NCBI GenBank assembly: GCA_964632435.1 | Contig: CAZWEJ010000001.1 | Location: forward strand, 1,052 to 65,051 | Length of the DNA stretch: 64,000 nt | Direction of reading: 5' to 3' | DNA from: an uncultured Candidatus Saccharimonadales bacterium | Lineage (GTDB): Bacteria > Patescibacteriota > Saccharimonadia > UBA4664 > SCTI01 | Shown: positions 1-64,000 of the stretch, piece after piece | How the letters are laid out: each line of letters opens with the position of its first letter | How positions within the stretch are numbered: position 1 is the stretch's first letter | The notes under the pieces: model-generated | The model's database searches: none | What the model saw: only the letters and a program-made list of their open reading frames with translations | What the model was told of the DNA's origin: nothing | Program-made: the position numbers and the translations under genes

Positions 1-396
1 TTGCTAGCCTTTGCGGTAGTTTCTAAGGGTGCGTCAGCGCCAAAAAGGGGTAAAAAATCATCACAACGGATATCGATCGATAAAGATTTTGTTTCCAGGA
101 AGTGGGTAAACATTCAGACCATGTCTCAAGGAAACGGTAGTAGTTTGAAAGATGCAGTCAATGAAGCGGACAAGCTTCTGGATTATGTAATGAAAGGATC
201 GGGTTTTCGTGGAACCACAATGGGGGAGCGCCTCAAGAATCATGGAGGCCGCTTTAGCGACATTAATTCGGTGTGGTCGGCGCATAAACTGCGAAACGCC
301 CTGGCGCATGAGGCAGATTTTGATCTTGTTCCATCTCAAGCTCGCGAAGCGGTTAAGAATTTTGAGCGGGCGCTTAAAGACCTGAGGGCGCTATGA
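1..396 (+). CDS. Hypothetical protein, C-terminal fragment; the ORF continues upstream of the window. It has a HEPN-like R-x4-H motif (RNALAHE).
   Basis: The ORF is open from base 1 and its stop overlaps the gatB start (ATGA). The motif ...SAHKLRNALAHEADF... resembles the HEPN Rx4-6H signature. Confidence 0.4.
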   Translation: MLAFAVVSKGASAPKRGKKSSQRISIDKDFVSRKWVNIQTMSQGNGSSLKDAVNEADKLLDYVMKGSGFRGTTMGERLKNHGGRFSDINSVWSAHKLRNALAHEADFDLVPSQAREAVKNFERALKDLRAL

Positions 397-1844
397 GTAA
401 TTACGAGCTAGTAGTCGGAATTGAGACTCACGTCCAGCTTTCTACCAAAACAAAGCTTTTTTGCGGCTGCGATAACGATTCCAGAGAAGCACAGCCAAAT
501 GTTAATGTTTGCCCAGTCTGCCTTGGCCTCCCGGGAGCGCTCCCCGTACTTAATGGAGCTGCCGTAAAGCTTGCCCTTAAGGCCGGCCATGCACTCAACG
601 CTTACGAAAAAGTTGAGCAGTTTAACTCAAAGTTCGATCGAAAAAACTACTTTTATCCTGATAGCCCTATGAATTACCAGATAACACAGTTTGATCAGCC
701 GATAATAGGTAAAGGCTTTGTTGAATTTCCGGTTGATGGCGAGATAAAGAGGGTGGGGGTAACGCGTGCTCATCTTGAAGCCGATGCAGGTAAGCTAATA
801 CACCCACCAGGCAAAGATTACTCATTGGTAGACCTTAACAGAGCCGGGACGCCGCTGATTGAAATTGTTTCTGAACCCGATATCAGAAGTGCAGCCGAGG
901 CCAAAGCTTATGCTCAGGAGCTCTACAACTTGATGCGCTACGCTGGAGTAAGTGATGCCGATCTTTACTACGGTAATATGCGATTTGATGTAAATGTAAG
1001 TTTGCGACCAGACGGTTCCGAAGAGTTTGGTACCCGTACCGAAACAAAGAATCTAAACTCGTTTAGGGCAGTTTTTGGAGTTGTTGAATATGAGGCAAAG
1101 AGACAGGCTGAGCTTTTAGATAGAGGTGAAAGAATAGTTCAAGAGACAAGGGGATGGAATGACACCAAAAATCAAACATTTAGCCAGCGCTCAAAAGAAG
1201 AGGCACATGACTATCGTTATTTCCCAGAACCTGATATCCCGCCACTTATAATTACCAAGAGTATGCTTGAAGAAGCTTCTGAGGCTTTCCCACCCGATAA
1301 ATACCCTCAACACATCCGCAAGATCATGGTTTCGCATGGGCTCGATGTCAGTACTGCTGAGGTTCTAATTACCCAACCCGAACTGGCTTTTCTTTACCTT
1401 GATGCGGTTGAGGGATCCAATAAGGGACATCACCGAAGAATTGCTAATTGGCTCACTGGCGAGGTCCGAGCCTATATGCAGTCTGAGCCAACTGGGCCCT
1501 TACATAATCTAAGTGCTGAAAAAATAGTTGCTCTTGCTGAAATGGTCGAGATGGGGCATCTAAGTTCAACAGCATCTAAAGAGATACTGCTTGAAGTCAT
1601 CAAAACCGGCCAACAGCCAAACATAATTGCAGCACGCCTCAATCTCATTCAGGTTTCAGATAGTAGTGAACTGGAACAGATTGTAGATCAAGTTATCGAG
1701 GAGAATCCTAAGCCTGTATCGGACTATAAAGCAGGTGAACAGAAGGCTCTTGGGTTCGTAGTCGGGCAGGTAATGAAGGCATCAAAAGGAAAAGCCAATC
1801 CGGCTATGGTTAATGATATACTTAAATCAAAACTTGGAGAGTAG
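393..1844 (+). CDS. gatB: Aspartyl/glutamyl-tRNA(Asn/Gln) amidotransferase subunit B
   Basis: N-terminus MSNYELVVGIETHVQLSTKTKLFCGC, typical of GatB; a 483-aa protein with a GatB/YqeY C-terminal domain. Confidence 0.95.
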   Translation: MSNYELVVGIETHVQLSTKTKLFCGCDNDSREAQPNVNVCPVCLGLPGALPVLNGAAVKLALKAGHALNAYEKVEQFNSKFDRKNYFYPDSPMNYQITQFDQPIIGKGFVEFPVDGEIKRVGVTRAHLEADAGKLIHPPGKDYSLVDLNRAGTPLIEIVSEPDIRSAAEAKAYAQELYNLMRYAGVSDADLYYGNMRFDVNVSLRPDGSEEFGTRTETKNLNSFRAVFGVVEYEAKRQAELLDRGERIVQETRGWNDTKNQTFSQRSKEEAHDYRYFPEPDIPPLIITKSMLEEASEAFPPDKYPQHIRKIMVSHGLDVSTAEVLITQPELAFLYLDAVEGSNKGHHRRIANWLTGEVRAYMQSEPTGPLHNLSAEKIVALAEMVEMGHLSSTASKEILLEVIKTGQQPNIIAARLNLIQVSDSSELEQIVDQVIEENPKPVSDYKAGEQKALGFVVGQVMKASKGKANPAMVNDILKSKLGE

Positions 1845-2405
1845 GTGACTCAAGTCCAATTCAATATAGAGCAAACATTCGACAAAATAGCGACAAATAT
1901 AAATGATTTTTTGCCGCAGCTGGCTAACGCTATTGTCGTTGCTTTAGTAGGCTTTGTAGTTATTAGAATCCTATCGTGGATTGCGAGCTGGATAATCGGC
2001 TTTATTAAGATGCCAAAGGGTCTTAAGGGCATCATTATCGCCTTGCTCGATACGGTTCTTGCTCTATTCCTGGTGATTGTGGTTCTCAAAGCTCTGGGCT
2101 TAAACGATCTTGCGCTGGCTTTTACAGCTGGAGTGGCTGCATTTGGTATAGCAGTTGGTAATGGCTCGGTAACTCTGGTCGCAGATATTATTGCCGGTGT
2201 TTATTTAGCTCAAGATCGAGATTTTGGTGTCGGCGATATTGTTCGAGTGGGTCCCGATAATATTGAGGGCGAAATAATTAGCCTCGATCTTAGAAGAACA
2301 AGAATTGCCGATAGGGGCGGAAGAATTCATAGTTTCCCAAACGCAGTGGTTGAAAGAAACGCTTTTGTGCTAATTACCAAAAAGAGAAACCGCAAACTTA
2401 AGTAA
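1845..2405 (+). CDS. Small MscS-like mechanosensitive channel domain protein
   Basis: N-terminal TM helices followed by a beta-domain motif (GDIVRVGPDNIEGEIISLDLRRTRIADRGGRIHSFPNAVV) typical of the MscS family. Confidence 0.5.
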   Translation: MTQVQFNIEQTFDKIATNINDFLPQLANAIVVALVGFVVIRILSWIASWIIGFIKMPKGLKGIIIALLDTVLALFLVIVVLKALGLNDLALAFTAGVAAFGIAVGNGSVTLVADIIAGVYLAQDRDFGVGDIVRVGPDNIEGEIISLDLRRTRIADRGGRIHSFPNAVVERNAFVLITKKRNRKLK

Positions 2406-2472
2406 AATAGGGAATTTCCATTTGCCAATTAGCCATTTCCGTTAGATAATATGCAATATAACAGGTGACATT

Positions 2473-2745
2473 ATGGAAGATATACAAACAGTTTTGGTCA
2501 TTTTGCTAAGTATAGGATTCTTGATCCTATTAATCATTAGCATTGCTGTATCAATCGTTATTTATAAAATTCTCACAAATATTCGAAGGCTCACTCAGCG
2601 TATTGATGAGACTACCGAAGATATAAATGAAATGGCTAGGTATATTACGAAGAAGGTAGGGCCCGCTGCTGCATCGGCGGTAATGTCGGTCATGCTAAGA
2701 AAAGCTAAGTCATCATTCAAAAAGAAAGGGAGGAAGTATGAGTAA
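2473..2745 (+). CDS. Small membrane protein, DUF948/YtxG-like
   Basis: A single N-terminal TM followed by a charged helical region; first gene of three small overlapping genes. Confidence 0.4.
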   Translation: MEDIQTVLVILLSIGFLILLIISIAVSIVIYKILTNIRRLTQRIDETTEDINEMARYITKKVGPAAASAVMSVMLRKAKSSFKKKGRKYE

Positions 2746-3220
2746 ATCTAATAAGGGTCTAGTTAAAGGTACCATCGTTGGCGTTATTGTCGGCGCTGTA
2801 GCCGGGATTCTACTCGCCCCTAAGAGCGGAAAAGAAACGCAGCAAGATATTAAGCGAAAAGCAAAAAAAGCAGTTCAAGATGCGGACAAACGATTGACCG
2901 AGATGGAAAGTGAGCTTGAAGGCCGAATCGATAATCTTAAGCTTGCAGCGCGTGAACTGCGAGGCGAAGCTTACGAAGAGAGCCAGAGACTGATTACTAG
3001 AGCCGAGATTTTAAAGAATGATCTTCAGGACTCAGCTTCACGTCTTGCCCGTTCAAGCAAAGATACGCGTGATGATGCTATGGTTGATGCGAAAAGATTG
3101 GTTAGCGAAGGAGCCGCTGTTATGTCAGAATTAGAAAAGATGACAAAAAAAATAATGGCGTCGGCTCGAGATCGAGCGAGGGAGAGCTTCGAAGATAATG
3201 TCAACAGAGACGAAAAGTAA
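2738..3220 (+). CDS. YtxH-like general stress protein
   Basis: GxxxGxxxG glycine zipper plus LAPKSGKETQQD motif and a coiled, charged C-terminal part, as in the YtxH family. Confidence 0.55.
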   Translation: MSKSNKGLVKGTIVGVIVGAVAGILLAPKSGKETQQDIKRKAKKAVQDADKRLTEMESELEGRIDNLKLAARELRGEAYEESQRLITRAEILKNDLQDSASRLARSSKDTRDDAMVDAKRLVSEGAAVMSELEKMTKKIMASARDRARESFEDNVNRDEK

Positions 3221-3473
3221 ACCAACACCAGAAGATTACGAAAAATTGGGTAAGGCGATTGAGTCAGCGTTAATTAATGACTATATTGACCTGCTAGCAA
3301 ACACAAGAAAACAGGTTTGGGGCTCATTTGTTCGAGGCGTTTTTATGGGCCTAGGAACAGTTATAGGAGCAACTATCGTAGTTGCATTTGTGGTATGGCT
3401 TCTTGGTCAATTAGGTGGATTGCCTTGGATTGGTGACTACCTCCAGGGTGCAAGCGAAACTATTCAACAATAA
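3198..3473 (+). CDS. Small membrane protein (third gene of the ytxG/ytxH-like cluster)
   Basis: Overlaps the preceding gene and has a C-terminal TM helix (VFMGLGTVIGATIVVAFVVWLLG). Confidence 0.4.
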   Translation: MSTETKSKPTPEDYEKLGKAIESALINDYIDLLANTRKQVWGSFVRGVFMGLGTVIGATIVVAFVVWLLGQLGGLPWIGDYLQGASETIQQ

Positions 3474-3544
3474 TTTTTCATATTTCAAGTCTTTAAGCGT
3501 AAGCGCTTAGTTGCTAAACTAATGGAAGAGAAGGGGAGCCGTTA

Positions 3545-6500
3545 GTGAATCAAGACAAAGGGGCAACGGCATCGCAAACAGCGGTGCCCGGTGATAGCTT
3601 CGTCCATCTGCATAACCACTGTCACTACAGCCTGCTAGACGGGCTTCAAAAGGTGCCACAGATGCTAGATCGTGCCAAAGAACTCGGCATGACTGCAATC
3701 GCTATGACCGATCACGGCACTCTTTCTGGAACAATCGAGTTCTACAACGAGGCTAAAAAGCGCAAAATCAAACCAATTATCGGTCTGGAGGCTTATGTTG
3801 CTACGAGGGGTATGCACGATAAAGCCGGGAAAATTGACGCCAACCCCTATCACTTGATCCTGCTTGCCAAAAACAATCAGGGTTATCAGAACCTTATGCG
3901 ACTTTCAACGCTGGCACATTTGGAAGGCTTCTATTACAAGCCTCGAATCGATCGGCAGTTGCTTGAAAAATACAAGGATGGACTGATTTGTTTGAGCGGG
4001 TGTGCCTCAAGCGAGGTTTCGCGACATATTCTTAATGGCGCCATGGACGAGGCCCGTAAGGTGGTTGAATGGTATCGCGATCTTTTTGGGGAGGGTAATT
4101 ACTACTTGGAGCTTCAGGATCACGAAGAGTGGGAGCCTCAAATACGGATTAACAAAGGTCTTATTGAACTAAGTCAACAAACTGGCGTCCCGTTGGTGGT
4201 TACTGCCGACTCACATTACACCTGTCGAGAGGACCGCGAGGCTCACGAAATTCTATTGTGCGTCCAAACAGGAAAGACTATCGGCGATACCGACCGTATG
4301 GAAATGGACATGGCTCTATATGTCACGAGTGCCGAGGAGGTAATGAGTCGATGGAGCCACCTCCCTGAGGCGGTTTCTAATGCAGTTAAAATTGCCGATT
4401 CTTGTGACGTTGAACTTGAGCTTGATCGTATCCTGATCCCGACCTTCCCAACACCGGATGGGAAAACTGAGCAATCATATCTTTACGAGCTTTGCTGGCA
4501 GGGGGCCATGTGGCGTTATGGCGACATCCCCAAAGAGGATATGTCGCTTCAAACTCAAGAGAAGGCGCGAAAATCACTGCCAAAGGAAGTTATCGATCGC
4601 CTAGACTACGAGCTCGAGGTTATCGACAAAATGGGCTATCAGGGGTACTTCCTTATCGTTGCCGACTTTATAAACTGGGGCAAAAACCAGGGAATCATTT
4701 TTGGGCCTGGGCGAGGATCAGCTGCCGGCTCAATTGTGGCTTATGTGCTAAATATTACTGACCTAGACCCTCTTGAGTACGATTTGCTTTTTGAGCGATT
4801 TCTTAACCCCGATCGAATTAGCATGCCCGATATTGATATCGACATTCAGGATACCCGTCGCGGCGAGGTAATCGATTATGTGACCGAGAAATATGGGCAA
4901 GATAGAGTTGCCCAAATCATCACCTTCGGAACTATGGCGGCCAGAAACGCTGTAAGAGACACAGGGCGGGCTTTGGGGATGCCTTATGCCGAAGTTGATC
5001 TTATCGCTAAGAAAGTTCCACCTCCGGTTCAGGGGCGCCATATTCCGCTCGCTAAATCCGTGGTTGATGATCCAGACTTGAGGTCTGAATATCAAAATAA
5101 CCCACGAGCCAAAAACCTAATTGACCTAGCTCAAAAGCTTGAGGGTACAATCCGCAGTAATGGCGTTCATGCCGCCGGGGTCGTTATTGCCCCTGATGAG
5201 ATCGTCAATCATGTTCCTCTTCAGCGGGCTCAAAAAGGTGGAATCTGTACCCAGTATTCCATGTTCCCAGTTGAGCAGCTTGGTCTGCTGAAGATGGACT
5301 TTTTGGGGCTTTCAAACCTGACAATTATAAAAAATACACTCCGAATTATTAGGCGAGTATACAAAAAGAACATTGATATTGCCGACATTCCTCTCGATGA
5401 CGATAAGACCTATGAGCTATTTAGCCGAGGGGACACAACAGGAGTGTTCCAGCTTGAATCGGCCGGGATGAAGCGCTATCTTAAAGAGCTCAAGCCAACC
5501 AAGTTTGATGACATCATCGCGATGTGTGCGCTCTATCGACCGGGCCCAATGCAGTTTATCGACGACTTCATCGACCGCAAGCATGGTCGCAAGAAGGTGG
5601 TATACGAACATCCCGGTTTGGAGTCGGCTCTAGGCAACACCTATGGCGTATTGGTCTACCAAGAGCAGTTCATGCAGATCTCAAAAGAGATGTGTGGCTT
5701 TACTGGTGGCCAGGCTGACACACTCCGAAAGGCTATCGGCAAAAAGCAGCGCGAAACTATGGCAAAAATGAAAACAGCCTTTATTGATGGTATGGTCGAG
5801 CACTCAAAAGTTGAGCGAAAATTCGCCGAGGAGTTCTGGAGCCGGCTAGAAGCTTTCGCCGACTATTGTTTCAACAAATCTCACTCTGCCTGTTACGCAC
5901 TTATTGCCGTTCAGACAGCTTATCTCAAGTCCAATTATCCGGCTGCATTTATGGCTGCATTAATGACCTCAAACTATGACAACATCGACAAGATTTCGAT
6001 GGAGGTCACCGAGACTCAACGTATGGGAATCAACGTTTTGCCTCCAACCGTCAATGAAAGTTATCTAGAGTTCGGTGTTGTCCCAGAGACGGGTGATATC
6101 ACATTTGGTTTGAGTGCGATTAAGAATGTCGGCATGGGTGCAATCGAGGCAATTGTAGAAGCGCGCGAGGCGGGTGGTAAGTTTTCTAGCGTAGAAGACT
6201 TCGCGAAGCGAGTTAGTGCGTCCCAAGTTAACCGAAAAGTGTGGGAAGCTCTAATAAAGTGCGGCGCCATGGATGACTTTGGGGATCGCAGCCAGCTACT
6301 TTATAACCTCGACATGATTACCAACTATGCTTCTAAGGCTCAAAAAAATGCACTCAGCGGTCAGATCGATATCTTTGGCTCAATGGGCGTTGAGGATAGT
6401 CTGCCGGCTCTCAAGATGGAACTTCCTCCAACTCAAGTTAGTTCTAGGGAACAGCTGGGATGGGAGAGGGAGCTTCTAGGGCTTTATCTTTCTAGCCATC

Positions 6501-7243
6501 CGCTTGAGGAGTATTCGGCTTATCTGGACGATAATTGCGTTCCAATCAAATCAATCTTGCCTCAACACGAAGGTCGTACCGTCAAAATTGGAGGCATGAC
6601 TACAACTGTGCGCAAAATCACCACTAAAACAGGTGGCAATATGGCTTTCGTGGGTGTTGAAGATAGGTTTGGTGACAGCCTAGAGTTGATCGTGTTCCCC
6701 AAAGCTTATGAAAAAACCGTGTATCTCTGGGAGCCAGATACGGTAATTGAGGTGAGCGGCAAGGTTAATACTAAAGATCGCGATGGCGTTTCTACGGAAG
6801 AGATCAAGATCATGGTTGATGAGGCATCACGTATTGATTACGACATGGCTAAGGCCTACAAGCACGATCCGAATAAGAAAACACCCGCTGTTGGTGGCTT
6901 CGCACCAGTATCAAATCGTGAGAGATATGCTAAGGCGGCGAAGGCAAATGTAGAACCTGCACCTCAAGTTAAAAACGATGTGCCCAAGCCAGCTCCAAAA
7001 GAGCCAGTAACTTCAAGCGAAGAAGGTATAGTCATAACACTCAGCAAGATGTCCACAACCGAGGTGCTAGCTGACATCAAGAAAATCCTAACAGACTTTC
7101 CCGGGCAAACCCCAGTTTATCTTGTGATGCCAGGTAATCCTCCTAAGAAAATAAAGCTCCCACATTCAATTGATGTAAGCGACGAACTAATCGGCAAATT
7201 AAAAGCAGCGGTTAAAGACGGAAACGTCAAGCTATCCCGCTGA
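3545..7243 (+). CDS. dnaE: DNA polymerase III alpha subunit
   Basis: GTG start with RBS GAAGGGGAG. N-terminal PHP domain (HLHNHCHYSLLDG...MTDHGTLSG), polymerase core and OB fold, plus an about 150-aa C-terminal extension. Confidence 0.95.
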   Translation: MNQDKGATASQTAVPGDSFVHLHNHCHYSLLDGLQKVPQMLDRAKELGMTAIAMTDHGTLSGTIEFYNEAKKRKIKPIIGLEAYVATRGMHDKAGKIDANPYHLILLAKNNQGYQNLMRLSTLAHLEGFYYKPRIDRQLLEKYKDGLICLSGCASSEVSRHILNGAMDEARKVVEWYRDLFGEGNYYLELQDHEEWEPQIRINKGLIELSQQTGVPLVVTADSHYTCREDREAHEILLCVQTGKTIGDTDRMEMDMALYVTSAEEVMSRWSHLPEAVSNAVKIADSCDVELELDRILIPTFPTPDGKTEQSYLYELCWQGAMWRYGDIPKEDMSLQTQEKARKSLPKEVIDRLDYELEVIDKMGYQGYFLIVADFINWGKNQGIIFGPGRGSAAGSIVAYVLNITDLDPLEYDLLFERFLNPDRISMPDIDIDIQDTRRGEVIDYVTEKYGQDRVAQIITFGTMAARNAVRDTGRALGMPYAEVDLIAKKVPPPVQGRHIPLAKSVVDDPDLRSEYQNNPRAKNLIDLAQKLEGTIRSNGVHAAGVVIAPDEIVNHVPLQRAQKGGICTQYSMFPVEQLGLLKMDFLGLSNLTIIKNTLRIIRRVYKKNIDIADIPLDDDKTYELFSRGDTTGVFQLESAGMKRYLKELKPTKFDDIIAMCALYRPGPMQFIDDFIDRKHGRKKVVYEHPGLESALGNTYGVLVYQEQFMQISKEMCGFTGGQADTLRKAIGKKQRETMAKMKTAFIDGMVEHSKVERKFAEEFWSRLEAFADYCFNKSHSACYALIAVQTAYLKSNYPAAFMAALMTSNYDNIDKISMEVTETQRMGINVLPPTVNESYLEFGVVPETGDITFGLSAIKNVGMGAIEAIVEAREAGGKFSSVEDFAKRVSASQVNRKVWEALIKCGAMDDFGDRSQLLYNLDMITNYASKAQKNALSGQIDIFGSMGVEDSLPALKMELPPTQVSSREQLGWERELLGLYLSSHPLEEYSAYLDDNCVPIKSILPQHEGRTVKIGGMTTTVRKITTKTGGNMAFVGVEDRFGDSLELIVFPKAYEKTVYLWEPDTVIEVSGKVNTKDRDGVSTEEIKIMVDEASRIDYDMAKAYKHDPNKKTPAVGGFAPVSNRERYAKAAKANVEPAPQVKNDVPKPAPKEPVTSSEEGIVITLSKMSTTEVLADIKKILTDFPGQTPVYLVMPGNPPKKIKLPHSIDVSDELIGKLKAAVKDGNVKLSR

Positions 7244-7284
7244 CCCTTGATCTGATCTCCAGATTATGCTAAATTAGCTGAGTT

Positions 7285-7905
7285 ATGCATCCGGCAATAA
7301 TCAATTTAGATAAGCAGAATAAGAAGCCAGCGGTCGCCAAAGTTCAGACCGGTGATACTGTTCGTGTTCACCAGTTCATCCGCGAGGGCAACAAGCAAAG
7401 AATCCAGGTTTTCGAAGGCGTTGTTATTCGAACCGATAGAATGGGTTCTAGCACTGCTTCTATAACAGTACGCCGAATTGCGAGTGGTATTGGCGTTGAG
7501 AAGAGTTTTCTTCTGCACTCACCAAACGTTGATAAGGTTGAAGTAATGCGCCGAGGCAAGGTTCGACGCAAATTTATTAGCTTCCTTCGCGAGCGACGAG
7601 GTAAGTCCGCAAGACTTAAGGAAGTTGCGATTGATCGCAATGCGGTTAATGTAGCGCCAGTTAAAGCCGAAGAGATTAGCGATCCAATTGCTGATGAAGA
7701 CGTAACCGAGGTAGATGTTGATCAGACTCAAGACGAGCTCAACCAGGCCGAAGTTTCAACCGAGGAAGTAGCTAAGGAAGAGAATAAGGAAGCAGCTGCA
7801 GATGAGCCAAAGAACGATCCCGATGCCGCTGACTCTGGCGATGAGGCAGTAATGCCTGCAGAGGAAGCCGAAGAAGGCGTCGACAAGGCTCAACCAAAAG
7901 AGTAA
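7285..7905 (+). CDS. rplS: 50S ribosomal protein L19 with a long acidic C-terminal extension
   Basis: L19 core (VQTGDTVRVHQFIREGNKQRIQVFEGVVI...) followed by about 85 aa rich in D/E/A. Confidence 0.9.
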   Translation: MHPAIINLDKQNKKPAVAKVQTGDTVRVHQFIREGNKQRIQVFEGVVIRTDRMGSSTASITVRRIASGIGVEKSFLLHSPNVDKVEVMRRGKVRRKFISFLRERRGKSARLKEVAIDRNAVNVAPVKAEEISDPIADEDVTEVDVDQTQDELNQAEVSTEEVAKEENKEAAADEPKNDPDAADSGDEAVMPAEEAEEGVDKAQPKE

Positions 7906-7924
7906 AAGCACCATAAACTACTAA

Positions 7925-7946
7925 GCCGCCGAGAGGCGGTTTTTTT
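7925..7946 (+). terminator. Rho-independent terminator after rplS
   Basis: GC stem ccgcc-gaga-ggcgg followed by TTTTTTT. Confidence 0.7.
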
Positions 7947-7967
7947 GTGTAACGGTATACTGGTTAT

Positions 7968-8570
7968 ATGAAGGTAGTTGAAAAAGCTTTTGTTGCCAAC
8001 GGGATGATTCTTGGTATTGATGAAGTGGGGAGAGGCCCTGCTGCTGGACCAGTTACAGTTGGTGCCGTAGTCTTGCCAGAAGGTTGCGAGATAAAAGGCC
8101 TCAATGATTCAAAACTACTGAGTTTAGAAGAAAGGCTTGAGCTTGACTGTGAGATTAAGCTTAGGGCATTAGCAGTTGGGATTGGTTGGGCTAGCCCTAG
8201 TTATATTGACGAGCACGGTCTAACAATGGCGCTCGATTATGCGGCTCAACATGCAATCGACTCAATTGCTGGTAAATATGATCTTATACTGATTGATGGT
8301 AATCATAATTATTTAACATCTCGGGTTCATACTGAGCCCATGGTGAAGGCCGATCAGCTAGTCGCTTGTGTGGCAGCAGCATCTATCGTAGCTAAGGTGG
8401 CAAGAGACCGCCTTATGGATCTTCATGATAGCCGCTACCCTCAATATGGTTTTGCCTCGCATAAGGGTTACCTGACAAGGAGCCATATTGAGGCGATCAG
8501 ACGGCACGGATTGAGCCCGATCCATCGTAAAAGATGGAGCTTAAATGGTGCGCAAGGAGACGGCATTTGA
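7968..8570 (+). CDS. rnhB: Ribonuclease HII
   Basis: GIDEVGRGPAAGPVTVGAVVL motif and overall RNase HII layout. Confidence 0.9.
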   Translation: MKVVEKAFVANGMILGIDEVGRGPAAGPVTVGAVVLPEGCEIKGLNDSKLLSLEERLELDCEIKLRALAVGIGWASPSYIDEHGLTMALDYAAQHAIDSIAGKYDLILIDGNHNYLTSRVHTEPMVKADQLVACVAAASIVAKVARDRLMDLHDSRYPQYGFASHKGYLTRSHIEAIRRHGLSPIHRKRWSLNGAQGDGI

Positions 8571-8913
8571 ACTTGGTCGAGAGGCAGAAAAACTCGCTTC
8601 CCGGTGGCTTGAGGCAAGTGGCTTCGAGATACTTGATCGCAACTGGAGAACACGCTTTCACGAGATAGATATCGTTGCTAGCCATCTAGGTATTCTCCAT
8701 TTTGTTGAAGTAAAATACCGGCGAGGCAGAAATTTTGGCTCCCCAGCAGAATATGTAAACTTTGAAAAACAAAGAAGGATTAAAGCAGCTGCATTTGCTT
8801 ATATAAATGAAAAACGCCCAAATTATCAAGGGATGCAGATTGATGTAATCGGCGTTTATGGCTTCAACAAGCCTTTTAAGCTTGAATACATCCCAAATAT
8901 TACGTTTGCCTGA
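8545..8913 (+). CDS. yraN: YraN family (UPF0102) endonuclease
   Basis: ASRWLEASGFEILDRNWRTRFHEIDIVA..FVEVKYRR signature; overlaps the rnhB end as in many bacteria. Confidence 0.8.
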   Translation: MVRKETAFELGREAEKLASRWLEASGFEILDRNWRTRFHEIDIVASHLGILHFVEVKYRRGRNFGSPAEYVNFEKQRRIKAAAFAYINEKRPNYQGMQIDVIGVYGFNKPFKLEYIPNITFA

Positions 8914-8928
8914 TGTATAATTACGTTC

Positions 8929-10725
8929 ATGACCAACTTCAAAAATGCCCCAACCGAATGGGATCTATCTTATCTTCTTAAGAGTGATGATGATCCAAAT
9001 ATTGAGAAATATAGGCAAGAACTCACAACAAAAACGGATGAGTTTGTATTGAAATGGAGAGATAACCATGATTATCTTACAAATCCCAATAAGTTAAAGG
9101 CTGCTCTTGATGAGTTCTGCGAGCTCACTACAATGCATCAAAATGGGGCCGAAGCATTTTACTTTGGCCTTAGATCCACCCTGGATTCTATGAGCCCCGA
9201 GGTAAGGGCAAAAGAGAATAAAAGCGAGGAGTTCTCTAAGCAAATAGCCAACAAAATAGTATTCTTCCCATTGGCGTTGTCCAAGATAAAGGAAGAAGAT
9301 CAGAAAGTAATGCTCAACAGCGCCGTTCTCGAGGATTATAAGCATTTTCTAGAGCGAAAATTTGTTGAGGCAAAGCATCGGCTAAGCGTGAGTGAGGAAC
9401 AGATCCTAATGCTAAAATCTGGGCCAGCTTACGAGAAGTGGATCCAGTTTATTGATAACTCACTCAGCAAAGCAGAAGCCAAAGTTTTGAAAGAGGATGG
9501 CAAGTCAGAAATCGCTACACTCGAAGAGCTGCATACTTTGACGGCCAACCCAAAGAAAGAGGTTAGAGAGAGTGCAGCAAAGGCACTTTCTCATATTTTT
9601 GAGCAAACATCTGATATGGCGGAAGCAGAAATCAACGCTATCCTCGAGAATAAAAAGATTGATGATCATCTTAGAAATTTTGACCTGCCTGAGCAATCAC
9701 GCTTGCTATCAGATGATATCGATCCAGAGATAGTCGACGCTATGGTTGAAGCAGTAAAGAAAAATTATGATCTGTCGATAAGGTTTATGGATTTTAAGGC
9801 CAGGCTGCTTAAACAGCCAAAGTTTGAGTACTATGAGCGCGCCGTAGGCTATGGGGATGTTCAGAAAGAATATACCTATGAGGATTCATTGGAATTAGTT
9901 GATTCAGTATTTAATGAACTTGACCCTCAATTTTCTGAGATCCTTAGAGACCTCTCTAGCAAGGGGCTGATTGATGTCTACCCCAAAAAAGGCAAAAGAG
10001 GCGGCGCTTTCTGTGCTGGCTTCTCAAAGTCGCTTCCAACATATGTGATGCTCAATCATACAAACAAACTCAGAGATGTGGCCACCATTGCTCATGAGTT
10101 TGGCCATGCTATCAACAACGAACTAATGAGACTCAAACAAAATGAATTGAATTTTGCTACGCCTTTGTCGACCGCTGAAGTTGCTAGCACTTTTATGGAA
10201 GACTTTGTTTTCGACAGGCTGCTAGAAGAAGCTTCTGAAGAAGAGGAGCTCGTGTTGAGAGTAGGGCAGCTTCAGGACCAGATTGCCACCATTTTTAGGC
10301 AGGTTGCGGCCTATCGTTTTGAGAAAGACCTTCACACCGAGTTCCGAAAAACTGGGTATGTAGCTAAGGACAAGATAAATGAGCTTTTCTGCAACCACAT
10401 GAAAGAATATCTGGGCGATCATGCCGAAGGCGCCGAGAACTGGTGGGTATACTGGTCGCATATTCGCAGGTTTTTCTATGTTTACTCTTATGCAAGTGGG
10501 TTACTCATATCAAAAGCTCTCCAGTCTAAGGTGAAGCAGGACAAGCAATTTATTGGTCAGGTAAAGGAGTTTCTGTCGGCTGGAACATCAAAATCCCCTA
10601 AAGATATATTTCTCCAATTGGGTGTAGATATTAGTGATAGTAACTTCTGGAAACAAGGAATTAGTGAAATAAAGTCGCAAATTGATCAAACTGAGAAACT
10701 GGCCAAAAAGCTAGGCAAAATATAA
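8929..10725 (+). CDS. pepF: Oligoendopeptidase F (M3B peptidase)
   Basis: HEFGHAINNE zinc-binding HExxH motif; about 600 aa, typical M3B length. Confidence 0.85.
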   Translation: MTNFKNAPTEWDLSYLLKSDDDPNIEKYRQELTTKTDEFVLKWRDNHDYLTNPNKLKAALDEFCELTTMHQNGAEAFYFGLRSTLDSMSPEVRAKENKSEEFSKQIANKIVFFPLALSKIKEEDQKVMLNSAVLEDYKHFLERKFVEAKHRLSVSEEQILMLKSGPAYEKWIQFIDNSLSKAEAKVLKEDGKSEIATLEELHTLTANPKKEVRESAAKALSHIFEQTSDMAEAEINAILENKKIDDHLRNFDLPEQSRLLSDDIDPEIVDAMVEAVKKNYDLSIRFMDFKARLLKQPKFEYYERAVGYGDVQKEYTYEDSLELVDSVFNELDPQFSEILRDLSSKGLIDVYPKKGKRGGAFCAGFSKSLPTYVMLNHTNKLRDVATIAHEFGHAINNELMRLKQNELNFATPLSTAEVASTFMEDFVFDRLLEEASEEEELVLRVGQLQDQIATIFRQVAAYRFEKDLHTEFRKTGYVAKDKINELFCNHMKEYLGDHAEGAENWWVYWSHIRRFFYVYSYASGLLISKALQSKVKQDKQFIGQVKEFLSAGTSKSPKDIFLQLGVDISDSNFWKQGISEIKSQIDQTEKLAKKLGKI

Positions 10726-10742
10726 GTCCATAAAAAGCGAAA

Positions 10743-10790
10743 TCCCCCGCCATAAATCCGCGATGCGGAAGTTTGACGGGGGTTTCGTTC
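10743..10790. terminator. Nested GC hairpin between convergent pepF and the minus-strand small gene; candidate bidirectional terminator
   Basis: cccccg...cggggg outer stem enclosing ccgcgatgcgg, followed by tttcgtt. Confidence 0.4.
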
Positions 10791-10801
10791 ACATCAGGGT
10801 C

Positions 10802-11083
10802 CTAGAACCCGAAGACTCGCCGGGCACGTACCCAGCCACTGGGAAATGCGATGGCGATGAGGACTACCCCGAAGAGGGTGGCGCCGATAGCCATGAAGTC
10901 CCTGATGTTGGAGACGGCGTAGAGCCCCTCGTACATGAACAGCTTTGCAGCTGCCCAGCAGAAGAGGATTCCGAGAACGCCGAGGACGAGCCTGAAGACG
11001 TTCGCGGGGCAGACCCACTCCTTGATGCCAATCGCCCAGATGGCGATAAAGGCGAAAAAACGCTGGATGGCGGGGGACACCAT
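10802..11083 (-). CDS. Small 3-TM membrane protein encoded in a GC-rich islet
   Basis: Three predicted TM helices; RBS AGGAGG 6-8 nt upstream of the ATG on the minus strand; local GC is far above the surrounding genome. Confidence 0.5.
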   Translation of the reverse strand: MVSPAIQRFFAFIAIWAIGIKEWVCPANVFRLVLGVLGILFCWAAAKLFMYEGLYAVSNIRDFMAIGATLFGVVLIAIAFPSGWVRARRVFGF

Positions 11084-11275
11084 TTCCTCCTGTAGTGAAC
11101 GAAAGTTGCAGCCAAAACGTATTTCTACGTCAAGGCATGATCAGTATAGTACCACTTCTGTAAGTATTTGTCAATACTCTTATGCTTCTTGGCCAACAGA
11201 TTGACATAAGGGGAAAAGTGCTCTATCGTTTTGGGCGAGAAGTGGAATACGCCACGTCTTGATCCAAGGGGTTTC

Positions 11276-11491
11276 ATGAAACGTATCTGTAAGCTGGTAT
11301 TCGTCCTTCTGGCCGCTTGGTTGGCATATCTTGGTATCGAGGCTCACCGCTTCAATCGTAGGGAGAGAAGGGCTCGCGGCTTCAAGCCGAAAAGCTTCTT
11401 CGCTCTAGATTCCAACGGTCGGCTCAGCGAAGTGGATGTCGATAATTTCCTCCATATGACTGCCGTCCTCGACCCCACGGAGGTGCCCTGA
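11276..11491 (+). CDS. Small single-TM protein (GC-rich islet)
   Basis: ATG preceded by AAGGGG; TM helix ICKLVFVLLAAWLAYLGI; overlaps the next ORF by TGATG. Confidence 0.35.
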   Translation: MKRICKLVFVLLAAWLAYLGIEAHRFNRRERRARGFKPKSFFALDSNGRLSEVDVDNFLHMTAVLDPTEVP

Positions 11492-11700
11492 TGGACGAAA
11501 CCTGCCACTACTGCGGTTCGATCCCTCATGCAATTGCCTGCCCCGAGCACCCTTCGAATGGCACCGGTCACCGCCTCCACATGAGGAGATGGGAGGCTGG
11601 GCGAAGGGAAGCGGCGAATGGAGGGATCTGTCGCAAGCCCGATGACCCGACCTACTGTCTCGGGTTCTACTGGCCGCACGAAGAGGAGGATGCAGCATGA
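11491..11700 (+). CDS. Small Cys/His-rich protein (possible zinc ribbon)
   Basis: CHYCGSIPHAIACPEH motif; coupled TGATG overlap with the upstream ORF; GC-rich composition makes the frame call uncertain. Confidence 0.3.
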   Translation: MDETCHYCGSIPHAIACPEHPSNGTGHRLHMRRWEAGRREAANGGICRKPDDPTYCLGFYWPHEEEDAA

Positions 11701-11858
11701 GCCTCCTCAATACGCCCCATCACGGCAAGCATCCCGCCTGTCTTGGTGGGGCGCTTGTCTTTTAAACCTTTCTGAGTTAGAATAACGGTATTGAAGTCGG
11801 CCAGCGGGTCGACTAAATTTTTGCCAAACAATTGAATAACAACAGAATAGGAACATAA

Positions 11859-13085
11859 ATGAACGCACAATTTTTAGCAGCAATTAATCATATAGCCGAC
11901 GAGAAAGGGCTTCCAAGAGAGACCATCCTCCAAACCGTTGAGGCAGCTCTTGCTGCAGCTTATAAGAAGGACTACGGTGATAAAGATCAAGATGTTCGGG
12001 TTGAACTCAACGACACAACTGGTGACATGAAGGTGTTTGTCTCGAAAGAAGTAGTTGCCGATGATACGCCAGAAGAGGACTTCAACGAACTTCTACATGT
12101 CCGGCTAAAGGACGCTCTCAAAAAAGATAAAGAAGCCAAAGTAATCGAGCGCAAGGATGATGAGGACGAAGAGAATGTCGTTGGGCCCTACACAGTTGAG
12201 TATGAGGTAGATCCCGGCGAAGGATTTGGCCGAGTTGCTGCACAGACTGCAAAGCAGGTGATCATTCAGCGGCTCCGAGAAGCCGAGCGTGAGATCATCT
12301 TTAATGAGTACAGCGATAAGGTAGACACTCTTCTTAACGGAACAGTTCAGCGTGTTGATGGAAACATCGTATATGTTGATATTGGTAAAACCAACGGGGT
12401 GCTCTTTACTAACGAGCAGATTCCTGGCGAGCGCTATTACCCAGGCCAGCGGCTTAAGGTATACCTCGCGCGAGTTGAGCAAACCGCTCGTGGACCTCAG
12501 GTTGTAATCAGTCGGGCACATGCCAAGATGGTTGAGCGCCTCTTCGAGCTTGAAGTTCCAGAGATCGAAACCGGAACAGTAGAAATTAAGGGAGTATCCC
12601 GAGAAGCCGGGACTAGAAGCAAGGTTGCGGTTAAGTCAAACAGCGACAGCGTAGACCCAGTTGGCACCTTTGTTGGTGGCCGTGGAGCTCGCGTGCAGGC
12701 TGTAATGGGTGAGCTCGGCGAGGAGAAGATCGACATCATTCTTTGGAATGAGGACCCAGAAACTTACATTATCAACTCTTTGAGCCCAACTAAGGTTCTG
12801 AGCGTTGAACTTGATGAGGCTGAGCACAAAGCCGTTGTTAAGGTCCCGGAAGATCAGCTTTCGCTAGCTATTGGTAAGCAAGGCCAGAACGTACGTCTTG
12901 CCGCCAAGCTGACCGGCTGGAATATCGACATCGTTAGCGCCGACGAAAGCAAGGTTGAAGCAACTGCCGATGCCGCCGTCGAGCCAAAAGAAAAGCCAAA
13001 GAAGGTTGACCTAGAAGGTTCGCTGATCGCCGCGGTTGAGCAGCAATCAACAGAAGAGACTCAGGAAAAAGAGGAAGACAAATAA
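11859..13085 (+). CDS. nusA: Transcription termination/antitermination factor NusA
   Basis: N-terminal NusA domain, S1 and two KH domains (GKQGQNVRLAAKLTGWNIDI), acidic C-terminal tail. Confidence 0.95.
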   Translation: MNAQFLAAINHIADEKGLPRETILQTVEAALAAAYKKDYGDKDQDVRVELNDTTGDMKVFVSKEVVADDTPEEDFNELLHVRLKDALKKDKEAKVIERKDDEDEENVVGPYTVEYEVDPGEGFGRVAAQTAKQVIIQRLREAEREIIFNEYSDKVDTLLNGTVQRVDGNIVYVDIGKTNGVLFTNEQIPGERYYPGQRLKVYLARVEQTARGPQVVISRAHAKMVERLFELEVPEIETGTVEIKGVSREAGTRSKVAVKSNSDSVDPVGTFVGGRGARVQAVMGELGEEKIDIILWNEDPETYIINSLSPTKVLSVELDEAEHKAVVKVPEDQLSLAIGKQGQNVRLAAKLTGWNIDIVSADESKVEATADAAVEPKEKPKKVDLEGSLIAAVEQQSTEETQEKEEDK

Positions 13086-13117
13086 CCGTTTGTTCAAACC
13101 TCTAGTTATGAAGCAAA

Positions 13118-13150
13118 AGAATCCGCCACATTTAGGCGGATTCTTTGGTT
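13118..13150 (+). terminator. Rho-independent terminator after nusA
   Basis: agaatccgcc-acattt-ggcggattct stem followed by ttggtt. Confidence 0.65.
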
Positions 13151-13225
13151 GATAGCAGTCTAGCGGTGATAAAATAAGACTTATGCGTGGACGCCAGGAA
13201 GCTTCAGAAGTACCCGCAAAAAACT

Positions 13226-13252
13226 CTGGCACTCGGCATATTAGAGTGCTAA
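13226..13252 (+). promoter_or_regulatory. CIRCE-like inverted repeat (HrcA operator type) upstream of clpC
   Basis: CTGGCACTC-N9-GAGTGCTAA versus the CIRCE consensus TTAGCACTC-N9-GAGTGCTAA; it overlaps a TAATAT -10-like hexamer. Confidence 0.6.
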
Positions 13253-13320
13253 TATATGGCTAAACGGTAGGTCCAGTTCCAGTTTTCCTACCGAGGAATA
13301 AGGGGAGAAAGGAGCTAAAC

Positions 13321-15813
13321 ATGGCACTAGAGTTTGGACCACATTTTGATAGATTCACTGAAAATGCTAAGCAAAGTTTAGAGAATGCCGATCAAATCGC
13401 GACCCAGATGGCGTCAAGTTATATCGGCACTGAGCACATTCTGTTAGGCGTATTGCAACAGGAGGGTTCAATTGGATCCAGAATATTAAGGAATGCTGGA
13501 GTTACTCTCGACAAAGCGCAAATGGTTCTGAGCTTTTCGCCTAAAGTTATCTCTCATAATCACAAGGGGCTCAGCGAAGCTGCCAAGACCACTTTGACCC
13601 TTTCTTGGCGTATTGCTCGCGAGTTTGGTCAACCATACTCGGGCACCGAGCACATTCTTTTCGCTCTCTTAAGCCACAAAAGCGCTCGTTCTAATACATT
13701 ACTAAAAGAGATGCGGGTCGAGCCCTCGCTGGTTCGTTCGGAGCTGGAGAACTACTTAAGCAATCAACAATTCTTCCCAATGGAAGATGATGGCCGAACC
13801 TCTGGTGGAGGTACTGCCACAGCCAAGAAAACTAAGACTAAGACGCCAGCACTCGATAGCTTTGGTGTAGATCTTACTGCGAAAGCTCGCGAAGGATATC
13901 TAGACCCAGTGGTTGGGCGTGAGAACCAAATTGGCCGAGTAATCACTATTCTTAATCGCCGCTCTAAAAATAATCCAGTTCTTATTGGTGAGCCTGGGGT
14001 AGGTAAGACGGCAATTGTAGAAGGTCTTGCTCAAAGAATCGTTTCTGAAGAAGTGCCAGAAATGCTACAAAGTAAGCGTATTATCATGCTCGATCTCGCA
14101 AGCGTAATCGCTGGTACAAAATACCGAGGTGAGTTTGAAGAGCGCTTAAAGAAGCTTCTTGATGAAGCTAAGGCTAATCGCGAAGTAATTCTGTTTATTG
14201 ATGAGCTACATACAGTGGTTGGCGCAGGTGCTGCCGAAGGCGCTATTGATGCAGCCAATATTCTCAAGCCGGCACTAAGCCGAGGCGAAATTCAAGTTGT
14301 CGGCGCAACCACTCTAGATGAATATCGCAAACATATTGAGAAAGATTCGGCTCTTGAGAGAAGGTTCCAGCCAGTTCAGGTTCCGGAGGCAACCGCAGAG
14401 GAGACGGTTCAGGTTCTGCATGGTTTGCGCCCTCGATACGAGGAGCATCATCGGGTTGAAATTACAGATGAGGCAATTGAAAGCGCCGCAAAACTTGCTC
14501 ACAGGTATGTTGCCGATCGATTCCTGCCAGATAAGGCAATCGATCTTGTTGATGAGGCGGCTTCCTTGGTACGAATAAAGAGAGGCGCGACCAGTAAGCC
14601 GCTTCGCTCACTTCAAAGGCAGTTCAATGACATTCAGGCCCAGATTGAAGATGCGGTAAACGACCAAGACTTTGAGGGCGCTGCCCGACTCAAAACAAAG
14701 GCGAGTGTTCTGGAGCAAAAAATTGATGTACTCCGCGAAAAAGAGGGAGATAAAGAAAACCTCAGGATTGTGCCCGAGGATATCGCTCAAGTTATTAGCG
14801 TTATGACTGGCATTCCCGCAACTAGATTAATCGACAAAGAGATGCACAATCTAATGCAGCTAGAAGACCGACTTGGTAAGAGAATTATCGCTCAAAATGA
14901 AGCTGTGGCCGCAATTTCAAAAGCCATTCGTCGAAGCCGCACCGGAATAAGTGATAGTCGCCGGCCTATTGGATCATTCATTTTTCTTGGGCCAACGGGT
15001 GTAGGTAAGACAGAACTGGCTCGTGTATTAAGTGAAGAGATGTTCCACAGCCGCGATGCGATGATCAAAATCGATATGAGTGAGTTTATGGAGAAGCACA
15101 ATGTGGCAAGGCTTGTCGGCGCGCCCGCAGGTTATGTTGGTTATGATGATGGGGGCCAGCTGACAGAGCTTGTTAGAAGAAAGCCTTATAGCCTAATCCT
15201 CTTTGATGAGATTGAGAAAGCTCATCCGGATGTTTTCAATATGCTTTTGCAGATTCTTGAAGATGGGCAGCTCACAGATGCAAAAGGGCGCAAGATTGAT
15301 TTTCGCAATACAATTATTATTATGACCTCAAATGTGGGAGCAGAAACCATGTATAAGGAGGCTCAGCTCGGATTTCAGGCAGATACTCGAGAGGAAGAGA
15401 AGGAGCTTGAACAGCAGCATGAGCGTGTAAAAGGTCAGGTTATGGATTCGCTTAAGCGCACTTTTAGGCCAGAGTTCCTTAACCGTATTGACGACGTAAT
15501 TGTTTTCAAGCCGCTATCCAAACTGGATATTCGACAAATTCTTGACCTGCAGTTGAGTGAGCTCGCTGGAAGAATTGCCGAGCAGGGATTGAATCTGCGA
15601 GTTAGCTCATCAGCAAAAAACTTGCTTATCGAAAAAGGCTATAACGTCGATCAAGGTGCAAGGCCAATGAGAAGAGCAATTCAAGATTTGGTTGAAGACC
15701 CCCTTGCGATTGGTGTTTTGAAACATGAGTACAAAGAAGGTGACACTGTATCCATAACAGCAAAAGATAACGAGCTGGTGCTTAAAGCCTTATCGCCTCA
15801 CGCCAAAAGTTAA
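13321..15813 (+). CDS. clpC: ATP-dependent Clp protease ATP-binding subunit ClpC/ClpB-type (two AAA+ modules, Clp_N repeats)
   Basis: Two Clp N-terminal repeats, Walker A motifs GEPGVGKT and GPTGVGKT, a UVR-like linker and a ClpB_D2-small domain. Confidence 0.9.
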
Positions 15814-15867
15814 TTAGTCCTTAATTAAGTTCGCTTTTAGTTCGCCTCTTATGCTAATATATTTCAT

Positions 15868-17199
15868 ATGGCTAAAGCGACAATCCAATTTGTTTGCCAG
15901 CAATGTGGCGCCACTCAGAGCAAGTGGTCAGGTAAATGCGATCAGTGTGGTCAGTGGAATTCGTTAGTTGAAACTACCGTCGCGCCAAGACGAGCTTCTA
16001 CAGGGGCGGTCGCTGCGAAACCTCAGAAGATATCAGAAGTAGAGACTAAAAAACTTCCTCGAATAGATTCTGGAATAGGCGAGGTGAATCAGGTTTTGGG
16101 GGGAGGGATTGTCCCAGGTTCAATTTCGCTTCTTTCAGGAGACCCCGGCATAGGAAAGTCAACGCTGGTTCTTCAAGTAGCCTCACAGATTGCTCAACAT
16201 GTGCCAGTTCTATACGTTAGTGGTGAGGAGTCCGCTAATCAGATCAAGATTCGCGCAGAGCGTCTTAAAATTAACTCAGACAACCTTGATCTCCTAACCG
16301 AGACTAATACGGATGTTGTGGCAGCAACGCTTGAAAATGGCGACTATAAGCTGGTAATTATTGACTCGATTCAAACTATGGCGGTTGAAGCCCTGACCGG
16401 GAGTCCCGGCTCGGTTGGGCAGATTACGGCGTCTTCTCAAATGCTACAGGCAGTTGCAAAACGTAAGCATGTGGCAATGATCATTATTGGTCACGTCACA
16501 AAAGAAGGAAATATTGCGGGGCCAAAGGTTTTAGAACATTTGGTTGATGTTGTTTTGTACCTTGAGGGTGATCGCTACGGAGCCTTTAAAGCCTTACGTG
16601 GCATCAAGAATCGCTTCGGCTCAACCAGCGAGGTCGGCATATTCGAGATGAAAGATAATGGCCTGAGTCCCATCTCTAACCCAAGTGAGGCCCTACTTGC
16701 AGAGCGGCAGGAAGCTCCGGGTAGTGTTGTTCTTGCCACAGTTGAGGGGACGAGGCCGATTCTGGTTGAAGTACAGGCGCTAGTCTCTAAATCGAGCTTT
16801 GGATACCCAAAACGTACTGCGTCGGGGTTTGATATAAACAGGCTTAATTTACTGGTCGCAGTCTTGCAGAAAAGAGCCGGTCTCAACTTGTCAGATCAGG
16901 ACATTTATGTTAATATTATAGGCGGTTTGAAGATCACCGAACCGGCCGCAGATCTGGCAATTATTTTGGCGATAGCCTCGGCTTTTAAAAATCAGCCGAC
17001 CGCCCATAATCTTATTTCGTTCGGAGAAGTTGGCCTAAGTGGTGAAATTCGATCTGTCTCTAATGTTGCCGGCCGTATCGCCGAAGCAAAAAAACTTGGA
17101 TTTAAATATGTGGTAGGGCCAAACAACCTCTCACAAGCACAAAACATTCAACGTGCAAAGAACATCAAGCAAGCGATCGAAGCAGCGTTAGGTTCTTAA
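15868..17199 (+). CDS. radA: DNA repair protein RadA/Sms
   Basis: N-terminal CxxC-x-CxxC zinc finger, a RecA-like ATPase domain with GDPGIGKST, and a Lon-protease-like C domain. Confidence 0.95.
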   Translation: MAKATIQFVCQQCGATQSKWSGKCDQCGQWNSLVETTVAPRRASTGAVAAKPQKISEVETKKLPRIDSGIGEVNQVLGGGIVPGSISLLSGDPGIGKSTLVLQVASQIAQHVPVLYVSGEESANQIKIRAERLKINSDNLDLLTETNTDVVAATLENGDYKLVIIDSIQTMAVEALTGSPGSVGQITASSQMLQAVAKRKHVAMIIIGHVTKEGNIAGPKVLEHLVDVVLYLEGDRYGAFKALRGIKNRFGSTSEVGIFEMKDNGLSPISNPSEALLAERQEAPGSVVLATVEGTRPILVEVQALVSKSSFGYPKRTASGFDINRLNLLVAVLQKRAGLNLSDQDIYVNIIGGLKITEPAADLAIILAIASAFKNQPTAHNLISFGEVGLSGEIRSVSNVAGRIAEAKKLGFKYVVGPNNLSQAQNIQRAKNIKQAIEAALGS

Positions 17200-17259
17200 A
17201 TAAATAGGGCAAAAATTATTAGCAGCCTCCCTATTGGCTGAAAGGACGTATTTATATAA

Positions 17260-18129
17260 ATGATATTTAATAGAAATGGTAAGGACCCCAAAGATAGCGA
17301 AGGAATTTCTCCTCTATCTGCGGTTCCTGCTTTAGTTGATACCTCTGTCATAATTGATGGTCGCATCGGCGATATCTCAAAGGCAGGCTTTGCGCCAGGC
17401 AAACTACTAATACCAAGATTTGTTTTACATGAGCTTCAAAATATTGCAGACTCAAGTGATGCCATGCGACGTGGTCGCGGGCGAAGAGGTCTAGAAGTGC
17501 TCAATGATATGAGAGCTACGGGTGTAGATCTAGAAATTATTGATGACGATTTTCCTGAGATTGCAGAAGTTGACGCAAAACTCGTCCGACTTGGCCGCCA
17601 GCTAGGCGCCAACGTGCTTACAACCGATTACAACCTAAATCGTGTTGCATCAATCGAGGGGGTGCGAGTACTCAACATCAACGAGCTGGCAAATGCTGTT
17701 CGCCCGGTTATTCTTCCAGGCGAGAAGATGGTGGTGAAGATTGTGCAGCCAGGTAAGGAAAAAGGTCAGGGAGTCGGCTACCTAGCGGATGGAACCATGA
17801 TCGTGGTTGATAGCGGGGACAAGATGATTGGCCAGGACGTTCCCACGGAGATTACACGGGTGTTTCAGACAGTTGCAGGTAAGATGCTATTTGCAGTACC
17901 AGTCGACATAAAGAAGATTGGTAAAGAATCAAAAAATAAACAACAGACCAACGAGTCAAAAGTACCGCCAACCAAGAAACACGTTCATCAGACAAAAGTT
18001 GAAAAGAAACCTCATCAAGAACGAAAGCAGAACGATCGCAAACAAAATGATCGAAAACTGCGAAAGCGAATCAGTCCTACGCAAAGATTAGAAAATAGTT
18101 TGCTTGAGCTAACTAAAGGCGACGAGTAA
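17260..18129 (+). CDS. PIN/TRAM domain protein (YacL-like) with a basic low-complexity tail
   Basis: A PIN domain followed by a TRAM-like beta domain; placement next to radA matches the Firmicutes radA-disA-yacL neighbourhood. Confidence 0.75.
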   Translation: MIFNRNGKDPKDSEGISPLSAVPALVDTSVIIDGRIGDISKAGFAPGKLLIPRFVLHELQNIADSSDAMRRGRGRRGLEVLNDMRATGVDLEIIDDDFPEIAEVDAKLVRLGRQLGANVLTTDYNLNRVASIEGVRVLNINELANAVRPVILPGEKMVVKIVQPGKEKGQGVGYLADGTMIVVDSGDKMIGQDVPTEITRVFQTVAGKMLFAVPVDIKKIGKESKNKQQTNESKVPPTKKHVHQTKVEKKPHQERKQNDRKQNDRKLRKRISPTQRLENSLLELTKGDE

Positions 18130-18136
18130 GGCTTTT

Positions 18137-18397
18137 CTACCTGCAGGTACTTACACAGAAGCTAGCGCTTGCAGTTTGTTGGCCTGCAGACTCAACATAC
18201 CAGGTGTATCGGCCTGGAGTTGAAGGTCCCTGACGAGTTGTAGATGTGGAAGTAATGTTTCCATAACTGGGGCTGCCGCCTGGGCCACTTACTCGAACCG
18301 TATAACGACCATTCCCGCCGGGTGTCCAATTGTACGTAATACTTTGTCCGGGTTGGAATATCTGGTTACCGCGTGGGCTAATCAGCCGGAAAGTCAC
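18137..18397 (-). pseudogene. Out-of-frame continuation of the PBP C-terminus: a second Ig-like repeat after an apparent +1 frameshift
   Basis: This ORF overlaps the PBP stop by 20 nt in another frame and encodes a repeat (...YTVRVSGPGG...) homologous to the preceding in-frame repeat (...TVTVSGPGG...). The junction lies in a G/C homopolymer tract (ccccgggcccgg). Confidence 0.4.
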
Positions 18398-21026
18398 CTC
18401 CTCCAGGACCCCCGGGCCCGGAGACGGTCACCGTTTTTTCGTCACTTCCGCTATATAGTGCTGAGTCGGTTACAACTGCTCGTATTGTATAGCTACCAGC
18501 ATTTGGAATTGTATAGTCGAAGGTATAGGTGGTACTTCCGTTAATACCCTGTGTAGAAATTATCTGATCATTTAGGTAAACCGTTAGATTATTGGCTAGA
18601 TGTGTACCGGAGGTGACTTTGGCGGTGATTGCTAGTGGGTTGTTCCCCTTTGTAGATAACTCTACAGTTGGTTTTACGTCGCTACATCGGTGCACATCAT
18701 CAGTTTCAGTTGGGACCGAACCACCGGCTGCAAATCCAAGCGAGCGGGCTAGTGCCTGAATTGGAGGGTCCCATCTCTTAAATTGCGGGTCAGAAGGTGG
18801 CACCTCCGCACGCATCTCTGATGAGGTTACAGATTGGACTGCGGCCTGTGGGGTACATTCGGTTGCAAGTTTGCCCGAGACCTTATCAACGTTTGCGGTT
18901 TTGCTACCTGTAACATTTTCTGGCTTATACCAACTTGGGAAAATATCAGTTCGGCGTTGCTTAGTTGATTCGGTTGGGAGTTTGCCGGTTTGAGCATCTA
19001 AGGTTACTTCTTTAATTCCGGATGGTTTAACGAATTTCGCGTCTTTGTCATATCCTTGCAAAGCACTCCTCATGTAGGCGTTCCAAATTGGTGCAGAAAC
19101 GGTTGAGGCGGAGGCAGTCATAGGCTTGTTATCGTTGTTGCCGGCCCACACTCCAGTTACAAGATCCGGGGTGAATCCCATAGTCCAAGCGTCGTTGTAG
19201 TTCTCAGTGGTACCCGTTTTTGCCGCGACTGTTCGACCCGGAATAACAAGAGGGTTGTTTGCTCCAAAAATGTAAGACCTTGCACTGTTGTCGCTCAATA
19301 TATTGGAAATAATGTATGAGATTTGTGGGTCGAGGACTCTCTTGCCCTTAGGCTTTGTATTATCCATAACAACTCGATCTCGAGCATCGTAAACCTTAAG
19401 AATTGGTGTGGCTTCGTAATGATCGCCACCATTTGCAAAGCTCTCATAGGCGTTGACCATATCGTTGAGCTTAACTTCACCAGAACCGAGAACCAGACTC
19501 AATCCGTAATTGGAGGCACCTCTATTAAGTGTAGATATTCCCATATCTTTCGCAGTCTTTAGTGAGTTATCGACACCAGCTATGTGTAGCATTTTGACAG
19601 CTGGAATGTTCAATGAGCCTGCAAGAGCACTTCTAACCGATTGAACCCCGTAAAATCTACCCGTGTAGTTTTTTGGCTGGTAATTACCGAAGTCGGTTTG
19701 AACATCATAAATTGTACTTCCTGCGCCCCAATTTTTCTTTAATGCAGTGGCATAAACGATTGGCTTAAAGCTCGAACCAGGTTGACGGTTTGCTAGAGCA
19801 ACGTTGAACGCGCCCTGCTTAGGATCGTTATAGTCGTTTGAGCCCACCATTGCGAGAACTTGCCCAGTTTTAGGATCTGCCGAAACTAAGGCTACGTTGG
19901 AGCCACCCAAAGCTTTAACCTTGCTGTAGCCATTTTTAATAGCTTCTTCGGCCTTTTTCTGCTTGTCGATGTCGATAGTGGTTACAACCCTTAGGCCGCC
20001 ATTTTCAACCTTTGAGGTACCGAACTGTTCCTGCGATTCAAGGAACTCCTTTGCGTAGAGGGCAAAATGCGGATAGTCGCTCTTTGCGGTTTCGATTCGA
20101 GGGGTTTCACTTAATCCAGCTTCGGCAACCAGTCCCGCAGTAGTTGCGGCCTGTATCTTGGCAGCATCGGCTTCTTGCTGTGAAATCATCTTCTGGTCAA
20201 CCATGTTGTCTAGCACCACATGCTGACGTTCTACTAGAGCCTCAACGTTTTGACCATAAGGCGAGTAGTAGGTCGGAAGTTGCGGCATCGAAGCCATAAG
20301 AGTAGCTTGCTTTAGAGAAAGAGTCGAAGCACATTTTGTGCCCTCCGGCTTGCCCTCAAGATTCCCCTTGAAGAAGGTTTGACAGGCGCTCTCGACTCCA
20401 TAAGCCATAGAGCCATAAGGTATTTCATTTAGATAAAGCTTGAGGATGTCATCTTTCTTATAGAGCTGCTCAATTTCGATAGCTAGAATGAGCTCCTTTA
20501 TTTTTCGGGTGACAGAATACTCATTTGTTAACAAAGCGTTCTTTACGTATTGCTGAGTAATTGTAGAGCCACCACCTTTGGAGCGGTCGTTTGTGAGCAC
20601 ACCCGTAAAGGCGCGACCAATACCCATAACCGAGAAAGCGCCATGCTTATAGAAGTCTTTATCCTCAATAGCGACTGTAGCCATCTTGATGTTGTCGGAC
20701 ATTTCGTTGAATTCAATTACCTTACGGTTTTTATCACCGTGAACTTCGTAGATTTTTACTTTATTTTCACGATCATAAAACTCAGTATTTTGAGATCCGA
20801 TGCGAGAGTTGATCTTACCTGGGCTTGGAAGATCTTTGGCGAACCATAGGAACACCAAAAATAGACCAGCTAACCCGGCTGCGGAAATTTTTCCGAAGCG
20901 ACGAGCACCGGCTGGGTTAAACCAATATCTCTTAAATCGATTAGGAGACGTAAAAGACCCGAAGAACTGTCCCGCCCTGGCTTTTATATCTCTATTTCCC
21001 CCGCGAATGACGCGACGTTTAACCAT
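18378..21026 (-). CDS. Class A penicillin-binding protein (transglycosylase/transpeptidase) with C-terminal Ig-like repeats
   Basis: N-terminal TM; GT51 motifs (EDKDFYKHGAFS, RSKGGGSTITQQ); transpeptidase motifs SSFKP, SLN and KTGT; C-terminal beta-sandwich repeat ending VSGPGG. Confidence 0.9.
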   Translation of the reverse strand: MVKRRVIRGGNRDIKARAGQFFGSFTSPNRFKRYWFNPAGARRFGKISAAGLAGLFLVFLWFAKDLPSPGKINSRIGSQNTEFYDRENKVKIYEVHGDKNRKVIEFNEMSDNIKMATVAIEDKDFYKHGAFSVMGIGRAFTGVLTNDRSKGGGSTITQQYVKNALLTNEYSVTRKIKELILAIEIEQLYKKDDILKLYLNEIPYGSMAYGVESACQTFFKGNLEGKPEGTKCASTLSLKQATLMASMPQLPTYYSPYGQNVEALVERQHVVLDNMVDQKMISQQEADAAKIQAATTAGLVAEAGLSETPRIETAKSDYPHFALYAKEFLESQEQFGTSKVENGGLRVVTTIDIDKQKKAEEAIKNGYSKVKALGGSNVALVSADPKTGQVLAMVGSNDYNDPKQGAFNVALANRQPGSSFKPIVYATALKKNWGAGSTIYDVQTDFGNYQPKNYTGRFYGVQSVRSALAGSLNIPAVKMLHIAGVDNSLKTAKDMGISTLNRGASNYGLSLVLGSGEVKLNDMVNAYESFANGGDHYEATPILKVYDARDRVVMDNTKPKGKRVLDPQISYIISNILSDNSARSYIFGANNPLVIPGRTVAAKTGTTENYNDAWTMGFTPDLVTGVWAGNNDNKPMTASASTVSAPIWNAYMRSALQGYDKDAKFVKPSGIKEVTLDAQTGKLPTESTKQRRTDIFPSWYKPENVTGSKTANVDKVSGKLATECTPQAAVQSVTSSEMRAEVPPSDPQFKRWDPPIQALARSLGFAAGGSVPTETDDVHRCSDVKPTVELSTKGNNPLAITAKVTSGTHLANNLTVYLNDQIISTQGINGSTTYTFDYTIPNAGSYTIRAVVTDSALYSGSDEKTVTVSGPGGPGGGDFPAD

Positions 21027-21119
21027 AGAATTTAATACAAATCCTTTCTAAGATATTATAATGCTTTGGCTAATTTGTTCCAAATCATTGAACTTATGTT
21101 TGATATTTATAGATGATGC

Positions 21120-21583
21120 TTTAGAATTGCCCTAAGTTTTGCACCTTCAACAAGGGAGAGTTAAGTTGGCAACCATCCCGGTCACGCATTATCGTCTCTC
21201 GGTAGTCGGTCTTAGGCTTTGCGGCCATTGGACTAGACATGGATTTACACTTCGTGTGTATTCCGTGGCTAGGGGTCGCGAATGCTCCCGAGGCAGCTGT
21301 GTCATTCTGATGACAAGGATAGACGCAGACTCGAGAGCGGAAGTACCAGTCTGCTACGCTGAGTACAACAGCAAGCAGGTCGCAAAGTCTGAGCATTGTC
21401 GTATTAAGTGGCTTCCTGTTGAATCTTGGCAGAAGGCTCTCTACGAATCAGAAGGTCGTATCAACTTCGAGAAGACAGAGGAACCCTGGTTCCTCCTAGA
21501 TCGGCCACCCATTGCTCCGGCGATGATTCACTAAACTTCGAGCTCCTCGGCGCACGCTGAGGAGCTCAATCATTTCTTATGTT
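21120..21583 (+). promoter_or_regulatory. Long structured 5' leader of tyrS; possible riboregulator (T-box-like role suspected, canonical motif not found)
   Basis: About 460 nt between divergent genes with no protein-like ORF. A perfect 9-bp hairpin (gagctcctc-N10-gaggagctc) at 21540-21567 is followed by a U-rich tract just before the tyrS start codon. A second hairpin (gaggaac-cctg-gttcctc) lies at 21477-21498. Confidence 0.35.
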
Positions 21584-22759
21584 ATGATGAAAGCCATGAA
21601 AGAGCTTATTCTCGACCGAGCAAAAGACATTATTGTAAAGGAAGAGCTCGCCGAAAAACTTACTAGCGAGAAACTCCGTATTAAGTTTGGTATTGATCCA
21701 ACCGGCCCCGAGCTTCACCTAGGACGCGCATCAACTATTCATCGGCTCAAGAATCTTCAAGACATGGGTCATCAAATTGTGCTGATTGTTGGCGACTTCA
21801 CCGCCAAGATTGGTGATGCGTCCGATAAAACCAGTGAGAGACAGCCGTTATCTGATGAGCAGATAAAAAAGAATATGGCCGACTACAAAAAGCAGATCGG
21901 CAAGATTCTCGATATCGATAAGGTCGAATTTCACTACAACTCGGAGTGGTTGAGTAAGCTAGACCTGAGCAAGCTGATCGAGTTGGCTCAACAATTTACA
22001 GTCGCCCAGATGATAGAGCGGGAGAACTATGCCCTCCGCTTTAAAGAAGGTAAGCCAATTGGGCTACACGAGTTTTTGTACCCGATACTACAGGGTTATG
22101 ACTCTGTTGCAGTCAAGGCGGATGTTGAAATAGGTGGTACCGATCAGCTATTCAATCTAATGGCTGGACGAGTCATGCAGAAATACTTCGGTCAGGCCCC
22201 TCAACATGTGATTACATTTGATTTGCTTACTGGCCCCGATGGTAGAAAGATGTCAACCAGTTGGGGTAATGCGATATATATAACCGACACCGCTAATGAT
22301 ATGTTTGGCCAGCTGATGCGGATTCATGACGACCTGATTTCGGCATATTACAAGATTTGTACCGATGTTCCTTTGGAAGCGATTGAAGCTGTTGAGAAGA
22401 GCCTTGCGGAAGGCGACAACCCCAGAGACACAAAGGCTTCTTTGGCAAGAGAGATCGTATCTATCTATCATGGCGAAAAAGCGGCTGTTGAAGCTGAGGA
22501 AGCATTTAATCGTCAGTTCAGGGAAGGAAAGCTGCCTTCAGACATCGAGGAGGTTGAGCTTACCAAAAAGGAGTGGGACCCAATTGATCTTCTAGTTGGC
22601 GTCAAGTTAGCAGAAAGTCGCTCAGAGGCCAGAAGACTAATTGAGCAAGGAGGAGTTCGTCTCGGAGGAGAAAAGGTTGAGTTTGGGGAAATTAAGGTTC
22701 GAAGCGGAGCTATCCTGCAGGTCGGCAAGCGCCGCTTCCTGAAACTCAAGGTTAAGTAA
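21584..22759 (+). CDS. tyrS: Tyrosyl-tRNA synthetase
   Basis: HIGH-type motif (PELHLG), KMSKS motif (KMSTS) and a C-terminal S4 domain. Confidence 0.95.
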   Translation: MMKAMKELILDRAKDIIVKEELAEKLTSEKLRIKFGIDPTGPELHLGRASTIHRLKNLQDMGHQIVLIVGDFTAKIGDASDKTSERQPLSDEQIKKNMADYKKQIGKILDIDKVEFHYNSEWLSKLDLSKLIELAQQFTVAQMIERENYALRFKEGKPIGLHEFLYPILQGYDSVAVKADVEIGGTDQLFNLMAGRVMQKYFGQAPQHVITFDLLTGPDGRKMSTSWGNAIYITDTANDMFGQLMRIHDDLISAYYKICTDVPLEAIEAVEKSLAEGDNPRDTKASLAREIVSIYHGEKAAVEAEEAFNRQFREGKLPSDIEEVELTKKEWDPIDLLVGVKLAESRSEARRLIEQGGVRLGGEKVEFGEIKVRSGAILQVGKRRFLKLKVK

Positions 22760-24793
22760 ATGAATTTAGACGTAAGAGTCGAGACGCTGAAAGGCGTTGG
22801 TAAGGCGGCGTCTGTAAAGCTTGAGAAGCTCGGGATTAGGACTGTCGGCGATTTATTACATCATTTTCCACGCCGCTATGACGATTTCTCAAATATCATT
22901 CCGATACGGATGATGAAACCGGGGATGGTAACGTTTCGTGGGGAGATTGTGAATATAGCCTCGCGGAGGGCCCGTACCCGTCGGCTCTCAATAACGGAAG
23001 CTGTAATCTCTGATGGAACGGGTACAGTTAAGGCGGTTTGGTTCAATCAGCCATTTCTTGTAAAACAACATCCCGTTGGATCAAGCGTAATGATTTCGGG
23101 CAAGCTTGAGTTTAAAAACAATGACCTTGCACTTCAGGCACCGGCAATCGAATCCGATTCCGGTGTTTCGAAGCATACTGGGCGAATTGTTCCTATATAC
23201 CCCGAGACAGAAGGTTTGACCTCAAAACAGCTTAGAAATTTCATAATGCCCCTGCTGGGGCTTATTAAGCTTGAAGAAAATCTACCGGAAGAAGTTAAAA
23301 CAAAATACAAGCTTATGGATCGCACCAAGGCGGTTATAGAGCTCCACGCACCTAGCAGCGAGGCAGCTTTAAAGAGAGCGCGGCATCGAATGGCTTTTGA
23401 AGAGTTGTTCTTTATTATCTCGGCGAGCCTAGTCATTAAAAAAGAGATCAAGAGTGAAGAGGCTCCAAAGATTGATTTCAAAGTTGATGTGGCTCAAGAC
23501 TTTGTAAAATCTCTGCACTTTGATTTAACAAATGCCCAACGCCAGGCGGCATGGCAGATCTTGCAGGACATGAGCTCAGAAAGGCCGATGAATAGATTAC
23601 TTGAAGGTGATGTTGGAAGCGGAAAGACGGTTGTGGCTCTTTTGGCAGCGGTCATGGCAGTTCGAAGTGGTTATCAAGCAGCGATAATGGTTCCGACGGA
23701 TATACTGGCACGTCAGCATTCTAAGAGTATTCAAAATATTCTCGGGAATATTGGTATTCAATCTGCTTTATTGCTAGGTCGCCAGCCCGCAGCCGAAAAA
23801 AATGAAGCGCTAAAAAAGATTAGGGACGGTTCAGCCCAGGTTGTTCTCGGTACTCATGCATTGTTAACGGAAGCTGTTGAATTCAATAATTTGGGGCTGG
23901 TGGTTATCGATGAGCAGCACCGTTTTGGAGTTGAGCAGCGCCAAAAGCTCAAGCAGAAAGCCAGCCGCCTGCCTCATCTATTAAGTATGACTGCGACTCC
24001 AATACCGCGATCACTAGCCTTAACCGTCTATGGCGACTTGGATCTATCTATCATTGATGAGTTACCGCCGAATCGTCAGCCAATTGCCACAAAGGTCGTT
24101 AAGCCAACAGATAGGGATGTGGCCTACGGCTTTATCGACAAGCAGATAACGGATGGACGGCAGGTATTTGTAGTCTGCCCACTGATTGAAGACTCAGATA
24201 CCTTGGGTGCGAAGAGCGTAACTGCTGAGGTGGAGCGGTTGCGTAAAGGACCGTTTCGTCATCGCAAAATCAGCGTAGTTCATGGGAAGCTCAAGCCGGC
24301 AGAGCGCGATGATACGATGCAACAGTTTGTCCGGGGCGAGATTGATATTTTAGTTGCCACATCGGTGATTGAGGTGGGCATCGATATACCTAACGCCAGC
24401 GTAATTCTGATTGAAGGTGCTGAGCGTTTTGGACTTGCAGCTCTCCACCAGCTTAGAGGAAGGGTTGGCCGAGGTGAGCATCATTCGTATTGCATGATCA
24501 CCAGCGATTCAAATGCACCGGGAGTAATGGAGCGATTACAGGCTTTAGAGAGGACCCAAGACGGGTTTAGACTGGCACAGATTGATCTAGAGCTGCGAGG
24601 GCCGGGGCAAATCTACGGTAAAAGGCAGCATGGTTTGCTGGAGCTCGAGATGGCAGATCTTGGCGATTCTAGGCTTGTTTCGCAGGTTCGTGAGGCTGCT
24701 TCTACCTTTGTGAGTGATGGACAGAACATGCTACAATATCCTCAAGTTGTCGAGCGCATCAACAGATTAAAAACGGTCACTTCGCTCGACTAG
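22760..24793 (+). CDS. recG: ATP-dependent DNA helicase RecG
   Basis: Wedge/OB domain, helicase motif I GDVGSGKT, DEQH box and TRG motif region. Confidence 0.95.
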   Translation: MNLDVRVETLKGVGKAASVKLEKLGIRTVGDLLHHFPRRYDDFSNIIPIRMMKPGMVTFRGEIVNIASRRARTRRLSITEAVISDGTGTVKAVWFNQPFLVKQHPVGSSVMISGKLEFKNNDLALQAPAIESDSGVSKHTGRIVPIYPETEGLTSKQLRNFIMPLLGLIKLEENLPEEVKTKYKLMDRTKAVIELHAPSSEAALKRARHRMAFEELFFIISASLVIKKEIKSEEAPKIDFKVDVAQDFVKSLHFDLTNAQRQAAWQILQDMSSERPMNRLLEGDVGSGKTVVALLAAVMAVRSGYQAAIMVPTDILARQHSKSIQNILGNIGIQSALLLGRQPAAEKNEALKKIRDGSAQVVLGTHALLTEAVEFNNLGLVVIDEQHRFGVEQRQKLKQKASRLPHLLSMTATPIPRSLALTVYGDLDLSIIDELPPNRQPIATKVVKPTDRDVAYGFIDKQITDGRQVFVVCPLIEDSDTLGAKSVTAEVERLRKGPFRHRKISVVHGKLKPAERDDTMQQFVRGEIDILVATSVIEVGIDIPNASVILIEGAERFGLAALHQLRGRVGRGEHHSYCMITSDSNAPGVMERLQALERTQDGFRLAQIDLELRGPGQIYGKRQHGLLELEMADLGDSRLVSQVREAASTFVSDGQNMLQYPQVVERINRLKTVTSLD

Positions 24794-24803
24794 GTGGAGC
24801 AAA

Positions 24804-25631
24804 ATGTATTCAGGTTTTATTACATCTAAACGATCGGTTTCGGCCGTTGGTGTACATCAGCGTTTCAATAAAGTTTCCTATAAGATGATTGAGTCATTCT
24901 TGGCAAATGGAAGCTTTCCTAGCATTACTCAAATAAACCATTTTGAGGGAATTAATGGCCCAGATGGGCTCAAGACGAAGTCTCCTGGTGAAAACGAGCC
25001 AAGCCATCTTTATGACCCATACGACGATGATGGTCCTATCCCGGATCTTATAAATACACACTACAATCTATTGGTGAAAAAACTCAAAGATCGGGACATG
25101 ATTGGTTCTGCTTTTGAGGCAGCCTGGCTGTCGCACTTTGTGGTGGATGGATTAACGCCGGCTCATCACTTCCCACTCGATAAGCATCTTCAAGAACATG
25201 GGTTTAAGAAGAACGAGAGAGGTCGTTATGTCGTTGAGCGAAAGGGGCTGACGCATATTGATATTGTTCGCAAAGCTTGGAAGGTTGTAGGCGGGAAGGG
25301 TCTTCTTACAACTCACTTCAACTTTGAGATGGGTGTTGCGACAGTGATCTTGGGGCAGAAGATCCGCGTTAAGCTCGATTGCTCAAAGATGGCTGATGCA
25401 AGGCAGGACGGCCCAATTGGATTTTTCAAAAAAGAAGCACTTGAGATTGCCGAAATGAATCTTTACGAAAAGTTTTATCGCTACGGGTGGACTCCAGAAA
25501 TTGCACGAAAGACCAAGGGAAAGCTTGCTCCGAAGATTGTTCAAGACGTTGGGATAATTTGGTTGCTTGCATATTTGGAGAGCGGGGAAGAGCTGGTCAA
25601 AGATGTTGTGGCAAAGGAAGTAGTAGCCTAA
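24804..25631 (+). CDS. Hypothetical protein (His-rich motif LSHFVVDGLTPAHHFP; possible metal-dependent hydrolase)
   Basis: Protein-like composition; stop overlaps the rsmD start (TAATG); the start codon is uncertain. Confidence 0.4.
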   Translation: MYSGFITSKRSVSAVGVHQRFNKVSYKMIESFLANGSFPSITQINHFEGINGPDGLKTKSPGENEPSHLYDPYDDDGPIPDLINTHYNLLVKKLKDRDMIGSAFEAAWLSHFVVDGLTPAHHFPLDKHLQEHGFKKNERGRYVVERKGLTHIDIVRKAWKVVGGKGLLTTHFNFEMGVATVILGQKIRVKLDCSKMADARQDGPIGFFKKEALEIAEMNLYEKFYRYGWTPEIARKTKGKLAPKIVQDVGIIWLLAYLESGEELVKDVVAKEVVA

Positions 25632-26164
25632 TGAGAATAATTTCTGGAAATTTTCGTGGTAGAAAAATATTCGCTCCTGGCGTAAGATCGACCCGCCCGA
25701 TGACAGAAAAAGTCAGAGGAGCGCTTTTTGATATTCTTGGGCCAATAAATGACTTTAATGTACTTGATGCATATGCCGGCAGTGGCGCTCTTGGTTTTGA
25801 AGCAATAAGCAGAGGAGCAAAAAGGGTTATTGCCATCGAATCTGGTAAGAGGGCTAATATCAACATCAAAAAGACGATCGACGGTTTAGGAGTCGATTTT
25901 CAGTACCAGCTCGTGCCCAACACAGTTGAATCGTGGTTGGCGCGTAGCCCTAAAGAAACTTTTGATCTTATTTTCTTTATGCCCCCATACGCAATATTTG
26001 ATGGAGAGCTAGCTCAAGGGGCTGCTGATCTTTTAAATCCAGATGGATTGATGGTAATTGAATACTCTCGTCAGCAAAATCCTGCAAGTATGGATTCACT
26101 GGATCTTGTTGATACCAGAGACTACGGCGATCAAAAGTTGGCGTTTTACAGAAAGCAAACATAA
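25631..26164 (+). CDS. rsmD: 16S rRNA (guanine966-N2)-methyltransferase RsmD
   Basis: MRIISGNFRGRKIFAP...DAYAGSGALGFEAISRGA SAM-binding motif and the PPY catalytic motif. Confidence 0.85.
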   Translation: MRIISGNFRGRKIFAPGVRSTRPMTEKVRGALFDILGPINDFNVLDAYAGSGALGFEAISRGAKRVIAIESGKRANINIKKTIDGLGVDFQYQLVPNTVESWLARSPKETFDLIFFMPPYAIFDGELAQGAADLLNPDGLMVIEYSRQQNPASMDSLDLVDTRDYGDQKLAFYRKQT

Positions 26165-26189
26165 GTTACAATAACGTGGTTATCACTCG

Positions 26190-26275
26190 GGCGAGTGGTG
26201 AAATGGTAGACACGCTAGCCTTAGGAGCTAGTGGGGGAAACCCCGTGGAGGTTCAAGTCCTCTCTCGCCCACCAA
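26190..26275 (+). tRNA. tRNA-Leu (anticodon UAG), class II with a long variable arm and encoded CCA
   Basis: Acceptor stem gggcgag/ctcgccc, anticodon loop CUUAGGA, long variable arm tgggggaaaccccgtg, T-loop GTTCAAGTC. Confidence 0.85.
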
Positions 26276-26372
26276 GCAATTATTTTTGAGTTTTCCACTT
26301 CTAATTCGACATACGCTTTGTCATAATGCTTGAGTTCCGTAACCACGCTCAAGCCGTGAGGGGGAAGTTCTT

Positions 26373-26822
26373 TTGAGCGATATTCATGTTGTGAGAAGGA
26401 CAGTTTTCGTCATCAGCCGAGATGAGCCGCCACAAGGAAGTGATTTGGTTAAGGCTAGAGTCCAGCATTCCGAGGACCCAACTTGGGAATCGAAGGTCTG
26501 GAAGGTCGCTTCAGTCTCGGGTGATCTGGATAGAAGGCTAGAGCTGTCGGAAAGGCAGAAGGCAGAAATTCGCCCAGGCTTTGTAACGCATTCAGGACCA
26601 AAGGCAGGGCGCTACGAGGTTCTCGGCTTGGCGTACTGCCAGGGCGAACTCCCAAAAATCAACCCAAACAGGGTCGGCGTCTTCTATCGGGCTTTGTATA
26701 GGTCCACTAACTGCCATGGGCCCTTCTGGTTCCGGCCCCTTTGGGGTCGCGGAGGCTGGTTTGTCCCTCTGGATGGCAAGGTCCGCTTCGTCCGTGCCGA
26801 CAAGGAACATGCTGCCGCATAG
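26373..26822 (+). CDS. Hypothetical protein (no recognisable domain) next to the tRNA-Leu gene
   Basis: TTG start with RBS GAGGGGG; GC-elevated composition (about 55%); followed by a strong terminator. Confidence 0.45.
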   Translation: MSDIHVVRRTVFVISRDEPPQGSDLVKARVQHSEDPTWESKVWKVASVSGDLDRRLELSERQKAEIRPGFVTHSGPKAGRYEVLGLAYCQGELPKINPNRVGVFYRALYRSTNCHGPFWFRPLWGRGGWFVPLDGKVRFVRADKEHAAA

Positions 26823-26830
26823 CGGCTTTT

Positions 26831-26873
26831 ACGCCCATCCGGGTAAAACCGGGTGGGCGTATCTATTTTTTCG
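26831..26873 (+). terminator. Rho-independent terminator
   Basis: 12-bp stem acgcccatccgg/ccgggtgggcgt followed by a TTTTTT run. Confidence 0.75.
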
Positions 26874-26891
26874 TGCTACACTACTCCAGTT

Positions 26892-28175
26892 ATGAAAGCT
26901 GAAATCACTAAAAAAACTGACACAGAAGTAACTCTGCTTATCACTGCCAGCGAGGCTGAGATCAAGCACTCATATGAGCACGCTATTGCTCATTATCGTC
27001 CGCGAGTAAAGGTTGCTGGGTTTCGCCCAGGTAAAGCCCCCGACAACATTGTTGTGCGAGAAATAGGTGACACAACAATCCAGACAGAAACGATTGAACA
27101 CACCATCAGTCACGCTTACTCGGATGCGGTTACTCAAGAGCAACTTCAGGTAATTGGTCAGCCAAAAATTGATATCAAAAAATGGGTACCATACTCAACT
27201 CTCGAATTCGAGGCAGTCACAGAGATTGTCCCCCCAGTTAAACTCCCAGATTACAAAAAGATCAAAAAGACTAAAAAGGAAGTTAGGGTTACCGACGAGC
27301 AGATCAATCGGATGGTCGAAGATCTACGCCGCCGAGTCGCAAAGCGAGTTCCGGCACTCCGACCTGCCCAAATGGAGGACGAGGTAAAGTTCGACTTTGA
27401 TGGTCGCCAGGATGGCGAGTCAGTTGAGGGTGCTTCAAGCAAAAACTTCACACTTAAGCTTGGTTCGGGACAGTTTATCCCCGGTTTCGAAGAGCAAATG
27501 GTTGGTCTGAATGTTGGTGATGAAAAAACTTTCACAGTTACTTTCCCAAATGATTATCACGAAAAATCGCTTGCTGGTAAGCCAGTCGATTTTACAGTTA
27601 AAATTCACGAGGTCACTTCTCTTGAGCTTCCAGAGACAGACGACAAGTTTGCTTCAGAGGTTGGGCCATTTAAGACATACAAGGACCTCCGAGCTGACAT
27701 TAAGGATCAGTTGACCGTTGAAGCCGAAGAGAACACCAAACGCGAGCTCGAGACCGAGCTACTTGATGAGATCGTTTCGAAGATGAAGACAACCGTTCCC
27801 GAACGATTGGTAGCTCAGCAGATTGAGCGCTTAAAAGCAGATCTTTCGCAGCGCCTTGCTCAAAGTGGCCTAAACATGGATCAATATCTTGAGATTCAAA
27901 AGAAAAGCCAGGAAGATTTGGAAAAAGAGCTTCGACCCGAAGCCGAGAAGCGTGTGAAACTCGCGTTGGTACTTAGTGAGGTAGCTAAGGAGGAAAAGCT
28001 GACCGTCACCGCCGACGAGCTTGACTCTGAATTAGAGGCATTGAGGCAGCAATACACTGATCCAGCGATGCAAGAAGAGCTTTCAAGCCCACATATTCGA
28101 GAAGATCTGTATAACCATCTTCTTTCGACAAAAACCATCAATAAACTGATAGAATACGCTACTCTAAAGAAGTAA
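26892..28175 (+). CDS. tig: Trigger factor
   Basis: MKAEITKKTDTEVTLLITASEAEIK...VAGFRPGKAP ribosome-binding domain and FKBP-type PPIase region. Confidence 0.9.
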   Translation: MKAEITKKTDTEVTLLITASEAEIKHSYEHAIAHYRPRVKVAGFRPGKAPDNIVVREIGDTTIQTETIEHTISHAYSDAVTQEQLQVIGQPKIDIKKWVPYSTLEFEAVTEIVPPVKLPDYKKIKKTKKEVRVTDEQINRMVEDLRRRVAKRVPALRPAQMEDEVKFDFDGRQDGESVEGASSKNFTLKLGSGQFIPGFEEQMVGLNVGDEKTFTVTFPNDYHEKSLAGKPVDFTVKIHEVTSLELPETDDKFASEVGPFKTYKDLRADIKDQLTVEAEENTKRELETELLDEIVSKMKTTVPERLVAQQIERLKADLSQRLAQSGLNMDQYLEIQKKSQEDLEKELRPEAEKRVKLALVLSEVAKEEKLTVTADELDSELEALRQQYTDPAMQEELSSPHIREDLYNHLLSTKTINKLIEYATLKK

Positions 28176-28176
28176 A

Positions 28177-28203
28177 TTAGCACTCTTGCATGTAGACTGC
28201 TAA
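28177..28203 (+). promoter_or_regulatory. CIRCE-like inverted repeat upstream of clpP
   Basis: TTAGCACTC-N9-GACTGCTAA, 17 of 18 matches to the CIRCE consensus with the canonical 9-nt spacer. Confidence 0.6.
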
Positions 28204-28259
28204 TTCGATAAAATACAAATACTGATTTTGTTCAAAACGTGACTTACAAAGGGGTGACT

Positions 28260-28865
28260 ATGACTAACCAGCGTAATCAAATACTTGTTCCAACCGTTCT
28301 CGAAAAAACCCATATGGGCGAGCGGGCCTACGATATTTATTCTCGTTTACTTAAGGACCGAATTATATTTGTCGGGACGGGAATTGACGATACTGTTGCG
28401 AATCTCGTTATCGCTCAGCTTCTCCATTTAGAGAACGAAGACCCCAAAAAAGATATTAAGATGTACATCAACTCTCCCGGCGGGTCGGTTTATGCTGGAA
28501 TGGCAATGATTGATACTATGAATTACATTAAGCCTGACGTATCGACGATCGCGATTGGGATGGCCGCCAGCATGGGCGCTGTAATGCTTGCAGCAGGCGC
28601 TAACGGTAAAAGATTTGCACTGCCCAATACAAAAATAATGATACATCAGGGCTCCGCGGGCTTTCAGGGTATGCCATCTGATATTGAAGTTACTGCTAGA
28701 GAAGTAATGGATATGCGCAAAAGATTAAGCGAAGAGCTCGCCGATGCGACAGGAAAACCCTATGATCAGATTATTAAGGACACCGACAGAGACTACTATA
28801 TGACCGCAAAAGAGGCCAAAGATTACGGCATAATTGACGGCGTAATTTCCCGTAACAACGTCTAA
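28260..28865 (+). CDS. clpP: ATP-dependent Clp protease proteolytic subunit
   Basis: Catalytic Ser (GMAASMGA) and His (MIHQ) contexts; RBS AAGGGG precedes the ATG at 28260. Confidence 0.95.
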
Positions 28866-28876
28866 CATATAAAACC

Positions 28877-28893
28877 TGTTGACACATCTGTCA
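28877..28893 (+). promoter_or_regulatory. Palindromic TTGACA-N4-TGTCA promoter/operator element upstream of rpoB
   Basis: tgTTGACAcatcTGTCAt; the same element in inverted orientation occurs upstream of rplC at 44156-44172. Confidence 0.4.
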
Positions 28894-28932
28894 TTATCCT
28901 GCAAAATAGGCTCTAAGAGGAAGCTTAAATCA

Positions 28933-28960
28933 AAAGTAGGAGTGGGCCTACTTTGTTTTT
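28933..28960 (+). terminator. Rho-independent terminator after clpP
   Basis: aaagtagg-agtggg-cctacttt stem followed by gttttt. Confidence 0.55.
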
Positions 28961-29126
28961 GCGTGTAGGGCTCCCGTACTTGGATAGCTGGTGCAAGTGC
29001 GAAAGTTCTAGAAGGCAAAACTCATCAATCCACACCTTAAGGATTTAGATAAACCTCTTGATTATTACTCCAGACAGCACTGGGGAAAAGCGCTATATAA
29101 ACTTAATAATCAAGAAGGAGACGGTT

Positions 29127-32100
29127 TTGGCTCATACGACCCAGCGTCGATTCTTTAACAAAAACGAGGAAGTTCTTCAGCTTCCAAACCTCATCGAAAA
29201 CCAAATTAAGTCATTCGAGTGGTTTACCACCGAAGGTCTAACCGAGCTTTTCGCCGCCGTAAGCCCAATCGAGGACTTTACCGGTAAGTCTTTGGCGCTC
29301 TATTTTAAAGAGTTCCATTTTGAAGAGCCAAAGCTCGACGAGAAAACCGCTAAGATCAAAAATGCGACCTACGAGATTCCGTTGAAAGCAACGGTTGAGT
29401 TGGTTAACAAAGAAACTGGCGAAGTAAAAAGCCAGGAAATCTTCTTGGGAGATTACCCATGGATGACTCAGCGAGGCACCTTCATTATTAATGGTGTTGA
29501 GCGTGTTGTTGTCAGTCAGCTTGTTCGATCTCCAGGAGTATTCTTTACCGCCGAAAATGCCGGTGGTGATTTGCTCTACGGTGCCAAGGTTATTCCTGAT
29601 CGAGGCGCATGGCTTGAGTTTGATACCGCTGCTAATGGCGTAATTAGCGTAAAGATTGATCGTAAGCGAAAGATCCCTGTGACAACTTTGCTTCGTGCTT
29701 TCGGCTATACCGAGAATAAAGAGATCGAAAATCTATTCAAGGATGTAGATACTGGCGACATCAAATTCATCAAGGAAACACTTGATAAAGATGCCACCAG
29801 CAATATGAGTGAAGCTCTGATGGAGGTTTACCGACGCATCCGCCCAGGCGACCTCGCTACAGTTGAGAATTCAAAGACCCTTATTGAGGGAATGTTCTTT
29901 GACCCTAAGCGCTACGATTTCAGCAAAGTTGGTCGATTTAAGATCAACAAGCGACTTAAGCTTGATGTCGCAAACACTGTTGAGAATCGAATCTTCCGAC
30001 GCGAGGATCTCGTTGAGATTATCAAAGAGATTGTTCGCCTCAATAACGACCCAAATGCACGTCCAGATGATATCGATAACCTCGCAAACCGACGCCTTCG
30101 CAGCGTGGGCGAGCTTATTCAGGGTAAATTCCGTGTTGGACTGCTTCGAATGGAGCGCAACGTTAAAGACAGAATGTCGGTCTACGATCGAGAAACTGTT
30201 ACTCCTGGTCAGTTGATTAATGTTCGTCCTATTGTTGCTAGCGTTAAGGAATTCTTCGCTAGCTCGCAGCTCAGCCAGTTCATGAACCAAGTCAACCCGC
30301 TTGCAGAAATTGCTCATAAGCGACGTGTGACTGCTATGGGTTCGGGTGGTTTAAGCCGAGAGCGAGCCGGTTTTGAAGTTCGCGACGTTCACAGAAGCCA
30401 CTACGGCCGACTTTGCCCAATTGAGACCCCAGAAGGTCCAAACGTAGGACTGGTTTCTAACATGGCTAGCTATACTCGAGTAAACGAGTATGGTTTCCTA
30501 GAGACTCCTTATCGAAAAGTTGTGAACATGGTAAAGCCTGCTGATGCAGCGGGTCATATTGCGCGCTCAACCATCAAAGACGCCAAGGGCGCCGCTATCG
30601 TTAAGCCTGGCGACAAGATAAGCGAAGCTGATGCCAAGAAGCTCAGCAAGCTTGATGTTGAGACAATCCCTGTTAAAGCCCGAGTTACAAGCGAAGTTGT
30701 ATATATGGATGCAGCCGATGAAGCAGAAGCTGTAATTACCGAAGCAGCAACCAAGATTGATGACAACGGCTACTTTACAAATTCTCGTGTTCCTGTTCGA
30801 AAAGCTGGTGAAACTGTCGAATCAGACGCAAACCAAGTCCAGTACATGGACGTTTCAACTCGACAAATCGTATCCGTATCAACTGCGTTGATCCCATTCA
30901 TTGAGCACGACGATCCAAAGCGCGCATTGATGGGTGCAAACATGCAGAAACAAGCAGTTGCCCTGGTCAAGCCGCAGGCTCCAGTTGTTGGAACCGGTAT
31001 GGAGCAGGTTGTTGCTCGAGACTCAGCGCAAATTATTGCGGCTGAGGATAACGGTGAGGTTGTTAGCGCAACTGCTTCCGAAATCGTTGTTAAATATGCA
31101 AAGCTTGGCGAAAAGCGCTACGAGTTAACAAAGTTTGCACGAAGTAACGAAGGAACCAGCGTCAACCAAAAGGTTGTGGTTTCAAGCGGCGACAAGGTAA
31201 AGAAGGGTGATCTTCTTGCTGATGGTATGTCGACCGAGGACGGAGAATTGGCATTGGGTCAGAATGTTCTCGTAGCTTTCATGAGCTGGGGAGGTTACAA
31301 CTTTGAGGATGCCATCATCATCAGTCAACGACTGGTACATGATGATCGCTACAGCTCAATTCATATCGAAACCCACACATTTGATGTTCGAGATACCAAG
31401 CTAGGACCAGAAATTGTAACTCGCGATATTCCTAACGTAAGTGAGGATAGCCTAAAGGATCTTGATGAGGCAGGAATTGTTCGAATCGGCGCAGAGGTAT
31501 CTGCGGGAGACATTCTTGTTGGAAAGATCACTCCAAAGGGCGAGCAGGAGCTTTCCAGTGAGGAGCGGCTTCTTCGAGCAATCTTTGGAGAGAAGGCTCG
31601 TGATGTAAAAGACACCAGTCTGCGAATGCCAAACGGTGAGCGCGGAAAAGTTGTTGGCGTAAAGATCTTTAGCCGAGAGAATGGCGATGAGCTTTCTGCA
31701 GGAGTTATTGAGCAGTACCACGTATCGGTTGCTCAAATGCGCAAGATTAGCGCCGGTGACAAGATGGCCGGACGACACGGTAACAAGGGTGTTGTAGCTC
31801 GAATCGTTCCAGTTGAGGATATGCCTTACATGGAAGACGGTACACCAGTTGATATCATCCTCAACCCACTTGGAGTTAGCGCTCGTATGAACATCGGTCA
31901 GGTATTTGAGACCCATATGGGTCTGGCCGCTCAAGCCCTTGGTTACAAGGTTGCTACACCAGTGTTCAACGGTGTTTCAATTAATCAGGTTAAAGATGAG
32001 CTCAAGAAAGCTGGCTATGCCGAAGACGGAAAGATGCAGTTGTTTGACGGTAAGACCGGTGAGGCATTCCAGGAACGAACAACCGTTGGTTACAAGTACA

Positions 32101-32642
32101 TGTTGAAGCTCGACCACATGGTTGACGATAAGCTTCATGCTCGATCAACTGGTCCATACGCCATGGTCACTCAACAGCCACTCGGTGGTAAAGCCCAGCG
32201 TGGTGGACAGCGATTCGGAGAAATGGAAGTTTGGGCGCTCGAAGCATACGGTGCCGCGAATACACTTCAGGAAATACTGACAATTAAGTCGGACGATGTT
32301 GTTGGACGATCAAAAGCCTATGAGGCGATCATTAAGGCTGAGGAAATCCGAGGACCACGTATCCCTGAGAGCTTCAATGTTTTGGTCAAGGAACTACAGA
32401 GTTTAGGTTTAGGGGTTGATCTCCTTACAGAAGGAGCTGAAGAACAGGAAGTTGATGCCGAAAGCGTACTTGCTCATGAGACTCACGAAGAGGCAAATGA
32501 GCTTGGTGATGACAAATTAATTCAAGGCGAAGACGCCGTAGCTGATATGCCGCTAGTTGATCTGGCCGGCGGTCAAGAGGACCAGCTCCAGGCAGAAGCA
32601 GAGGCTGCTGAAGAAACAGTAGCCGCGGAGCAGGAGGCGTAA
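29127..32642 (+). CDS. rpoB: DNA-directed RNA polymerase subunit beta
   Basis: A TTG start at 29127 preceded by AAGGAG is preferred over the longer ORF starting at 29058. Conserved beta-subunit motifs throughout; acidic C-terminal tail. Confidence 0.95.
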
Positions 32643-32643
32643 A

Positions 32644-35600
32644 ATGGAGAAGACTTTGGAACATACAGGAACAGAATTTAACGCAGTTCGCCTAAGTCTG
32701 GCGAGCCCAAAGCAAATTCTTGATTGGTCACACGGCGAGATTACTAAGCCAGAAACCATCAACTATCGAACTCAGAAGCCAGAAAAAGACGGTTTGTTCT
32801 GCGAAAGAATCTTTGGACCAACTAAGGACTGGGAGTGCTATTGCGGTAAGTACAAGCGAATCAGATACAAGGATGTTGTTTGTGATAAGTGTGGTGTACG
32901 CGTTACGCGAAGTATTGTTCGACGAGAGCGAATGGGCCACATCAGCCTTGCCGTACCTGTAACTCACATCTGGTTCTTGCGAGGTACTCCAAGTTCAATT
33001 GGATTGGTCCTCAATATGAGCATTCGCGATCTTGAGCGAGTTGCATACTTTGCCAACTACGTTGTTACAGAAGTTGATGACGACCGCCGAAAAGCGGCAA
33101 TAGCTGATTTGGAAGCAGACTATAAGGGCCGAATGAACGACATTGTTAAAGATCACGAAAAGAAGGCTGGCGAGAAAGACGCCGACGTTAAAGAAGTTGC
33201 AGCAGCTCAGACACGTGAACTCAACGACCTTGAGGCTAGTTACGAGAGCGCAAAGAGCGAACTAGAAGGTCTTGCCCGACTTACTCTTTTAACGGAGTCC
33301 AAGTATCGTGACCTGAACCTTAAGTACGGTGATGTATTTAAGGCTGATATTGGCGCAGAAGCCATTCGTAACCTCCTTACCGAGATTGATGTAGATAAGC
33401 TTGTTGAAGAGCTTACAAAGGAAGCCGAAGAGTCGGTTGGGCAGAAGAAAAAGAAGACCCTAAAGAGACTTAAGATGCTTGAAGGTCTAAGAAATGCCGG
33501 AATTCGTCCCGAGTGGATGGTTATGACCGAGCTCCCTGTAATTCCACCAGATCTACGACCAATGGTTCAGCTCGCGGGTGGTCGATTCGCCGCCTCTGAC
33601 CTCAATGACCTTTATCGGCGCGTTATCAACCGAAATAACCGCTTGAAGCGACTTATTGAGCTCGATGCGCCAGAAGTTATTCGCCGAAACGAAAAGCGAA
33701 TGCTCCAGGAGGCAGTCGACGCCTTAATCGATAACAATGCCCGACGTGAGCGCGCAGTCTCCAGCACGGGAACTCGCCGCAAGCTTAAGAGCCTCAGCGA
33801 CATGCTCAAGGGTAAGCAGGGCCGTTTCCGCCAGAACCTCCTTGGAAAGCGCGTTGACTACTCTGGACGATCAGTTATTGTTGCCGGTCCAACTCTAAAG
33901 ATCTACGAATGTGGTCTTCCTAAGATGATGGCTCTTGAGCTGTTCAAGCCATTCGTTATGTCCAAGCTTATCGAAGAGGGTCACGCTCATAACGTTAAGA
34001 GCGCTGGCCGAATGATTGAGCGAGCTCGAACAGAAGTTTGGGACGCACTCGAAGAGATCATTAAGGAAAAGCATGTTCTTCTTAACCGTGCGCCAACCCT
34101 TCACCGACTCGGAATCCAGGCGTTTAAGCCGGTTTTGATCGAAGGTAAGGCAATTCAGCTACATCCGCTCGTATGTTCTGCCTTCAACGCAGACTTCGAT
34201 GGTGACCAGATGGCTGTCCACGTTCCATTAAGCGATGCTGCCCAAAAAGAGGCTCGTGAGATCATGCTTGCATCCCACAACCTATTGAAGCCAGCTGATG
34301 GCGCCGCGGTAGTTAATCCAAGCCAGGATATGGTTCTTGGTTGCTACTACCTAACTTACGATAAGTTTAAAGACGAGAAGCCAGTTAAGAACTTCACTGA
34401 CAAGAATGAGGCAATTTACGCCCTAGATACGGGAGTAATTAACCTTCAGTCTAAGATTACTGTTCCTATTGAAGGTGAACGACTAGAAACAACCGTCGGT
34501 CGAATCCTGTTCAACAATTTGATGCCAGATGAGATTGAGTTCCGAAACGAAACTATGACCAAGAAGAAGCTGCAAGCTCTTGTAGCAGAAATCTTCGTTA
34601 AGTCTGGCCCTGAGGCAACTGCTAAGGTTGTTGATGACATCAAAGACCTTGGGTTCAAGCACGCTACAAACAGTGGTATCTCAATCGGTATCGATGACTT
34701 CATCGTTCCAGGTAACAAGCAGGAGCTCATTGACCAAGGTGAAAACCAGGTCGTTGAGATCAGCCAGCAGTATGAGATGGGCTTGATTACAGAGGATGAG
34801 CGCTACCGAAGAACTATTGAAGCGTGGCAGAAGACCAACGATGAAATTCGATCTGAGCTAGAATCAACTCTTGATGAGGCAACCATTGGATTGTTCGTAG
34901 AGTCAGGCGCTCGCGGTGACCTGAGCCAGGTTAACCAGATCTCCGGTATGTTGGGACTTGTAAACAACCCAACCGGCCGAATCATTGAGTTGCCAGTCCG
35001 CTCAAACTACAAAGAAGGTTTTTCAACTCTCGAGTACTTCAGCTCAACCCACGGTGCAAGAAAGGGTCTAACCGACACTGCTCTTAGAACCGCTGAGTCA
35101 GGCTACCTAACCCGTCGCTTGGTAGACGTTTCGCAAGACGTTATCGTTACCGAACTCGACTGTGGCGACAAAGAAGGTAACCTTATCAACCGAGTTGAAT
35201 CTGCAGCCATGGGTGAGGGCTTTGCCGCTCGACTCGCCGGACGCTTTGCTGCTAAAGACATCAAGGTTGATGGTAAGACAATCGTTAAGGCTCGTAATTT
35301 AATTACTGATGAGATCGCCAATGAGATCGTTGAGAGCTCGGTTGAGGAGGTCTCAGTTCGATCGGTGCTTAAATGTAAGACCCAATGGGGTATCTGCCAG
35401 AAGTGTTACGGTGTTGACCTAGCCCGTGGCCAGATCGTTAAGATGGGTGAACCAGTAGGCGTTATCGCCGCTCAGTCAATCGGTGAGCCAGGAACTCAGC
35501 TAACCATGCGTACCTTCCACAAGGGTGTGGCCGCGACAGGAGCCGACATTACTCAAGGTCTACCTCGAGTTGAAGAAATCTTTGAAGCCCGTTCGCCTAA

Positions 35601-36522
35601 GGGACAGGCAATCCTAGCCGAAGCTGATGGCGTTGTAAGCGTCAAAGAAAGTGGCGGTAAGACGATTATTCGTGTAACCCCTGCCAACTTGAAGATTACT
35701 GAATACGAGCTTGGTGAGAGGATCCCAGAAGTTAAGACCGGCGATAAGGTTCTGCCAGGAGATATCATGGCAGCCGACGGTAAAGGCAAGAAGGCTCTCA
35801 AAGCTAAGGCTGAAGGTACTGTTGAAGTAACCAAGACCAAGATTTTGCTCACCCATGCAGGTGGAGCACATCGAGATCACACGGTTCCTGCTTATCAGGC
35901 AGTTGAGGTCAAGAATGGCGACCTTGTTGTACGAGGTCAGCGTTTAACCGAAGGTTCAATCAACCTTCAAGACATGCTTACTCTTCTTGGGGAAGAGGCA
36001 GTTCAGCGATATATCGTTTCCGAAGTTCAGTCTATCTACGCTTCACAGGGTCAGGCTATTGCTGATAAGCACATCGAGATCATCATTCGACAGATGTTCT
36101 CACGTGTACAGATTGAGGACCCAGGCGACAGCTTGTTTGTAACCGGCGACATCGTCAGTAAGGTAAGCGTCGTTGAAGAAAATGAAGAGCTATCAGCTGC
36201 TGGCAAAAAGCCTGCAACATACGAGCAGCTCTTACTCCCAATCACTAAGATTTCAATCTCGTCAGATTCGTTCCTTAGCGCTGCAAGCTTTCAGGACACC
36301 AGTCGTGTACTGATTGCAGCAGCAATCCGAGGTAAGCTCGATAAGCTCCGCGGCTTGAAGGAGAACGTGATCATCGGTCGATTGATCCCAGTTGGAACCG
36401 GATTTAAAGACGATGATGAGGTGGAAGAGGTTAAAGAGCCGGTAGCCGTCGGTGCAGAGACCGATGCGCAAGCTGGATTATCTAGCAGCGACCCAGATCA
36501 ACAGATTGACGAGAAAGAATAA
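32644..36522 (+). CDS. rpoC: DNA-directed RNA polymerase subunit beta'
   Basis: Zinc-binding CxxC...CxxC N-terminus and the NADFDGD catalytic motif. Confidence 0.95.
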
Positions 36523-36556
36523 ATCTGATTAACTAGTTAGGTCTAAGGAAACATAC

Positions 36557-36973
36557 ATGCCGACAATCAACCAATTAATTCGCAAACCACGCAAGGATAA
36601 GCCAAGAAAGTCAAACACACCGGCCCTTGGTAAAAACCTCAATGCGCTCAAGAGCAAGACTTATTCACAGTCTTCTCCTCTTAAGCGTGGTGTTTGCACC
36701 AAAGTCTCGACTACTACTCCTAAGAAGCCAAACTCGGCTTTAAGGAAGATTGCTCGTGTCCGGTTGACCAACGGCATGGAAGTTACCGCCTACATCGGTG
36801 GTGAAGGCCATAACCTTCAAGAGCACAGCGTTGTATTGATCCGTGGAGGTCGTGTAAAGGACCTTCCTGGTGTTCGATACCATATCGTACGCGGTGCTCT
36901 TGATACCGCCGGTGTTGGGAACCGTAAGCAAGGCCGAAGTAAGTACGGCACTAAGAAAGCTAAAAGCGAATAA
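36557..36973 (+). CDS. rpsL: 30S ribosomal protein S12
   Basis: [13 protein letters not shown]... Confidence 0.97.
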
Positions 36974-37040
36974 TTAAAGCATGACAGCCCTCCGGCTTTT
37001 GGTCCGGGGTTAGGGCAGTATCGAGAAGGAGAAGAAGCTC

Positions 37041-37517
37041 ATGCCAAGAAAAAAGACTAAATCATTTAAGCGCGATATCACTCCTGATATCAAGTACAAC
37101 AACGTTATGGTTGCTCGTATGATTAACAAGATTATGCGAAGTGGTAAAAAACGACTCGCCGAGGGGTTGATGTATGGCGCTATGGAAGAGATTCAAACAA
37201 AGCTCAAGACTGAACCAGTTGAAGTTTTTGAGCAGGCAATTAAAAACGTATCCCCGCAAGTTCAAGTTCGAGCTAAGCGTATAGGTGGAGCAACCTACCA
37301 GGTTCCGATGGAAGTTCGCGGCGACCGCAAGCTTCACCTTGCGATGACCTGGATTTTGACGGCTGCTAGAAGCAAATCAGGTAAATCATTCGATAAACTC
37401 CTTGCTCAAGAATTGATGGACGCCTACAACAATCAGGGTGATGCTATCAAGAAGAAAGAGGATACTCACAAGATGGCCGAAGCCAACAAGGCATTCGCTC
37501 ACTTTGCGCGATACTAA
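37041..37517 (+). CDS. rpsG: 30S ribosomal protein S7
   Basis: Conserved S7 sequence; str operon order. Confidence 0.97.
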   Translation: MPRKKTKSFKRDITPDIKYNNVMVARMINKIMRSGKKRLAEGLMYGAMEEIQTKLKTEPVEVFEQAIKNVSPQVQVRAKRIGGATYQVPMEVRGDRKLHLAMTWILTAARSKSGKSFDKLLAQELMDAYNNQGDAIKKKEDTHKMAEANKAFAHFARY

Positions 37518-37535
37518 ACTAAGAGTAGGAAAGAA

Positions 37536-39617
37536 ATGGCACGAGATTATAGCTTAGAAAGAACTCGAAATATTGGCATCATCGCCCACATTGATGCTGG
37601 TAAAACTACTGTAACCGAGGGCATCCTCTATCGAACCGGACGCGTCCACAAGATTGGTGAAGTCCATGAAGGTGAGGCAACAATGGACTGGATGGAGCAA
37701 GAGCGCGAGCGAGGTATCACTATTACCTCTGCGGCTACTACTTGTTTCTGGAATGAGCACCGGATCAACATTATCGATACTCCGGGCCACATCGACTTTA
37801 CAGTTGAGGTCGAGCGCTCGTTGCGAGTTCTCGACGGTGCAGTAACCGTTTTCGACGGCAAGATGGGCGTGGAGCCACAGAGTGAAACCGTTTGGCGACA
37901 GGCTGACAAGTACGGCGTGCCTCGCATCTGCTTTATCAATAAGATCAACCAAACTGGTGGGGACTTCTACAAGAGCCTCGAAAGCATCCATGAGCGACTA
38001 AGCAAGCGTGCGTATGCGATTCACCTTCCGATCGGTTTCGAGCAGGAAATCAATGGAATTGTCGACCTTGTTGAGATGAAGGCTTACACCTACAAGAACT
38101 ACACCGATAAGACTCTAACTGAAACTGAAATTCCAGCCGATATGAAGGAAAAGGCTGAGCGATACCGAAACCATCTAATTGAAGCAGCGGTTGAAGCCGA
38201 TGATGCCATGATGGAAAAATATCTTGAAGGCAACGAACTCTCGATTGATGAGCTAAAAATGCTCATCCGCAAAAGCGTTCTTTCAGGTGAATTTTATGCT
38301 GTCTCTGGTGGCGATGGTCGCGGAGTTATAGTTGAGAAACTTCTTGATGCTGTTGTTGATTACCTTCCAAGCCCGCTTGATGTCCCGGCAGTAACTGGAA
38401 CTGATCCAAAGACTGGTGATACTATCGAGCGAAAAGCTAGCGATGAAGAGCCATTTTCAGCACTTGCCTTTAAGATTGCAACCGACCCATTCGTAGGTAA
38501 GCTTGCCTTCTTCCGAGTGTATTCAGGAACGATAAAATCAGGCTCCTATATTCTGAACTCAAGCACAGGCGAAAAAGAGCGTGTCGGGCGAATTCTTCGA
38601 ATGCACGCTAACTCACGAGAAGAAGTTCAAGAGGTGTTTGCAGGTGAAATTGCTGCCGCTGTTGGCCTCAAGGGCACTACTACAGGTAACACATTGAGTG
38701 AGCAGTCAAAGCCAATCATTCTTGAATCAATTACCTTCCCAGAGCCAGTTATCCAGATAGCAATCGAGCCTAAGACAAAAGCCGACCAGGAAAAGATGAG
38801 TATTGCGCTCCAGAGATTAGCCGAAGAAGATCCAACCTTCCGAGTTTCAACCAACCACGAGACGGGTCAAACCTTGATCGCCGGTATGGGTGAGCTTCAT
38901 CTCGACATCATCGTTGATCGCATGAAGCGCGAGTTTAAAGTTGAAGCCAACGTCGGTCGACCCCAAGTTGCATATCGAGAAACTATTCGAAAACCCGCTC
39001 AGGTCGAAGGAAAGTTTGTTCGACAGTCAGGTGGTCGTGGTCAGTATGGACACGTTTGGCTTGAGCTTACTCCTCAAGAGCCTGGTGCCGGGTTTGAATT
39101 CGAAAACGCCATTGTTGGTGGAGTTGTACCTAGAGAGTACATCAAGCCAGTTGAAGAGGGCGTCAAAGAAGCTATGAACAATGGAGTTCTTGCTGGTTAC
39201 CCAGTAGTTGACCTTAAGGCGAAACTTTACGATGGTTCATATCACGATGTTGACTCAAGCGAAATGGCCTTCAAGATTGCTGGTTCAATGGCACTTCAAG
39301 AGGGTGTTCGTAAGGGAGACCCAGCTTTACTAGAGCCTGTTATGAAGGTTGAAGTAACAACACCAGAGGAGTTCATGGGCGATGTCATCGGTGACCTAAA
39401 CAGTAAACGCGGTCGTGTTCAAGAGATGACCGATCGTGGTCAGGCCAAAGTTGTAAGCGCATTTGTGCCGTTAGCCGAGATGTTTGGGTACACCACTACC
39501 CTTCGATCAATGACTCAAGGTCGTGCAGCAAACTCAATGGAGTTTGACCACTATGCCGAAGTGCCACCAAATGTAGCTCAGGAGATTATCGGTAAACACG
39601 CTGCTGCAAAAGCTTAA
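37536..39617 (+). CDS. fusA: Elongation factor G
   Basis: GTPase motifs AHIDAGKTT and DTPGHIDF, domains II-V. Confidence 0.97.
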
Positions 39618-39643
39618 GACAAAAAGATATCCCAAATAACTAA

Positions 39644-39670
39644 ATCGGCCTTCACCGGCCGATTTTGTTA
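39644..39670 (+). terminator. Rho-independent terminator after fusA
   Basis: atcggcc-ttcacc-ggccgat stem followed by tttgtta; a TATACT -10-like hexamer follows. Confidence 0.65.
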
Positions 39671-39700
39671 TACTGACCTTGTCCTACAAAGGAGGCTTTT

Positions 39701-40033
39701 TTGATTACGCCCTTAGAGGAGTTCGACTGGGAAGAGATTTTTGCCGAGCTGGCTAGAAACCACCTGGTTTCACAAGATCAGGCCATTAGGCTCACATCTT
39801 CCAGGGCTACCTCAACTGGGAAAATCTATACGCTCTGCTGCTTTCATGACGAAAGAACTCCTTCGTTGGTGTTCTGGCCAAACTCGGGGTTCAAGTGCCA
39901 CGGGTGCGGCGAATGCGGGCGCAGCAAGCTGGACTTTCTCGAATGCCTTGGCATTTCCGAAAAAGAGATCGATCTAATGGTCGATTCCATCAACTCAAGG
40001 TCGGTCAATCAAAACCAACTCAGGCTTCTTTGA
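39701..40033 (+). CDS. Stand-alone CHC2-type (DnaG primase-like) zinc-finger protein, 110 aa
   Basis: TTG start with RBS AAAGGAGG. The motif CCFHDERTPSLVF...FKCHGCGECG matches the zf-CHC2 signature (CPFHxExTPSF...FxCFGCGxxG). No TOPRIM domain is attached. Confidence 0.6.
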   Translation: MITPLEEFDWEEIFAELARNHLVSQDQAIRLTSSRATSTGKIYTLCCFHDERTPSLVFWPNSGFKCHGCGECGRSKLDFLECLGISEKEIDLMVDSINSRSVNQNQLRLL

Positions 40034-40252
40034 ACCGCCTCTATTTAATTAGGGGCGGTTCCAAATTGATAACCCAACCTCAACCCTTTACAAAGCGTAA
40101 ATTACTCCTTATACTAGTAAAGTCCAAATCAGGGCGAATATTTTTATGCCCAAAAAATATTAATTAAAGTTTCATTTTAGATAGCTGACCCGTTCGGCCC
40201 GCCCTGAAAACAGGGTTAACAATCTGAAATGAAACAAATAAAAGGAGAACGA

Positions 40253-41428
40253 ATGGCCGAGTTTCAACGAACTAAGCCCCACGTTAACGTCGGTACCATG
40301 GGTCACGTCGACCACGGAAAGACCACGCTAACTGCTGCCATTACCGCTGTATTGGCAAAGAAGCTACCTAGCGATATCAACAAACCTATCGCTTACGACC
40401 AAATTGATAACGCTCCAGAAGAGAAGCAGCGTGGTATCACAATCGCTACATCTCACCAGGAGTATGAGTCCGAGAAGCGACACTATGCTCACGTCGACAT
40501 GCCAGGACACGCAGACTATGTTAAGAACATGATCACTGGTGCTGCTCAGGTTGACGGTGCTATTCTCGTAGTAAGCGCTGCTGACGGCCCAATGCCTCAG
40601 ACTCGTGAGCACATCCTTCTTGCAAAGCAAGTTGGTGTTCCTTACATCCTTGTCTACATGAACAAGATGGATATGGCCGATCCAGAGCTAGCAGAGCTCG
40701 TAGAAATGGAAGTTCGTGAGCTTCTTGCAAAGCAAGGCTTCGACGAGAACTGCCCAATTGTTAAGGGTTCAGCTCTTAAGGCTCTTGAAGGCGACGCAGC
40801 TGCAGAAGACTCAATCATGGAGCTTGTTAAAGCTATGGATGAGTCAATCCCAGAGCCAAAGCGTGAGATTGATAAGCCATTCATGATGGCAATCGAAGAT
40901 GTATTCTCAATTAAGGGACGTGGTACTGTTGCTACCGGTCGAATCGACCAAGGAAAGCTCGCAGTTAACGACGAAGTTGAGATCGTTGGTATCCGCCCTA
41001 CCAAGAAAACCGTTGTAACCGGTGTTGAGATGTTCAAGAAGCTTCTTCCTGACGCTCAAGCAGGTGACAACGTTGGTGCACTTCTCCGTGGTATTGAGCG
41101 AACCGACATCGAGCGCGGTCAGGTTTTGGCCAAGCCAGGTTCAATTACTCCTCACACTGAGTTTGATGCCGAAGTATACGTTTTGAACAAAGAAGAGGGT
41201 GGTCGACACACTCCATTCTTCAAGGGCTACAAGCCTCAGTTCTACATCCGAACAACCGATGTTACCGGAGAGATCCAGTTTGAAGGTGAGATGGTTATGC
41301 CGGGTGATAACGTTCAGATGAAGGTTAAATTGATTGCTCCTATCGCCATGGAAGAAGGTCTCCGATTCGCTATCCGCGAAGGTGGACGAACCGTTGGCGC
41401 AGGTGTTGTCACAAAGATTACCAAGTAA
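40253..41428 (+). CDS. tuf: Elongation factor Tu
   Basis: ATG at 40253 preceded by AAAAGGAGAA; [17 protein letters not shown] and NKMD motifs. Confidence 0.97.
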
Positions 41429-41439
41429 CATAGATTTCA

Positions 41440-41763
41440 ATGGCTGAAAAAGACGCACCTAAACAACGAATCCGAATTAGATTAAAGGCTTACGATAACA
41501 AGGTTATCGATCAGTCGGCTAAGCAGATCCTAGATACTGCTACACGTACCGGCGCAAAGGTAGCGGGGCCAATCCCGCTGCCTACAGATCGAAATACCAC
41601 CACTGTTATTAAGAGCCCTCACATCTTTAAAAAGTCTCGAGAACAGTTCGAGATGCGGGTTCATAAGCGGCTGATTGATATCACCGAGCCGACAGCAAAA
41701 ACTGTCGACTCGCTGATGAATCTCAATCTTCCAGCTGGCGTCGACATCGAAATCAAAATGTAA
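41440..41763 (+). CDS. rpsJ: 30S ribosomal protein S10
   Basis: Conserved S10 sequence (IRIRLKAYD...). Confidence 0.97.
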
Positions 41764-41774
41764 CACTAGAAACT

Positions 41775-41794
41775 GCCCCGAAAGGGGCGTTTTT
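41775..41794 (+). terminator. Rho-independent terminator after rpsJ
   Basis: gcccc-gaaa-ggggc stem followed by gttttt. Confidence 0.7.
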
Positions 41795-41822
41795 AGTATA
41801 AAAGTCGTGTATAATTAACCAC

Positions 41823-42158
41823 ATGGTTAAACGAACAGATTTAAACACAGTTTTTCGATGTATATCCGATCCAACCCGGAGGCACATACTTGAGCATCTC
41901 TCCGAGATGGCGAGGCCGATGAGCGTGTTGGAGCTCGCGGAACCTCACAATATGAGCCTCCCCGCTGTGTCCAAGCATCTTCGCTATCTTGAGAAGGCCG
42001 GGCTTGTGAAAAGGACCGTCAAAGGTCGTGTTCATTCTTTCGAAATTATTCAGGAGCCTCTCAAGATGGCAGAGGCGTGGGTCGTATATTACCTGCAGTG
42101 TTGGAATAAGCAGCTTGATGTTATAGAGAGTACAAAAAAGGAAAGCAGCATCTTCTAA
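41823..42158 (+). CDS. ArsR/SmtB-family winged-helix transcriptional regulator
   Basis: HTH region ...TRRHILEHLSE..MSVLELAEPHNMSLPAVSKHLRYLEKAGLVKR; a TATAAT box lies just upstream. Confidence 0.8.
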   Translation: MVKRTDLNTVFRCISDPTRRHILEHLSEMARPMSVLELAEPHNMSLPAVSKHLRYLEKAGLVKRTVKGRVHSFEIIQEPLKMAEAWVVYYLQCWNKQLDVIESTKKESSIF

Positions 42159-42173
42159 CTTGTTATGGTTGCG

Positions 42174-42196
42174 TTTTGGCCTCGGTAAAGCCAAAA
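42174..42196 (+). promoter_or_regulatory. Perfect 7-bp inverted repeat TTTTGGC-N9-GCCAAAA between the ArsR gene and the downstream cassette (candidate operator)
   Basis: Not followed by a T-run, so it is unlikely to be a terminator. Confidence 0.3.
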
Positions 42197-42222
42197 TGAT
42201 ATCAACAAAGGGGTAGAAGTAG

Positions 42223-42726
42223 ATGGATTTTCAGGAAGCGATCATTTTTGTAAGTGCAGTCATTATTGTTGTGGCTGCTGGGGTTGTCCTTGGTGCGGTT
42301 ATACGGGGCAGGAGCATCAAGCAATCAGAGAAGGTTGGCTTAATTCAACAGCGCAAAGCGGAGTTATATTCGGAAATTATTGGCGCCCTCGACACAATAG
42401 TTGAAGACAATGATCAAAAAAAACAGTGGTTTATCCACCGATACTACCAAGCTCTAGTCTATGCGCCCGACAATGTGATTGCTTCCATTAATAGGTATCT
42501 TGATGGTGTTACAGCAATAGGAGCGGATCTCTCGCCAGACAAGATAATGGAGCTTCGCGGTAAAGCCGTAAGGTCAATGAGAGCAGATATCCAGGGATAC
42601 CTGAATGCTAAAACACGGCTTCCACTCCCTGAACTTTATCGAATAGAGGTTAAGGCGCCAGCACATCCGGCTCTAAAAGAAGATTCGAAAAAGAGTAAAC
42701 AAAAACCCGTTGCTCAGGAAAAATAG
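42223..42726 (+). CDS. Membrane-anchored hypothetical protein (N-terminal TM, about 140-aa soluble domain)
   Basis: TM helix AIIFVSAVIIVVAAGVVLGAVI; RBS AAAGGGG upstream. Confidence 0.5.
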   Translation: MDFQEAIIFVSAVIIVVAAGVVLGAVIRGRSIKQSEKVGLIQQRKAELYSEIIGALDTIVEDNDQKKQWFIHRYYQALVYAPDNVIASINRYLDGVTAIGADLSPDKIMELRGKAVRSMRADIQGYLNAKTRLPLPELYRIEVKAPAHPALKEDSKKSKQKPVAQEK

Positions 42727-42784
42727 TTTGCACCAGGTAAGCTTAAGAGGTATATTCAAATCAAAACCATAAAAAGAGGGAAAA

Positions 42785-42904
42785 ATGGCGGTAAAAAAAT
42801 GCACCAACAAAAACTGTAATGCGAATGTAAAGGTTTGCAAGGACAAAAGCTGTAGCGCTAAAGGCCCACACGGTCATTGTTCAAACGGGCATAAAGTAAA
42901 GTAG
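42785..42904 (+). CDS. 39-aa Cys/His-rich peptide (MAVKKCTNKNCNANVKVCKDKSCSAKGPHGHCSNGHKVK)
   Basis: My own translation; RBS AGAGGG 5 nt upstream; two CxxxxC pairs plus HGHC; below the 60-aa cut-off of the ORF track. Confidence 0.4.
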   Translation: MAVKKCTNKNCNANVKVCKDKSCSAKGPHGHCSNGHKVK

Positions 42905-42911
42905 GCCTCCT

Positions 42912-43373
42912 TTGGAAAAGCGAAAGGTCAAACGACCGGCAGGCTCGACGCGACAACAGATTGTAAAGAGATACAACTCTCGGGCTTGGTATCAGCTGCC
43001 TGATTGGGCTCAACAGTTTGTTGTTAGTGCCGCTCCTTGGTTCACTGGTCTGATCGTGGCTGTCTTGACGCCTGCAGCGGCACTTGCTCTGGTATTAGGG
43101 TTCCACTCGTTACCCCTTGAAATTATTGGGGTACCTGGGACTGAGAATGATTTTGGCTTAGCTGCATTTATTCTATTAGTAAAAGTTGCTCTACTAGCGC
43201 TAGCTCTAAAGCCCCTTTACAGGAGGCAAGCGAGGGGTTGGACTTACTTAATTTTGGCATCATTTGTCCATTTGCTTCACAGTATATGGTTGCAGCACCC
43301 CGTTTCGGGAACACTTATTTGTTTAGGGACTCTATATCTGTATAGCCAGGTACGTCGCTGGTACACGCAGTAG
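42912..43373 (+). CDS. Multi-TM membrane protein, paralog 1 of a tandem pair
   Basis: Shares the YQLP...PW... and GW motifs and overall TM topology with the next gene. Confidence 0.55.
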   Translation: MEKRKVKRPAGSTRQQIVKRYNSRAWYQLPDWAQQFVVSAAPWFTGLIVAVLTPAAALALVLGFHSLPLEIIGVPGTENDFGLAAFILLVKVALLALALKPLYRRQARGWTYLILASFVHLLHSIWLQHPVSGTLICLGTLYLYSQVRRWYTQ

Positions 43374-43430
43374 TCTTGCAGGTAAAAAGCATAAGCGGTA
43401 TACTTCGCTTAAGTAATAGAAGGATGCCAA

Positions 43431-43880
43431 ATGGCCACCTCAAACCCCTTAAATAGTATAGTAAGCTCTCTTGAGCCATATTTCACAACAAAATCGCCCT
43501 ATCAGCTGCCGAAGAACATCAGAGAGTTTTTAGTAAAATACATACCTTGGATTAATGTTGTCATCCTGGTAATACTGGCTCCAGGAATTTTGCTCGCCCT
43601 TGGCATAGGAACTGCAACTCTACCATTTAGTGGAATTGCAGGCGTCGACTCCGCAACAGGGTTAACCATCACCCTCCTTGCGCTTGTAATACAAGTTGTA
43701 TTGATGATCGCAGCGCTACCTGGTTTGTTCAACCGTAAAATCAGTGGTTGGAATCTTTCATTTTATGCTGTCATATTCAATCTTGCTTATAGCCTACTCA
43801 ATTTCCAGATTCTAAGTGGGCTTCTTGGGGCTTTGATCGGAGCTTACGTTCTATTCCAGATAAAGTCTTATTACAAATAG
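43431..43880 (+). CDS. Multi-TM membrane protein, paralog 2 of a tandem pair
   Basis: Clear collinear similarity to 42912-43373 (YQLP, PW, LP..I.GV, GW, N...N.Q.LSG). Confidence 0.55.
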   Translation: MATSNPLNSIVSSLEPYFTTKSPYQLPKNIREFLVKYIPWINVVILVILAPGILLALGIGTATLPFSGIAGVDSATGLTITLLALVIQVVLMIAALPGLFNRKISGWNLSFYAVIFNLAYSLLNFQILSGLLGALIGAYVLFQIKSYYK

Positions 43881-43884
43881 CCTA

Positions 43885-44130
43885 ATGGCCAAGAAAAACG
43901 CTACAACCGAATATGATAGTGTTTATTTCTTAAAAATTTTAATCTATCTGATTCTTGGAACAGTTTGGCTCTCAAATGGAGAAAGTCGAACCCTGCCAGT
44001 AGGCTTAATAGTGGGTATTGTGGCTGTTCAGCACGAAAAATTACAAATTGACCGAAAAATTGAGTACGCACTATTACTAATTGGAACTATTTTAGGCCTG
44101 GTAGGCATTGGTTTAACAATAAATTTGTAG
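43885..44130 (+). CDS. Small 2-TM membrane protein
   Basis: Two hydrophobic helices; tightly spaced after the paralog pair. Confidence 0.45.
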   Translation: MAKKNATTEYDSVYFLKILIYLILGTVWLSNGESRTLPVGLIVGIVAVQHEKLQIDRKIEYALLLIGTILGLVGIGLTINL

Positions 44131-44155
44131 CCGCAACATAATCAATTTCTCTATC

Positions 44156-44172
44156 TGTTGACAGATGTGTCA
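44156..44172 (+). promoter_or_regulatory. Promoter for rplC and downstream genes, with a palindromic TTGACA-gatg-TGTCAA element overlapping the -35
   Basis: TTGACA -35, 17-bp spacer, TTATAT -10; the palindrome is the reverse complement of the element at 28877-28893. Confidence 0.45.
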
Positions 44173-44299
44173 AAACTCTGTTATATTTACTTGGTAACTT
44201 TTGCTCAATTTAGAGCTTAGAACTAGGAGTTGATCTGGTCCGTGAGCCGCGGATACCGCTCGAATCCTAGAATTTGTTTTGTTTAATATAAGGAGTGGC

Positions 44300-44938
44300 A
44301 TGAAAGCCTTGCTCGGCCGAAAACTTGGAATGACCCAGCTGTTTGACGACAACGGCAATGTTGCGCGTGTCACTATAGTAGAGGCAGGCCCTTGCGTGGT
44401 TACTCAAGTGCGAACTGGCGAAAACGACGGCTACCAAGCTGTACAAATTGGCTTTGGTAAGCACAAAAACGCTAGCAAGCCGCAGGAAGGCCACGCTACA
44501 TTTGATGGCGTAACTCCTCGTCATATCAAAGAAGTTCGTATGGACGATACCGTTGTAAATGTAGAAGAAGTTGAAGGCGACAACAAGCTCAAGGTTGGCG
44601 ACAAGCTGGATGTCAGTATTTTTGAAGTTGGAGACAAGATCCAGGTAACTGGTACTAGTAAAGGTAAGGGGTTTGCAGGAACTGTAAAGCGTCACAACTT
44701 CAACACTGGTCCAAAAACACACGGTTCACATAATTATCGTCAACCAGGTTCAATTGGTTCAGGATACCCACAGCACGTATTCAAGGGAATTAAGATGGCC
44801 GGTCGAATGGGTGGCGAGAAGGTTACTACAAAGGGGCTCAAGATTGTCTCAGTTGATGCCGAGAACAACCTGATCGCTATAAAGGGCGCAGTTCCTGGGC
44901 CGCGTAAGTCAATCGTTATGATCCGAGGCGCGAAGTAA
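44300..44938 (+). CDS. rplC: 50S ribosomal protein L3
   Basis: ATG at 44300 after AAGGAG; MKALLGRKLGMTQLFDDNGNV... Confidence 0.95.
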   Translation: MKALLGRKLGMTQLFDDNGNVARVTIVEAGPCVVTQVRTGENDGYQAVQIGFGKHKNASKPQEGHATFDGVTPRHIKEVRMDDTVVNVEEVEGDNKLKVGDKLDVSIFEVGDKIQVTGTSKGKGFAGTVKRHNFNTGPKTHGSHNYRQPGSIGSGYPQHVFKGIKMAGRMGGEKVTTKGLKIVSVDAENNLIAIKGAVPGPRKSIVMIRGAK

Positions 44939-45570
44939 TGGCCCAAGCAATTATTTATTCAAAGACAGGAGCTAAGAAAGAGGCTCCAGCAAAGCTCAGC
45001 AGCAAAGTATTCGCTGTCGAAGCTAATAATGACCTTTTAAAGCAGGCTTATGAGACCTACCTAGCTAATGGTCGAGCATCAAGTGCAAAAACAAAGAGCC
45101 GTGGCGAGGTTCGTGGTGGTGGTCGTAAGCCTTGGAAGCAAAAAGGTACAGGGCGAGCGCGTGCAGGTTCAATCCGACTTCCTCACTGGAAGGGCGGTGG
45201 TGTTGCTTTTGGACCAACCGGCGAGCAAAACTACACCAAGGATATGCCAGTTAAAGCCAAGCGAACTGCTATTAGGCAAGCTCTCAGCGTTCAGGCAAAA
45301 GACAAAAAGATTGTCATTCTTGAGTCATTTACAGGCGGCGAAGGCAAGGTCAAGCCAGTTGCTCAACTCCTAGACAAAATCAATCTTGATGGAAGCGTCC
45401 TAATCGTTGTTTCCGAGAAGACGCCTGTTATTGATCGTGCAACTCGCAATCTTCCAGGAGTAAAGGTTGTTTCGGCAAAATACCTCAATGTTTTCTCAAT
45501 TCTTAACGCCGACTGGGTCGTAATGACTACTGACGCGGAAAAGATCGTAACAGAATGGCTGGAGGCGTAG
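44938..45570 (+). CDS. rplD: 50S ribosomal protein L4
   Basis: GGGRKPWKQKGTGRAR motif. Confidence 0.95.
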   Translation: MAQAIIYSKTGAKKEAPAKLSSKVFAVEANNDLLKQAYETYLANGRASSAKTKSRGEVRGGGRKPWKQKGTGRARAGSIRLPHWKGGGVAFGPTGEQNYTKDMPVKAKRTAIRQALSVQAKDKKIVILESFTGGEGKVKPVAQLLDKINLDGSVLIVVSEKTPVIDRATRNLPGVKVVSAKYLNVFSILNADWVVMTTDAEKIVTEWLEA

Positions 45571-45571
45571 C

Positions 45572-45856
45572 ATGAGCATGGCACTAGTACCACGAGTAAG
45601 CGAAAAGGCTATGGCACTTGCCGAGCAGGGAGTTTACGTATTTAACGTCCCTACAACCGCAAACAAGATTGAGGTAGCGAAGGAAGTCGAGAAGGCCTTC
45701 AACGTTAGCGTGGTTGATGTAAACATTTTGATCCATAAGGGCAAGCAAGTATCTAGGCGATACGGCAAGAATGCTGGGAAGCGCAATAATACCAAAAAAG
45801 CCATGGTTACGGTAAAGAAGGGGCAGAAAATAGCCCTGTTTGAGGAGGGCAAGTAA
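45572..45856 (+). CDS. rplW: 50S ribosomal protein L23
   Basis: Conserved L23 sequence; operon order. Confidence 0.93.
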   Translation: MSMALVPRVSEKAMALAEQGVYVFNVPTTANKIEVAKEVEKAFNVSVVDVNILIHKGKQVSRRYGKNAGKRNNTKKAMVTVKKGQKIALFEEGK

Positions 45857-46692
45857 TGGCAGTTCGACTATACAAGCCAACGACTCCAGGTCGACGAGGA
45901 ATGACCTCGATCGATACAAGTCAAATTACCAAGAAGAAGCCAGAGAAGTCACTTCTTGTGCCTATGAAGGCTGGTTCCGGTCGAAACAACCAGGGTCGAA
46001 TTACCATTCGTCACCGAGGTGGAGCGGTGAAGCGCTTCTATCGATTGGTTGATTTCCGACTTGTACCTGGGTTTAGTGGCAAGATTACCGCAATTGAGTA
46101 CGACCCAAACCGCAGTGCGCACATTGCCTTGGTCGAACTAAAGAATGGCAAGAAAGCCTATATCCTTGCAGGTAATGATATGAAAGTTGGGCAGAAGATT
46201 GAAAGCGGCTCAGATGTGGAGATTCGCCGAGGCAATCGATTGCCACTTGCCAACATCCCTGTAGGTACTCAGATTTACAATATTGAGCTAGTTCTCGGCA
46301 AAGGCGGTCAAATTGCTCGTAGCGCTGGAACAAAAGCCCAGCTCGTCGCAAAAGAAGGTGAGTTTTGCCAGGTCCGACTTCCTAGTGGGGAAGTTCGTCT
46401 TGTGAATCAGAACTGCATGGCAACAATCGGTGCTGTCGGTAACGAGGCTCACCAGAACGTTAAGTATGGTAGCGCCGGTCGTCGTCGTCGAATGGGTTGG
46501 CGCCCTACCGTTCGCGGTAAGGCTATGAACCCAGTTGATCACCCTCACGGTGGTGGAGAAGGTGGTACCGATATCGGTTTGAAGCATCAGAAGACCCCTT
46601 GGGGTAAGGCAGCACTTGGTCTTAAGACCCGACGCCGCAAATTAACAGACCGCATGATTGTACGCGGACGTAAGCAAGGTAGGAGACGCTAA
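45856..46692 (+). CDS. rplB: 50S ribosomal protein L2
   Basis: Conserved L2 sequence (HPHGGGEG). Confidence 0.97.
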   Translation: MAVRLYKPTTPGRRGMTSIDTSQITKKKPEKSLLVPMKAGSGRNNQGRITIRHRGGAVKRFYRLVDFRLVPGFSGKITAIEYDPNRSAHIALVELKNGKKAYILAGNDMKVGQKIESGSDVEIRRGNRLPLANIPVGTQIYNIELVLGKGGQIARSAGTKAQLVAKEGEFCQVRLPSGEVRLVNQNCMATIGAVGNEAHQNVKYGSAGRRRRMGWRPTVRGKAMNPVDHPHGGGEGGTDIGLKHQKTPWGKAALGLKTRRRKLTDRMIVRGRKQGRRR

Positions 46693-46968
46693 ATGAGTCG
46701 TTCACTCAAAAAAGGCCCATACGTAGATGAAAAGTTGATGAAAAAAGTCGACAAGCTTAGTGCTGGCGACAAGACGGTAATCAAGACTTGGGCTCGATCA
46801 AGCACTATCACACCTGAAATGGTTGGTTTTACTTTTGCTGTTCACAACGGACGACAACATCTTCCAGTATTCGTTACAGAGAATATGGTTGGTCACAAGT
46901 TAGGTGAGTTCTCTCCTACCCGTAAATTCCGTGGTCACGGCGGTAAGCTGGCGAAAGGTAAGAAATAA
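46693..46968 (+). CDS. rpsS: 30S ribosomal protein S19
   Basis: [15 protein letters not shown]... Confidence 0.97.
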
Positions 46969-47345
46969 TGAACGTTCGTGCTAAAGCAAAATTCGTTGGC
47001 ACTTCACCTCGCAAAATCAGCTTGGTCGCTGCTCTTATTCGTGGCAAAAAAGTTGATGAGGCAAGAACTGTTCTCAACAACACCCAAAAGCGCGCTACCG
47101 ATCCAGTTGGCAAAGTTTTGAATAGTGCTATTGCTAATGCCGAGAACAACTTCAACTTGAGTTCGAAGAACTTGATTGTTGAGTCGGTCCTTGTCGGCCC
47201 TGGCCCAACCCTAAAGCGATTTCGCCCCCGAGCGCAGGGTCGCGCAGCTTCAATCTTAAAGCGAACTAGCCACATAACTGTGGTGTTGAAAGATTCATCA
47301 AAGGCTAAGGCAACAGACGTTAAGGCCAAGAAGGAGGCCAAATAA
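46968..47345 (+). CDS. rplV: 50S ribosomal protein L22
   Basis: Conserved L22; operon order. Confidence 0.95.
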   Translation: MNVRAKAKFVGTSPRKISLVAALIRGKKVDEARTVLNNTQKRATDPVGKVLNSAIANAENNFNLSSKNLIVESVLVGPGPTLKRFRPRAQGRAASILKRTSHITVVLKDSSKAKATDVKAKKEAK

Positions 47346-47974
47346 TGGGACAGAAAGTAAATCCGCGCAGTCTGCGCCTACAAGTTGATAAAGACTGGCA
47401 GTCAAAGTGGTTTGCCAGTAAGCAGACCTATGCTGATCAGCTGGTTGAAGACGTTAAGCTTCGCCGTGCTGTCGAAGGTAAGCTCAGTCGACGCGCCGGT
47501 GTTTCTCGAGTAGACATCGAGCGATCACCAAATCTCATTACGGTCACAATTTATACATCAAAGCCAGGAGTTGTTATCGGTCGAGGTGGAAGTGGCGCCG
47601 AAGAGCTCAAAAAGCTGCTTGTTAAGATCTGCAATGCGCCCGTCAAGGTCAGCATTGAGGAGATAAAGCGCCCAGAAACCAACGCCAAATTGGTTGCCGA
47701 AAACATTGCAGGTCAGCTTGAGCGACGAATTTCATTTAGGCGAGCTATGAAAATGGCTGCCGAGAATGCAGTTAAGTCAGGCGCTAAAGGTGCAAAGATA
47801 ACCGTCGCTGGTCGTTTAAATGGCGCTGAAATGGGTCGCCGCGAAACTGTTGCTAACGGGTCAATTCCTTTGCACACTTTACGAGCAGACATTGATTACG
47901 CCCATGCTGAGGCAAAAACAACCTACGGCATCATTGGTGTCAAGGTATGGATATTTAAAGGAAACAAGTTCTAG
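47345..47974 (+). CDS. rpsC: 30S ribosomal protein S3
   Basis: MGQKVNPRSLRL..., KH domain. Confidence 0.97.
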   Translation: MGQKVNPRSLRLQVDKDWQSKWFASKQTYADQLVEDVKLRRAVEGKLSRRAGVSRVDIERSPNLITVTIYTSKPGVVIGRGGSGAEELKKLLVKICNAPVKVSIEEIKRPETNAKLVAENIAGQLERRISFRRAMKMAAENAVKSGAKGAKITVAGRLNGAEMGRRETVANGSIPLHTLRADIDYAHAEAKTTYGIIGVKVWIFKGNKF

Positions 47975-47983
47975 AGGTCGATT

Positions 47984-48415
47984 ATGTTAATGCCAAAGAA
48001 GACAAAGTACAGAAAGCAGTTCAAGGGAAGAATTCCTAAGGGCCCTGCTACCCGTGGCACAGAACTAGCTTTTGGCCAGTTCGGACTACGTTCTGAGGGC
48101 ACAGAGCGAATTACCTCACGACAGATTGAGGCCGCCAGACGAGCCATGACTCGACACATCAAGCGTGGTGGTAAGGTTTGGATCCGTATCTTCCCAGATT
48201 TGCCTGTTACCAAGAAGCCTGCTGAAGTAAGCATGGGTAGCGGAAAAGGTTCAATTGACCACTACGCTGCTCGAGTACGACCAGGACGAATTATGTTTGA
48301 AATGGATGGTGTCCGCGAGGATCTAGCTCGAGAGGCAATGAGACTTGCTGGGCGTAAGTTGCCGGTTAAGACAAAGTTTGTGGTTCGCCACACTCCAGGG
48401 GAGACCTCAGAATGA
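47984..48415 (+). CDS. rplP: 50S ribosomal protein L16
   Basis: [16 protein letters not shown]... Confidence 0.97.
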
Positions 48416-48621
48416 AAGTAAAAGAGATCACCCAGAAGACCGACAAGGAGTTGATGACCCTGCTAATTGACTCACGAAAGAAGCTAGCCGATGCAAAGGT
48501 GGAGCTTAGGACTAAGCAGGTAAGTAATGTTAAAGAAATACTAGCTTTGCGAAAGACCATTGCACGTGTGCTGACGGTTCAACGCGAGCGAGAGCTAACC
48601 AAGGAGGAAGCAAATGGCTAG
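48412..48621 (+). CDS. rpmC: 50S ribosomal protein L29
   Basis: Conserved L29; operon order. Confidence 0.93.
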
Positions 48622-48862
48622 ACGACTGCGAGGAACAGTTTCCTCCAACAAAATGGATAAGACAGTAGTTGTAAAGGTAGAACGTGTTAAAGAGCACCCT
48701 ATTTACCGCAAGAAGTACACGGTGACAACAAACTTCAAGGCTCATGACGAGAAGAACTCATGCCAAGTTGGCGATCTTGTCGATATCATTGAGAGTCGCC
48801 CAATTAGCAAAGATAAGCATTGGGTAGTCGAGAAGAAGGTTACCGCTAAGGAGTTGAAGTAA
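48614..48862 (+). CDS. rpsQ: 30S ribosomal protein S17
   Basis: Conserved S17. Confidence 0.95.
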
Positions 48863-49230
48863 TGGTTCAGGCCGAATCAAGATTAAAAGTAGCTGATAAC
48901 AGCGGCGCCCGCGAGGTGCTGTGTATCAAGGTGCTTGGTGGATCACGACGACGCTACGCCGGTATTGGTGACATTATCACTGCATCCGTGAAGTCTGCAG
49001 CTCCTAATGGCAACGTCAAAAAGAAAGAGGTTGTTCAGGCGGTTGTAGTACGAACTACCAAAACCACTCGACGCCCCGACGGTAGCCAGATTCGCTTTGA
49101 CGATAACGCTGTTGTCATTATTGATAAGAATAAGCAGCCTCGAGCAACCCGTGTTTTTGGACCAGTCGCTCGAGAACTTCGTGACGGTGGTTACATGAAG
49201 ATCATTTCCCTCGCGCCGGAGGTGCTCTAA
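48862..49230 (+). CDS. rplN: 50S ribosomal protein L14
   Basis: Conserved L14. Confidence 0.97.
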
Positions 49231-49595
49231 TGAAGATACGTAGAGAAGACCAGGTTATGGTCATCACCGGAAAAGACAAGGGCAAGACCGGCAAGGTAAC
49301 TCAGGTCATACCCAAGAGGAATGCGGTTATTGTTGACGGCTTGAATGTTGTAAAACGGCACACAAAGCCATCAGATAAGTTCCCACAGGGTGGAATTCTA
49401 GAGATCAATAAGCCAATAGATGCCTCAAAAGTTATGGTGCTTGACCCAACTTCGGGTAAGCCCGCAAGAGTTGGTTACAGGCTAACAAAGGATGGTGTTA
49501 AAGAGCGAGTCTTTAAAGAATCGCGCTACGCCAAGCCTAAAAAAGCAGAGAAAGCATCAAAGGATGCAAAAGATAAGAAAGAGAAGAAGGCCTAG
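49230..49595 (+). CDS. rplX: 50S ribosomal protein L24 (Lys-rich C-terminal tail)
   Basis: KOW motif; operon order. Confidence 0.95.
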   Translation: MKIRREDQVMVITGKDKGKTGKVTQVIPKRNAVIVDGLNVVKRHTKPSDKFPQGGILEINKPIDASKVMVLDPTSGKPARVGYRLTKDGVKERVFKESRYAKPKKAEKASKDAKDKKEKKA

Positions 49596-49597
49596 TC

Positions 49598-50143
49598 ATG
49601 AGTAGACTACGAGAAAAATATCAGAAAGAGATAAAGAAGCAGCTCAAGCAAGAGCTGGGCCTAGCTAATGATCATCAAATACCGAAGGTTGAGAAAGTAG
49701 TAGTCAACGCTGGAGTTGGGCGAGCAGTTGCTGATAGTAAGCATATTGAGCACGTGACCAACACAATTACTAAGGTTACCGGCCAAGCGCCTGTCACTAC
49801 TGTCGCCAAGAACAGTATTGCTGGCTTCAAGCTTCGTGACGGCAACAAGATTGGTGTAAGCGTTACCCTGCGTGGTGAGCGAATGTATGAGTTTCTTGAT
49901 AGGTTGGTTTCAATCACTATTCCTCGAATTAGAGACTTCCGTGGGATCTCAACCACGGCGTTTGATAAGCAGGGCAATTACAGCATCGGCCTTAAAGATC
50001 AAACCGTATTTCCAGAGATCAGCTATGAAGAAGCAGGAACACCCCACGGTCTTCAGGTAAACATTGTTACTACCGCTAAGACCAAAGAGGAGAGTAAAAA
50101 ATTACTAGAATTAATGGGATTTCCCTTTAGGAGGAACAGCTAA
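49598..50143 (+). CDS. rplE: 50S ribosomal protein L5
   Basis: Conserved L5. Confidence 0.97.
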
Positions 50144-50328
50144 TGGCACGAGTAGCCTTGGTCGCAAAGGCCAATAAAAAGCCAAAGTTTTCGACCCGCA
50201 AGGTCAATCGCTGCAAGCTGTGCGGTCGACCTCGAGGTTATATACGTAAGTTCGGTATGTGCCGAATTTGCTTCCGCGAGCACGCAAGCCGTGGACAGAT
50301 CCCTGGCGTAACTAAGGCCAGTTGGTAA
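50143..50328 (+). CDS. rpsZ: 30S ribosomal protein S14 type Z (zinc-binding, 61 aa)
   Basis: CxxC...CxxC motif (CKLCGRP...CRICFRE). Confidence 0.95.
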
Positions 50329-50338
50329 GGAGAGCACG

Positions 50339-50725
50339 ATGACAGATCCAATCGCAGATATGTTAACAAGAATTAGAAACGCCATCGCGGCAGGTCGCGA
50401 ATCGGTGGTAGTGCCTCATTCCAAAATTAAGGAATCACTGGCCTCAATCTTAAAGCAAAACAACTTTATTGCTGACTATCGTGTTGAAGAAGTTGATGGC
50501 TTTAAGACAATCATAATCACCGTTAAAGAAGGAGACCGGCCAGCAATTAGCTCACTACAGCGAGTAAGCAAGCCAGGTCGAAGAGTCTACACCAGCAGCA
50601 AGGATATTCCTTTGGTGCTTGGTGGACGCGGAATGGTTATCCTTTCTACCTCAGGTGGATTGATGACTGGCCGTGAGGCACGCCAAAAAGGCCTCGGCGG
50701 TGAATTAATCTGTAAGGTGTGGTAA
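50339..50725 (+). CDS. rpsH: 30S ribosomal protein S8
   Basis: [15 protein letters not shown]... Confidence 0.97.
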
Positions 50726-50726
50726 G

Positions 50727-51263
50727 ATGAGTCGAATTGGACGACAACCTATCGAAGTGCCAGCAGGTGTAAACGTTGAGTTTGAAGGCGACGTAATCAT
50801 GGCAACCGGTCCAAAAGGGACCCTTGAGGTCAAACTTCTACCCGGTCTTAAGGTTGAGCAGAACGAAAACGTTCTCACCGTTGTTAAAAAGCTTGATAAC
50901 GAAGAGACTCAGCGCACTTTTGGTTTGCAGAGAACCCTTATCAACAACATTGTTGTAGGCGTTAGCCAAGGTTATGAACGCCGATTGGAAATTAACGGCG
51001 TCGGTTACCGAGCAAACGTAGCGGGTAACATCATCAACCTTTCTCTTGGCTACTCTCACCCGATTGAGTTCAAGCTCCCTCAAGGTGTTGAGGCTAAGGT
51101 AGAAAAGAACCTGATTATTCTCAACAGCGCCGATAAGCAGCTTGTTGGGCAAGTAGCAGCAAATATCCGCGCCCTACGCAAGCCGGAACCATATAAAGGT
51201 AAGGGCATCAAGTATGTAGAGGAGCGCATTAGGCGCAAGGCCGGAAAGGCGGCAACAAAGTAA
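50727..51263 (+). CDS. rplF: 50S ribosomal protein L6
   Basis: Conserved L6. Confidence 0.97.
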   Translation: MSRIGRQPIEVPAGVNVEFEGDVIMATGPKGTLEVKLLPGLKVEQNENVLTVVKKLDNEETQRTFGLQRTLINNIVVGVSQGYERRLEINGVGYRANVAGNIINLSLGYSHPIEFKLPQGVEAKVEKNLIILNSADKQLVGQVAANIRALRKPEPYKGKGIKYVEERIRRKAGKAATK

Positions 51264-51613
51264 TGAGTATGAATGTGTTAACTAATAAAGATCAGCGTAG
51301 AAAGCGAATTCGGGCCAAGATTTGGGGCACCGCTGAGCGACCACGCCTTAGTGTTAATATCAGCAATAAGCATATTGTGGCTCAGTTGATTAACGATGAT
51401 AAGGGTGTAACTCTCGGGTATGTTTCAACTGTTGGCAATAAGGATGTTAAAGGAAATATGACCGAAAAGGCAAAGACAGTCGGCGAGCAAATTGCAGCTA
51501 TAGCATCAAAGAAGAAGATCAAAACTGTGATCTTTGATCGAGGCACCAGAATTTACCACGGCCGTCTGGCAGCTTTAGCAAATGCCGCTAGAGATAAGGG
51601 ATTGGAGTTTTAG
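51263..51613 (+). CDS. rplR: 50S ribosomal protein L18
   Basis: Conserved L18. Confidence 0.95.
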   Translation: MSMNVLTNKDQRRKRIRAKIWGTAERPRLSVNISNKHIVAQLINDDKGVTLGYVSTVGNKDVKGNMTEKAKTVGEQIAAIASKKKIKTVIFDRGTRIYHGRLAALANAARDKGLEF

Positions 51614-51614
51614 T

Positions 51615-52148
51615 ATGGCAATTCAACAGCAGCCAAAAGAATTTGAAGAGACAGTAATTGCCATCGACCGCGTAGCGAGAGTCGTTAAGGGTGGACGAAG
51701 ATTCCGATTTAGGGCAACTGTCGTTATCGGTGACGGTAAAGGCCGAGTTGGGCTTGGTATTGGTAAAGGCGGCGAGGTTATCACTGCAATTGCTAAGGCA
51801 GTTGCTCGCGCTCGACGCAATATGATTACTATTCCTTTGAAGAATGGCACCATCCCCCACGAAGTTACAGTTCGTTTCTCCGGGGCACAGGTAATGCTGA
51901 AGCCTGCCTCAGATGGTACCGGTGTTATTGCCGGTGGTGCGGTTAGAAATGTAGTTGAGCGAGCCGGCATTCATAATCTGTTGACCAAGTCGTTTGGCTC
52001 AACAAACAAGGTGAATAATGCCTATGCTACAATTATGGCACTGTCGCAGCTTGAGCCGGTTGAATCAAGCCCAATCCCTCGAGCAAAAGCGCTTCGAGAT
52101 GCCAAGCAGACCAAAGAAACCAAACCAAAGACTAAGGCGGCTGCTTAA
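51615..52148 (+). CDS. rpsE: 30S ribosomal protein S5
   Basis: The ATG at 51615 (MAIQQQPKEFEE...) is preferred over the longer ORF that overlaps rplR. Confidence 0.95.
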   Translation: MAIQQQPKEFEETVIAIDRVARVVKGGRRFRFRATVVIGDGKGRVGLGIGKGGEVITAIAKAVARARRNMITIPLKNGTIPHEVTVRFSGAQVMLKPASDGTGVIAGGAVRNVVERAGIHNLLTKSFGSTNKVNNAYATIMALSQLEPVESSPIPRAKALRDAKQTKETKPKTKAAA

Positions 52149-52157
52149 GGATAGACT

Positions 52158-52640
52158 ATGAAGATTCATGAATTAACAGTTTCATCAAAACAAGACCGAA
52201 AGAGGGTTGGTCGCGGTATTGGTTCCGGCACCGGTAAAACTGCCGGTCGAGGTACAAAAGGCCAAAATTCAAGGTCTGGAGGCGGTGTACGCCCTGGGTT
52301 CGAAGGCGGACAAAACCCGTTAGCCAAGCGATTGCCAAAGAAGCGTGGTTTCCGAGCCCTCAACCCAACTAACTACACAGTAATTAGCCTATCGCGTATT
52401 GAAACCCTTAAAGGCTCAAAGCTAGACAATGCCTCATTGGTTGATGCAGGGATTACTGCAAACCTAAGCACTCCAGTTAAAGTTCTTGGAACCGGCAAGC
52501 TTACTCGCAAAGTCGATGTAAAACTTCAGGCAGCAACTTCAACAGCTAAGGCTGCAATCGAAAAAGCTGGTGGATCATTTACAGTAGCTACCGTTGTAAA
52601 AAGCCCCAAGAAGCCATCAAAGCGTAATAGAAAGTCGTAA
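52158..52640 (+). CDS. rplO: 50S ribosomal protein L15
   Basis: Conserved L15; it follows rpsE directly with no L30 gene between. Confidence 0.95.
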   Translation: MKIHELTVSSKQDRKRVGRGIGSGTGKTAGRGTKGQNSRSGGGVRPGFEGGQNPLAKRLPKKRGFRALNPTNYTVISLSRIETLKGSKLDNASLVDAGITANLSTPVKVLGTGKLTRKVDVKLQAATSTAKAAIEKAGGSFTVATVVKSPKKPSKRNRKS

Positions 52641-52644
52641 TTAG

Positions 52645-53958
52645 GTGGACTGGGCGACACTAAAGCAAGCCTTACGTTCATCAGATTTGCGGCGGCGTAT
52701 CGGATTTGTTCTGTTTATACTGGTTCTTTTCCGGGTTCTTTCTTATGTCCCAGTTCCAGTTCCCGACAACGCTGCGCTGTCCTCATTTTTAAATAACCTC
52801 TTTAATAGCAGCCAGCTGCTAGGTTTTGCAGATCTATTTTCTGGTGGAAGTCTTAGTAATTTCTCGATCATCATGATGGGTCTCGGACCTTACATCAACG
52901 CGTCTATTATTGTTCAATTGATGACTCGGGTTATACCTCAACTCGAAGCCTTAAGCAAAGAAGGTGAAGCCGGTAGGAGGAAGATTAATCAATACACAAG
53001 ACTTCTTACGTTACCCTTAGCAGTTGTGCAATCAATTGCTATGGTGATTCTAATCCAAAAGACTTCTGTTCAAATTGCCAATACTGACTTAATTGGCAAC
53101 CCTAGTATTTTTGATTGGTTCCTTATGGTTATCACGATGACTGCGGGTACGATGCTGTTAATGTGGATGGGTGAGCTGATAACTGAGCGCGGCGTCGGAA
53201 ACGGTATTTCTCTGATTATTGTGGCTGGAATAGTCGCGTCCATACCTGCAAATATTATTCAAAACTACAGCTTGGTGGTGAATGATACTGGTAAATTGCT
53301 ACAAACGTTGGCCATTGCTGCAGGTGCTCTTGCAGTTACGTACATAATTGTTCAGCTAAACGAAGGGCATCGGTCGATTCCAGTTTCGTATGCTCGTCGA
53401 ATTAGAGGTAACAGGGTATTCTCTGGTGTCGATACCTATATGCCAATTAAGCTAATAACGGCTGGGGTTATACCAATTATCTTTGCGCTAGCCTTTTTGG
53501 CAGTCCCTCCATTTCTTGGGCAGCTACTTTCCGGTGCAAGTACTGCTTGGGTATCAGCCTTCGGCACGTGGCTAACCACAACCTTTGCAGCAACCAGCAT
53601 CTGGTATGCGGGCTCATATTTCTTCTTGGTTGTAGGGTTTACGTACTTCTATACTTCAATTATTTTCAATTCGACGGAAATAGCCGAAAATATGCAGAAG
53701 AATGGCGGGTTTATACCAGGTATTAGGCCGGGCACAGAAACCGCAGCCTATTTAAAGAAGGTCATTAATAGATTGACTCTATTTGGCGCAATAGCCCTAG
53801 GTTTAATAGCAATAATGCCATTTATAGTAGAGCGCTTTACAGGTACGACCTCCCTAACTATTGGAGGAACCAGCCTGTTGATTATCGTGGCTGTAGCGCT
53901 TGAAACAATGAAGCAAATCCGCTCAAGAGTCATACAAATTAGCTATGACAATTATTAA
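52645..53958 (+). CDS. secY: Protein translocase subunit SecY
   Basis: GTG start; 10 TM helices and a conserved SecY plug/pore region. Confidence 0.95.
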   Translation: MDWATLKQALRSSDLRRRIGFVLFILVLFRVLSYVPVPVPDNAALSSFLNNLFNSSQLLGFADLFSGGSLSNFSIIMMGLGPYINASIIVQLMTRVIPQLEALSKEGEAGRRKINQYTRLLTLPLAVVQSIAMVILIQKTSVQIANTDLIGNPSIFDWFLMVITMTAGTMLLMWMGELITERGVGNGISLIIVAGIVASIPANIIQNYSLVVNDTGKLLQTLAIAAGALAVTYIIVQLNEGHRSIPVSYARRIRGNRVFSGVDTYMPIKLITAGVIPIIFALAFLAVPPFLGQLLSGASTAWVSAFGTWLTTTFAATSIWYAGSYFFLVVGFTYFYTSIIFNSTEIAENMQKNGGFIPGIRPGTETAAYLKKVINRLTLFGAIALGLIAIMPFIVERFTGTTSLTIGGTSLLIIVAVALETMKQIRSRVIQISYDNY

Positions 53959-54028
53959 TGCAAATTTTACGCAAAAACTCCTTTACAGATCTGAAAAAAA
54001 TCTGTATTATATCTACTTGTAGCTCATT

Positions 54029-54253
54029 ATGTCAGATACAAAGGAAGTAATCGAACTATCCGGAACCGTTCTGGAGACCCTCCCAAACGCAATGTTTAGG
54101 GTTGAGCTCGAGAACGGTCACGTTATTTTAGCCCATATCTCTGGGAAAATGCGTATGCACTATATTCGCATATTGCCTGGAGACAAGGTGACTGTTCAAA
54201 TGACCCCATATGATCTGACAAAAGGCCGAATTACTTATCGGCATAGAGATTAA
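54029..54253 (+). CDS. infA: Translation initiation factor IF-1
   Basis: S1-like fold; conserved IF-1 sequence. Confidence 0.95.
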
Positions 54254-54268
54254 GTTTAGAGGATTAGC

Positions 54269-54382
54269 ATGAAAGTACGCCCCAGCGCAAAAAAGATGTG
54301 TTCTAAGTGCAAAATCGTTCGTCGCGAACGGGTAGTTTACGTTATCTGCGAAAATCCTCGACACAAGCAGAGGCAAGGTTAA
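54269..54382 (+). CDS. rpmJ: 50S ribosomal protein L36
   Basis: My own translation: [37 protein letters not shown]. The stop overlaps the rpsM ATG. Not in the ORF track because it is under 60 aa. Confidence 0.9.
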
Positions 54383-54768
54383 TGGCTCGTATTGCTGGTG
54401 TTAACATCCCAAATGATAAAAGAGTTGAGATAGCTCTCACTTATATATATGGGATTGGCCTCACGACTAGTCAGAAAATCCTGGCCACAACCGGCATCAA
54501 CCCAAATACAAGGGTTAAAGATCTGACAGAAAGCGAAGTTATTAAGCTTCGAGAAGAGATTGATAAGAACTTAACAGTTGAAGGCGATCTTCAGCGAGTT
54601 GTTTCTCAGTCAATATCCAGATTGAAAGAGATTAACTCTTACCGTGGGCTTCGCCACAAGAACAACCTTCCAGCTCGCGGACAGCGAACTAAGACCAATG
54701 CACGAACAAAGCGAGGCAAGAAGGTCACAGCTGGCAGTGGACGTAAAAAAGCAGCATCAAAGACTTAG
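54382..54768 (+). CDS. rpsM: 30S ribosomal protein S13
   Basis: The ATG at 54382 ([10 protein letters not shown]...) is preferred over the longer track ORF. Confidence 0.95.
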
Positions 54769-54783
54769 GATTAATTAGAAACA

Positions 54784-55179
54784 ATGGCAACCAAGACTGC
54801 AACTAAAGCAAGACGTAGAAAAACCAAGCGCAATGTCGCTGTTGGTGTTATGCATGTTCATGCTACGTTCAACAACACCATTATTACTATTGCTGATGAA
54901 AACGGAAACTCACTAGCATGGGCAAGCTCTGGAGCGAGTGGGTTTAAGGGCTCGAGAAAATCAACTCCCTACGCAGCACAGGTAGCAGCCGAAAAAGTTG
55001 CACAGTCTGCTAAGGATATGGGTATGCAGCGAGTAAGCGTTGAAGTTCGCGGGATTGGAAGCGGTCGAGAATCCGCCATTCGCGCACTGAGCGCAGTTGG
55101 AATTCAGGTAGCAAGCATAAAGGATGTTACCGGTATTCCTCACAACGGTTGCCGACCACGAAAGCCGAGGAGAGTCTAA
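54784..55179 (+). CDS. rpsK: 30S ribosomal protein S11
   Basis: Conserved S11. Confidence 0.97.
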
Positions 55180-55796
55180 TGGCACGAGATCTTGCACCAA
55201 TCGTAAAGCGTTCAAGACGCGAAAAGACTGCTCTTCATCCAAAGGCGGTAAAGGGGCTTACTCTTCGCAATTATGCTCCTGGCCAACACGGTCAGTCCAT
55301 GATGCGCTCAAAGATGAGCCAGTATGCGGTTCAGCTTCGAGAAAAGCAGAAGGTAAAGCGCATGTACGGTTTGCTTGAAAAGCAGTTCAGACGCGTTATC
55401 GCCGAGGCTGAGCGTAGGCAAGGTGTTACAGGTGATATTATGGTTCAATTGCTTGAACAGCGCCTAGATAATGCTGTATACCGCCTAAATTGGGCAATCA
55501 GCCGACAGGCGGCCCGTCAATTGGTTACACATGGTCACATTTTGCTCAACGGTAAGCGAGTTGATATCCCATCAATTCAGCTTAAGCCAGGTGATGAGCT
55601 TGAGGTTAGAGCAAAAAGTGCTTCAAATGCCTACTTCACCGCTCTTAAAGAGCAGTTGGCAAGCAATCAATCAACAGTTGGTTGGTTAAGTTCAGATGCA
55701 AAGAAACTTAAGGCTAAGGTTACAGGAGCCCCTTCACGCGAAGACGTGACTGAGGAGATCAACGAACAGTTAATCATTGAGTTCTACTCAAGGTAA
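55179..55796 (+). CDS. rpsD: 30S ribosomal protein S4
   Basis: The ATG at 55179 overlaps the rpsK stop; S4 N-terminal domain plus S4 RNA-binding domain. Confidence 0.93.
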   Translation: MARDLAPIVKRSRREKTALHPKAVKGLTLRNYAPGQHGQSMMRSKMSQYAVQLREKQKVKRMYGLLEKQFRRVIAEAERRQGVTGDIMVQLLEQRLDNAVYRLNWAISRQAARQLVTHGHILLNGKRVDIPSIQLKPGDELEVRAKSASNAYFTALKEQLASNQSTVGWLSSDAKKLKAKVTGAPSREDVTEEINEQLIIEFYSR

Positions 55797-55819
55797 GTAA
55801 TAAAGGAAGGAATTAGAAG

Positions 55820-56761
55820 GTGTTGTACGACATTCAACTCCCAAACATCAAGACCGTCAAAGAGGATGGCAATCGCGCAACCTTTGCGATTGAGCCACTT
55901 TACTCTGGCTATGGTATGACATTAGGGAACAGCCTACGCCGTGTTATTCTTTCAAGCTTGGGTGGTGCAGCTGTCACTGCCGTAAAGATTGATAACGTGG
56001 CTCACGAGTTCTCAACAATTGATGGCGTCAAAGAAGACGTTGTTGAGATTATTTTAAACTTAAAGAAGCTTCGCTTCCGAGTTTATAGTGATGAGCCTCA
56101 GTACATTATCCTCACCAAAAAAGGTAAGGGGAATGTTACTGCTGCAGATATTAAGACAAACTCCGATATCGAGATTGTTAACACAGATCAACACATTGCA
56201 ACGATCGATAACGACAAGACTCAGATTGGAATGGAGATTAAGGTTGAGAAGGGCCGTGGATACATTCCTGTAGAGGCTCGCGAGAACGAGAAGCTCGAAG
56301 TAGGTATGATAGCTGTTGATGCGCTTTACAGCCCAGTTCGACGAGTTCGCTACAATGTTGAGAATACTCGTGTTGGTCAGGTTACCGACCTCGATCGATT
56401 GGTTCTTGAGGTAGAGACCGATGGCTCAATAAGCCCAATGGACGCAGTCACTCAGGCAGCCGAGATCTTGGTACGCCACTTCTCAGTCGTTGGCGGTCAA
56501 ACTGCTCCTGTTGGCGAAACTCAAGAAGTCGCTGAGGACAGCAAAGAATCAAATGCAGCTAAGATCATGATTGAGGAGGTAAACTTTACACCTCGAACAA
56601 CTAACGCGCTGCTCAATAACGATATTCGCACTATGAAGGATCTTCTTCGATTAACCGATAGTGAGCTAAAGGAGCTAAAGGGATTTGGTGCTAAGGCTTA
56701 CGATGAGGTCAAGGACAAGATCGCAGAGCTCGGTTTCGCTAAAGAGACAGAGGAAGTTTAA
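55820..56761 (+). CDS. rpoA: DNA-directed RNA polymerase subunit alpha
   Basis: GTG start after AAGGAAGG; conserved N-terminal dimerisation domain and a C-terminal domain. Confidence 0.95.
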   Translation: MLYDIQLPNIKTVKEDGNRATFAIEPLYSGYGMTLGNSLRRVILSSLGGAAVTAVKIDNVAHEFSTIDGVKEDVVEIILNLKKLRFRVYSDEPQYIILTKKGKGNVTAADIKTNSDIEIVNTDQHIATIDNDKTQIGMEIKVEKGRGYIPVEARENEKLEVGMIAVDALYSPVRRVRYNVENTRVGQVTDLDRLVLEVETDGSISPMDAVTQAAEILVRHFSVVGGQTAPVGETQEVAEDSKESNAAKIMIEEVNFTPRTTNALLNNDIRTMKDLLRLTDSELKELKGFGAKAYDEVKDKIAELGFAKETEEV

Positions 56762-57256
56762 ATGCACCGTCACGGTTATAAAGGTCGAAAACTACAACTC
56801 GAAGCCGGTCCTCGCCGGGCGCTGATTCGTGGTCAGGTTACCTCATTGGTTCTGCACGAGCAGATTACCACAACTGAGGCCAAAGCTAAGGAAATTGCTC
56901 CTTACTTCGAGAGACTTGTAACTAAGGCCAAAAAGGGTGACCTACATAACCGTCGCCAGATACGATCGTTTTTAACTACCGATAAGGCAACTCAAAAGCT
57001 AATTGAAGAAATTGCGCCGGTATTTAAAGACCGTAATGGCGGTTACACTCGAATTGTTAAGCTCGGCAACCGACAGGGCGACAACGCCAAAATGGCTGCT
57101 GTGATGCTTACTGAAAAGCCAAAAAGAGTTGCTACAGAAAAGGCAAAGACAGAGACCAAGGGTAAGATTGAGGACAAGCCTAAAGCAGAAACCAAGAAAG
57201 CTGCCCCTAAGAAGGATGCTAAACCTAAGGCTAAATCAGCTAAGGGAGATAAGTAA
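56762..57256 (+). CDS. rplQ: 50S ribosomal protein L17 (Lys/Ala-rich C-terminal tail)
   Basis: Conserved L17 core. Confidence 0.95.
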   Translation: MHRHGYKGRKLQLEAGPRRALIRGQVTSLVLHEQITTTEAKAKEIAPYFERLVTKAKKGDLHNRRQIRSFLTTDKATQKLIEEIAPVFKDRNGGYTRIVKLGNRQGDNAKMAAVMLTEKPKRVATEKAKTETKGKIEDKPKAETKKAAPKKDAKPKAKSAKGDK

Positions 57257-57687
57257 TGAAGACATATTCCGCAAAACCATCAGAACTTACGCATGATTGG
57301 TATGTAATCGATGCCAGTAACCAAACTCTTGGCCGTATTTCTACAATTATTGCTACTCACTTGATGGGGAAGCATAAGCCGCAGTATACCTCACATATTG
57401 ATTGTGGGGACAATGTTGTGGTTATCAATGCAGAGAAAATACAGGTTACTGGGAACAAGTTAACCGAGAAGAAGTATTACCGACATTCGGGCTATCCAGG
57501 CGGAATAAAAGAAAAAGTACTCGAGGACGTACTTTCAAGCCATCCCGAAAGAGTTATTGAACACTCCGTAAAGGGGATGCTTCCAAAGAACCGATTACAG
57601 GATGTACGAATGAAGAGATTAAAGGTTTACGCCGGTCCAGAGCATCCACATGGTCCGCAGAATCCTAAAGAATTGGGAGCTAATTAA
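57256..57687 (+). CDS. rplM: 50S ribosomal protein L13
   Basis: Conserved L13. Confidence 0.97.
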   Translation: MKTYSAKPSELTHDWYVIDASNQTLGRISTIIATHLMGKHKPQYTSHIDCGDNVVVINAEKIQVTGNKLTEKKYYRHSGYPGGIKEKVLEDVLSSHPERVIEHSVKGMLPKNRLQDVRMKRLKVYAGPEHPHGPQNPKELGAN

Positions 57688-58085
57688 TGGCTGAAAACTC
57701 AAAGTATTATTACGGCTTAGGCCGCAGAAAAGAATCAGTTGCAACTGCCCGACTATACCAGGGTGGTGGCGAGATAGTGGTTGGCGAGAAAACCGCTGAT
57801 GAGTATTTCAATAATAAGTCACTAACACTCCTATTACAGCAACCAATAGCTCTTGCGGGGCGCGAAAAGAAACTTCGAGTAACTCTAAGTGTCAAAGGTG
57901 GCGGTAAGCGTGGCCAGGCCGAGGCAGCACGGCTCGCTATTTCTAGAGCATTGGAGGAGATGGACGAGAATTTGCGCCCAACACTTAAGAAAGCGGGCTA
58001 TTTAACTCGAGACCCACGGGAGAAAGAGCGCAAGAAGCCCGGATTGAAGCGTGCTCGAAAAGCACCTCAGTTTAGTAAGCGATAA
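57687..58085 (+). CDS. rpsI: 30S ribosomal protein S9
   Basis: Conserved S9; C-terminal KR tail. Confidence 0.97.
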   Translation: MAENSKYYYGLGRRKESVATARLYQGGGEIVVGEKTADEYFNNKSLTLLLQQPIALAGREKKLRVTLSVKGGGKRGQAEAARLAISRALEEMDENLRPTLKKAGYLTRDPREKERKKPGLKRARKAPQFSKR

Positions 58086-58104
58086 ACAAAAATATTTCAA
58101 AAAA

Positions 58105-58134
58105 AGAACCGCCATGATGGCGGTTCTTTTTATT
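58105..58134 (+). terminator. Rho-independent terminator after rpsI
   Basis: agaaccgcc-atgat-ggcggttct stem followed by ttttatt. Confidence 0.75.
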
Positions 58135-58419
58135 CTCGACCTAAGACATTAATAAAATTAATAGCTTGGGTTGAGTGACAAAGTGAGTGAGATGCAGGTG
58201 GGTGAGGCACGCTAGATGCCTCACCCTCCCTTTCCGCTAGATACCTGCATTCGGAAAAGCTGCTCCATCGGTAAAGATGCGTAGTGAATCCGACCACGCT
58301 ACGCGCCCGATTGGCGGCACATAGGCCGCGCTAAAGCTGGAGAGCCTTGAAGTTTTACGGGGCAACCTCCGTGTCGCCCCGATTTGTCCCCCCCGTGCCA
58401 TTCTTGGCGCGAGCTTGTT

Positions 58420-59694
58420 TTACTTCTTGGTCTTCGAACGCCGACGAGCGCCCTTGGTTCCGGAGCGCTCACCCTTGGCGTTAACGCCCACGTTGCCGCG
58501 ACGGTTACGCCTCGGGTCGTCCGGACCCTGCGGGTTAGCCTTACCGATCCTGGGGCCGGCTCCAGGAATCTTCGGGGTGTTAGGCTCCTTCGACTTCTTG
58601 GCGGCCTTGGAGCCACCAGCCTTTCCGCGGTTGCGCTGATCGACCTGCTTGACCCGATTACTGCTTGCGCGAGCATCGCGGTCGAGCTTGCTCAGAACCA
58701 TCATGAGCTTGCTGTCCAGCTTGAGGTTCCCCCTCAGAATGCGCAGCGCATGGTGAATATCACGAACGTTCTGTCGGGTCTTCAGGATCTCCTCCGCCAG
58801 ATTCTCAATCGGCTGAGTCATCAGCATCATGAGGTACGAGCCGGGGTCGATCTCCTTGATCCCCTCGCTGAAGGCGTTGATCCGCCTCTGGCGAGTGGCT
58901 TCGATCTCCGAGATCATCTCGGAGATCTTCTGCTGAGCCGCCGCCCTCTTGCTGAGGCTCTGAAGAGCGATGATCATCGAGGCGTTGGGCCGAAGCTGCG
59001 CCTTCATGATCCGCACGGCGTTCAGCTCGCCGTAGACCGAGTTGCCCTCCTTCAGAAGCGTCTCGATGAGCTTATCGAGAGGCTCATTGAAGATCCGATG
59101 GAGGTACGTGCCCTCATCGATCAGATGGAGGTCATCCATGAACTCCTCCCGAAGGGTATCGATGCGACGCTGGAGGGCGGCCTTCTCGGACTCAGCCTTG
59201 GTGGTACCCTCATCGCACAGGCGCTTCAGCGTCTGCATGAAGTCGCTCTCATCCTCGAGCTGCTTCATAACCCCCAACATCGCTTCGGTGACCGTAATGC
59301 CACGCCTTCTGGCGTCGTACGTTGCGGTCTGCATGAGGGGGAAGTGGATCAGGTGGTAGAGCCGGGTGTCCTGCTTGATCAGACTCACGCCGTTGCCGTA
59401 CTTGGCAATCGCGTCCGTCTTGAGACGCTCGGCTTTCGCCGAGACCTCGTTGAGATCAACGCTGTCGCCCTCGACGTAGCCGGTCGAGAGATCCTCGACG
59501 CGGTGACGCCTGGGAGCGCTACCAGTAGTCGAGCGCTTGGGGCGACTCTTCCGCCCCTTCTGCCTGCGAGGCCGACGCGACCTGATCGCCTGCCCGAAAG
59601 CAGACATCAGTTCGTCGGTTGTCGCGACCCGATCGTCGGCCGGGGCCGGATCGGAGGTCTCCCCCTGGGGATTGACCTGGGGCGAAATCGCCAT
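58420..59694 (-). CDS. GC-rich foreign-looking gene: 424-aa protein with an internally duplicated helical domain and strongly basic Arg/Lys-rich N- and C-terminal tails (candidate nucleic-acid-binding protein)
   Basis: Minus-strand ORF with protein-like composition, whereas the plus-strand antisense ORF is L/R/G-rich. The start at 59694 is preferred because of the RBS GAGGTGA 4 nt upstream. Internal repeat: LIDEGTYLHRIFNEPLDKLIETLLK versus EIDPGSYLMMLMTQPIENLAEEILK. Local GC is about 60% against about 46% for the flanks. Confidence 0.55.
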   Translation of the reverse strand: MAISPQVNPQGETSDPAPADDRVATTDELMSAFGQAIRSRRPRRQKGRKSRPKRSTTGSAPRRHRVEDLSTGYVEGDSVDLNEVSAKAERLKTDAIAKYGNGVSLIKQDTRLYHLIHFPLMQTATYDARRRGITVTEAMLGVMKQLEDESDFMQTLKRLCDEGTTKAESEKAALQRRIDTLREEFMDDLHLIDEGTYLHRIFNEPLDKLIETLLKEGNSVYGELNAVRIMKAQLRPNASMIIALQSLSKRAAAQQKISEMISEIEATRQRRINAFSEGIKEIDPGSYLMMLMTQPIENLAEEILKTRQNVRDIHHALRILRGNLKLDSKLMMVLSKLDRDARASSNRVKQVDQRNRGKAGGSKAAKKSKEPNTPKIPGAGPRIGKANPQGPDDPRRNRRGNVGVNAKGERSGTKGARRRSKTKK

Positions 59695-59856
59695 GTTATC
59701 ACCTCGTTTGGGAAGAGCCATAACTTCTGACTCACTTTGTCAAAAAAACATCCGGATTGTTGCACCCGGAAGTTGCGCCAATATTAACATAACTATCTTT
59801 ATCTGTCAACCACCTTACGTCTGGCCACTAAAACATAACCGCTATATAATAATTTT

Positions 59857-60846
59857 GTGAGCACTAGAAGATTACCGTGGAAAATTATACTCGCGGCACT
59901 TATTACTGTTGCGTTTGGGACAATCGCATTTGTTGAGTTTGAGCGTCTATCCTACCCAGACGCCTTCTACCATACGCTTCTGGTTATGCTTAGGCATTTC
60001 GGGTATGTTGAAGTCCATGATCCGATTGCAAGGTTCGTAAACGTTGCGCTCATACTCATCAGCTTTGTTCTCATAGGTTATTTGATTAAGTGGTTTGCAG
60101 AATATATCATTGGTGTAAGTGATTCGGTGCGAAAAAAAAGATTGGAAGCAAAAGTTAGCAAAATGAAACATCATTATATTGTCTGCGGTCTCGGTCGAGT
60201 CGGTAGTCAGGTCGCTCGTGAAATGAAGATGGAAGACGTCGAGTTTGTGGGTGTAGATCGGGACGATAATAAGGTTCAAGAAGCTATTGCCGCTGGTTAT
60301 ACTGCATTCCAGGGTGATAGCTCGGCCGAAGAGGTTCTCAAGTCGGCTGGTATTGATCATGCTGCAGGTTTGGTTGCAAGTCTTGGAGACGATTCAGCTA
60401 ATCTGCTGGTAGTTCTAGCAGCTCGCGCCATCAACCCCGATTTATACATAGTGGCGAGAGCTAATCGTGCAGAAAATGAAGTCAAGCTCAAGCGCGCGGG
60501 TGCAGATAGAGTGGCGCTACCTTACCAGATAGGTGGTTATCATATGGCTTCAATGGCCCTCAGGCCAAGTGTGGTTGATTATATGGATGTCGTTAGCAGC
60601 TCAGGCCAAGCTACAGACCTACAGGTTGAGGAGATGGTCGTGCACGAACACTCCAAGCTTGCTGGTCATAGATTGGGTAAAGCTCTCACCGAGGGAGCCG
60701 TGGGGGCAACAGTCATAGCGATCAATGGCTCTGATGGCAGTAGCCGAGTAAGACCTACGGGAAATGAAGTTATCTACCCCGGGGACAGGTTAATAGTCCT
60801 CGGTCGTAAAAATGACCTAACACGGGCATCCGAACTGGTTCAATGA
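59857..60846 (+). CDS. Potassium channel protein with a TrkA-N (RCK) domain (Kch-like)
   Basis: GTG start; N-terminal TM segments, a pore region, and a Rossmann motif YIVCGLGRVGSQVA followed by a TrkA-C-like domain. Confidence 0.75.
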   Translation: MSTRRLPWKIILAALITVAFGTIAFVEFERLSYPDAFYHTLLVMLRHFGYVEVHDPIARFVNVALILISFVLIGYLIKWFAEYIIGVSDSVRKKRLEAKVSKMKHHYIVCGLGRVGSQVAREMKMEDVEFVGVDRDDNKVQEAIAAGYTAFQGDSSAEEVLKSAGIDHAAGLVASLGDDSANLLVVLAARAINPDLYIVARANRAENEVKLKRAGADRVALPYQIGGYHMASMALRPSVVDYMDVVSSSGQATDLQVEEMVVHEHSKLAGHRLGKALTEGAVGATVIAINGSDGSSRVRPTGNEVIYPGDRLIVLGRKNDLTRASELVQ

Positions 60847-61730
60847 GTCGAAAAGTAATAATTCCAGATTCAGCCGCCGGTGAGCGGCTCGATGTTGTTT
60901 TGGCTAAAATTACCGGCCAAAGTCGAAGCTCGTTGCAGAAGCTATTCAAAGAGGGGAAAATTACCATTGATGGACAAACTGCTTCGGCTAAACAGACAGC
61001 AGTGGAAAGTCAGCAAGTTGAAATTAGCAATTTAGAAGTTGATGAGATGCCACCAGCGCCGAGTTTAGAAGTTTTATACGAAGATGACGATTTGATGGTG
61101 GTTGAAAAGCCTTCAGGGCTTGCTGTGCACTTGAGTGAATCAGGGAGACCTCAACCAACCGTAGCTGCTTTTGCAAAGGAATATGGGGTGGTAGATGAAG
61201 ATGATGACCGCCCTGGAATAGTCCATAGGCTAGATAAAGACACTAGTGGCTTGCTTGTGATCGCTAAGAACCCTGCATCGAAGGACTTTTTACAGCAGCA
61301 ATTTAAGGATCGTAACGTAGATAAGACCTATATTGCATTGGTTAGGGGACACATGCCAGAGGATGAAGCTACAATCAATTTGCCTATTGAGCGCGATCGC
61401 AAACGTCCTACAAGACGCGCAGTTATCCCTGGAGGAAGGGGCTCAGTCACACACTATAAGGTAATTGAGCAGCTCGACGGGTATAGTCTGCTCGAAATAA
61501 AACTCGAAACAGGCCGCACCCATCAGATAAGGGTTCATTTTTCTCACCTGGGACATCCAGTTGCAGGGGATGATCTTTATGGAGGCCCAGCAATAAAGGG
61601 ATTGAAAGGGCAGTTCTTACATGCGGCAAAGATTTCTTTTACTTCGCCTTCGGGAGAAAGGGTTGAAGTTGAAAGTGAGCTTCCAGCTGACCTAAAAAAT
61701 ACTCTGGAAAGTCTTCGCAAGGAGGTATAA
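60843..61730 (+). CDS. RluA-family 23S rRNA pseudouridine synthase (RluD-like)
   Basis: N-terminal S4 domain and catalytic motif HRLDKDTSGLLVIAKN. Confidence 0.85.
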   Translation: MSRKVIIPDSAAGERLDVVLAKITGQSRSSLQKLFKEGKITIDGQTASAKQTAVESQQVEISNLEVDEMPPAPSLEVLYEDDDLMVVEKPSGLAVHLSESGRPQPTVAAFAKEYGVVDEDDDRPGIVHRLDKDTSGLLVIAKNPASKDFLQQQFKDRNVDKTYIALVRGHMPEDEATINLPIERDRKRPTRRAVIPGGRGSVTHYKVIEQLDGYSLLEIKLETGRTHQIRVHFSHLGHPVAGDDLYGGPAIKGLKGQFLHAAKISFTSPSGERVEVESELPADLKNTLESLRKEV

Positions 61731-61737
61731 TAGCGCT

Positions 61738-62604
61738 ATGAAGCTGTTACTACACAAAAGCACGCAGCGGCATATTGACGGAATTATAGCGAACCCAGGT
61801 GGTTCGTTTCTGTTTCATGGGCCATCAAACATGGGTAAAACCTTGGCTGCGCTTGAAGTGGCCCGGCAGTTAAACTGCGATAATTGCGCTGACGAAAGTT
61901 GTAAGTCTTGTTTAATGCTAAAGGCTGGTATGCACCCAGACATTGAGCTAATGGGTCAGGATGACAAGAACAAGATCGGTATTGAAGCGGTCCAAAATTT
62001 GATAAAGAAACTGAAGTACTCTGCTTACGATCCATCAAGTCATAGAGTAGTGATCATCGATAACGCAGAAACGCTGACGCTGCCCGCTCAGAATGCTCTG
62101 CTCAAGGTTCTTGAGGAGCCTCCTGTATCTACTACATTCATTCTGACAGCCGTTAGCCCTGTTAGTATTCTAGAAACTATTGTTTCGAGATGTCAGCCAG
62201 TGTATTTTGGACCTTTATCAACTGATGAGCTATTGAGTCTAGATGGCCTGAAAAGCCTTCCAAGAGATGATGCAGAAAAGATAATCGAAGCCGGTGCCCA
62301 CAAGCCAGGTGAGATTATTTCGAATCTTAAAAATGAAGAGACTGGTGACAGTTTGGATCTAGCTGAACATATGATCACTTCTAATGACCTTTTTTCAAAG
62401 TTGAAAATATCTGCAACGGTCGCGAAGCACCCAGAAAAGATCTGGCGATTTGTAGATGTTCTGGAGTCGCTTGCTAAAAAACGTGCTCGAAAGGGAGATA
62501 ACCCGGCAAGCATTATTGCAGTTGATCGATTAAGAAGACGACTTTCAACTAATATTAATCCCAAATCGGCTTTAGAGGCTTTCGCGGTGGAGACAGCATG
62601 CTAG
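61738..62604 (+). CDS. holB: DNA polymerase III delta' subunit
   Basis: AAA+ fold with FHGPSNMGKT, a Cys cluster (CDNCADESCKSC) and an SRC motif. Confidence 0.8.
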   Translation: MKLLLHKSTQRHIDGIIANPGGSFLFHGPSNMGKTLAALEVARQLNCDNCADESCKSCLMLKAGMHPDIELMGQDDKNKIGIEAVQNLIKKLKYSAYDPSSHRVVIIDNAETLTLPAQNALLKVLEEPPVSTTFILTAVSPVSILETIVSRCQPVYFGPLSTDELLSLDGLKSLPRDDAEKIIEAGAHKPGEIISNLKNEETGDSLDLAEHMITSNDLFSKLKISATVAKHPEKIWRFVDVLESLAKKRARKGDNPASIIAVDRLRRRLSTNINPKSALEAFAVETAC

Positions 62605-63263
62605 GTGTATTATTCCTAGCCGGAGTAAGCTTTTATCTTTATCGGTTGCTTGGTGGGGCTCCAAACCTTCATCTTAAGAGTAGTAAATCAGGAGCGGGCG
62701 CTGTAACTGGTACAGCCAAAATTGCTGAATTAACAGAATATGCGTCAAGATTAAGGGCTGCCAATAAATATACAAGTGCTGAAAAAGTATATCTTCAGAT
62801 TCTGAAAATAGACCATAAGCATGTATCTACCTATAGCCGGTTAGGAACTCTATATTCGGCCATGAAAAATTATGGTGATGCCATTGAATGTTTCCAGATG
62901 ACAACACAGCTTAAACCATCTGGTACGACATTTTATAACTTAGGTCTCGCATACTTTGAGAACAGAAATTATATTAAGGCGGTTGCCGCTTTCGAGAAAT
63001 CTATCATGTTCGAGCCCACCGTTCAGCGCTACATTGGCTTAGCAAAGGCTTATAAGAAAATTGGTGACAATACCAAAATGATTGGAGCTCTTGAGCAAGC
63101 TATAGTAATTGAGCCTTCAACAAAGGTTCTTTGGGTTTTGGCAGATGCTTATGATTCAATCGGCAAGAAACATGAGGCATCGGCAGTTAAGCAGCGAATT
63201 GCTCAACTCGACCCCAGAGATGAGAGGCTGCGAAAGCAAAAAATACCAGCAAAGGCTATTTGA
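62598..63263 (+). CDS. Tetratricopeptide-repeat protein with an N-terminal TM anchor
   Basis: Several TPR-like repeats (YNLGLAYFENRNYIKAVAAFEKSI...). Confidence 0.7.
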   Translation: MLGVLFLAGVSFYLYRLLGGAPNLHLKSSKSGAGAVTGTAKIAELTEYASRLRAANKYTSAEKVYLQILKIDHKHVSTYSRLGTLYSAMKNYGDAIECFQMTTQLKPSGTTFYNLGLAYFENRNYIKAVAAFEKSIMFEPTVQRYIGLAKAYKKIGDNTKMIGALEQAIVIEPSTKVLWVLADAYDSIGKKHEASAVKQRIAQLDPRDERLRKQKIPAKAI

Positions 63264-63318
63264 TATAACGGGTTAAAAGTGCTATGCTACTTGGGTTGAA
63301 ATCGGCCGAGAGCAGCCT

Positions 63319-63393
63319 GCCGACGTAGCTCAATGGCAGAGCAACAGTTTTGTAAACTGTAGGTTGCGGGTTCAATTCCTGTCGTCGGCTCCA
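63319..63393 (+). tRNA. tRNA-Thr (anticodon UGU)
   Basis: Acceptor gccgacg/cgtcggc, anticodon stem acagt/actgt with loop tttgtaa, T-loop ttcaatt, CCA encoded. An alternative anticodon-stem register would read GUA; tRNAscan would settle this. Confidence 0.7.
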
Positions 63394-63402
63394 TTAAAAC
63401 CT

Positions 63403-63489
63403 GCCGGGTTACCCAAGCGGCCAACGGGGGCAGACTGTAAATCTGCTGGCGATATGCCTTCGGGAGTTCGAATCTCTCACCCGGCACCA
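63403..63489 (+). tRNA. tRNA-Tyr (anticodon GUA), class II with a long variable arm
   Basis: Acceptor gccgggt/acccggc, anticodon stem gcaga/tctgc with loop ctgtaaa, long variable arm, T-loop TTCGAAT, CCA encoded. Confidence 0.85.
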
Positions 63490-63492
63490 TTT

Positions 63493-63567
<75 letters not shown>

Positions 63568-63584
63568 TTTAGAAAGGAATAATT

Positions 63585-63788
63585 ATGGCAACATCTAAAA
63601 AACTCACTTTAGGAACAGATAAGAAGCTATCCGGTGTATGTGCTGGTTTAGCCGAGTATTTTGATTTTGATGTGACAATCGTTCGTCTCGCAATGCTGTT
63701 TTTCATTTTAGTTACAGGTATTTTCCCGGGACTAGTCTTCTACATCATTGCAGCGATCGTTATGCCAGAGAAGAAGGAAAGTAAGTAA
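63585..63788 (+). CDS. PspC-domain membrane protein
   Basis: [30 protein letters not shown] PspC signature followed by a TM helix. Confidence 0.8.
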
Positions 63789-63949
63789 TGCCTAAGCGTA
63801 ACAGACCATATTTCGCTTTGGAGTGTACCGAGTGTCACAACCGAAACTACACTACAAACAAGAATCCAAAGAATACTACAGACCGTCTTGAGCTAAAGAA
63901 GTTTTGCCGACACGACGGCAAAGTTACTGTACATCGCGAAACCAAGTAA
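63788..63949 (+). CDS. rpmG: 50S ribosomal protein L33
   Basis: My own translation: [53 protein letters not shown]. The start overlaps the pspC stop (TAATG). Under 60 aa, so absent from the ORF track. Confidence 0.9.
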
Positions 63950-64000
63950 GATTGTTTGATACAATTATGTTCAGACCCTGATTCCATTCGGATTCAGGCT

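Follow-up and report, generated by a model that had tools for sequence, protein, structure and literature searches.

Why does about 1 kb of GC-rich DNA lie between the housekeeping genes pepF and nusA of a Candidatus Saccharimonadales (TM7) bacterium, and did it arrive there recently? The genomes of Patescibacteria are small and rich in small membrane proteins that lack annotation, and the relevance of these proteins to the epibiotic lifestyle is almost unstudied. The locus was analyzed within a window of 64,000 nucleotides, the whole stretch of DNA under study. The original prediction had described an islet that interrupts two genes, carries three small open reading frames (here o93, o71, and o69), and was acquired horizontally. 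The coordinates of its features are given in Table 1.

Table 1. Features of the pepF-nusA region, in window coordinates
Feature	Coordinates	Strand	Description
Left terminator	10736..10790	both	Bidirectional intrinsic terminator; closes pepF (+) and o93 (-); left cassette border
Left exchangeable tract	10800..11014		o93 codons ~24-93, possibly terminator loop
o93	10802-11083	-	93-aa ORF; small membrane protein, three TM helices, basic C-terminal helix
o93 5' UTR	11084..11145	-	SD AGGAGG at 11091-11086; small hairpin at ~11131-11116
o93 promoter	11146..11174	-	Predicted, sigma-70-like: TTGACA, 17-nt spacer, TACTAT; TG precedes the -10
o71-o69 promoter	11201..11229	+	Predicted, sigma-70-like: TTGACA, 17-nt spacer, TATCGT
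Right exchangeable tract	11207..11465		-10 region, 5' UTR, most of o71
o71	11276-11491	+	Bitopic small membrane protein: N-terminal TM helix, charged tail
o69	11491-11700	+	Soluble Cys/His-rich protein, TGATG-coupled to o71
T1	11713..11753	+	Intrinsic terminator; ends the o71-o69 operon; right cassette border

Organization of the pepF-nusA slot

No gene was found to be broken at this locus; instead, the cassette fills the pepF-nusA intergenic slot and has a terminator at each end. These results show that the cassette consists of two divergent units, o93 running leftward and o71-o69 running rightward from a conserved core of back-to-back promoters, and that strong terminators insulate it from the housekeeping genes. 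The left terminator folds on both the plus strand (-28.8 kcal/mol, z -4.1) and the minus strand (-31.5 kcal/mol, z -4.4), has T-tracts on either strand, and contains GACGGGGGTTTCGTTCAC, which was invariant in four lineages. The right terminator, T1, has a 16-bp stem (-26.8 kcal/mol, z -5.3) followed by CTTGTCTTTT and was invariant in three lineages. The native nusA promoter and leader, at approximately 11755-11858, lie outside the cassette.

Each of the two predicted promoters gave 10 of 12 matches in a promoter scan. The transcription starts predicted from them are at about 11139 (minus strand) and about 11236 (plus strand). The hexamers of the o93 promoter were invariant in four lineages and its spacer was variable, and the 18-mer TTGTCAATACTCTTATGC from this promoter was present in all copies of the module and absent elsewhere in the window. 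For the o71-o69 promoter, the -35 context AACAGATTGACAT was likewise invariant in four lineages. The intergenic core as a whole was at least 85% conserved across the four lineages, even where the o93 protein was at 47% identity. The 5' UTR of o93 (-15 kcal/mol, z -2.1) kept its sequence in four lineages, and its hairpin had one compensatory pair (UA to CG) plus several one-sided changes.

Signatures of mobility were sought around the cassette. There was no tRNA within 14 kb and no recombinase or integrase ORF, border repeats were at chance level, and no Rfam family reached its gathering score in the islet, where the hits at E ≤ 10 were at chance level. A 10-bp inverted repeat flanking o93 (TTTCGTTCAC / GTGAACGAAA) led us to consider an invertible element or a site-specific cassette. 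This was rejected because the left arm of the repeat belongs to the extended terminator stem, the right arm and the recombination breakpoints described below do not coincide, no recombinase lies near, and an inverted repeat of 10 nt within 1.1 kb is approximately what chance provides.

Coding status of the three ORFs

The islet might hold no genes at all, the three ORFs having opened by chance in a GC-rich spacer that in reality serves regulation, as a nusA leader or as terminators. GC-rich DNA opens several frames, and 14 ORFs of 50 aa or more overlap in this stretch; gene callers disagree on the strand of o93; and the region does contain conserved terminators and a nusA leader. What decides the matter is the pattern of substitutions relative to a sister species, which was dominated by third positions and bore out the prediction that the three ORFs are coding. 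Compared to those of L002, the differences per codon position were 5/5/15 for o93 and 6/8/29 for o69, and third-position dominance was found in exactly one frame for each, while overlapping antisense ORFs gave 22/8/7, 26/8/6, and 7/30/9. The order GC3 > GC1 > GC2 was limited to the proposed frames, the Shine-Dalgarno (SD) sequences were conserved in all lineages, and the overlap that couples o71 to o69 was kept in four lineages. Homologues of o93 with approximately 50% identity retained both its length and its motifs. Judged by these comparisons, the three ORFs were shown to be translated genes under purifying selection, and the codon-position patterns already refute the alternative without genes, to which we give almost no credence.

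A 110-aa ORF on the plus strand (10763-11095), antisense to o93, was considered as a real gene and rejected, since its pattern was 22/8/7 and its ATG was lost in L002. Public gene callers often choose this antisense shadow ORF over o93, and their strand calls disagree. An annotation trap is exposed in this way.

The minus-strand ORF had been predicted to encode 93 aa and three TM helices behind an AGGAGG sequence. The ORF, the TM helices, and the SD sequence were all present, and only the start codon probably differs. The AGGAGG ends 2 nt before the ATG and 5 nt before a GTG codon at 11080, and in lineage L049 o93 has the GTG start alone and no ATG; from this spacing and the L049 sequence, o93 is probably a protein of 92 aa that starts at the GTG. 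Hydropathy gave three TM segments. The AlphaFold (AF2) model, of moderate confidence (pLDDT 72.6), agreed in topology, with three long helices (residues 4-24, 28-50, and 58-79) plus a C-terminal helix (81-91); the C-terminus is RARRVFGF. A rough estimate of dN/dS was ~0.2, and o93 is under purifying selection. Its homologues P0005 and P0006, which belong to the same module, were 48 to 51% identical to it. The conserved motifs are GIKEW, LFxY..YA..IRD, and FPxGW, and it is the loops of o93 that are conserved and the TM helices that are variable.

On the plus strand, the predicted 71-aa single-TM ORF was found, with one TM segment by hydropathy. This protein is hypervariable: its equivalents, o60 of L002 and o66 of L049, had 28 to 37% identity to it, with E values of 1e-4 to 3e-7 in a small database. 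Its conserved C-terminal LDPTE overlaps the GGAGG SD sequence of o69. The TGATG overlap with the 69-aa ORF was confirmed, and o69 bears CHYCGSIPHAIACPEH. Its Cys and His residues are arranged as C5-x2-C8-x4-H13-x3-C17-PE-H20, plus C47 and C56; C5, C8, H13, C17, and H20 were invariant in four lineages (the L049 copy is partial), and C47 and C56 were invariant in the three full-length copies. The best profile for o69 was the Lin28-like zf-CCHC_2 (PF21890), at E = 0.047 and 14.3 bits against a cut-off of 27 and so below threshold, and PF00098 was not reported in the Pfam search. Lin28 knuckles were also the best matches in a PDB-sequence profile search, at E = 1.9. The AF2 model of o69 was unusable (pLDDT 48), so it is the motif that points to metal binding.

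Composition and codon usage

The GC-rich character of the islet was upheld, with 55.2% GC for 10740-11720 and 54 to 55% for 10726-11858, compared to 46.7% for the window. A GC content at least as high as that of 10740-11720 was reached in just 1.9% of 981-bp segments, and the others all lay in the islet at 57.7-59.2 kb, which is the second GC-rich islet that had been noted near 58 kb. GC is uneven along the cassette (o93, 59.9%; o71, 54.0%; o69, 61.0%; central promoter region 11100-11276, 42.9%), and the excess is located at synonymous sites. GC3 was 0.82 for o93, 0.63 for o71, and 0.67 for o69, compared to 0.434±0.036 for a reference set of 28 genes; chunks of 270 nt (140 in all) had a mean of 0.446±0.062 and a maximum of 0.644. 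Among all ORFs of 60 aa or more in the six frames of the window, o93 had the highest GC3, and the codon score of o93 (-0.119) was more extreme than all but 1 of the 140 gene chunks. The suggested outlier status therefore holds for GC, GC3, and codon score. The codons that o93 prefers end in C (among them ATC, TTC, GCC, CTC, GTC, and GGC), a usage that we take to resemble that of actinobacteria.

Across four lineages, the GC3 of o93 was 0.81 to 0.84, compared to 0.36 to 0.49 for pepF and nusA, and high GC3 was retained by every cassette allele. In more distant relatives, unrelated TM ORFs in the pepF-nusA slot had GC3 values of 0.71 to 0.95, compared to 0.47 to 0.61. The value of 0.95 belongs to the slot ORF at 3378-3839 of relative L020. 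These results show that the GC3-rich, C-ending usage is a stable trait of each allele and not the un-ameliorated scar of a recent transfer. Because the 40-point GC3 excess persists in deeply diverged alleles, a simple argument from recent transfer and missing amelioration fails to explain it, and the locus offers a clean case of such persistence. Biased gene conversion has a reported effect of a few GC3 points, not forty. In bacteria, it has been linked to recombination (PMC4450053).

Distribution of the cassette and age of its residence

Homologues were found at the pepF-nusA locus only, in four Saccharimonadales lineages. Word-indexed searches of 5.8 billion proteins returned the proteins themselves and one sister cluster only, a full HMMER scan with o93 of 1.84 billion representatives found P0005 and P0006 only, both inside the same module, and scanning JGI metagenomes with the o93 alignment returned the same contig only. 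Neither Pfam, PHROGs, PADLOC, nor NCBIfam gave a significant match for o93, o71, or o69. Searches with tblastn found no homologue of any of the three proteins in phage records and none of o93 or o69 in plasmids, and pattern scans of IMG/VR viral contigs found none of o93 or o69. The Foldseek search of the o93 model against BFVD (viral) and the PDB gave only E > 0.5, the best BFVD match having E = 0.53. Family HMMs matched nothing elsewhere in the window, and a literature search for similar loci in Saccharibacteria gave nothing useful. A search among phage and actinobacterial proteins had been suggested. None of the three proteins had a phage match; the search extended to actinobacteria only where o93 was scanned against the 1.84 billion representatives, which yielded nothing outside the locus.

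The module was also present in the three nearest lineages, at the same site and with the same GC3. The adjacency of pepF and nusA was kept in the more distant relatives, which lacked the module: at 77 to 85% NusA identity, unrelated ORFs occupied the slot, and neither blastp nor family HMMs found remote homology between these ORFs and the cassette. Similar GC in all relatives, which the original prediction had seen as evidence against acquisition, was thus found for the nearest relatives but not for the distant ones. The contents of the slot vary by lineage and are mostly small unannotated membrane proteins.

An islet recently acquired from a high-GC donor (an actinobacterial host or its phage) and still un-ameliorated would account for the GC3 and the C-ending codons of o93, for the equally GC3-rich slot ORFs of relatives, and for the absence of the module at 77 to 85% NusA identity. 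Against such an origin stand the searches just described, which found no homologue outside the locus, and the slot itself, which holds no integrase, tRNA, or border repeat. In addition, four lineages carry the cassette at one and the same site, alleles with approximately 50% protein identity have equally high GC3, and the synonymous sites of o69 are as diverged as those of nusA. Fourfold-site differences in o69 were approximately 50% in all pairs, compared to 53 to 64% in nusA, and at 12/23 its divergence was indistinguishable from that of nusA (p = 0.35). These results show that the cassette has been resident for at least as long as these species have been split. Recent acquisition is largely refuted, and we consider it quite unlikely. 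The horizontal acquisition that had been predicted was not a recent one for this genome, given the shared site, GC3, and age of o69. The horizontal movement that did take place, which lay beyond the reach of the original prediction, is an exchange of alleles by sister species within a resident locus.

Exchange of o93 and o71 alleles between species

The window, L002, and L051 are equidistant in nusA, with 53 to 64% fourfold-site differences, and the species that exchange alleles have approximately 81% nucleotide identity in nusA. A sliding profile of identity across the cassette was a mosaic. In the left tract, the window and L002 had 91% nucleotide identity; o93 differed between them at 9 of 46 fourfold sites (20%), compared to 78 of 122 in nusA (p = 2.7e-7). 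In the right tract, the window was 40 to 55% identical to L002 or L051, while L002 and L051 were 88 to 100% identical to each other; their o60 genes differed at 4 of 25 fourfold sites (16%), compared to 64 of 120 in nusA (p = 7e-4). The genealogies of the two genes conflict with the backbone, o93 joining the window with L002 and o60 joining L002 with L051.

Divergent alleles were also seen within one species. L052 and L053 have the L002-type backbone, and their left tract was of the L051 type at 94 of 97 informative sites, with a breakpoint inside the GIKEW codons at 11014-11026. Only the o93 tract sets L002 and L003 apart from L052 and L053; identity in this tract was approximately 60% for nucleotides and 53% for protein, so that one species carries two o93 alleles whose proteins are approximately 50% identical. 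The metagenome-assembled genome L001 has a run of N exactly across the left tract.

The breakpoints were placed in the terminator (10712-10800), the GIKEW codons (11014-11026), the promoter core (~11207), and the end of o71 with the SD sequence of o69 (~11465). The census of alleles was small (four lineages, mostly contigs of 0.8 to 8 kb), and in this sample the combinations observed were A93+A71, A93+B71, B93+B71, and C93+C71. Taken together, these results show that crossovers fall in short invariant anchors and that o93 and o71 have been replaced repeatedly, each without the other, through homologous recombination between species. Gene flow between species that are only approximately 81% identical was thus confined to a 1-kb slot, and the flanking housekeeping genes showed none.

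Probable nature and role of the cassette

Several features would suit a conflict module in which a membrane toxin (holin-like or bacteriocin-like o71 or o93) is paired with an immunity protein or antitoxin, o69 acts as regulator, and an arms race drives hypervariability. The proteins are small and hydrophobic, transcription is divergent, o71 and o69 are translationally coupled, the alleles diverge and turn over rapidly, and the size, three TMs, and basic C-terminus of o93 are like those of a class I holin. The holin and toxin/immunity readings that had been suggested drew no support from the searches, which found no phage, holin, toxin/immunity, or defence homology: PADLOC, PHROGs, Pfam, and NCBIfam gave no match, Foldseek gave none below E = 0.5 against viral and PDB structures, and neither a lysin nor a phage gene lies nearby. 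Purifying selection on o93, at its rough dN/dS of ~0.2, also argues against a conflict module. In a small sample that served as a test for cognate pairs, o93 of type A occurred with o71 of types A and B, and o71 of type B occurred with o93 of types A and B. Since alleles of o93 and o71 reassort freely, which a matched toxin-immunity pair should not tolerate, an obligatory cognate pair is unlikely. A conflict module as a whole appears improbable to us, although slightly less so than a recent transfer.

The explanation that we favor, and hold to be probable, is a clade-restricted orphan accessory cassette of three genes that sits in a recombination hotspot, the pepF-nusA slot, in a few Saccharimonadales species and whose membrane genes are swapped by recombination. 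The products of this cassette may act at the cell envelope. The proteins o71 and o69 would be made in fixed proportion, and the two probably work together, with o69 as a putative metal-binding cytoplasmic partner or regulator. The pattern of exchange suggests strain-level frequency-dependent selection, for example at the interface with phage or host cell, rather than a housekeeping role. Two observations temper this suggestion. The divergence of o93 alleles to approximately 50% could reflect rapid divergence of an ordinary kind and later introgression, and not balancing selection, and diversifying selection on exposed surfaces would not be expected to leave o93 with conserved loops and variable TM helices.

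A bolder version of the accessory-cassette explanation, which we think doubtful, makes the slot a dedicated Saccharimonadales exchange site where GC3-rich cassettes of small envelope proteins pass from species to species. These would set strain specificity, for example in phage susceptibility or in recognition of the actinobacterial host cell; a high-GC gene pool, such as that of the hosts, would be their ultimate source or would shape them; and o71-o69 would be a new membrane-tethered Cys/His metal-binding module. Should the cassette turn out to control specificity toward phage or host, it could serve as a useful marker of strains and would give a lead to function, and otherwise it is an ordinary orphan islet. 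In either case, the substitution patterns show that three orphan proteins at pepF-nusA are real genes.

Comparison with known systems

The comC/comD pherotype locus of Streptococcus and the hypervariable region of agr in Staphylococcus are allelic-replacement loci between conserved anchors. Like them, the cassette has deeply divergent alleles at one fixed site, which homologous recombination carries between lineages through crossovers in the conserved sequence on either side; its gene trees disagree with the backbone, and a single species can be polymorphic. It differs in having neither sequence or domain kinship with them nor peptide-processing, kinase, or regulator domains, and its two variable genes reassort independently, whereas those of comC/comD and agr co-vary. 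The likeness is one of allele pattern.

Compared to class I holins such as lambda S, o93 is alike in its ~92 aa, three predicted TMs, and short basic C-terminal segment, and it falls within the size range and architecture of the class (~70 to 110 aa, three TM helices, charged C-terminus). Unlike lambda S, it matched no holin profile in Pfam or PHROGs and has no dual-start motif, it has no adjoining endolysin or spanin, its neighbors being pepF, o71/o69, and nusA, and purifying selection maintains it at a junction of housekeeping genes in four lineages. A search for phage context with tblastn against phage records gave nothing better than E = 0.4.

The CCHC zinc knuckle of retroviral proteins and Lin28 (C-X2-C-X4-H-X4-C) resembles the start of o69, C-X2-C-X4-H-X3-C, which is conserved in four lineages. 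The last spacing of o69 is one residue shorter (X3 versus X4), and its additional conserved H20, C47, and C56, all putative ligands, have no counterpart in the knuckle.

Flexible genomic islets, or hypervariable slots between conserved core genes, are known in streamlined bacteria. The pepF-nusA locus is like them in that the slot is fixed across the clade, its contents are lineage specific, and small unannotated membrane proteins dominate. It differs from them in that the cassette is very small (1 kb and three genes), carries no mobility or glycosylation genes, and belongs to a slot whose every occupant has an extreme and stable GC3 excess.

Composition and coding content of the pepF-nusA cassette

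The stretch from 10740 to 11720 contains three genes, o93, o71 and o69 (named by their length in amino acids), and the sequence, ORFs, AGGAGG, TGATG overlap and Cys/His motif claimed for it in the original prediction were all present as stated. Its status as a compositional and codon-usage outlier was also borne out. The GC content was 55.2% compared to 46.7% window-wide, and only 1.9% of equal-sized windows reached this value, all others being within an islet at 58 kb. The excess was located at synonymous sites, with a GC3 of 0.82 for o93 (the highest among six-frame ORFs of at least 60 aa in the window), 0.63 for o71 and 0.67 for o69, compared to 0.434±0.036 for 28 reference genes; none of 140 gene chunks of 270 nt exceeded 0.644. 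C-ending codons predominated in o93, and the promoter-bearing centre (11100-11276) was AT-rich, at 42.9% GC.

Differences from the sister species were dominated by third codon positions, as expected of coding sequence (5/5/15 at positions one to three for o93, 6/8/29 for o69). The antisense frames overlapping the ORFs gave 22/8/7, 26/8/6 and 7/30/9, so these frames are shadows of GC-rich sequence. A 110-aa plus-strand ORF (10763-11095) was rejected as a gene on its codon-position pattern (22/8/7), its ATG also being missing in the sister-species contig L002; gene calls in several same-species public contigs (L005-L010) pick this antisense shadow over o93, and others give o93 a GTG start and 92 aa. 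The AGGAGG ends 2 nt from the o93 ATG and 5 nt from the next GTG, and the copy in the related locus L049 has the GTG only, with no ATG. From this spacing and this copy, translation more likely begins with the GTG at 11080.

All seven Cys/His residues of o69 were conserved. The o71 equivalents were 60 aa (o60) in L002 and in the related locus L051 and 66 aa (o66) in L049, with identities, among themselves and to o71, of only 28-37% but detectable homology. At the o71 C-terminus, the conserved LDPTE is encoded over the GGAGG Shine-Dalgarno (SD) sequence of o69, so its conservation may reflect a constraint on nucleotides rather than on protein.

The second GC-rich islet predicted at 58 kb was real (58-65% GC in 300-bp windows) and lies at 58200-59730, between rpsI and a TrkA-domain gene. 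Its 433-aa ORF matched no Pfam or NCBIfam family, and a 448-aa ORF overlapping it on the plus strand seems to be a shadow, judging from its GC1 of 0.78. A third, milder patch (26373-26822, 55% GC) directly follows a tRNA-Leu (26189-26274) and contains a 149-aa TTG-start ORF without a Pfam family, whose GC3 of only 0.59 places the patch outside the class of the two islets.

Features of the cassette, its flanks and the 58-kb islet (window coordinates)
Feature	Position	Strand	Remarks
pepF, M3 oligopeptidase	8929-10725		left flank; Pfam
Bidirectional terminator	10736-10790	both	ends pepF and minus-strand o93
o93	10802-11083	-	perfect AGGAGG upstream
o93 promoter, TTGACA-17-TACTAT	11174-11146	-	promoter scan
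o71-o69 operon promoter, TTGACA-17-TATCGT	11201-11229	+	promoter scan
o71	11276-11491	+	one N-terminal TM helix
o69	11491-11700	+	ATG overlapped by o71 stop
Operon terminator, 16-bp stem	11713-11753	+	-26.8 kcal/mol, z -5.3
Promoter-like site, TTGTCT-17-TAGAAT	11755-11783		belongs to nusA
Conserved hairpin and T-tract	11795-11826		nusA leader; -12.7 kcal/mol
nusA	11859-13085		right flank; Pfam
433-aa ORF	58420-59721	-	GC3 0.79; called as gene in same-species public contigs

Distribution of the cassette

The window is Saccharimonadales (TM7, Patescibacteria) DNA. Its NusA shared 97% identity with the counterpart in MAG GCA_964423965.1, and the next relatives were all from Saccharimonadia or Saccharibacteria MAGs. 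The module is also present at this site in the sister species (contigs L002 and L003, MAG L001/L015). In word-indexed searches of 5.8 billion proteins, the only matches came from the window's own species and one sister cluster. With o93 as query, an exhaustive HMMER scan of 1.84 billion representatives returned two real matches, P0005 (48% identity) and P0006 (51%), both within the same module. They are of o93 length and keep its three hydrophobic segments, along with the motifs GIKEW, LFxY..YA..IRD and FPxGW; the two other matches were low-complexity repeat proteins. In L051, the pepF end is followed by o96/97 (the o93 counterpart), then divergent o60 and o69, then nusA; in L049 and L050, the order is terminator, o92, conserved promoter core, o66 and o69 start.

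In relatives at 77-85% NusA identity, the adjacency of pepF and nusA was kept, and the 0.4- to 1.3-kb gap was filled by unrelated ORFs. Each of L016-L020 and L044 has its own, nearly all with TM segments, and these had no Pfam family and no similarity to the cassette, family HMMs included. The L019 and L044 slot ORFs were weakly similar to each other (E = 3e-4), and in L020 a 74-aa CxxC...CxxC ORF lies beside a 153-aa membrane ORF with a GC3 of 0.95. pepF itself evolves much faster than its neighbours, with 83.6% protein identity to the sister species compared to 96-97% for NusA and ClpC, and approximately 50% compared to 77-85% in the more distant relatives.

Exchange of alleles between species

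The nusA genes of the window, L002 and L051 were roughly equidistant (81-82% nucleotide identity), with 4-fold differences of 53-64%, near saturation. Those of o69 were approximately 50% in every pair (p = 0.35 versus nusA), and the cassette is therefore older than the splits among these three. For o93, the window and L002 differed at only 9/46 4-fold sites (p = 2.7e-7 against nusA), each having approximately 52% protein identity to L051. For o60, conversely, L002 and L051 differed at 4/25 (p = 7e-4), and window o71 was 32% identical to both. Sliding identity profiles had abrupt block edges.

The question of o93 exchange is settled by the mosaic loci L052 and L053. These were 96-100% identical to L002 over most of the covered pepF 3' end, the promoter core, o60 and o69, and from approximately 10800 to 11014 they were L051-type at 94/97 informative sites, returning to L002 type at 11014-11026, within the invariant GIKEW codons. 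An L051-type o93 tract on an L002 backbone places two o93 alleles, with approximately 53% protein identity, in one species. The pepF 3' end is mosaic too: L052 alone has an extra divergent patch there (approximately 10526-10625), its only difference from L002 in that region. In the sister MAG L001/L015 (GCA_964423965.1), a 100-N gap (3801-3900) runs from the pepF stop to the GIKEW codons, coinciding exactly with the exchangeable tract; this suggests mixed o93 alleles in a co-assembly, in keeping with assembler behaviour under strain heterogeneity.

With allele classes denoted A to C, the combinations were A93+A71 in the window, A93+B71 in L002, B93+B71 in L051 and L052, and C93+C71 in L049, demonstrating that o93 and o71 were swapped independently. 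Exchange is anchored in short stretches that do not vary: GACGGGGGTTTCGTTCAC (terminator), CCACTCCTTGA, the promoter core, which includes the 18-mer TTGTCAATACTCTTATGC, and the junction of the o71 end with the o69 start. The 18-mer was present in all module copies but at no other position in the window. A dN/dS of approximately 0.2-0.3 (a rough estimate) in recently exchanged tracts indicates that selection within an allele class is purifying, not diversifying.

Persistence of the GC3 excess

The o93 GC3 was 0.81-0.84 across four lineages, compared to 0.36-0.49 for pepF and nusA. A single recent import would not produce an equal excess in alleles approximately 50% diverged, and the excess must be kept up over time. 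The unrelated slot ORFs of L017-L020 also had a clear excess (0.76 versus 0.48 in L017, 0.95 versus 0.51 in L020); it was marginal in L016 (0.75 versus 0.68-0.70) and absent in L044 (0.56-0.60 versus 0.71). One way to maintain it would be a shared pool of high-GC cassettes that replace residents faster than amelioration proceeds. The other would be GC-biased gene conversion or some similar force acting locally; the effects reported for such conversion are far below 40 GC3 points. In bacteria, it has been linked to genes that undergo recombination (PMC4450053).

Regulatory signals

The bidirectional terminator folded at -28.8 and -31.5 kcal/mol (z -4.1 and -4.4). The two cassette promoters are back to back, and this regulatory core was strongly conserved even where the coding sequence had diverged beyond alignment. 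The nusA-leader hairpin and T-tract, almost invariant among three species with saturated synonymous sites, look like a leader attenuator; NusA-dependent autoregulation of nusA is known from other bacteria. A perfect 10-bp inverted repeat, TTTCGTTCAC / GTGAACGAAA, flanks the o93 coding region, with neither arm varying across four lineages. The left arm (10785-10794) forms part of the extended stem of the terminator, and the right arm (11094-11103) lies directly upstream of the SD in the o93 mRNA. Pairing of the o93 5' and 3' UTRs is possible, but the repeat may equally reflect chance plus anchor conservation.

Nature of the cassette

The original prediction of a horizontally acquired mini-module holds for a real unit of odd composition but not for a fresh insertion, as the cassette predates the species splits: it is a resident orphan shuffled by recombination. 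None of the three products matched Pfam, PHROGs, PADLOC, NCBIfam or phage records; nor did o93 and o69 match IMG/VR or plasmid records, or o69 PDB sequences. The o93 AF2 model (three long helices and a short C-terminal helix, pLDDT 72.6) matched no BFVD/PDB fold.

The cassette comprises two membrane proteins and one soluble Cys/His protein, with o71 and o69 in fixed coupling. It may have an accessory, envelope-associated role under strain-level selection, o69 being a putative metal-binding cytoplasmic partner or regulator. No link to holins, toxins or phage was demonstrable in profile and phage-record searches. A holin is disfavoured for o93 by its genomic context and the lack of a profile match, and a matched toxin-immunity or peptide-receptor pair is disfavoured for o93 and o71, since their alleles reassort freely. 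The cassette is of significance chiefly to Patescibacteria evolutionary genomics and as a lead on small envelope proteins.

Follow-up and report, generated by a model that had tools for sequence, protein, structure and literature searches.

CIRCE operators in front of clpC and clpP probably place Clp proteolysis in the HrcA heat-shock regulon of a Saccharimonadales bacterium

The stretch of DNA that was analysed here as a whole (the window; 64,000 nucleotides from an uncultured Candidatus Saccharimonadales bacterium) carries two genes for Clp proteins, and each of them is preceded by an inverted repeat of the CIRCE type. The clpC gene lies between nusA and radA, and the clpP gene follows tig, which encodes trigger factor. 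The following features are relevant for the two loci:

11859 to 13085, forward strand: nusA, the upstream neighbour of clpC (NCBIfam TIGR01953, E = 1.6e-113)
13119 to 13148, forward strand: terminator-like hairpin after nusA, GAATCCGCC-N7-GGCGGATTC and then TTTGG (RNA fold of -26.9 kcal/mol, z = -5.28 against shuffles)
13149 to 13175, forward strand: candidate clpC promoter P1, read by eye (TTGATA, 15 nt, extended -10 TGaTAAAAT with the putative -10 at 13170 to 13175)
13226 to 13252, no strand assigned: putative CIRCE operator of clpC, CTGGCACTC-GGCATATTA-GAGTGCTAA, 16/18 consensus matches
13250 to 13255, forward strand: -10-like TAATAT, made up of the last 3 nt of the right arm at clpC plus ATA(T), possibly part of a promoter P2
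13321 to 15813, forward strand: gene for a ClpC-type AAA+ unfoldase (830 aa; Pfam Clp_N twice, AAA, AAA_lid_9, UVR, AAA_2 and ClpB_D2-small)
15868 to 17199, forward strand: radA (TIGR00416, E = 4e-169), 54 nt downstream of clpC, an order kept in relatives
26892 to 28175, forward strand: tig, the upstream neighbour of clpP (trigger factor, TIGR00115, E = 2e-121; 427 aa in L001)
28177 to 28203, no strand assigned: putative CIRCE operator of clpP, TTAGCACTC-TTGCATGTA-GACTGCTAA, 17/18 consensus matches
28186 to 28214, forward strand: candidate clpP promoter overlapped by the operator, read by eye (-35-like TTGCAT at 28186 to 28191, 17 nt, -10 TAAAAT at 28209 to 28214)
28260 to 28865, forward strand: clpP (201 aa; NF001368, E = 3e-92), with the RBS AAAGGGG upstream

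Two Clp_N domains, the AAA domain, a weak UVR match (Pfam, E = 4e-4), AAA_2, the D2-small domain and an LGF loop of the ClpP-docking type in D2 (residues 683-685) are combined in the 830-aa protein, which is therefore predicted to be a ClpC-type Hsp100 unfoldase and a partner of ClpP. The protein scores under the equivalog cut-offs for ClpB and ClpA, and homologues that share 70-97% identity with it bear the name ClpC and the label Saccharimonadia or Saccharimonadales. The exact ClpP protein was found on 23 public metagenomic contigs. The adjacency of nusA and clpC recurs in L014, L016, L018, L020, L021 and L256 as well as in Southlakia (SEML1_0513/0512), itself a member of the Saccharimonadales; judged from these loci, the synteny appears to be common to Saccharimonadales and Southlakia. 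The hairpin after nusA was not flagged by a simple terminator scan because its T-run is short. Transcription of clpC and radA is probably joint.

The original prediction had described two inverted repeats, CTGGCACTC-N9-GAGTGCTAA upstream of clpC and TTAGCACTC-N9-GACTGCTAA upstream of clpP, with 9-nt spacers and 16-17 of 18 consensus positions. Reading the sequence bears this out at 13226-13252 (two mismatches) and at 28177-28203 (one mismatch), with a spacer of exactly 9 nt at both sites, and profile searches agree with the two downstream genes that had been named (ClpC-type architecture; NF001368). It had also located both repeats between an upstream terminator and the RBS: this is true for clpC with the hairpin at 13119-13146 after nusA, but not for clpP, where the repeat begins 1 nt past the tig stop codon (28173-28175) and leaves no room for a terminator. 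Both repeats are intergenic, at a distance to the start codon of 68 nt for clpC and 56 nt for clpP. At clpC, both mismatches fall into the left arm; at clpP, an internal G>C change in the right arm disrupts the palindrome. When the whole 64 kb were searched with the consensus TTAGCACTC-N9-GAGTGCTAA and up to three mismatches were allowed, these two sites were the only matches. The chance expectation in dinucleotide-preserving shuffles of the window is 0.02 sites, and two or more sites occurred in none of 100 shuffles. In the Mollicutes, functional CIRCEs carry at most two mutations (PMC5138195), and both clp sites fall within this limit.

The two operators are placed differently with respect to the putative promoters. 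All five close relatives have an extended -10 (TGnTAnAAT or TATACT) upstream of the clpC-side CIRCE; it sits 45-75 nt upstream of the operator across these relatives and about 50 nt upstream in the window. In addition, the right arm at clpC invariably runs into ATAT(A/G)G, so that the hexamer TAATAT arises at the junction, and none of the five close relatives deviates from the block GAGTGCTAATAT(A/G)G. The left arm (CTGGCA/TTGGCA), 18 nt upstream of TAATAT, corresponds to a weak -35, and a second promoter, P2, could thus be situated wholly beneath the operator. The clpC operator may therefore lie in the leader of P1, cover a second promoter, or do both. At clpP the arrangement is simpler: TTGCAT lies inside the CIRCE spacer and TAAAAT follows 5 nt after the right arm. 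A repressor sitting on this operator would cover the -35 as well as the promoter spacer and would thereby block the promoter. All six clpP sites share this layout: the spacer opens with the -35-like TTGCAT, TTGCAC, TAGACA or TTGACA, the -10 box (TAAAAT, TATGAT, TATCAT or TATACT) is found 5-6 nt past the right arm, and the promoter spacer has 17-18 nt. The same combination of a -35 in the CIRCE spacer and a downstream -10 is also seen at the CIRCEs of nusA, hrcA, dnaK and dnaJ in relatives, and with these sites included the distance from the right arm to the -10 is 5-7 nt. Scanners for the sigma-70 consensus and for terminators scored nothing at the clpC or the clpP site, and the boxes at both sites were assigned by manual reading plus conservation. 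Among 120 perfect CIRCEs on contigs of a viral collection, mostly groES sites, only 4 of 98 distinct spacers, each read in both directions, begin with TTG, no more than expected by chance. The promoter-embedded operator with a TTG-type -35 in the CIRCE spacer appears to be specific for the lineage.

Species-representative genomes searched with the window's TyrRS place the window in Saccharimonadales (Saccharibacteria/TM7, CPR) and supply relatives of graded distance: protein identity to the window is 92-97% for the representative CAYRGI01, 65-73% for L014-L016 and 51% for L018 and L021. The clpC-side CIRCE is present at the orthologous position in L020, L014, L015 and L016. Among the clpC sites of five species the arms differ at positions 1 and 3 only and all nine spacer positions vary, with 3-4 different bases per position if L256 is included. 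This pattern of conserved arms and free spacers has the appearance of a protein-operator footprint rather than of an RNA hairpin or of neutral DNA. The clpP-side CIRCE is identical on 10 other contigs that bear the same ClpP; orthologous sites are found in L014 and L016 with one mismatch each, and the site of L015 is degenerate (four mismatches, core kept). Across six loci, the clpP sites vary at one core position (GAGTGC/GACTGC) and at outer arm bases. Perfect sites occur in more distant genomes: in L256 in the gap between nusA and a clpC whose product is 52% identical to that of the window, in L188 in the order PBP-tyrS-recG-rsmD-tig-CIRCE-clpP-rpoB with a ClpP that is 52% identical to that of the window, and in L225 in the order CIRCE-clpP-rpoB. 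In L018 and L021, the CIRCE is located upstream of nusA instead of clpC, clpC starts 140 nt past nusA, and the gap between tig and clpP, which is only 28 nt long, contains no CIRCE. The linkage of CIRCE and clp genes is thus not universal across the Saccharimonadales.

Neither hrcA nor groES/EL, dnaK or ctsR was found in the window, in flanks of 10 kb on either side (L026-L033) or in the TyrRS-related loci L011-L025, and among the matches compared there was no contig with both HrcA and a close ClpC homologue. The regulator is encoded in the lineage. In Southlakia epibionticum, the 729-bp gene SEML1_0720 for a 'transcriptional regulator' is assigned to KEGG K03705 and to Pfam PF01628 and PF03444, and its ECOD matches cover only the domains A1 and A3 of 1stz (PMC10633639). 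The gene is arranged in the order hrcA-grpE-dnaK, belongs to a core, Patescibacteria-enriched family and is essential at all three Tn-seq time points, and the clpC (SEML1_0512, next to nusA 0513) and clpP (0493, near tig 0495) genes of this organism are non-essential (PMC10633639). HrcA proteins of 233 aa that match both HrcA Pfam domains are encoded in the loci L218 and L278-L303. In L218, hrcA is followed by grpE and, farther along, by a CIRCE and dnaK. Homologues of the L218 protein with 80-88% identity make up more than 120 clusters, on contigs of up to 0.7-1.2 Mb; loci of this type share the Southlakia synteny gmk-hrcA-grpE, and one cluster mate is labelled Candidatus Saccharibacteria.

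The HrcA of the lineage has 233-242 aa, and the canonical protein, composed of a wHTH, a GAF-like and an inserted dimerising domain, has about 340 aa. The short protein keeps the wHTH (SSATIR, HTSAGRIPT) and the C-terminal domain; in the alignment it lacks about 100 residues that are found in the HrcA proteins of T. maritima, B. subtilis and actinobacteria, and canonical HrcA proteins align to the short query in two stretches. Moreover, it reads SSATIRAEM where the canonical proteins have SSATIRNEM/NDM. According to its Pfam and KEGG assignments, the short protein would still be an HrcA, and from the core status of this gene in the lineage we infer that hrcA is present in the genome of the window as well.

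Several contigs were considered as the hrcA contig of the window organism. L218 was rejected because of its GC content (41% vs 47%) and its tetranucleotide correlation with the window (0.70 vs more than 0.9 for the organism's own contigs); the sample from which it comes also contains the window's organism, at similar coverage. P0122, P0123 and P0166 were rejected as they belong to other organisms and samples. The HrcA-bearing loci have a GC content of 36-47% and a tetranucleotide correlation with the window of at most 0.78, as compared to 0.91-0.97 for the organism's own contigs: They belong to other Saccharibacteria. A scan of viral contigs with an HrcA alignment yielded four HrcA genes of canonical length and none of the short CPR type, and a protein-database search with B. 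subtilis HrcA returned Bacillaceae only and no CPR protein. The literature that we searched held no relevant paper joining HrcA with Saccharibacteria, Patescibacteria or the candidate phyla radiation.

A metagenome scan for CIRCEs with perfect arms and a TTGACA in the spacer gave at least 120 sites, and 109 of these had enough downstream sequence for the downstream gene to be read. Among the matches listed, about 103 of the 109 sites precede proteostasis genes: hrcA-like genes (about 52), dnaK (33), genes for Clp ATPases (8, plus one ClpB-like), hsp20 (4), clpP (2), dnaJ (1) and groES (1). About 40 of the 51 HrcA-like ORFs located directly downstream of a site, again among the matches listed, are of the short form (217-249 aa). 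In loci of the Saccharibacteria type, CIRCEs lie upstream of hrcA-grpE, of dnaK (two in tandem) and of dnaJ, and all short-HrcA loci examined have a CIRCE in front of hrcA itself. The hrcA operator overlaps the promoter, and the ATG is located 6 nt past TATAAT; the hrcA mRNA is therefore probably leaderless, and several genes under such operators of the lineage appear to be leaderless as well. The GACTGC variant in the right arm of the window's clpP site is also present at hrcA's own operator, which argues that this variant is tolerated.

These data bear on the regulatory part of the original prediction. Its central claim, the inclusion of Clp proteolysis in an HrcA/CIRCE regulon of this lineage, is supported by the conservation of the sites, by the HrcA of the lineage and by the CIRCEs at hrcA, dnaK and dnaJ. 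The lack of any hrcA homolog together with CIRCE matches at random frequency had been named as the outcome that would speak against it; this is not what is seen at the level of the lineage, as Saccharibacteria encode the short HrcA. The wording that the operators precede clp genes 'rather than groEL/dnaK' has to be corrected to 'in addition to', as dnaK, dnaJ and hrcA of relatives carry CIRCEs as well. It seems that the clp genes have been added to the HrcA regulon without replacing the chaperones. In a co-culture transcriptome of TM7x, groES/EL, dnaK, dnaJ and grpE fall together, and a ClpB-annotated ATPase and clpP rise slightly (10.1101/2022.03.25.485537). This does not look like strict co-regulation of clp and chaperone genes in that species. 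The TM7x data and the arrangement in L018 and L021 suggest that the membership of the regulon may differ between families.

It is conceivable that the repeats are true CIRCEs that have become relics or weak modulators, and that clpC and clpP are mainly driven by HrcA-independent promoters such as the extended -10 of clpC. The position of the clpC site about 50 nt downstream of this conserved element, the imperfect arms at both sites, the degenerate clpP site of L015 with its four mismatches, the absence of sites directly at clpC and clpP in L018 and L021 and the TM7x clp transcripts, which do not track the chaperone genes, would all fit such a decay. However, the arms are kept while spacers and flanks diverge between genomes with TyrRS identities of 65-73%, perfect sites are found in far more distant syntenic relatives, and the sole recognisable promoter of clpP lies inside the operator. 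Moreover, relics would not be expected to remain under the two-mismatch limit of functional sites (PMC5138195), so that we regard this possibility as unlikely. Control by CtsR was rejected: with the CtsR box RGTCAAA-NAN-RGTCAAA and up to three mismatches, seven matches were found in the window vs eight expected, none of them near 13.2 or 28.2 kb, clpC is preceded by nusA and not by ctsR-mcsA-mcsB, and a tblastn search of the window and the loci L001-L033 with a B. subtilis CtsR sequence did not find ctsR.

Each repeat can also form a 9-bp stem, with predicted hairpins of -11.9 and -9.5 kcal/mol (z = -2.6 and -2.1), and the clpP repeat opens immediately behind the tig stop codon. The repeats might thus act as RNA, by terminating or attenuating transcription of nusA and tig or by forming a stabilising hairpin, and not as binding sites for a protein. 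Yet a T-run follows neither stem, nusA already has its own, much stronger terminator, and the stem at the window's clpP contains an uncompensated mismatch. A hairpin predicts compensatory changes, but instead the same CIRCE-consensus arms recur at clpC, clpP, hrcA, dnaK, dnaJ and hsp20, and a function as RNA is in our view very improbable. We give just as little credit to the idea that a regulator other than HrcA recognises a CIRCE-like palindrome at these sites. The atypical features of the lineage HrcA, i. e. its short length, the missing inserted domain and the SSATIRAEM motif, leave some room for such a regulator, but this short protein matches both HrcA Pfam domains and KEGG K03705, a CIRCE stands in front of its own gene throughout the loci examined, and the short form accounts for about 40 of the 51 HrcA-like genes directly downstream of a CIRCE among the matches listed. 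To our knowledge, no other family binds the CIRCE motif. As there are just two sites and both are imperfect, one might finally think of chance palindromes that have no function. Such a coincidence has next to no probability: it is effectively refuted by the 0.02 sites expected and the absence of two or more sites from all 100 shuffles, taken together with the conservation of the sites in many genomes, and both sites are upstream of functionally linked genes.

We therefore favour, with good confidence, the interpretation that both repeats are genuine CIRCE operators for the HrcA of the lineage and that they place ClpC and ClpP in an HrcA heat-shock regulon. By this interpretation, HrcA binding, dependence on GroEL and induction by heat would all be expected at the clp operators. 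Under non-stress conditions, an HrcA dimer would bind each of the two operators, and HrcA would be kept active by GroEL, by analogy with Bacillus. At clpP, HrcA would keep RNA polymerase away from the promoter, as it would cover the -35 and reach to within 5 nt of the -10; at clpC, HrcA bound about 50 nt downstream of the extended -10 and over the possible second promoter would act as a roadblock, as an occluder, or as both. If unfolded proteins build up, HrcA would become inactive, and clpC (with radA) and clpP would be derepressed. This derepression would take place jointly with that of hrcA-grpE, dnaK and dnaJ and, as suggested by the operators in metagenome samples, of hsp20. Protein degradation has thus probably joined the chaperone heat-shock regulon in this Saccharibacterium with its tiny genome. 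The main doubt that is left is a quantitative one and concerns the strength of HrcA control over the clp genes.

It is tempting to speculate further that a truncated HrcA without the inserted dimerisation domain serves as the single master repressor of nearly the whole proteostasis network of Saccharibacteria, and apparently of many CPR/Patescibacteria. This network would comprise hrcA-grpE, dnaK, dnaJ, hsp20, the ClpC-type unfoldases and ClpP, and its operators would double as promoters, with the -35 in the CIRCE spacer, the -10 located 5-7 nt past the right arm and mRNAs that are often leaderless. We put this forward tentatively, as an idea that we are slightly more inclined to doubt than to believe. 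If it is correct, hrcA would be essential in Southlakia, an organism that can do without clpC and clpP, because ClpCP and the chaperones would otherwise be expressed without restraint and to toxic levels. The short CPR-type HrcA, the promoter-embedded operators and the broad proteostasis regulon taken together are a more novel lead than the clp sites.

Bacteria of the CPR/Patescibacteria have very few transcription factors, so that a regulator-operator pair that can be confidently assigned, and whose regulon can be predicted, offers one of the few ways into gene regulation in the CPR. Moreover, Saccharibacteria such as the naturally competent Southlakia are genetically tractable, so that the prediction is directly testable. 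In the literature searched, nothing was retrievable on the regulation of heat shock or proteostasis in CPR/Patescibacteria. HrcA control of proteases is already known from Mollicutes and Streptococcus salivarius, and what is new concerns the lineage and the targets of a known mechanism; for specialists, this is an expected sort of regulon expansion and not a new mechanism. The new aspects appear to be the CPR lineage, the short HrcA, an operator that is embedded in the promoter, and ClpC and ClpP as joint targets with apparently no part played by CtsR.

A comparison with the class I heat-shock genes of Bacillus subtilis reveals the same operator consensus, TTAGCACTC-N9-GAGTGCTAA, with the exact 9-nt spacer, in the form in which the consensus is quoted in PMC3842655. 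As in Bacillus, hrcA of the lineage heads an operon that contains grpE and has its own operator, and dnaK and dnaJ are among the targets. There are three differences. In Bacillus, HrcA governs no more than the dnaK and groE operons, and CtsR is the regulator of clpC and clpP (PMC3842655), whereas in the window clpC and clpP carry CIRCEs and neither CtsR boxes above the chance level nor a ctsR gene were found there. The HrcA of the lineage, with about 233 aa, lacks the inserted domain of about 100 aa. Finally, many operators of the lineage enclose the -35, and several genes appear to be leaderless. The class III regulon that is controlled by CtsR in Firmicutes (ctsR-mcsA-mcsB-clpC, clpP, clpE) has the same targets, clpC and clpP, and the gene order clpC-radA-PIN/TRAM is the same as downstream of the window's clpC; in contrast, the operator is a different one, the heptad repeats of CtsR are not above chance in the window, and clpC follows nusA. 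Mixed forms of control are known as well: clpP of S. salivarius has a CIRCE and is under dual control by CtsR and HrcA (Chastanet and Msadek, as cited in PMC3842655), and clpL of L. gasseri has a CIRCE and is regulated by HrcA (as cited in PMC3192767). According to that citation for S. salivarius, HrcA works together with CtsR, whereas nothing in the window points to CtsR, and an operator precedes the genes of both the unfoldase and the peptidase.

The closest analogue is the HrcA regulon of the Mollicutes. The Mollicutes also have reduced genomes in which HrcA is the main stress regulator, with a regulon that reaches proteases and AAA+ proteins (PMC7737663, PMC5138195). In M. pneumoniae, HrcA controls dnaK, dnaJ, groESL, clpB, lon, pepA and pip (PMC7737663), and in Spiroplasma and M. 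gallisepticum, CIRCEs are present at clpB and lon and as tandem copies at dnaK (PMC5138195). The regulation has been shown experimentally in Mollicutes. As the Mollicutes have neither ClpP nor ClpC, the protease targets are Lon and ClpB in these bacteria, and among the papers retrieved none describes a short HrcA for them. Even the local arrangement has a counterpart: in M. pneumoniae a CIRCE is located between tig and lon (PMC7737663), and this order, tig-CIRCE-lon, parallels tig-CIRCE-clpP in the window. The two groups thus seem to have converged: in shrinking genomes, HrcA appears to acquire protease genes that are controlled by CtsR or sigma-32 elsewhere.

The HrcA repressors of Saccharibacteria belong to a short form of only 233 to 242 amino acids, as encoded in two Saccharibacteria-type loci from organisms other than that of the window and among HrcA homologues:

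L218, 55-756: short hrcA
L278, 8560-9261: short hrcA
P0121-P0240: homologues of the short HrcA

The short protein has kept the wHTH and the C-terminal domain, but not a stretch of about 100 residues found in HrcA of T. maritima, B. subtilis and actinobacteria. In the T. maritima structure, this missing stretch corresponds to the inserted dimerising domain. Moreover, a motif of the short form reads SSATIRAEM rather than SSATIRNEM/NDM. In an exhaustive search, many 50%-identity clusters with proteins of 228 to 260 amino acids aligned end to end with the short HrcA, and proteins of 340 to 350 amino acids aligned with it in two stretches.

In Southlakia epibionticum, another member of the Saccharimonadales, hrcA (SEML1_0720) is scored as essential at all three Tn-seq time points (PMC10633639 Table S1). 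The same is true for grpE and hsp20; dnaK and groES/groEL are scored so at the later time points, and clpC and clpP are non-essential (PMC10633639). Since it is the repressor itself that is essential, these data suggest that derepression of the HrcA regulon is harmful.

The perfect 27-nt CIRCE was found in more than 120 viral-collection (IMG/VR) contigs (L034-L153), and in most of those listed the groES-groEL genes follow directly downstream. Among the matches listed, one contig has hrcA downstream of the operator, and in L101 a Clp ATPase gene is located directly behind it. These contigs could represent host flanks or misclassified fragments of bacterial DNA, or the chaperonin genes could be phage-borne. 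In some GC-rich metagenome contigs (L251, L271), a perfect CIRCE that contains TTGACA is followed by a small Cys-rich ORF, not by a chaperone gene; this is also the case in L210 and L272, which are GC-rich just downstream of the site. Read by eye, the product looks like a possible zinc-ribbon protein. In two loci from one more distantly related Saccharimonadales lineage, a CIRCE with embedded TTGACA is placed upstream of nusA:

L018, 374-513: nusA CIRCE region
L021, 390-529: nusA CIRCE region

Between this operator and the nusA start, both loci have a hairpin and a T-run that look like a candidate leader or attenuator; clpC lies 140 nt past nusA and lacks a separate operator.

Several CIRCE-controlled genes in Saccharibacteria-type and related lineages look leaderless from their promoter layout: the -10 box is located 3' of CIRCE, and the start codon follows it after 6 to 7 nt. 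For most hrcA genes, the distance from CIRCE to the start is 18 to 21 nt.

L278, 8514-8562: leaderless-looking start
L283, 8054-8102: leaderless-looking start
L188, 11213-11256: leaderless-looking start
L256, 3305-3351, minus strand: leaderless-looking start

The window itself contains two ORFs that overlap almost completely on opposite strands:

58384-59730, plus strand: 448-aa ORF
58420-59721, minus strand: 433-aa ORF

Neither of them has a convincing Pfam match, and public gene calls dispute the strand (minus in L030, plus in L031, both flank loci of the window). Of the two, the minus-strand ORF appears to encode a genuine protein, basic and helical, and the plus-strand ORF resembles a Leu/Arg-rich shadow of it.

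L278 also has a gene for a second ClpP paralogue, which is divergent (Pfam E = 5e-20) and 198 aa long; this gene is without an operator of its own:

L278, 16947-17543: divergent clpP paralogue, 62 nt past dnaJ, which is CIRCE-controlled

Finally, dnaK is preceded by two tandem CIRCE copies, separated by 9 nt, in four of the HrcA-bearing loci:

L278, 11513-11575: tandem CIRCE of dnaK (likewise in L283, L289 and L296)

The first copy encloses the -35 box and the second sits just past the -10 box, an arrangement that is similar to the double CIRCEs of Spiroplasma (PMC5138195).

Follow-up and report, generated by a model that had tools for sequence, protein, structure and literature searches.

Comparison of orthologous promoters supports a clade-specific candidate operator at the rpoB promoter of a family of Saccharimonadia, together with a recently gained perfect copy at the rplC promoter of a single species. 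That species is represented here by the window, a 64,000-nt stretch of contig CAZWEJ010000001.1 (GCA_964632435.1) from an uncultured Candidatus Saccharimonadales bacterium. A preliminary description of this DNA had proposed that a palindrome found at both promoters is the operator of a dimeric regulator acting on both operons. The part that stood concerns rpoB, where the second half of the repeat is conserved beyond the need of a -35 element. A conserved device shared by the two operons is unsupported, because the rplC half-site occurs only in the window species while the promoter boxes and the leader are conserved in its relatives.

To follow the two elements across relatives (those of the window's EF-G and S12 are labelled Saccharimonadia or Saccharibacteria), we located related loci by exact-protein look-ups through S12 and EF-G homologues, with the exception of one locus (L001) that came from a genome scan; about 20 kb was available for each. 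The set comprises strains identical to the window (L081 and L084–L088), two congeners of the window species (L082, 83% nucleotide identity; L083, 82%) and farther lineages (L091/L093, L092, L098, L104, L106, L096 and L095) at 70–77% nucleotide identity. L082, L091, L104 and L106 correspond to the assemblies GCA_964423965.1, GCA_004297735.1, GCA_046597065.1 and GCA_964594805.1, and L092, L093, L096 and L098 to JGI/ENA contigs. The window's RpoC is at most 71% identical to that of any species representative. Eight lineages, with 11 distinct promoter sequences, entered the rpoB comparison, and nine lineages entered the rplC comparison. Nucleotide identity among the eight rpoB lineages is 70–83%, even over highly conserved genes.

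Two promoters and an inverted repeat

The genes around the first site are ordered tig-clpP-rpoB-rpoC-rpsL-rpsG-fusA-(zinc-ribbon ORF)-tuf-rpsJ. Site 1 begins 13 nt past the clpP stop codon and lies about 250 nt before the TTG start of rpoB (29127). Site 2 is flanked by an 81-aa ORF and the rplC ATG (44300), beyond a 2.5-kb insert in the rpsJ–rplC gap that encodes an ArsR-like helix-turn-helix (HTH) protein and several proteins without a Pfam match. The coordinates of all features are collected in Table 1.

Table 1. Promoter, leader and gene features at the rpoB and rplC loci, in window coordinates.
Feature	Position	Strand	Conservation or basis
A-rich UP-like tract (TAAAA) and invariant G just 5' of the rpoB -35	28866–28878	+	TAAAA(n3)G in all rpoB promoters compared
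-35 of the rpoB-rpoC operon, TTGACA, the left arm of the dyad	28879–28884	+	Invariant in 11 sequences, 8 lineages
Candidate operator, 5-4-5 repeat TGACA-catc-TGTCA, overlapping the -35 and upstream spacer, centre near -27.5	28880–28893		
Right half-site TGTCA, conserved block in the rpoB spacer, about -25 to -21	28889–28893		
rpoB -10 hexamer CAAAAT, 17-bp spacer	28902–28907	+	nAnnAT in all lineages
rpoB structured 5' leader, about 215 nt	28914–29126	+	Closing helix, terminator-like hairpin and T-run (28933–28960), covarying stem
rpoB, TTG start, 1171 aa	29127–32642	+	Pfam RNA_pol_Rpb2 domains; 1171-aa calls in identical contigs
rpoC, after rpoB	32644–36522		
-35 of rplC (S10-spc-alpha cluster), TTGACA	44158–44163	+	Invariant in 9 lineages
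Perfect 6-4-6 palindrome TTGACA-gatg-TGTCAA, species-specific look-alike of the rpoB dyad	44158–44173		
rplC extended -10, TGtTATATT, 18-bp spacer	44179–44187	+	TGaTATAGT or TGnTATATT in all relatives
rplC 5' leader, attenuator-like	44193–44299	+	Long hairpin CTAGG...CCTAG (44223–44270), then U-run and Shine-Dalgarno
rplC (L3, 212 aa), first gene of the long ribosomal-protein cluster	44300–44938	+	Pfam Ribosomal_L3; identical contigs

Judged by their sequence, both elements are core sigma70-type promoters, and the left half of each "palindrome" is simply the -35 hexamer. In a promoter scan, the top-scoring -35/-10 pairs between 26 and 45 kb were the rpoB site (TTGACA-17-CAAAAT, 10 of 12 matches, within ctgTTGACAcatcTGTCAttatcctgCAAAAT at 28876–28907) and the rplC site (TTGACA-18-TATATT with an extended TG, 11 of 12 matches and the best of the region, within ctgTTGACAgatgTGTCAAaactctgtTATATT at 44155–44187). 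Each occupies the intergenic gap directly 5' of its gene, and the hexamers and their spacing are kept at the orthologous positions in all eight rpoB lineages and all nine rplC lineages. The initial proposal that the elements contain a consensus -35 hexamer inside real promoters is thus borne out, with boxes and leaders kept in every related genome recovered. The rpoB -10 varies across lineages (CAAAAT, CAGAAT, CACAAT, AATAAT, TAGAAT, CATAAT and TAGTAT), and the extended -35 sequence GTTGACA is present at the rplC promoters too. We place the probable transcription starts where leader conservation begins, near 28914 and 44194. As the main promoters of these operons, one drives rpoB-rpoC and probably also rpsL-rpsG-fusA, and the other rplC with the long ribosomal-protein cluster.

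A further likely promoter, that of infA (54000–54040, TTTACAgatctgaaaaaaatctgTATTAT), has GATCTG directly after its -35. The corresponding spacer starts are CATCTG at rpoB and GATGTG at rplC, which may reflect a weak shared preference or a coincidence.

The 16-mer at site 1 is TTGACAcatcTGTCAt (28879–28894; site text ctgTTGACAcatcTGTCAt) and consists of TTGACA (28879–28884), CATC (28885–28888) and TGTCAT (28889–28894). The preliminary description had set it at 28877–28893, where the sequence is indeed present, in a span that takes in two bases 5' of the hexamer and ends one base early. The 16-mer at site 2 is TTGACAgatgTGTCAA (44158–44173; site text ctgTTGACAgatgTGTCAAaa). The reverse complement of site 1, TGACAGATGTGTCAA, equals positions 44159–44173 exactly over 15 bases, as had been reported. 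Both copies had also been described as 6-4-6 palindromes; site 2 is a perfect one, but site 1 is merely 5-4-5 because its outer pair, T/T, is mismatched. The "opposite orientations" ascribed to the two sites carry no real meaning, because the element is palindromic and its sole orienting part, the N4 centre (CATC or GATG), is unconserved between lineages at rpoB. Without reversing either site, 16 of 19 positions are identical between them (CTGTTGACA-sATs-TGTCA-w). In the dyad TGACA-N4-TGTCA the half-site centres lie 9 bp apart, a spacing of about one helical turn, as expected for a dimer operator.

We compared the frequency of the motif in the window with expectation. With up to one mismatch, TTGACANNNNTGTCAA has 2 matches against 0.17 expected, a count reached in 1 of 100 shuffles, and the exact core TGACA-N4-TGTCA (TGACANNNNTGTCA) has 2 against 0.03 expected, a count reached in none of 100 shuffles. 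The core with one mismatch allowed is not enriched (3 matches against 1.66 expected), and TTGACA itself occurs only 13 times on both strands. Across 438 kb (the window plus close loci), the exact dyad is found solely at rpoB promoters and at the rplC promoter of the window strain, with no third copy, and the motif has no match in 80 distant loci.

Fate of the right half-site at rpoB and at rplC

Apart from changes in N4, both congeners and L091, L092, L093, L098 and L106 have this dyad at rpoB too (Table 2), so that the right half TGTCA stands in five of the eight lineages (the window genus, L091/L093, L092, L098 and L106). In the remaining three it is degenerate, reading TGACA (L104), TTACA (L096) or AGACA (L001), and its CA is invariant throughout.

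Table 2. The rpoB promoter from the -35 hexamer onward (-35, centre, right half, following bases) and the right half at the rplC promoter, by genome.
Genome	rpoB promoter	rplC right half	Remark
Window	TTGACA catc TGTCAT tatcctg	TGTCAA	
L082	TTGACA catc TGTCAT tatcctg	CACTAA	
L083	TTGACA catc TGTCAT aatcctg	TACTAT	
L091	TTGACA atcc TGTCAT aaatcgg	ATGGTT	
L093	TTGACA atac TGTCAT aaatcgg	GGGCTG	
L092	TTGACA atct TGTCAG aaacggt	GGTGGA	
L098	TTGACA atag TGTCAA acatctg		Perfect TTGACAatagTGTCAA at rpoB
L106	TTGACA aacc TGTCAC gtgcagg		
L104	TTGACA cacc TGACAA ataactc	TCGGTT	
L096	TTGACA caac TTACAT agccccg	GTCTAC	
L001	TTGACA ggtt AGACAA gggtagt		
L095		GGCTCC	

Measured as information per position over the eight lineages, conservation is highest at five of the 17 spacer positions, 5–9. 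The N4 centre and the other eight spacer positions have freely diverged, and all score below these five; among them is the sixth base required by a 6-4-6 palindrome. A random scatter of conservation over the spacer would pick exactly these five positions 1 time in 6188. That the block is only 5 bp, compared across eight lineages, weighs against the operator reading. Among 53 TTGAC[AT] sites 5' of rpoB in 38 distant Patescibacteria and Chloroflexota loci, none has TGTCA at the matching position. The rpoB pattern, with arms kept and centre variable, behaves like that expected of an operator half-site. The right half is nevertheless dispensable, because the three lineages in which it is degenerate keep both promoter and leader.

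At rplC the history is different. TGTCAA is present in one of nine lineages, the window species, and the two congeners and six other lineages have unrelated sequence in its place, while the -35, the extended -10 and the leader are nearly invariant despite this free right half. The three congeneric species are roughly equidistant (83, 82 and 81%), and L082 and L083 have ACTA in common; it is therefore the window lineage that changed, gaining TGTCAA recently. L083 already has the GATG centre but no palindrome, and thus the 15-base reverse-complement match is not a copied cassette. Since the gain is recent and confined to the window species, and the spacer is free in all relatives, the rplC site falls outside any conserved regulon. 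Of the two palindromes, then, the perfect one is the unconserved one, and symmetry at a single locus is insufficient as a guide.

A candidate operator and competing readings

The likeliest reading, to which we give about even odds, is that the dyad on the rpoB promoter is the operator of a dimeric DNA-binding protein that represses by occlusion. A dimeric regulator would bind TGACA-N4-TGTCA across the -35 and upstream spacer, with its centre near -27.5, where it would contend with sigma region 4 for the site, exclude RNA polymerase and so repress the rpoB promoter. An activator is not obviously needed there, because the -35 is consensus and the spacer is 17 bp. If such a regulator exists, the perfect rplC site would also be bound in the window species, as a lineage-specific gain and not a conserved design. 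We infer both the binding and the repression from the pattern of conservation.

This would be a fresh instance of a familiar element type. CIRCE, the HrcA-type operator, has the form TTAGCACTC-N9-GAGTGCTAA, and two repeats of this type occur in the window: TTAGCACTC-N9-GAcTGCTAA at 28177–28203, which straddles the clpP -35, and cTGGCACTC-N9-GAGTGCTAA at 13226–13252, positioned 5' of a ClpB/ClpC-like gene (13321–15813). The clpP repeat is kept in the nine related lineages checked; its arms have diverged in L091, where the strict pattern fails. This clade therefore does use classical repression from an operator placed on the promoter. Used as a positive control, the clpP repeat shows conserved arms and a partly free centre, and the rpoB dyad leaves the same footprint, more weakly. 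The two are alike as inverted repeats placed on a -35, with arms kept and occlusion by a dimer implied. They differ in sequence and in geometry (9-9-9 against 5-4-5), in that the -35 hexamer doubles as one arm of the rpoB dyad, and in that the regulator and regulon of CIRCE are known whereas the dyad has essentially one conserved target. The dyad sites bear no resemblance to TTAGCACTC-N9-GAGTGCTAA, and we rejected them as CIRCE/HrcA operators. As an observation in its own right, the pair of CIRCE repeats at Clp genes implies HrcA control of these genes.

Other known sites provide looser parallels. The FNR box is TTGAT-N4-ATCAA, and the box of the TetR-family protein RutR is TTGACCAnnTGGTCAA. 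The dyad resembles the former in its 5-4-5 geometry, with 9 bp between half-site centres, and the latter in its outer TTGAC...GTCAA, 6 nt apart. It differs from these sites in the bases of its half-sites and, centred near -27.5, from the usual placing of FNR and CRP activators at -41.5 or farther upstream. We saw neither a CRP/FNR nor a TetR gene among those of the window, and we treat the resemblance as a lead only. A Pho-box-like direct repeat at site 1 (CTGTCAT-N4-CTGCAAA) was discarded, its second repeat being unconserved in relatives.

A search for the cognate regulator found none. The Pfam scan of window proteins gave a single HTH gene, the ArsR-like one (41823–42158), and no other DNA-binding regulator domain among the remaining window proteins. 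The ArsR-like protein, which is closest to structural-genomics ArsR proteins, was rejected as the regulator: the gene is confined to the window genus whereas the rpoB dyad is far wider, the congeners that carry it are without the rplC site, and its own promoter lacks a TGACA/TGTCA dyad. No further sites, whether at regulon members or at an autoregulated regulator gene, were found in any locus within the 438 kb, and literature searches on TGACA/TGTCA operators and Saccharibacteria promoters turned up no regulator of this dyad and nothing else of relevance. A separate feature of the ArsR-like gene is a TATAAT (41806–41811) about 11 nt 5' of its ATG at 41823, without a Shine-Dalgarno sequence, and the gene apparently has little or no 5' leader (41800–41825).

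The sites could instead be two ordinary strong promoters whose right halves match by chance, with the conservation at rpoB reflecting phylogenetic inertia in a small sample. This would be in keeping with a match that involves just 5 bp, is lost at rpoB in three of eight lineages and has its rplC half missing from all relatives, with the failure to find a regulator or other sites, and with the lack of enrichment of the one-mismatch core. Yet the lineages are 70–77% identical even in coding DNA, and neighbouring spacer positions are effectively randomised, yet the five best-conserved ones are those of TGTCA, just where the dyad would place them; its absence from the comparable sites of distant relatives and the excess of exact dyads in the window also speak against chance. 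We regard this explanation as unlikely, and it keeps a share of the probability given the small sample and the decay of the half-site in three lineages. The arrangement originally put forward, a conserved operator through which one dimeric regulator coordinates RNA-polymerase and ribosomal-protein synthesis, seems improbable: two congeners at 82–83% identity and six further lineages lack the rplC half-site, and co-regulation is therefore at best a single-species novelty, while the argument from "opposite orientation" depends on the unconstrained N4. In its favour, the exact core stands at both promoters of the window species, with a perfect 6-4-6 at rplC, any protein that binds the rpoB dyad should bind that rplC site too, and there is only about a 1% chance that one of nine free-running rplC spacers gives TGTCA at this position.

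Two further readings assign the right half a role of another kind. On the bottom strand it could be a reverse -35 element, (A/T)TGACA, belonging to a divergent antisense promoter into clpP or to a decoy by which excess holoenzyme would shut off rpoBC. Read on that strand, site 1 gives ATGACA, whereas both site 2 and L098 give TTGACA, and in most lineages a TA dinucleotide lies 17 bp beyond (TATATG, TATACA, TAGATA), but this TA derives from the conserved A-tract of the forward promoter, and the bottom-strand -10 mostly lacks the essential final T (TATCAG, TAGAGG, TGACTG, TAGCAA). The sixth base is also unconserved (T, G, A or C), and we know of no documented mechanism of this kind. We set the bottom-strand promoter or decoy aside for its poor and unconserved -10, and judge the reading very improbable. 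It is barely credible that the dyad acts as RNA, forming a hairpin at which transcripts reading through from clpP would be terminated or processed. Both hairpins have little stability (-3.7 and -5.5 kcal/mol, z about -1.6) and lack a U-run, and there is no covariation, with L104 (TGACA) and L096 (TTACA) breaking the pairing instead of compensating. L001 retains the promoter without clpP upstream, and a true terminator-like hairpin sits downstream, at 28933–28960. What recommends the idea is that clpP ends 13 nt 5' of the -35 with no terminator in between, so that read-through RNA would include the repeat; as an intrinsic clpP terminator, a hairpin of -3.7 kcal/mol with no U-run was rejected.

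Returning to the operator on the rpoB promoter, its broadest form would be a dedicated repressor that controls the RNA-polymerase core operon in one ultra-small Saccharimonadia family, and whose operator the main ribosomal-protein operon of the window species has newly acquired in its promoter. We hold this to be doubtful. If true, it would let one observe how control by a transcription factor extends from the transcription to the translation machinery, perhaps as a growth or dormancy switch of an epibiont. Known control of rpoBC in bacteria is mostly by attenuation and translational feedback. To our knowledge, direct transcription-factor control of an rpoBC promoter is unusual across bacteria, and almost nothing is known of transcriptional regulation in Patescibacteria/CPR bacteria. 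The conserved dyad on the rpoB -35 is a short, concrete target for experimental testing.

Structured leaders and genomic surroundings

The regulatory feature common to both operons across the family is their structured leaders, not the dyad. The devices shared by these leaders are terminator-like hairpins, to which the rpoB leader adds sequestration of the Shine-Dalgarno sequence. The closing helix of the rpoB leader is formed by AAGAGG/CCUCUU together with CUUAAAUC/GAUUUAG, and its CCUCUUGAUUAUU segment can alternatively pair with the Shine-Dalgarno region AAUAAUCAAGAAGG; the partner of CCUCUU would be either the 5' AAGAGG or the Shine-Dalgarno region. In this structure, pairing holds in 92.6% of cells, with compensatory change at 8 pairs, values reached by 0–1 of 500 shuffles. 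The rplC leader is kept in nine lineages, with compensatory change in 6 of 14 predicted pairs. Neither leader has an Rfam match, even at E≤1. Matches to a covariance model of the rpoB leader are limited to this Saccharimonadia family; run against the 80 distant loci, it gave one marginal match, in L001, and added no promoters.

In E. coli, rplKAJL-rpoBC has an attenuator, and the S10-operon leader is controlled by L4. The likeness lies in control within transcribed leaders that contain terminator-like hairpins, and here both leaders are conserved and covarying. The leader sequences are unrelated to those of E. coli; in this family rpoB has its own promoter 3' of clpP, and rplC is split from rpsJ. 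The window's leaders are also separate from the DNA dyad. The rpoB leader is possibly an undescribed cis-regulatory RNA for autoregulation of RNA polymerase, and the rplC leader resembles an attenuator of the S10/L4 type.

The S10 operon is split family-wide by a variable island of 2.5–6.5 kb between rpsJ and rplC (41764–44299 in the window; also in L091–L096, L104 and L106). The island encodes proteins of about 142–168 aa of unknown function and, in most lineages, DUF308 and RarA/MgsA ATPase proteins. In most cases an ORF of 80–84 aa lies just 5' of rplC, and other genes follow this ORF in L091, L095, L096 and L106. Between fusA and tuf, positions 39701–40033 hold a 110-aa ORF whose product has a DnaG-type CHC2 zinc ribbon; the ORF is present in L082 and in L106 (132 aa) and was not called in most other relatives. 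Farther downstream, a GC island at 58200–59750 (about 60% GC, against 42–50% around it) is possibly foreign DNA; it carries a 433-aa minus-strand ORF, strongly basic at its termini and without a Pfam match, which has a 448-aa mirror ORF on the plus strand.

Follow-up and report, generated by a model that had tools for sequence, protein, structure and literature searches.

The N-terminal zinc-binding domain (ZBD) of DnaG primase (PF01807; PDB 1D0Q and 2AU3) is part of a protein that also carries RNA-polymerase/TOPRIM and DnaB-binding domains. In DnaG and in T7 gp4 the ZBD contacts the template or the primer-template, and DnaG ZBDs act in trans on a neighbouring catalytic domain. The ZBDs of T7 gp4, T4 gp61 and human Twinkle are covalently joined to a primase and a helicase. 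Phages also encode ZBD-only "DNA primase" proteins (PHROGs phrog_360, phrog_2304 and phrog_18097, and BFVD entries of approximately 86-110 aa), examples of which are A0A2R4ALN9 of Aeromonas phage AhSzq-1 and ORF8 of phiC31. These are small, consist essentially of a primase zinc ribbon and are of unknown function. YabA, a protein of the ~110-aa class with a zinc module, is a zinc-binding partner of DnaN and DnaA. The validated consensus for binding to the sliding clamp is QL[S/D]LF or QxxLF, the Hda peptide QLSLPL binds tightly, and the Phe position of the pentapeptide matters for affinity in E. coli (PMC12309361).

We analysed a 64-kb stretch of DNA (64,000 nucleotides, hereafter the window) from a member of Candidatus Saccharimonadales (CPR/Patescibacteria), which encodes a 110-aa zinc-finger protein between fusA and tuf. 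Compared with DnaG, this protein lacks the RNA-polymerase/TOPRIM and DnaB-binding domains, adds a C-terminal helix and a clamp-binding-like tail, and is nearer in sequence to stand-alone proteins than to any full-length primase. Its ZBD is free-standing, unlike that of the primase-helicases, and would be tethered to the clamp instead. It resembles the phage ZBD-only proteins in its small size and in being essentially a zinc ribbon, whereas matches to them cover the zinc-finger core alone (E 1e-4 to 1e-7) and none of the phage and plasmid records searched encodes a full-length relative bearing the C-terminal motif. Its flexible terminus ends in a short peptide that resembles the QLxLx[LF]/QxxLF-type motif of clamp clients such as Hda, by sequence; its own pentapeptide, QLRLL, lacks the terminal Phe of the consensus. 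Like YabA, it has about 110 aa and a zinc module. The folds of both are unrelated to it, Hda being an AAA+ protein and YabA a coiled coil with a different zinc domain, and the protein has no YabA or Hda (AAA+) domain match in Pfam or NCBIfam at E<=10. What is new is the combination of a known domain and a known motif in a free-standing protein. In the library of papers searched, we found none linking CHC2/zf-CHC2 with a clamp-binding motif, the sliding clamp, Patescibacteria or Saccharibacteria, and the ZBD-only family described below is apparently uncharacterised and undescribed.

The 110-aa protein and its gene

The coding region and its two motifs are as follows.

39701-40033, plus strand: open reading frame with a TTG start, encoding the stand-alone DnaG-type CHC2 zinc-binding domain protein of 110 aa
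39836-39907, plus strand: zinc knuckles, with C46 (39836-39838), H49 (39845-39847), C66 (39896-39898) and C69 (39905-39907)
40016-40030, plus strand: C-terminal pentapeptide QLRLL, residues 106-110, clamp-binding-motif-like, with Q106 nearly invariant in the family

The first-pass annotation reported a 110-aa product with a TTG start that contains CCFHDERTPSLVF...FKCHGCGECG, and each of these points was confirmed in the sequence. Its assignment to the CHC2 zinc fingers also held when checked by profile. The protein matches Pfam PF01807 (Zn_ribbon_DnaG / CHC2) over residues 40-80 with 29.4 bits (E 7e-7), above the curated gathering cut-off of 24.9 bits. C46, H49, C66 and C69 do not vary among the 52 sequences of the family alignment, A2, and align with the zinc ligands of PDB 1d0q, the ZBD of the Bacillus stearothermophilus primase, which is the best match by sequence among solved structures. 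A structure model of the protein has a pLDDT of 90 (91-97 in the folded part), and 80 of its residues superpose on 1d0q at 2.2 A, indicating that the whole ZBD is kept and not just the zinc knuckle. In brief, the product consists of a complete ZBD (approximately residues 1-85), one helix and the flexible C-terminal peptide QLRLL. Its score, zinc ligands and fold all place it in PF01807.

The protein is not a DnaG primase. It scores 25.2 bits against the DnaG equivalog TIGR01391, for which the cut-off is 283.6, and it lacks the catalytic and DnaB-binding domains. No Pfam family besides PF01807 is matched even at E<=10, so there is no DnaB-binding domain, and 110 aa are too few for a TOPRIM domain. 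The first-pass annotation had named a pseudogenised dnaG with TOPRIM remnants downstream as the finding that would speak against a stand-alone protein. We searched for such remnants with a DnaG HMM built from 31 full-length DnaGs, run on six-frame translations of the window and of 15 family loci; it matched only the ZBD part (positions ~14-77), and TOPRIM or RNA-polymerase-domain remnants were absent. The description of the protein as a stand-alone DnaG-type CHC2 finger, with neither TOPRIM nor helicase-binding region, is borne out by the PF01807 match, the fold model and this search. The 64-kb window contains neither dnaG nor dnaN. Its dnaE and holB (clamp-loader delta') genes indicate that the host has a conventional clamp-dependent replisome.

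An orthologue with 89% identity occupies the same fusA-X-tuf position in MAG GCA_964423965.1 (loci L001/L002), and an identical copy of the protein is encoded on a metagenome contig (L015). The ORF is colinear between the window and L001. The two differ at 32 nucleotides, distributed 6/4/22 over the three codon positions, and 12 of the differences are non-synonymous. This gives a dN/dS of 0.14, with a binomial p of 8.7e-7 for so few non-synonymous changes. The promoter, the ribosome binding site and both flanking hairpins are conserved between the two as well. The gene is functional and under purifying selection.

The fusA-tuf gap and its cassette

Relatives of graded distance were sampled via EF-Tu, and the presence or absence of the gene was scored at the fusA-tuf gap only. 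In the window the gap spans 39618-40252. The relatives have the following gaps, given with the identity of their EF-Tu to that of the window.

L095-L097, EF-Tu 98% identical: gap of 245 bp, no gene
L098, EF-Tu 94% identical: gap of 196 bp, no gene
L099, EF-Tu 91% identical: gap at 1886-5000 with two HAD hydrolases and an APH kinase
L102, EF-Tu 89% identical: gap at 2760-5000 with two small ORFs and a dihydroorotate dehydrogenase
L004/L005, EF-Tu 88% identical: gap (L004 7036-9870) with a 34%-identical family member, P0111, and three unrelated ORFs

Across Saccharimonadales the gap is thus a variable islet, and the zinc-finger gene is an accessory gene whose patchy presence shows its function to be dispensable at the fusA-tuf locus. 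Other family members have different surroundings: malic enzyme and PilB on either side (L008), the S10 operon as neighbour (L009), cell-wall genes and NrdR (L010), atpG and atpA (L016), or an adjoining PIN protein and DnaB-like AAA_25 protein (L007 and L018). One member, P0029, lies on a phage-like 70-kb contig (L006) with small unannotated ORFs and a D12 methyltransferase. No partner or neighbouring replication gene is conserved across the family contexts that we examined, and no primase core is adjacent in any of approximately ten such contexts. The first-pass annotation had suggested a regulator of the str/tuf locus and a comparison of gene neighbourhoods in relatives. The comparison shows no functional linkage of the fusA-tuf position to the gene, and a link to fusA or tuf was rejected: among the EF-Tu-graded relatives are gaps with no gene and gaps with unrelated ones, and members elsewhere stand in unrelated contexts.

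Alignment with L095 and L098 shows approximately 400 bp inserted in the window, beginning just past the fusA stop codon and ending shortly ahead of the conserved promoter and leader of tuf. The signals around the ORF within this insertion are the following.

39642-39665, plus strand: stem-loop with a 9-bp stem followed by TTTTGTT, the fusA terminator and upstream boundary of the cassette
39666-39674, plus strand: candidate extended -10 promoter TGtTATACT of the zinc-finger gene, read from the sequence and identical in L001
39691-39695, plus strand: Shine-Dalgarno sequence GGAGG, 5 nt 5' of the TTG and conserved in L001
40032-40061, plus strand: 12-bp GC-rich hairpin over the stop codon, with no U-tract and conserved in L001

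The upstream terminator, TATACT box, ribosome binding site, TTG start and trailing GC hairpin listed by the first-pass annotation are all present, and each is conserved in L001. The upstream hairpin (-18.5 kcal/mol, z -6.5) lies 3' of the fusA stop codon; it is kept in L001 and missing in L095, L096 and L098, whose terminator differs. The TATACT at 39669-39674 is preceded by TG, and a consensus scan passes no -35 box for the zinc-finger gene; we infer that TGtTATACT may be its promoter. The trailing hairpin (-21.5 kcal/mol, z -5.4) forms the downstream boundary of the cassette and may act as an RNA-stabilising element or a weak terminator. By consensus, the strongest promoter here is TTTACA-17-TATACT (40087-40115), which is that of tuf and not of the zinc-finger gene.

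The tuf leader that follows this promoter is approximately 135 nt long and structured (MFE -35.2 kcal/mol, z -4.2), promoter and leader together spanning 40087-40252. L001, L095 and L096 share it at 95-100% identity and L098 retains most of it, even though the adjacent fusA is saturated at synonymous sites. The leader matches no Rfam family and may be a regulatory element of tuf specific to this lineage. The ORF is bracketed at its start and stop codons by a 12-nt direct repeat, AGGCTT(T/C)TTTGA (39693-39704 and 40022-40033). The repeat is probably coincidental, as roughly 0.4 pairs of this kind would arise by chance in 581 nt.

The window, L001 and L095 are about equidistant, with pairwise fusA nucleotide identities of 0.82, 0.817 and 0.845. 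By fusA, L001 and L095 form the closest pair, whereas by tuf the window is nearer to L001 (94%) than to L095 (90%). The cassette DNA is 90% identical between the window and L001, compared with 82% for fusA. This pattern fits either a loss of the cassette in L095 or its lateral exchange by recombination. Between the window and L001, a block at 39600-41750 that includes the zinc-finger gene, the tuf leader, tuf and rpsJ has 89-97% DNA identity, and its flanks have ~80% (fusA) and 71-76% (the ArsR gene and hypothetical ORFs). The block may mark a tract of recombination.

The cassette is flanked by neither an integrase nor a transposase gene, and by no target-site duplication or terminal inverted repeats. 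A transposon-like insertion was rejected on the lack of target-site duplication and terminal inverted repeats, the 12-nt repeat being within chance. We also rejected membership of a known phage or plasmid family. Matches in PHROGs are confined to the zinc-finger core, among 50,697 phage and 72,556 plasmid records tblastn found no full-length relative, and IMG/VR gave four weak matches, none with this architecture. The first-pass idea of an anti-phage decoy fared no better. PADLOC gives only domain-level matches, of 17-32 bits and to the zinc finger only, against DnaG-like parts of DRT proteins of 550 and 2280 positions, and no defence partner genes lie near the zinc-finger gene. A defence system was rejected on this basis.

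Relatives and the C-terminal tail

When 1.84 billion representative sequences were searched exhaustively with phmmer, 282 matched at E<=1e-3. Among the best 150 of these 282, 115 are no longer than 170 aa and only a handful are primase-sized. The relatives are mostly short stand-alone proteins of 70-170 aa, the family of the zinc-finger protein itself having approximately 100-140 aa, and the nearest of them are other small stand-alone proteins and not the ZBDs of full-length primases. Isolated CHC2 fingers had been called unusual in the first-pass annotation; the approximately 280 mostly short relatives, and the existence of ZBD-only phage proteins, argue otherwise.

In alignment A2 the residues C46, H49, S55, C66, G68 and C69 are invariant, and G40, E51, G73 and Q106 are nearly so. 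The consensus reads W...L..LG.....RS.G....LC.FH.ERTPSL..WP.G.F.C.GCG..G...DF, followed by a variable linker and P.QL.LPF. No Pfam, NCBIfam, PHROG or PADLOC model covers this full-length architecture. The clusters of the family are tiny and fast-evolving. In cluster look-ups few members carry taxon names, all of them Candidatus Saccharimonadales. Several family loci have 59-67% GC, and one of them encodes ribosomal proteins that are just 42-55% identical to those of the window. Based on these high-GC loci and divergent ribosomal proteins, the family probably extends beyond Saccharimonadales. A scan of metagenomes with the pattern C[VCI]FHxERTP returned mostly ordinary 600-aa DnaGs of soil bacteria, and approximately 7 of 80 loci encoded family members.

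A second CHC2 architecture was found among proteins of 170-255 aa (P0011, P0069, P0071, P0073, P0085, P0109, P0119, P0122, P0124, P0137 and P0138). These have an N-terminal extension and the ZBD at the extreme C-terminus, end in ...AIDF.MK....F.EA... and have no clamp-binding-like tail. They look like a distinct subfamily, likewise unannotated.

The last ten residues of the 110-aa protein have a mean pLDDT of 59 and are the sole low-confidence part of the model. Together with the position at the extreme C-terminus, this indicates a flexible, exposed tail, as expected for a short linear motif. We searched the last 15 residues of the 104 members of this architecture with three patterns, each of them published for clamp binding, namely QxxLF, QLxLx[LF] and Q[LMI]x[LMI][FL]. 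A match was found in 28 members. Shuffled tails gave 0.69 matches on average and at most 4 in 500 shuffles, an enrichment of approximately 40-fold, and just three matches occur elsewhere in the 104 proteins. With a slightly broader definition the motif is found in the tails of 40 of 115 members, against 1.25 expected. It is found in none of the 35 longer phmmer matches.

Anchored on its Gln, the tail follows the profile P(-2)-x-Q-L-x-L-[F/P]-F, and the chain usually stops 0-6 residues later. The remaining tails are near-variants such as QLRLPG or QLELWP, or have nothing recognisable. QLRLL itself matches the clamp pentapeptide consensus at four of five positions, with Leu in place of Phe. P0111, the other family member between fusA and tuf, ends in QIRLF, a canonical QxxLF, and the host DnaE carries a related internal motif, QIDIF, at residue 940, the expected place. 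The family form QLxLPF is one position apart from the Hda peptide QLSLPL. We considered reading "...LPF" as an SSB-like tail (DDDIPF) and rejected this; the family tail is not acidic and its Phe is often not the last residue. The conserved tail, which the first-pass annotation did not mention, points to the sliding clamp of the replisome as a candidate partner.

Possible functions and neighbouring loci

The zinc-finger protein is probably a replication accessory factor, and neither a primase nor a regulator of translation. We suggest, giving the idea a little under an even chance, that the gene is a self-contained accessory cassette and its product a clamp-tethered primase-type zinc ribbon acting at primed DNA. 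The evidence is computational: it establishes the domain, the fold, purifying selection, the accessory status of the gene and the enrichment and terminal position of the tail motif, and from these we infer clamp binding, DNA binding and an effect on replication. The cassette of approximately 400 bp, located in the variable gap of the str operon, comprises a terminator-proximal candidate promoter, a ribosome binding site, the ORF and the trailing hairpin. The QLRLL tail would dock in the hydrophobic cleft of the DnaN clamp, and docking would put the ZBD at primed sites on the DNA. There it could influence priming, the hand-off of primers or the traffic and access of clamp partners; the protein itself is unable to synthesise primers. 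That its ZBD binds DNA is extrapolated by analogy from DnaG and T7 gp4. It should be noted that several observations count against this reading: the protein's own tail has Leu for the consensus Phe, only about a quarter to a third of the family matches the literature-defined patterns, there is no conserved neighbouring replication gene, and the function is dispensable at the locus.

A broader proposal, which we hold to be possible but somewhat less likely, is that these proteins form a new family of clamp clients, in which ZBDs tethered by a C-terminal motif act at primer-template junctions and move as a one-gene cassette. Their role could lie in primer capture or hand-off, or in competition with polymerases. 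The cassette would move between uncultivated bacteria and their phages and settle between the genes of highly transcribed operons. Were the tail to bind DnaN, the protein would define a new type of sliding-clamp client, a primase-type template- or primer-binding module without a catalytic domain. It would also provide a handle on the hand-off of primers from primase to clamp and polymerase in bacteria that lack the chi/psi pathway of E. coli. To our knowledge, these include the CPR/Patescibacteria with their reduced genomes, in which replication has received next to no study.

The same adaptor of ZBD and clamp motif could derive from a mobile element, for which it would recruit or block the host clamp at the element's primers, hijacking the clamp or interfering with replication. 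The chromosomal copy would then be a stray or domesticated cassette spread by recombination. This shares its mechanism with the clamp-tethered accessory factor and differs mainly in origin and beneficiary. The gene is present in the window and L001 and absent from L095-L097 and L098, which are roughly equidistant sister lineages, and the 90% identity of the cassette, against 82% for fusA and 72-76% for the downstream hypothetical genes, is compatible with lateral exchange. The phage-like contig of P0029 with its D12 methyltransferase, the tiny and fast-evolving clusters and the existence of short ZBD-only phage proteins all agree with such an origin, as do P0155 and the member at L018, which adjoin PIN and AAA_25 genes with weak DnaB-like/primase-helicase matches in PHROGs. 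However, most members that could be placed stand in ordinary chromosomal neighbourhoods, the cassette has neither integrase or transposase nor target-site duplication or terminal inverted repeats, and the searches of phage and plasmid records and of IMG/VR found neither a full-length member nor more than the four weak matches of other architecture. We regard a mobile origin as unlikely, at the upper end of that range. In one lineage, represented by L007 (8450-11096) and L018 (10560-13069), a small operon lies beside the zinc-finger gene in divergent orientation, with a PIN-domain gene nearby. The AAA_25 protein of this operon has weak similarity to DnaB-like helicases and phage primase-helicases, and the operon may be the replication module of an integrated element.

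A split primase, in which the protein would serve as trans-acting ZBD subunit for a DnaG, TOPRIM or PrimPol-type primase without a ZBD of its own, would agree with the complete ZBD (80 residues on 1d0q at 2.2 A), with the action of DnaG ZBDs in trans and with the DnaB-like AAA_25 gene adjacent in L007 and L018. We consider it improbable. The gene is absent from close relatives, as scored at the fusA-tuf site only, no primase core is adjacent in the roughly ten contexts, and a clamp-binding tail is no feature of known primase subunits; the nearest relatives, being small stand-alone proteins, argue against a recent split of the host dnaG. Less probable still, and in our opinion very unlikely, is a protein that binds nucleic acids and regulates translation or the str/tuf operon by acting on fusA/tuf transcripts or promoters. 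The gene does lie inside the str operon, directly 5' of the tuf promoter and its conserved structured leader, a 34%-identical member occupies the same gap in a second Saccharimonadales lineage, and one member abuts the S10 operon. Yet relatives without the gene conserve the promoter and leader of tuf just as well, in others the gap is empty or holds HAD, APH or dihydroorotate dehydrogenase genes, and further members lie near malic enzyme/PilB, atp, cell-wall or phage-like genes; in 1-Mb genomes, nearness to ribosomal operons is expected by chance. The short ORF, the TTG start and a Pfam score modestly over threshold could finally be taken for a non-functional remnant, that is, a decaying dnaG fragment or a spurious ORF. 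This is effectively refuted by the dN/dS of 0.14 (p 8.7e-7), the four conserved zinc ligands, the model at pLDDT 90, the conserved expression signals and a whole family of the same architecture. A pseudogenised dnaG fragment was likewise rejected, with no TOPRIM or RNA-polymerase-domain remnants, purifying selection on the gene and small proteins as nearest relatives. The clamp-tethered accessory factor is the reading that we prefer.

Elsewhere in the window, two ORFs of ~440 aa, neither of which matches a Pfam family, overlap fully on opposite strands (58384-59730, plus; 58420-59721, minus). The S10 operon is split between rpsJ and rplC (41764-44278) by an ArsR-type HTH gene (41823-42158) and four small ORFs, which are unannotated and encode hydrophobic sequences. 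In relatives the same position holds RarA/MgsA (L004, L098 and L102) or an RVT_1 reverse transcriptase (L099). In Saccharimonadales, the gaps between fusA and tuf and between rpsJ and rplC are hot spots of accessory gene gain and loss, which helps to interpret "odd" genes inside the ribosomal operons of these bacteria.
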